11,097 nt of DNA from Candidatus Thorarchaeota archaeon. Lineage in GTDB: Archaea > Asgardarchaeota > Thorarchaeia > Thorarchaeales > Thorarchaeaceae. The notes under the pieces were generated by a model. It worked only from the letters and a program-made list of their open reading frames with translations, was not told where the DNA came from and ran no database searches. Below, piece by piece: positions 1 to 11,097 of this stretch; position 1 is the stretch's first letter; every line of letters starts with the position of its first letter. The stretch is from positions 1 through 11,097 of the forward strand of contig JAEORO010000047.1 of assembly GCA_016840855.1 (NCBI GenBank), written 5' to 3'. Position numbers and translations under genes: made by a program.

Positions 1-46
1 AAAGACAATTGACGGAATAATTAATGATTTGAGTGATTTGTTCAAT

Positions 47-2302
47 TTATCGCCCCCTCTTATCTAGTATAAGTCCTAGAATTAGTATACCTGCTATTAC
101 TCCCATTGAAAGCATAAGCATTCCAAAAGTGACTGCATCACTCATATCATCGTCTGGAGTTCCAGGACTATCTCCAGTTCCTGTTGTTATGGACGTTGTT
201 GTAGTTGCTGATGACCCATCCTCTGTCACGGTTACAATAACTATGTCTGAAATCGTGTTCCCTCCCTCATCTGCTACTGTGAGTTCATATTCATATGTGC
301 CAACGCTCAACCAGTCAATATTGATGATAATTTGTTGTCCACCCCATCCTCCAGAAAGAATGATAACTCCATTAACTTGTATGGTGAACTCAGATGGGTG
401 AGCATCAGAAGGAGTCCAAGTAATGTTGTGGCCAGTAGTTGCCACTTGGTAGAGGATGTCTGGTGGACTATCCACTATGGGTGCAGATCCGTCAAGAACT
501 GAAACTATGACTTCATCAAAAATTGAATTATCACCTACATCATTTACGATTATAATGAAAATGTGAGTGCCATAAGCCAGGCCATCACAGGATGCAATGA
601 TCACTTCTAAGCTTGAATTCCAAAGTCCCTTTTTCATTAATGTGCCATCAAGAAAGATTTCGTATGATACCGGATTAAGATCACTCGGCGTCCAAGTTAT
701 GAATTCACCAACATCACCTTCGTTGATTGCAATATCCATTGGTGAATCAATTGTTGGCTTTGTATCATCATAAACAGTAACTATCACTAAATCACTTGTA
801 GTATGATTCGCAAGATCATAAACAATGATGGTAAACTCATAGATACCTATTGAGAGTCCATCAATTGAGATTGAGATTGTTTCTGAGCTTGCATTCCACA
901 ATCCCGACTTCACTAGAACGTTATTCAGGAATATCTCATAAGTTGAAGGATCGACATCAATCGGTGACCAGTCGATTATGTTGCCTATGGAGCCTTCAGG
1001 TATAATTTGGTCTAAAGGATGGTCAATAATAGGCTCTGGTGGAAATATCACAGTGACAAGAACTTCATCAGAAATCGAGTTTCCACTTGTGTCTGTAACT
1101 ACGATTGTGAAATTATACGTGGCAATTGTTAATCCATCGATTGGCTCGATAATTGGATCGCCACTCCATGCTTCAAATCGTATGATTTCATCATTACGGT
1201 ATATTGTGAATGTACTTGGATTCAAATCTGAGGCATTCCATACAATCGAATTTCCTGTCGAGCCTTCAGAATACTCTATATCTGGAGGATGATCTATACT
1301 AGGATTGGTGTCATCGATTAGTGTGACAAATGTAGTATCTTTTGCAGTATTTCCACTTGCATCAAACACAACTAGTGTATAGTTATATTCCCCTAAAGAA
1401 ACTCCAGCAAGAGATACAATAATATTTCCTCCAATCCAAACATCTGTATCAACTAGAACTCCATCTCTGTACGCATCGTAGCTAGAAGGGTGTAAATCTG
1501 AACAAGTCCAGGTTAACGATGCAAAAGCTCCTTGCGAAATAGTAGAGTTATCTAAGTGATTTATGACTGGTAGCGTTTCATCCATTACCAGTACATTGAC
1601 TTGATCAACAGCCATGTTATCATAGTCATCATATACAATAATTGTCAGATTGTGAGTTCCAGCTGACAGGGTGCCCAAGCCAACACTAATTGAAGAACCA
1701 TTCCATAATCCATTAGAGAATAATACACCGTTGTCGAGGACTTCATATCTGTCCGGATAGGCATCGTTTGGATTCCATGTGATGAATTCTGAGAAGTTCC
1801 CCTCAACGATTTCCATGTCCGGGGGGCTGTCGATTGTAGGTGGCACTGGATCTTTGACTTCTATGGCGATGTCTAGGCTCTGAGACCCATTTACTGCTGC
1901 ACTCCATACTCTTATTGTATAAAACCCTAGATTTTGAGGTGTAAATGTGCAATCGCATATGACTCTGAATTTTGAAGAAGAAAGATCACCAGCTGTGTTA
2001 TCCTGAATCTCCATTGGAGTGAAAGTGAAATTGTCATTATCTGCCCATCCATATTGAATACTAACGTATAGATCTGTGCCACCAAATGATGGTTTTGAAG
2101 CATCAATCCTCAATGTGAACGGAATTCCAACATATGCTGCTCCTGTAGAATTTGATGAGATTGTATACGATCCATCAATGGTATGGCACTCCCCACATTC
2201 TAATGTATAGCCAGAATGCGCAATTGTTGCAATTGCTCCAAGAAAGAGGAGAAGTGAAAAAGCACTGATTATTCCAAGTATTGTTCTAGTCCTTCGGTTC
2301 AT
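47..2302 (-). CDS. Secreted, C-terminally anchored surface protein with a single CxxCH (putative c-type heme) N-terminal domain and six ~90-aa Ig-like repeats
   Basis: ATG at 2302 gives a Sec-type signal peptide (MNRRTRTILGIISAFSLLLFLGAIATIA), then HSGYTLECGECH, six repeats, a Thr/Ser/Asp linker, a hydrophobic helix and a basic tail DKRGR. Many N-x-S/T sequons. Start moved from the ORF-track TTG at 2377. Confidence 0.85.
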   Translation of the reverse strand: MNRRTRTILGIISAFSLLLFLGAIATIAHSGYTLECGECHTIDGSYTISSNSTGAAYVGIPFTLRIDASKPSFGGTDLYVSIQYGWADNDNFTFTPMEIQDNTAGDLSSSKFRVICDCTFTPQNLGFYTIRVWSAAVNGSQSLDIAIEVKDPVPPTIDSPPDMEIVEGNFSEFITWNPNDAYPDRYEVLDNGVLFSNGLWNGSSISVGLGTLSAGTHNLTIIVYDDYDNMAVDQVNVLVMDETLPVINHLDNSTISQGAFASLTWTCSDLHPSSYDAYRDGVLVDTDVWIGGNIIVSLAGVSLGEYNYTLVVFDASGNTAKDTTFVTLIDDTNPSIDHPPDIEYSEGSTGNSIVWNASDLNPSTFTIYRNDEIIRFEAWSGDPIIEPIDGLTIATYNFTIVVTDTSGNSISDEVLVTVIFPPEPIIDHPLDQIIPEGSIGNIIDWSPIDVDPSTYEIFLNNVLVKSGLWNASSETISISIDGLSIGIYEFTIIVYDLANHTTSDLVIVTVYDDTKPTIDSPMDIAINEGDVGEFITWTPSDLNPVSYEIFLDGTLMKKGLWNSSLEVIIASCDGLAYGTHIFIIIVNDVGDNSIFDEVIVSVLDGSAPIVDSPPDILYQVATTGHNITWTPSDAHPSEFTIQVNGVIILSGGWGGQQIIINIDWLSVGTYEYELTVADEGGNTISDIVIVTVTEDGSSATTTTSITTGTGDSPGTPDDDMSDAVTFGMLMLSMGVIAGILILGLILDKRGR
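227..1855 (-). repeat. Six tandem ~90-aa Ig-like (PKD/HYR-like beta-sandwich) protein repeats
   Basis: Consensus D..P.ID.P.D....EG..G..I.W...D..P..Y.I..N/DG.....G.W......I.IDGL..G.Y..TI.V.D..GN...D.V.VTV recurs six times over 543 codons; diverged at DNA level. Confidence 0.9.
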
Positions 2303-2358
2303 TTGATAACACTCAGCTGTGGTATGCTCTCCCAAACGCGCGGAGTGTCTGAAACCGG

Positions 2359-2366
2359 TTATATAA
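2359..2366 (-). promoter_or_regulatory. Putative archaeal TATA box for the surface-protein gene
   Basis: TTATATAA about 57 nt upstream of ATG 2302 on the minus strand. Confidence 0.45.
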
Positions 2367-2554
2367 GAATACTTCAAAATGATTTAGAGTTACAAACCTC
2401 AACATTTGTTACTTGAAGCCTGTAGCTAATGTTAGAATTTTAAACAGAGTCAATTTTTGGGTTCCAGATTGAATACTCTTCTAAAGTGTTTCAAAACATT
2501 CTCAGGATTATTTCGATTCTTCTAATATTGTTACATTTCTCAACTCTCGCTAGG

Positions 2555-2562
2555 TTTTTATC
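2555..2562 (+). promoter_or_regulatory. Possible TATA-like box for the flavoprotein-NuoB fusion gene
   Basis: TTTTTATC about 60 nt upstream of ATG 2623; GGAGA SD-like element at 2610-2614. Confidence 0.3.
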
Positions 2563-2622
2563 TTACAAATTTCCAAGCCCTAAACTGTAAGCGGCTCTGT
2601 TCATGAGCTGGAGAGTGGACTC

Positions 2623-4563
2623 ATGGTCCTAAAAGCTGAACCGAAAGAGAAACTAGAGGAAATTTTTGGAGACCGCCTAATAACTGAGAAGCATGAATTG
2701 ATTTTATTCGGACAGGATGTTGGGTCGCTCCCAAAACAAGTAGGTTGGCTCATGAACACAAAACCTGATGCCATTGTCCAACCTCAAGGTCCTGAAGATA
2801 TTCAAGCACTCTATAAGGTTGCACGAGAGTTCAAGATACCGTTAGTTCCTCGAGCAGCGGGAACATCCGGATATGGAGGCGCAATTCCAAGAAAAGGCGG
2901 AGTTGTTGTAGACATGCGCCGAATGGACAAGATTCTAGAGGTTGACAGCGAGAATCTGACTGTTACAGTAGAGCCAGGAATTTCATGGGCAAATCTCCAG
3001 TTTGAATTGAACAGGCAAGGTTTGGACACTAGATGCTATCCATCATCAGGACTTTCAGCCACAGTTGGAGGATGGGTGGCACAAGGTGGCGATGGTATTG
3101 GGTCTCTCAAGTATGGTAACATCAACAAGAATGTCGTGAAACTTGAAGTTGTTCTACCAACTGGAAAACTTGTCAAAACAAAAGATCTTGATTTATTCTG
3201 TGACACCGAAGGAATTCTTGGAATCATCACCAAGGTCACCTTGAAGATCAAAACACTAACACCCATGAAGGTTATCGTTTCAAGTTTCGAAGAGAACTAT
3301 CAGATGGTCCTAGCTATTGAGAAGATACTAGAAGATGGACCGCTACCATTCACGATTAAGTTCGAAGAGTCAAAATACACAGACCTCAAGAAAGCAATCT
3401 GGGAGGGTAAAAAACCATTCCCAATTCCAGCTCATCATTGTTCATTGATGGTAGCCTATGAAGGTGATGAGGAAGAAATAGAGGAAGGCATCAGAGTAGT
3501 CAAAGATGTCACCGAGATGTATAGAGGATTCGTCTACGATGATGAGGTTGCTGAACACGAGTGGCATGATCGCTATTACCCAATGAAAATCAAGAAGAAA
3601 GGACCTACACTCGTAGTTGGTCAAGCTTTTGCTCCACTCGAAAATCTCGCTGCAGTCCTAGATGACTTCCAGTTCGAACAAGCATCAGCAAAGGCTGGCA
3701 TTGATGGTTATGTGAACTCCAAAACTGGAGTAACAATGATGGGTTACTTCCTTGAGGATGAGAGAAGAATGTTCTACATGTTCTCATGGTCTCAGAGCTT
3801 TGTAATATTCAAGATAGCTCAACGTCATGGTGGACATGTTCACTCAACAGGTATCTGGTTTGCTAACTATGCCTCACAATACTTTGGGAAAGAAAGACTT
3901 GCACGAATCAGGGCGGCGAAGCTCCAATGGGATAAGAAGGAGATATCCAATCCGGGTAAGATCTTTGCGTACTGGCTACCCTTCATTCTTAAGATTGGTA
4001 AGTATTTCTTGTGGATTTTCTATGACCTGTTCAGGAATGGTTTTGGACGAATCGCGCCAATCCTCCTGAAATGGCTACAGAACGTACCACCATTGAAGTG
4101 GATGTTGAGGTGGGGCCGAGCACATAGTCCTTGGCCAATGCAATATGGTATTGGTTGTTGCATGGTGGATGGTGCTGCAGGAATCGCTCCTCGTTGGGAC
4201 TTTGAAAGGTTTGGAATGCTCCCACTCTTTGGTCCGAGGCAGACAGATGTACTGTGGATTTCAGGTTCACTAACTAAGAAAATGGCTCCACGACTGAGAC
4301 GTATCTATGAGCAAATGCCAGAGCCAAAATATGTCATCGCTTTCGGTCAGTGTGTTGCATCAGGAGGGCTCTTTTGGGAAGGATACAGTCTTGCTACACC
4401 ACCCGACAAGATTGTACCTGTAGACGTCTATCTCCCCGGCTGTCCTCCGAAGCCAGCTGATTTCATTCGAGCGCATGTCATCTTGCAGAACAAAATCCGT
4501 GCTGGAACTACTCACTGGCAAAAGAAATACGAGAACCAAGATGCAATGGGGATGATGCAATAA
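2623..4563 (+). CDS. Fusion: FAD-binding oxidoreductase (GlcD/D-lactate dehydrogenase-like, FAD_binding_4 plus cap domain) + NuoB/FpoB-like Fe-S subunit
   Basis: N-terminal motifs PDAIVQP, PLVPRAAGTSGYGGAIP, TVTVEPG, ATVGGWVA, SLKYG, TEGILGIITKVTLK, ending NPGKIF (~3966). The C-terminal part from ~4090 has NuoB motifs WGRAHSPWP, GIGCC, DFERFG, PRQTDVL..SG, KMAPRLRRIYEQMPEPKYVIAFGQCVASGG, PVDVYLPGCPPKP. One uninterrupted frame. Confidence 0.93.
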   Translation: MVLKAEPKEKLEEIFGDRLITEKHELILFGQDVGSLPKQVGWLMNTKPDAIVQPQGPEDIQALYKVAREFKIPLVPRAAGTSGYGGAIPRKGGVVVDMRRMDKILEVDSENLTVTVEPGISWANLQFELNRQGLDTRCYPSSGLSATVGGWVAQGGDGIGSLKYGNINKNVVKLEVVLPTGKLVKTKDLDLFCDTEGILGIITKVTLKIKTLTPMKVIVSSFEENYQMVLAIEKILEDGPLPFTIKFEESKYTDLKKAIWEGKKPFPIPAHHCSLMVAYEGDEEEIEEGIRVVKDVTEMYRGFVYDDEVAEHEWHDRYYPMKIKKKGPTLVVGQAFAPLENLAAVLDDFQFEQASAKAGIDGYVNSKTGVTMMGYFLEDERRMFYMFSWSQSFVIFKIAQRHGGHVHSTGIWFANYASQYFGKERLARIRAAKLQWDKKEISNPGKIFAYWLPFILKIGKYFLWIFYDLFRNGFGRIAPILLKWLQNVPPLKWMLRWGRAHSPWPMQYGIGCCMVDGAAGIAPRWDFERFGMLPLFGPRQTDVLWISGSLTKKMAPRLRRIYEQMPEPKYVIAFGQCVASGGLFWEGYSLATPPDKIVPVDVYLPGCPPKPADFIRAHVILQNKIRAGTTHWQKKYENQDAMGMMQ

Positions 4564-5138
4564 TGTACATTCGACAAGATAGTGATCCATATTGCCTGCT
4601 TTTTCTTGGTCTAGTTATTCTCACAGCATATATCTTTAATTTCGTATATCTTGGATTCTTATTGCCTGCAGTCTCCCTTATCATAGCAGGCTCTTTCACT
4701 CTTATCGGCGGCATGTCTATCCTCTTGGTTTTCTTTCTAATTGGATACTTTAGACCTGAAAAAGGGAAAGGAAAGAACTTGATGATGGCTTTGTCCATTA
4801 CATTTGGTTTCTTTTATGTGGTCTTTGTTGATAGATTTGCTGTAGCAGTGCCATCTGCTGGTAGTACTCTCTACCTTTCATTCTGGGGCTTAGGAGGAGT
4901 AATTCTTACTGCGGCTGGTTTTGCAATGATGCATAACCAAGAGGAAAGCTATTCTCCAGGAATATTGGATACACAAGCGTTACACTATGGTCCAGAACCA
5001 GAGCCTGAACCTGAAGCTGAGCCTGAAGAAGAGGTCGACAAAGAACCTGAAATGACATCAGTGACTGAGACCCCAACAGCCACTGATGAAAGTGTCAAGA
5101 CTCCCTCTGAACCATCATCTGATGCTGGGGATGAATGA
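4563..5138 (+). CDS. Hypothetical membrane protein (about 4 TM helices) with acidic Pro/Glu-rich C-terminal tail
   Basis: ATG overlaps the fusion gene's stop (TAATG), implying translational coupling; four hydrophobic stretches, then EPEPEPEAEPEEE. Confidence 0.75.
   Translation: MYIRQDSDPYCLLFLGLVILTAYIFNFVYLGFLLPAVSLIIAGSFTLIGGMSILLVFFLIGYFRPEKGKGKNLMMALSITFGFFYVVFVDRFAVAVPSAGSTLYLSFWGLGGVILTAAGFAMMHNQEESYSPGILDTQALHYGPEPEPEPEAEPEEEVDKEPEMTSVTETPTATDESVKTPSEPSSDAGDE
4992..5027 (+). repeat. Imperfect 6-nt tandem repeat encoding (PE)n
   Basis: ccagaa ccagag cctgaa cctgaa gctgag cctgaa. Confidence 0.7.
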
Positions 5139-5147
5139 AACTATTTC

Positions 5148-5504
5148 CTACTCATGAAGCCAATTGAAAGCAGCAAATGCTATCAGAAGTCCAATCCCCA
5201 TCCATGCGAATAGGATAATTGCCTCGATTAAGCTATACATCGTGAAGACGAGGTATAGATGGATTCCTCCAAGAATACCTGTAAGCATAGTAAGAGCAAT
5301 TCTACCTGAACGTGTGTTGGCCGAGGCGAATCCGAATGTGGTTCCTACAAGTAATAATCCGCCAAGAACGAGAACCCAGTAAAAGAGCAAATTCACTACA
5401 ACGATTGGAGTGGTCATGAGTGTCCAGAAGTAGGCTCCCAAGAGCGCCATTCCAATCAGAAGAGCCAGATAATAGAAGAATGTTCCTTCTTCGCCACGAA
5501 CCAA
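5148..5504 (-). CDS. Hypothetical small membrane protein (4 TM helices)
   Basis: 118 aa, almost entirely four hydrophobic helices; TTG start with GGTGA SD at 5510-5514 (minus strand); convergent with the 4563-5138 gene, 9-nt gap. Confidence 0.75.
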   Translation of the reverse strand: MVRGEEGTFFYYLALLIGMALLGAYFWTLMTTPIVVVNLLFYWVLVLGGLLLVGTTFGFASANTRSGRIALTMLTGILGGIHLYLVFTMYSLIEAIILFAWMGIGLLIAFAAFNWLHE

Positions 5505-5560
5505 TTAAATCACCAACAATCATTAGATATTGTATCGAGTTCTTGTTCGTTTCGTCGTGA

Positions 5561-5567
5561 TATATAA
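5561..5567 (-). promoter_or_regulatory. Putative TATA box for the 5148-5504 gene
   Basis: TTATATA on the minus strand about 57 nt upstream of the TTG start. Confidence 0.35.
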
Positions 5568-5669
5568 CTGCTTTGTGTCGTCCCAAAAAAAACCCGAAGT
5601 GTTTTTATCACGGTACTTTTTCTACCGCGGTAAGTTTCAATGTACATTGTACGGCTAAAATCCGTGTCT

Positions 5670-5696
5670 TGAAATGTTAAGAAAAGCAACATTTCA
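5670..5696. promoter_or_regulatory. Perfect 9-bp inverted repeat, candidate operator upstream of the nuo operon
   Basis: TGAAATGTT-N9-AACATTTCA in the divergent intergenic region 5505-5878. Confidence 0.4.
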
Positions 5697-5878
5697 TCTA
5701 TCACGGGTTACGGACCAGTCATATCAATGACATGTTAGCACTGTAGGACCTTGGAACAAATGACAACGGAAACTCTTGACAAGACCGATTTTGTAGGTAC
5801 CTTCAATAACCGCGATGTTCCGTTGAGTGCTACCAATATGGACTTTACAATCGGTAATTTAGAGGATGGTTTCTTGGT

Positions 5879-6349
5879 ATGATGCAGAATGATATTAGAT
5901 TGTATGAGCTATTCATCCCTGTTTTAATATGGGCAATATTGGCTGTTGTTCTTGTTGTTGTGATGCTCCTTGCATCTTGGGTGCTACGTCCCCATGTGCT
6001 GCAAAACTCCGAGAAAACATCAACATATGAATGTGGAGAAGAACCAGTTGGTCCAGCAAGAATTTCATACCCATACAACTATTTCATCTATACAGTGCTT
6101 TTCGTTGTAGTTGATGTCATGGGCGCCTTTCTCTGGCTCATTTCCGCTTCAAATATTCTCTGGACTGATGCTACCAAGTATGTAGTGGTATGGCAGGTGG
6201 CTTTGTTTGTGTTAATAATTATTGGCGGTATCGCCTTTGTTATTAAAATGCTACCACATGCAGCTTTGGATGGTAAAGAAACACTTCTGGTCTATAACAA
6301 AGCGAAAGCAGAGAGAGAACGAGAACAACACGTGATAGGAGGTCATTAA
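5879..6349 (+). CDS. nuoA: Complex I-like subunit A
   Basis: Three TM helices; loop EKTSTYECGEEPVG; YFIYTVLFVVVDV matches the YY..AILFVIFDVE helix. Confidence 0.92.
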   Translation: MMQNDIRLYELFIPVLIWAILAVVLVVVMLLASWVLRPHVLQNSEKTSTYECGEEPVGPARISYPYNYFIYTVLFVVVDVMGAFLWLISASNILWTDATKYVVVWQVALFVLIIIGGIAFVIKMLPHAALDGKETLLVYNKAKAEREREQHVIGGH

Positions 6350-6351
6350 GA

Positions 6352-7008
6352 TTGCAAGATTTTGAGCCATTTTTTGATTTAATGGAACCTCTAGAATTCC
6401 TCTTGATTGCTGGTATAGTATTAGTTCTTGCATATCTTGCACTTGAACACAAAGAGATTGTCTATTCCGCATTCTTCTTCGGATTCATGGCATCATTTGT
6501 TGCAGGGTTCTTCCTTCTACTCGAAGCACCTTTCATCGCCGGTATGCAGATTGCAGTTTACACAGGAGGCATCAGTGCTCTGATCATCTTTGCTGTCCTA
6601 CTCCTACCAAGAGCTCAAGATTCATCACTTGAAACATTCTCGCCACCATATAAACGTAGAATTGGACTTCTAATGGCTGCACTAGTCATAGTACTATCAG
6701 GTATTCTTGCGTTTATCTTTCCGTGGGCTGAGTCATTCGAAAGTTCAATTATCGAAATCTCAAACAACCTGAATGAACTTGCTATGTGGCTGTGGGCAGA
6801 CAACGGTATCTACGTTCAGATGATTGCCCTAATCATGATCACATCACTAGTTGGTTCTATTGCACTGATGAAGATGGATAGGGCAGAACAGCTTGTATCA
6901 ATTCAAGGTGAGTTTGGCATAGGAGCTGAACCTGAATTAGAGGAAATTGAGTCTACTGTAGGTGATGAATCAGCACCAGAAGATGAAGAGGAGGCTGATG
7001 ACCAATGA
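6352..7008 (+). CDS. nuoJ: Complex I-like subunit J
   Basis: VYSA...FLLLEAPFIAGMQIAVYTGGISALIIFAVLL is the NuoJ TM3 signature; TTG start with GGAGGT at 6338-6343; acidic tail. Confidence 0.9.
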   Translation: MQDFEPFFDLMEPLEFLLIAGIVLVLAYLALEHKEIVYSAFFFGFMASFVAGFFLLLEAPFIAGMQIAVYTGGISALIIFAVLLLPRAQDSSLETFSPPYKRRIGLLMAALVIVLSGILAFIFPWAESFESSIIEISNNLNELAMWLWADNGIYVQMIALIMITSLVGSIALMKMDRAEQLVSIQGEFGIGAEPELEEIESTVGDESAPEDEEEADDQ

Positions 7009-7325
7009 TACCCCTTTCATGGTATCTTGCCCTATCATTCATGCTGATAGGTCTAGGTGGATATGGGATGATGGTCAAGAGAAACCTCATCCGGATTCTA
7101 ATTGGTGCTGAGATAATGGGAAATGGAGTCAATATTGCACTTGTTGCTGTTTCCCTCTATAGTCCGATATTCACGTTCACAGGACAGGGACTAATTATCC
7201 TAGTTATCTCAGTTGCTGCTGCACACACGGCTTTGGCTCTGGTGTTGATGTTGATGTATAACCGACGTTATGGAACTGTTGACCTTGGACAACCAATCGA
7301 AATGGAGGAATCTCAACATGTCTGA
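7005..7325 (+). CDS. nuoK: Complex I-like subunit K
   Basis: 106 aa, three TMs, KRNLIRILIGAEIMGNG and VISVAAA motifs; ATGA overlap with nuoJ. Confidence 0.92.
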   Translation: MIPLSWYLALSFMLIGLGGYGMMVKRNLIRILIGAEIMGNGVNIALVAVSLYSPIFTFTGQGLIILVISVAAAHTALALVLMLMYNRRYGTVDLGQPIEMEESQHV

Positions 7326-7845
7326 CTCGTCTACAATTAACGCTTCGACCTTTGGACGACTTGTCATTAATAAGATTCCAGAGGTGTCTTCAAAACCTCT
7401 CGAAGGCAACAAAATAGAGCTAATTGTTCCAGCTAGTAAGATTCGAGATGTTGTGACAATCATAGATGATGAGATAGAAGATGCTCTCCCTGAGTCTGTT
7501 TTTGGTGTGGATCTTGAGAACGATCAATACGAACTCATCTACATCTTCTGGTCTCATAACAACCGATTGCTTGTGCAACTGAGAGTATCCCTCCAGGGTG
7601 AGAATCCAGAGATTGAATCTACCTGTGATATATTTCCCGGTCTTGAATGGCATGAACGAGAAGTTAGAGAGATGTTTGGTGTGAACATCAAGAATCATCC
7701 TGACCCCCGTCTCTTTCTGCTTCCCGATGAATTAGAAGGTGCATATCCTCTTCGTAAGAGATTCCAGACCGATCAGAGCAGACTTGACGAGACTGGCATA
7801 TCTACGCCAAAAGCAAGACCAGCTTCTGGAGGTGAAGACAAGTGA
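7318..7845 (+). CDS. nuoC: Complex I-like subunit C
   Basis: WHEREVREMFGV...HPDPRLFLLP...YPLRKRF motif; start placed at ATG 7318 with GGAGGA at 7304-7309 rather than ORF-track 7270. Confidence 0.92.
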   Translation: MSDSSTINASTFGRLVINKIPEVSSKPLEGNKIELIVPASKIRDVVTIIDDEIEDALPESVFGVDLENDQYELIYIFWSHNNRLLVQLRVSLQGENPEIESTCDIFPGLEWHEREVREMFGVNIKNHPDPRLFLLPDELEGAYPLRKRFQTDQSRLDETGISTPKARPASGGEDK

Positions 7846-8978
7846 GTCCCGATATTCTTGACGAATCAATGGAAATCTGGTTCGGTCCCCAACACGTGTC
7901 AGCACATGGATGGGCCACAAAGTTGACACTCGTAGGTGACTATGTAGTAGAATGTGACCCTAACGCTGGCTACTTCCATCGTTCTGCAGAGAAAGTCCTT
8001 GAGTTCAAAAACTTCAGACAAGGTTCTCTAGTGTTAGAAAGAATGTGCATGCTCGAGGCATTCTTAGCTGAATATCCCTATGTTGCCGCAGTTGAGAAGA
8101 TCGCTGAGCTAGAGGTCCCTGAACGCGCGAAAATCATGAGAACCATCATGATGGAGCTATCTCGTCTTCATAGTATCCAATTTTGGTGGGGACAATTTAA
8201 TGCTGAACTTGGATTCTTCACTATGGCATTATGGCCATGGGTCGATCGTGAATATACACTAGACGCTTTCGAAGAGCTAACTGGTTCACGACATACCGTT
8301 TCGTTCGCAACACCTGGTGGTGTTAAGTATGACTTCACTGATAAATTCATGAAGCAGCTAAACCGGGCAATTGAACGGTTTGAAGATCGACTTCCTAAAT
8401 TCAGAGATATGCAAATGGGGAGTCCTACCTTCAGAGCAAGAACTGAGAACATCGGCACATACGATATTAAGCAGGGTCTCAAATGGGGACTGAGTGGTCC
8501 TCCAATCAAAGCTTGCGGCGTCCCTATGGACCTGCGAAAGGATGACCCAGATCCTAACTTAGCTTATGACATGGTTGATTGGGAGGTTCCTATCACTGAA
8601 AATCCTGAGCATCCAGGTCAAAGTGATGCACTTGACAGGATGGAACAACGATTCAAAGAAGCTCAGGTGGCTGCAGATATCATTAAACAATTGATTCCTC
8701 AGATACCTGAGGGTGAGATTATTGACCCGAAAGCGCGAGCAAAAGCAAACAGACTCCCTGAAGGAGAGGCATATGCTCGAGTTGAAGGAACCCGAGGAAT
8801 CACATCATTGTGGCTTAAGACGCAGGACAAAGCACAGACGGCCTATCGAGCAAAGATTCGTGGTCCTTGTATCGCGTCGTATTATGCGTTGAAGGACCTA
8901 GTGCCTGGCTCAAAGTTTGCTGACTTCATTGTGATATTTGGAAGCTTAGATCCATATCCAGGGTGGTGGGATCGCTAA
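7842..8978 (+). CDS. nuoD: Complex I-like subunit D (49 kDa family; lacks [NiFe] ligand set)
   Basis: FGPQHVSAHG, GYFHRSAEK, PERAKIMRTIMMELSRLHS, PGGV, GLSGP, DLRKDDP, YARVEGTRG, YRAKIRGP, C-terminal GSLDPYPGWWDR; GTG start with GGAGGTGA at 7828-7835. Confidence 0.93.
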   Translation: MSPDILDESMEIWFGPQHVSAHGWATKLTLVGDYVVECDPNAGYFHRSAEKVLEFKNFRQGSLVLERMCMLEAFLAEYPYVAAVEKIAELEVPERAKIMRTIMMELSRLHSIQFWWGQFNAELGFFTMALWPWVDREYTLDAFEELTGSRHTVSFATPGGVKYDFTDKFMKQLNRAIERFEDRLPKFRDMQMGSPTFRARTENIGTYDIKQGLKWGLSGPPIKACGVPMDLRKDDPDPNLAYDMVDWEVPITENPEHPGQSDALDRMEQRFKEAQVAADIIKQLIPQIPEGEIIDPKARAKANRLPEGEAYARVEGTRGITSLWLKTQDKAQTAYRAKIRGPCIASYYALKDLVPGSKFADFIVIFGSLDPYPGWWDR

Positions 8979-8989
8979 TGGGAGGTGTC

Positions 8990-10129
8990 ATGTTGCAGTT
9001 TGATTTCTTTGCATGGCTGGCTGGAATTCCTGAATGGCTCTATGGGATTATTCAGTGGATATTTAGCATCATTAGTGGTATTTTCTATTGGATCTTTGAC
9101 CTTTTCAGATGGATCTGGGCTGCTATCTTTATTCCAGATAATTTCATGTTCCTCTTCCGAGCTGTCTTGTTCCCTGGACTGATATTTGTAGTCTTAGCAT
9201 TGATATGGGCAGTTTGGTTCACGAGAAAATTATGGGGCCGCATTCAGGATAGACGAGGTCCTGTACATATGGGTAAATATGGAGGTCTCCAACTCTTTGC
9301 AGATGCCATCAAACTAATTGCAAAAGAAACCATTATCCCAGATAATGCAAAGCGCTGGATGTTCCGATTCTTACCTGGACTACTTCTGGTCGTGGTCCTC
9401 TTACCTTTCTGCTTTATTCCTTGGGATCTCGACTATTGGTATATTGCTGACCTCTCAGTTAGTCTTGTGCTAGTCTTTGCCTTTCTCACTGCAGTACCAG
9501 TTATCGCACTCCTTGCAGGTTGGGTCAGTGGGTCAAAGTATTCACTTATTGGCGGTTTCAGAGCTGCAAACAACCAATTCGCTGCTGAGATTCCAATGAT
9601 AATCTCGACTATCGGACCTGCATTGCTTGCAGGGTCCCTAAGTCTGATGGGAATTGCAAGAGCCCAGGAGTCTATTTGGTTTGCAGCATTACTCCCCATC
9701 AACCTTGCAACATTCTTAGTTGCTGCAATAGCATCCGTTGGCGTGTTCCCATTTGATGCCCCTGTAGCTGACTCTGAGATTATCTTTGGCTGGAGAACAG
9801 AGTTCACTGGAATTTACTTTACACTCACCTACTTCGCAGAGTTTGCAGAGCAGATGTTGTATTCCGCGCTCATTGTTGCATTATTCCTAGGCGGACCAGT
9901 TGGTCTACCCTTCCTTCCTGGCGCTGTTAATTTTGTTATCAAGTTCATTATCACGTTCTTCTTCTTTGTATTAGTCAGTTCCTCATTCCAGCGACTGCGA
10001 CAGGATCAGATAGTTCATTATTGCTGGAAATATCTGCTACCTCTTGCGCTCTTGAATGTCATAATCGCAATGTTTGCGATAGTCTACGTCCCTGGACTTG
10101 CTGCATTGCTACCCTTGGGAGGTGGTTAA
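8990..10129 (+). CDS. nuoH: Complex I-like subunit H with N-terminal aromatic extension
   Basis: RIQDRRGP, GGLQLFADAIKLIAKE, SKYSLIGGFRA, PFD...SE...G...EF, RLRQDQ...CWKYLLP; start ATG 8990 following GGAGGTG at 8981-8987. Confidence 0.93.
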   Translation: MLQFDFFAWLAGIPEWLYGIIQWIFSIISGIFYWIFDLFRWIWAAIFIPDNFMFLFRAVLFPGLIFVVLALIWAVWFTRKLWGRIQDRRGPVHMGKYGGLQLFADAIKLIAKETIIPDNAKRWMFRFLPGLLLVVVLLPFCFIPWDLDYWYIADLSVSLVLVFAFLTAVPVIALLAGWVSGSKYSLIGGFRAANNQFAAEIPMIISTIGPALLAGSLSLMGIARAQESIWFAALLPINLATFLVAAIASVGVFPFDAPVADSEIIFGWRTEFTGIYFTLTYFAEFAEQMLYSALIVALFLGGPVGLPFLPGAVNFVIKFIITFFFFVLVSSSFQRLRQDQIVHYCWKYLLPLALLNVIIAMFAIVYVPGLAALLPLGGG

Positions 10130-10132
10130 ACA

Positions 10133-10564
10133 ATGGGATTCTTCAGTGTACTAGGAGATTGTTTCCAGATTCTGAAACATACATTCAGACAGGTCTTCAA
10201 GAGACCCTTCACATACTTCTTCCCATTCGAGGACAGGATTTACCCTGAAAGAACTCGAGGAAGACACATTCACGTTCGAAAGAATTGCACAGCTTGCGCG
10301 CAATGCGTGCGTGCCTGTCCTGTTGTTGCTATACGAATGGACAAAGATGACAAGATGTACGAAAAAGATGCTGCATTGTATTTCGACTACACTCGATGCA
10401 TCTTCTGCGGTCTCTGTGTTCAAGCCTGTAGATTTGATGCTCTATTCCATACTCCAGTAGTCGATTTGAGTGAGGGCGACCGCGAGGATCTCATCTATGG
10501 GCCTGATAAAATTGAAACCCTTGATAGGGACCCGCTAGAGTGGCGTGGAAGGAGGTTCCGTTAA
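10133..10564 (+). CDS. nuoI: Complex I-like subunit I (2x[4Fe-4S])
   Basis: TYFFP...RTRGRH, CTACAQCVRACP and CIFCGLCVQAC; SD GGAGGTGG at 10118-10125. Confidence 0.93.
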   Translation: MGFFSVLGDCFQILKHTFRQVFKRPFTYFFPFEDRIYPERTRGRHIHVRKNCTACAQCVRACPVVAIRMDKDDKMYEKDAALYFDYTRCIFCGLCVQACRFDALFHTPVVDLSEGDREDLIYGPDKIETLDRDPLEWRGRRFR

Positions 10565-11097
10565 ATGCAGATCACAGACCTCCCCTTTGCAGCTTTGTCT
10601 CTTACAGTGCTCTTCTTCGGAGGACTTCTAATCTATGTGTCCAAGAGCAGGTTGGAAAAAACAGCTGGACGAGTTGCTGTTGGATTCTCAGCAGTTGCTT
10701 CACTCTTGATGGTCTATCCATTCTATCAAGTTGTATCCGGAGCCGTCGCTGAATACACAGAATATGCCACATGGTCAATACTACTTGAGCAGTTTGGACT
10801 CAAACTTGATGGAATTGCTTTTCCAATCACATTTGCAGTTGTCGTGCTTGGCTTTCTATCGGTTGTCTATGCAGTTGGTTATACTGAACATACTGAGAAT
10901 AAGGCCACCTTCTTTGCGAATCAACTCTTCTTCCTCATGGGCATGCAATGGGTTACTCTCGCTACGAACTTGATTGAGTTCTTCATTGCATGGGAGATAA
11001 TGCTGGTCCCAAGCTATTTTCTGATTCTGTTCTGGGGATTGCCTGAAACACGTAAGCGGACTGCTTTGAAGTTCTGGTTATACACTCAATCAGGTGC
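10565..11097 (+). CDS. nuoM: Antiporter-like subunit, most like NuoM (partial, runs off the window; not in the ORF track)
   Basis: Own translation from ATG 10565: MQITDLPFAALSLTVLFFGG...FGLKLDGIAFP...ATNLIEFFIAWEIMLVPSYFLILFWG...RKRTALKFWLYTQSG, open to the window end; conserved TM5 Glu (WE); SD GGAGGT at 10551-10556. Confidence 0.85.
   Translation, partial: MQITDLPFAALSLTVLFFGGLLIYVSKSRLEKTAGRVAVGFSAVASLLMVYPFYQVVSGAVAEYTEYATWSILLEQFGLKLDGIAFPITFAVVVLGFLSVVYAVGYTEHTENKATFFANQLFFLMGMQWVTLATNLIEFFIAWEIMLVPSYFLILFWGLPETRKRTALKFWLYTQSG

What the first reader, a model, noticed from the sequence alone, without database searches (positions are those of the whole stretch)
2623..4563. Flavoprotein (GlcD/D-LDH fold) fused to the NuoB N2-cluster subunit: a complex I with a built-in alternative redox module
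Seen: one ORF joins a ~450-aa FAD oxidoreductase to a complete NuoB with all four N2 ligands (CC at 4156-4161, GQC, PGCPP), and the neighbouring nuo operon has no nuoB between A and C/D. Established: complex I-like enzymes normally take electrons through NuoEFG, FpoF or ferredoxin docking on NuoI, and NuoB/D form the acceptor site. Inference: the flavin domain is a covalently tethered input or output module coupling redox of a soluble organic substrate or carrier to ion pumping, or to reverse electron transport. I recall that similar FAD-dehydrogenase/NuoB fusions were noted in some Asgard metagenome bins, so it may be seen-but-uncharacterised rather than wholly new; check the literature.
Basis: partly seen in the sequence, partly recalled or inferred. 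Interest (0 to 1): 0.92.

Follow-up and report, generated by a model that had tools for sequence, protein, structure and literature searches.

The report
Flavoprotein fused to complex I NuoB
In one family of Asgard (Thor) archaea the only NuoB subunit of a complex I-like ion pump carries a lactate-dehydrogenase-like flavin domain on its front end, which points to a way of wiring this pump that has not been described.

Summary
ORF 2623-4563 (646 aa) joins FAD_binding_4 and FAD-oxidase_C domains, through a conserved 45-aa amphipathic linker, to a complete NuoB with all four N2 cysteines. It is the only NuoB found in this 92%-complete Thorarchaeial genome, and nuoAJKCDHI(L/M/N) lies downstream without a nuoB.

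The junction is real. It is conserved in at least 59 of the 400 Asgard genomes searched, all in genera g1-g12 of one family, and contigs from four runs of four studies bridge it.

- An HdrD-like Fe-S/CCG gene lies divergently within 400 bp of the fusion gene in 37 of those 59 genomes. Its product is predicted to dock its ferredoxin-like domain on the flavin domain (ipSAE 0.90, best control 0.00).
- NuoD has lost the quinone-binding tyrosine (RxCM instead of RxDY, 27 of 27), and neither menaquinone-pathway marker tested was found.
- The metal-binding residues of D-lactate dehydrogenase are not conserved, so the substrate is unknown.

Best reading: a flavin/HdrD-like redox module tethered at the membrane heel of a ferredoxin-linked, probably quinone-independent pump. 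The direction of electron flow and the substrate are inferred. My nine literature searches found no description of the fusion.

The parts
2623..4563 (+). Fusion gene: flavodomain, linker and NuoB, 646 aa
   Evidence: Conserved at full length in relatives.
2764..3180 (+). FAD_binding_4 domain (aa 48-186)
   Evidence: E 1.4e-40. AF2 pLDDT is about 95.
3268..3963 (+). FAD-oxidase_C (cap) domain, aa 216-447. The active-site region diverges from D-LDH; H405 and H407 are invariant in the fusion clade.
   Evidence: Foldseek top hit is mouse LDHD, TM 0.85 normalised by target.
3964..4098 (+). Conserved aromatic, amphipathic linker (aa 448-492), running into NuoB helix H1. Predicted helices are 451-472, 477-486 and 491-501.
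   Evidence: Maximum hydropathy is 1.34, below that of a typical transmembrane helix. Helices. Mean identity is 84% over 37 fused homologues, against 77% for the FAD part. dN is 0-0.07. The linker is also present in the unfused orthologues P0051 and P0052.
4099..4512 (+). NuoB domain (aa 493-630) with N2 ligands C512, C513, C577 and C607
4563..5138 (+). 191-aa membrane protein of no known family. Its start codon overlaps the stop codon of the fusion gene. It has an acidic PE-rich tail.
   Evidence: Conserved at the same place in 13 of 13 relatives' loci; one of those is a contig-end fragment.
5148..5504 (-). 118-aa membrane protein of no known family, on the opposite strand
   Evidence: Found in 12 of 13 relatives' loci; two of those are weak or partial matches.
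5879..6349 (+). nuoA
   Evidence: PF00507.
6352..7008 (+). nuoJ
   Evidence: PF00499.
7005..7325 (+). nuoK
   Evidence: PF00420.
7270..7845 (+). nuoC
   Evidence: PF00329.
7842..8978 (+). nuoD, the only one found in the genome. It has the motif ERMCM instead of RxDY and keeps none of the NiFe Cys pairs.
8963..10129 (+). nuoH
   Evidence: PF00146.
10133..10564 (+). nuoI (two 4Fe-4S motifs)
10565..11095 (+). First antiporter-like subunit (NuoL/M/N type), cut by the contig end
   Evidence: In the complete genome G320, four PF00361 genes follow nuoI.

Best explanation
SHOWN
- In genera g1-g12 of one Thorarchaeial family, the only NuoB found for a complex I-like enzyme is made as a single polypeptide with an N-terminal VAO/PCMH-type flavodomain. 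The rest of the enzyme is NuoA, J, K, C, D, H, I plus antiporter-like subunits, four of them in the complete genome G320.
- The two halves are joined by a strongly conserved amphipathic linker that runs straight into NuoB helix H1.
- An HdrD/TfrB/GlcF-type protein (two 4Fe-4S motifs plus two CCG domains) is encoded divergently next to the fusion gene in most relatives. In the one genus with an unfused orthologue it lies directly upstream of it.
- That protein is predicted with high confidence to dock its ferredoxin-like domain on the FAD face of the flavodomain.

INFERRED
- The flavodomain and the HdrD-like protein form a redox module. It resembles the GlcD-HdrD pairs of other archaea and the FAD-FeS-CCG single-chain proteins of about 870-1060 aa.
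- The module is held at the membrane heel of the peripheral arm, beside the NuoB/NuoD/NuoH junction.
- NuoD has lost the quinone-ligating Tyr, neither menaquinone marker tested was found, and NuoE/F/G and a linked FpoF are absent. The pump is therefore most likely ferredoxin-linked at NuoI.
- The pump would then use the flavin/HdrD-like module in place of a quinone pool as its other redox terminus. One direction is ferredoxin oxidation coupled to reduction of a disulfide or 2-oxoacid-level acceptor, with ion export. The other is the reverse, with the ion gradient driving electrons from a roughly -150 to -200 mV donor up to ferredoxin.
- The substrate of the flavin site is unknown. It is not a canonical metal-dependent D-lactate dehydrogenase.
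For: Architecture and uniqueness:
- Domain architecture.
- Only NuoB and only NuoD found in the genome.
- No NuoF. The single FrhB-like gene is below its cut-offs and lies beside ribA, not nuo.

Conservation:
- 45 full-length clusters.
- Only one 50%-identity cluster with both halves appears among the best 150 of 1.84 billion representatives.
- At least 59 of 400 Asgard genomes carry it, all in family f1, genera g1-g12.
- All three parts are under purifying selection: dN is 0.014-0.075 in nine same-genus comparisons, with dS saturated. The linker is better conserved than the FAD domain.
- Independent contigs bridge the junction.

HdrD-like partner:
- Within 400 bp and divergent in 37 of 59 genomes. 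On the same contig, 1.4-9.6 kb away and still divergent, in 14. On another contig in 6, including the window's genome. Not listed in 2.
- Directly upstream of the unfused orthologue in both g14 genomes.
- Orthologue present in g1-g12 and g14. No orthologue-level match in g13, g15 or g16: 0/3, 0/3, and 2/7 with only 31%-identical paralogue hits.
- Complex model: ipSAE 0.90 in three runs, best of three controls 0.00, partner pLDDT 91, at least 97% of contacts shared between runs. In the tool's calibration 58 of 80 solved complexes and 2 of 110 mismatched pairs reached the mark. The interface uses HdrD-like residues 13-88, which hold the Cys motifs, and FAD-domain loops 79-81 and 142-147.
- Relatives of the flavodomain are fused to Fer4+CCG, and one to NrfD.

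Acceptor site and carriers:
- NuoD has R[MLI]CM in 27 of 27 sequences of the fusion clade and R[IL]S[ML] in 5 of 5 of the sister clade. 20 of 21 other NuoDs have DY and one has EY.
- The best solved relative of NuoD is MbsL of the sulfane reductase MBS.
- PF02621 (MqnA/D) gave no hit, and MenD gave only a 59.6-bit hit against a cut-off of 244.
- Four antiporter-like subunits in G320.

Literature precedents (passages read):
- hdrD colocated with glcD, proposed to reduce heterodisulfide (PMC6421429).
- Fpo-like complex proposed to work with HdrD (PMC6147122).
- Mbh-like complexes of other Asgard lineages with a peripheral heterodisulfide-reductase domain (bioRxiv 10.1101/2024.07.04.601786, section 7).
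Against: - No coordinates were returned, so no FAD-to-cluster or HdrD-to-N2 distance was measured. Whether any electron passes between the module and N2 or NuoI is untested.
- The position of the NuoB N-terminus at the membrane interface is recalled from published complex I structures, not computed here.
- The complex model is a model. Close paralogues can also pass, and the genome has at least 8 HdrD-like paralogues. A small molecule rode along, unlike in the calibration.
- In the window's own genome the HdrD-like gene is on another contig (C228).
- Absence of quinone rests on two marker families in a 92%-complete MAG. Another lipid carrier, such as a methanophenazine-like one, cannot be excluded.
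- The flavodomain lacks the recalled LDHD metal ligands, so its catalytic competence and substrate are unknown.
- Redox potentials used in the argument are recalled textbook values.
Confidence: 0.5

Rival explanations
1. One reading: the flavodomain is a D-lactate/glycolate dehydrogenase that hands electrons directly to N2 or to the NuoI clusters. The enzyme would then be a proton-pumping 2-hydroxyacid:quinone oxidoreductase.
For: - The fold is closest to mouse LDHD and LctD.
- It is covalently linked to the N2 subunit.
- No NuoEFG was found.
- The genome holds many Dld-HdrD-type pairs, so 2-hydroxyacid metabolism is plausible.
Against: - The recalled metal ligands H398, H405 and E442 of LDHD align with Y363, V370 and a deletion. 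The glcD equivalog scores 141 bits against a cut-off of 568.
- NuoD lacks the quinone Tyr, and neither menaquinone marker tested was found.
- A conserved Fe-S partner sits on the flavin face in the model.
- By recalled potentials, lactate to menaquinone yields too little energy for a pump with four antiporter-like subunits.
Confidence: 0.12
2. Tether only. The fusion anchors or co-assembles a flavin/HdrD-like enzyme on the complex, or regulates or assembles the complex, without electrons passing between the two. Parallels are accessory nucleotide-binding subunits of mitochondrial complex I, and the VAO-family enzyme GLDH bound to a plant complex I assembly intermediate.
For: - Unfused relatives already carry the amphipathic tail and work with their own partners: CCG proteins, and NrfD in one fusion.
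- GLDH appears as a chain of a plant complex I entry, 7a24_z. Its role in assembly is recalled.
- The NuoB N-terminus is recalled to lie far from NuoI's distal cluster.
Against: - The fusion is the only NuoB found and co-occurs with a remodelled NuoD site lacking the quinone Tyr. That leaves the pump with no obvious acceptor unless the module supplies one.
- The linker is more conserved than the flavodomain. This suggests a fixed geometry rather than a loose tether.
Confidence: 0.25
3. The flavodomain is a catalytically dead structural domain (a pseudoenzyme).
For: Canonical D-LDH metal ligands are missing.
Against: - FAD-binding motifs are kept: P76, R77, G93, G150, W151, G156, G158, G160 and others are conserved with the unfused homologues.
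- Clade-specific invariant residues lie in the cap domain: H405, H407, Q334.
- dN is low.
- The Fe-S partner docks at the flavin face in the model.
Confidence: 0.06
4. Assembly or gene-calling artefact: two genes wrongly joined.
For: In G334 the gene is split at about aa 435.
Against: - The same G334 locus also has a broken nuoD, so the split looks like sequence errors.
- At least 59 genomes, 45 protein clusters and contigs from four studies carry the uninterrupted frame.
Confidence: 0.01

Closest known systems
GlcD-HdrD (Dld-like) pairs of Bathyarchaeota, Verstraetearchaeota and Archaeoglobus, and single-chain FAD-Fer4-CCG proteins of about 870-1060 aa
   Same: - Same flavodomain fold and subfamily: 31-40% identity, same GGxxYSTG-type motif region and same amphipathic tail.
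- Same kind of Fe-S/CCG partner.
- glcD colocated with hdrD has been noted in print (PMC6421429, passages).
   Different: - Here the flavoprotein is covalently part of NuoB of a complex I-like pump.
- The clade has its own cap-domain residues: H405, H407 and Q334 instead of R/x, Y and E.
Fpo-like 11-subunit complex of Methanomassiliicoccales, proposed to work with HdrD
   Same: - A headless complex I-like pump without NuoEFG/FpoF.
- It is thought to oxidise ferredoxin and to use an HdrD-type protein rather than a lipid carrier (PMC6147122, passages citing Lang et al. 2015).
   Different: - That association is hypothetical and not covalent, and no flavodomain is involved.
- Here a flavodomain is fused to NuoB and the HdrD-like gene is a conserved neighbour.
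Mbh-like complexes of deep-branching Asgard lineages with a peripheral heterodisulfide-reductase domain (Appler et al. preprint)
   Same: An Asgard energy-converting complex of the complex I/Mbh superfamily carrying an Hdr-type peripheral module (section 7 read).
   Different: - Those are [NiFe] group 4 hydrogenases in other lineages.
- Here NuoD keeps only one of the four NiFe cysteines, the architecture is complex I-like, and the attachment runs through a flavodomain fused to NuoB.
- Thorarchaeia are not discussed there for this feature: four passages mentioning them were seen, none about it.
MBS, the membrane-bound sulfane reductase of Pyrococcus furiosus (PDB 6u8y)
   Same: - Best solved relative of the window's NuoD (197 bits).
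- A member of the superfamily that reduces neither quinone nor protons.
- It keeps the first Cys of the RxCxxC motif.
   Different: - The NuoB half is closer to complex I and NDH-1 NuoB (149.7 bits) than to MbsJ (102.2 bits).
- The second retained Cys of MbsL is absent here.
- MBS has no flavodomain.
Ferredoxin-dependent NDH-1 of cyanobacteria and chloroplasts
   Same: - NdhK is the best solved relative of the NuoB half (6hum_K, E 7.6e-43).
- No NuoEFG; ferredoxin docks near NdhI (recalled, and stated in the preprint read).
   Different: NDH-1 reduces plastoquinone and keeps the NuoD/NdhH Tyr.

Membership tests
NuoB / PSST / NdhK (Oxidored_q6, complex I type) | Family models above their curated cut-offs | tested here: met
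   NF005012 scores 175.6 bits against 116. TIGR01957 scores 166 against 142.7. PF01058 scores 80.8 against 27.
NuoB / PSST / NdhK (Oxidored_q6, complex I type) | Four Cys ligands of cluster N2 (CC...C...CP) | tested here: met
   C512, C513, C577 and C607 are present and aligned with at least 85% of 19 stand-alone NuoBs.
NuoB / PSST / NdhK (Oxidored_q6, complex I type) | Encoded with the other core subunits, and the only copy available to them | tested here: met
   nuoAJKCDHI plus an antiporter-like gene lie downstream. The other 3 PF01058 hits are VhuG/MvhG (two) and HydD hydrogenase subunits.
NADH:quinone oxidoreductase (canonical complex I) | NADH-oxidising module NuoE/F/G | tested here: not met
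   PF01512 (NuoF) gave no hit in the 92%-complete genome. NuoE and NuoG were not searched separately.
NADH:quinone oxidoreductase (canonical complex I) | Quinone-headgroup Tyr of NuoD (T. thermophilus Y87 in RxDY; numbering recalled) | tested here: not met
   ERMCM in the window. R[MLI]CM in 27 of 27 clade members. 20 of 21 other NuoDs have DY and one has EY. The T. thermophilus alignment is shown.
NADH:quinone oxidoreductase (canonical complex I) | A quinone pool made by the organism | tested here: inconclusive
   No PF02621 hit, and MenD only 59.6 bits against a cut-off of 244. Only two markers were tested, the MAG is incomplete, and other carriers were not tested.
F420H2 dehydrogenase (Fpo) | FpoF input subunit linked to the complex; FpoD-type D subunit | tested here: not met
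   One FrhB-like gene lies elsewhere beside ribA, with FpoF at 131 bits against a cut-off of 475. FpoD scores 248 against 600.
Group 4 [NiFe] hydrogenase (Mbh/Ech) | Two CxxC pairs ligating NiFe in the large subunit | tested here: not met
   Only the first Cys of the N-terminal pair remains. The C-terminus reads DPYPGWWDR with no Cys.
GlcD / D-lactate dehydrogenase (metal-dependent D-2-hydroxyacid dehydrogenases) | FAD_binding_4 plus FAD-oxidase_C fold | tested here: met
   (mouse LDHD, TM 0.85 normalised by target). Profile E-value 4e-69 to 8jdb.
GlcD / D-lactate dehydrogenase (metal-dependent D-2-hydroxyacid dehydrogenases) | His-His-Glu metal site and catalytic His (mouse LDHD H398, H405, E442, H443; numbering recalled, and H405 is named in PDB titles) | tested here: not met
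   In the profile alignment H398 aligns with Y363, H405 with V370, and the 'TGE' segment is deleted. Only the His after it is kept (H407), and it is Tyr in 91% of unfused subfamily members.
GlcD / D-lactate dehydrogenase (metal-dependent D-2-hydroxyacid dehydrogenases) | Equivalog-level score to glcD | tested here: not met
   TIGR00387 scores 141 bits against a cut-off of 567.9.
HdrD / TfrB / GlcF-type CCG iron-sulfur protein (the neighbour, not in the window) | Two 4Fe-4S motifs plus two CCG domains | tested here: met
   PF13183 plus two PF02754 stretches. All named equivalogs are below their cut-offs; the best is TfrB at 160 against 385, so the exact type is open.

The most novel reading that the evidence does not exclude
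A new type of energy-converting enzyme. It would be a complex I-like ion pump whose quinone site has been given up. Its second redox terminus would be a flavin/HdrD-like module fused to the N2 subunit, linking ferredoxin to a soluble disulfide or organic acid couple. Running forward it would be a new coupling site for fermentative and acetogenic Asgard archaea. Running backward it would let the ion gradient lift electrons from lactate-level donors to ferredoxin, for H2 formation or CO2 fixation in syntrophy.
Probability: 0.35. Interest if true: 0.9.

Novelty: new variant of a known kind. Interest (0 to 1): 0.76.

Why it matters
Complex I-like enzymes are modular, and each known input or output module defines a distinct way of conserving energy: NuoEFG, FpoF, ferredoxin docking, the NiFe site, the sulfane site.

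This case adds a covalent flavoprotein attachment to the N2 subunit itself. It comes with a conserved Hdr-type partner and a NuoD that has lost its quinone ligand. It occurs in Thorarchaeia, which one preprint describes as among the most widespread Asgard lineages (passage read).

If the module is in the electron path, three things follow:
- It gives a testable answer to how these organisms, which appear to lack quinones, use an 11-plus-subunit pump.
- It gives a way to handle electrons from donors at about -150 to -200 mV.
- It links Hdr-type chemistry with complex I evolution.

If it is only a tether, it is still a clear example of gene fusion recording a physical association between a dehydrogenase and a respiratory complex.

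Tried and rejected
Literature. Nine searches found no description of a FAD/GlcD-NuoB fusion. Spang et al. 2019 is not held. Supplements are closed, and those of the Asgard metabolism papers might mention it.

Expression. No RNA holder was listed for the gene, so nothing can be said about expression.

ESM Atlas. The nearest clusters are plain FAD oxidases with scores of 0.86 or less. No cluster with both domains was listed. This is a lead only and no evidence of absence.

Distant fusions elsewhere. The searches list only the best 120-150 hits, and genome rows are by similarity to this protein. A distant, independently arisen FAD-NuoB fusion cannot be excluded.

UbiA, polyprenyl synthase and geranylgeranyl reductase genes beside the HdrD-like gene. 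I considered them as genes for a prenylated carrier. I rejected that as evidence, because the same three families make archaeal membrane lipids.

Split gene in G334. I judged it to be sequence error, because nuoD in the same locus is also broken.

dN/dS. dS is saturated or not computable in many comparisons, so only dN and the computable ratios (0.04 or less) are used.

Direct distance measurement between FAD and N2. It was not possible, because the structure tools return no coordinates.

I did not test docking of the module on NuoB, NuoD or NuoI.
Full report
**What is in the window**

The window is a whole 11,097-bp contig (C207) of a 3.36-Mb MAG, 92% complete and 6% contaminated. Sources name the closest proteins as Candidatus Thorarchaeota.

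Genes, in order:
- A 776-aa repeat-rich surface protein on the minus strand (47-2377).
- The 646-aa fusion gene (2623-4563).
- A 191-aa membrane protein whose ATG overlaps the fusion's stop codon (4563-5138).
- A 118-aa membrane protein on the opposite strand (5148-5504).
- nuoA, J, K, C, D, H, I and the start of an antiporter-like gene (5879-11095).

**The observation**

Pfam finds FAD_binding_4 (aa 48-186), FAD-oxidase_C (aa 216-447) and Oxidored_q6 (aa 524-617) on the one chain. NCBIfam NuoB subfamily models are above their cut-offs over aa 493-630.

The four cysteines of the NuoB half (C512, C513, C577, C607) sit in the CC, GxC and GCPP contexts.

The best solved relatives of this half are NdhK and NDUFS7/PSST (E about 1e-43 to 1e-40). 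MbsJ and MbhJ score lower.

Within the genome:
- PF01058 has four hits, and the other three are hydrogenase small subunits: two VhuG/MvhG and one HydD.
- NuoD is found only in the window.
- NuoF is not found.
- The single FrhB-family gene lies beside ribA and is below the FpoF cut-off.

**Is the junction real?**

Yes, on several independent lines.
- 45 clusters of full-length proteins (615-667 aa, 73-94% identical) have both halves.
- Among 1.84 billion 50%-identity representatives, the best 150 hold one full-length fused representative and one fragment spanning the junction. The rest are one half only.
- A search of 400 Asgard genomes found the gene or fragments of it in at least 59. All are in family f1, genera g1-g12. 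Best E-values outside that family are 1e-98 or weaker and cover one half only.
- Contigs of four runs from four studies bridge the junction without rearrangement.
- Nonsynonymous divergence is low in all three parts while synonymous sites are saturated.
- The 45-aa linker is more conserved (84% mean identity) than the flavodomain (77%).

**The linker**

AF2 gives a confident flavodomain (pLDDT about 95). It predicts three helices at 451-472, 477-486 and 491-501, and the last is NuoB helix H1.

The first helix is aromatic and amphipathic. Its maximum hydropathy of 1.34 is below that of a typical transmembrane helix.

Unfused relatives of the flavodomain also end in an amphipathic tail.

From published complex I structures I recall that NuoB H1 lies on the membrane surface against NuoH and NuoA, next to the quinone-tunnel entrance. 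That placement is not computed here.

**The flavodomain**

Foldseek and a family profile place it closest to mouse LDHD, LctD, a glycolate oxidase and alkyl-DHAP synthase.

In the full-length profile alignment (E 4e-69), the residues I recall as the LDHD metal ligands are not kept:
- H398 aligns with Y363.
- H405 aligns with V370.
- The TGE segment holding the Glu is deleted.
- The following His is H407 here, but Tyr in 91% of unfused subfamily members.

The fusion clade and its unfused sister share their own invariant residues: H405, H407 and Q334. The glcD equivalog model scores 141 bits against a cut-off of 568.

The fold is therefore GlcD/D-LDH-like, but the substrate is open.

**The partner that the window does not show**

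The nearest unfused orthologues (P0051 and P0052, 498-499 aa, 55-57% identical, covering residues 2-494 including the linker) belong to genus g14. There the gene lies directly downstream of an HdrD-like gene with Fer4_8 and two CCG stretches.

The orthologue of that HdrD-like gene is on contig C228 in the window's genome. Among the 59 genomes with the fusion gene:
- In 37 it lies within 168-367 bp, always divergent.
- In 14 it is 1.4-9.6 kb away on the same contig, still divergent.
- In 6 it is on another contig.
- In 2 it is not listed.

In the subclade with larger gaps, the space holds homologues of the surface-protein genes that end C228 and begin C207. C228 and C207 are therefore probably neighbours, split by the assembler.

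The HdrD-like orthologue is found in g1-g12 and g14. There is no orthologue-level match in g13, g15 or g16.

A complex model of flavodomain 1-450 with this protein, FAD and two 4Fe-4S clusters scored ipSAE 0.90 in all three runs, against 0.00 for the best of three controls. Partner pLDDT was 91, and at least 97% of contacts were shared between runs. In the calibration the mark was reached by 58 of 80 solved complexes and 2 of 110 mismatched pairs.

The contacts join the Cys-motif region of the HdrD-like protein (residues 13-88) to FAD-binding loops 79-81 and 142-147.

This is a model, paralogues may also pass, and a ligand rode along unlike in the calibration.

Relatives of the flavodomain are often fused to Fer4+CCG, and one is fused to NrfD. 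This supports the same pairing.

**The acceptor site**

NuoD aligns best with MbsL of the sulfane reductase MBS.
- The RxDY motif, whose Tyr binds the quinone head group (recalled), is R[MLI]CM in 27 of 27 clade members.
- It is R[IL]S[ML] in 5 of 5 sister-clade sequences.
- 20 of 21 other NuoDs have DY and one has EY.
- The NiFe cysteines are absent except one.

Neither MqnA/D nor a MenD above its cut-off is found in the genome. In the complete genome G320 the operon carries four antiporter-like genes.

**How it most likely works**

Shown: a fixed, conserved physical link between a flavodomain and the N2 subunit; a conserved HdrD-like neighbour predicted to bind the flavin face; a remodelled NuoD site; and no NADH module.

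Inferred: the pump takes or gives electrons at NuoI with ferredoxin, as proposed for other headless complexes (passages). It would use the flavin/HdrD-like module at the membrane heel as its other terminus.

With recalled potentials (ferredoxin about -450 to -500 mV, lactate/pyruvate -190 mV, heterodisulfide about -140 mV), a span of roughly 0.3 V fits a pump with four antiporter-like subunits. Lactate to menaquinone would not.

The reverse direction, with the gradient driving reduction of ferredoxin, is equally allowed.

**Comparison with what is known**

The parts are known kinds:
- glcD-hdrD pairs (PMC6421429, passages).
- Fpo-like complexes proposed to work with HdrD (PMC6147122, passages).
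- Asgard Mbh-like complexes with a peripheral Hdr domain (preprint section 7).
- MBS.

What I did not find in print is the covalent flavodomain-NuoB fusion and its combination with the Tyr-less NuoD.

**Verdict**

It is a new variant of a known kind. Interest is high for bioenergetics and Asgard biology, and the mechanism still needs a structure or biochemistry.

Noticed in passing
window 47-2377 (-); L039 (G000:C228) 6873-8501 (-): Two repeat-rich surface-protein genes, 44% identical to each other, sit at the facing ends of contigs C207 and C228. Their homologues fill the 2-10 kb gap between the HdrD-like and fusion genes in G351, G344, G350 and G341. This looks like an insertion in a subclade of genus g1 and the probable cause of the assembly break.
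   Followed up: partly
rows, e.g. G373:C75:5168-6334, G357:C40:17898-19064, G338:C7:27106-28233: An HdrD-like paralogue (37-40% identical to the partner) carries one in-frame TAG in about 17 Thorarchaeial genomes. The copy in the window's genome (C137:14343-15506) has none. Possible recoding or a recurrent break; not examined.
   Followed up: no
G000:C137, about 9285-23751: A cluster of four flavodomain paralogues interleaved with four HdrD-like paralogues, with further pairs on C257, C175 and C104. It resembles the many Dld-HdrD pairs reported for Sif- and Jordarchaeia (PMC9723677, passages).
   Followed up: partly
L039 3719-5474 (-); L047 1612-3364 (+): Two genes follow the HdrD-like gene in both G000 and G320: a 421-aa membrane protein (DUF7530 plus a PNPOx/F420-type domain, about 5 hydrophobic segments) and a 161-aa PNPOx-like protein. 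The first may be a membrane partner of the HdrD-like protein.
   Followed up: partly
L046 (G320) 7433-14324 (-): Four PF00361 antiporter-like genes (518, 756, 514 and 505 aa) follow nuoI, one more than in canonical complex I. A Ras-family small GTPase gene lies just beyond.
   Followed up: partly
L036 (G003) 247-4463 and 7883-10030; L038 (G385) 1344-5448 and 8510-11385: In two other genomes a FAD / HdrD-like / FAD gene trio lies 3-5 kb from a complex I-like or Mbh-like gene cluster that has a stand-alone NuoB. This may hint at an association older than the fusion. It may also be chance, given the many such pairs per genome.
   Followed up: partly
L022 (G334) 2986-4940 and 8396-9533: Both the fusion gene and nuoD are split into two overlapping frames in this genome. 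These are probably sequencing errors rather than true fission.
   Followed up: partly
P0051 and P0052 (genus g14), C-terminus: The unfused orthologues end in ...PPLKW(I/L), the same residues that begin NuoB helix H1 in the fusion. More distant unfused relatives lack this extension. The g14 form may therefore be a secondary loss of the NuoB half.
   Followed up: partly
window 7270-7325: The listed nuoC frame overlaps the end of nuoK by 56 nt. The true nuoC start may be a later Met. Not examined.
   Followed up: no
P0233 (1391 aa), P0123 (867 aa): Relatives of the flavodomain occur fused to three GcvH domains plus Fer4+CCG, and to an N-terminal NrfD membrane domain. Both are further unexplored architectures of this subfamily.
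   Followed up: no
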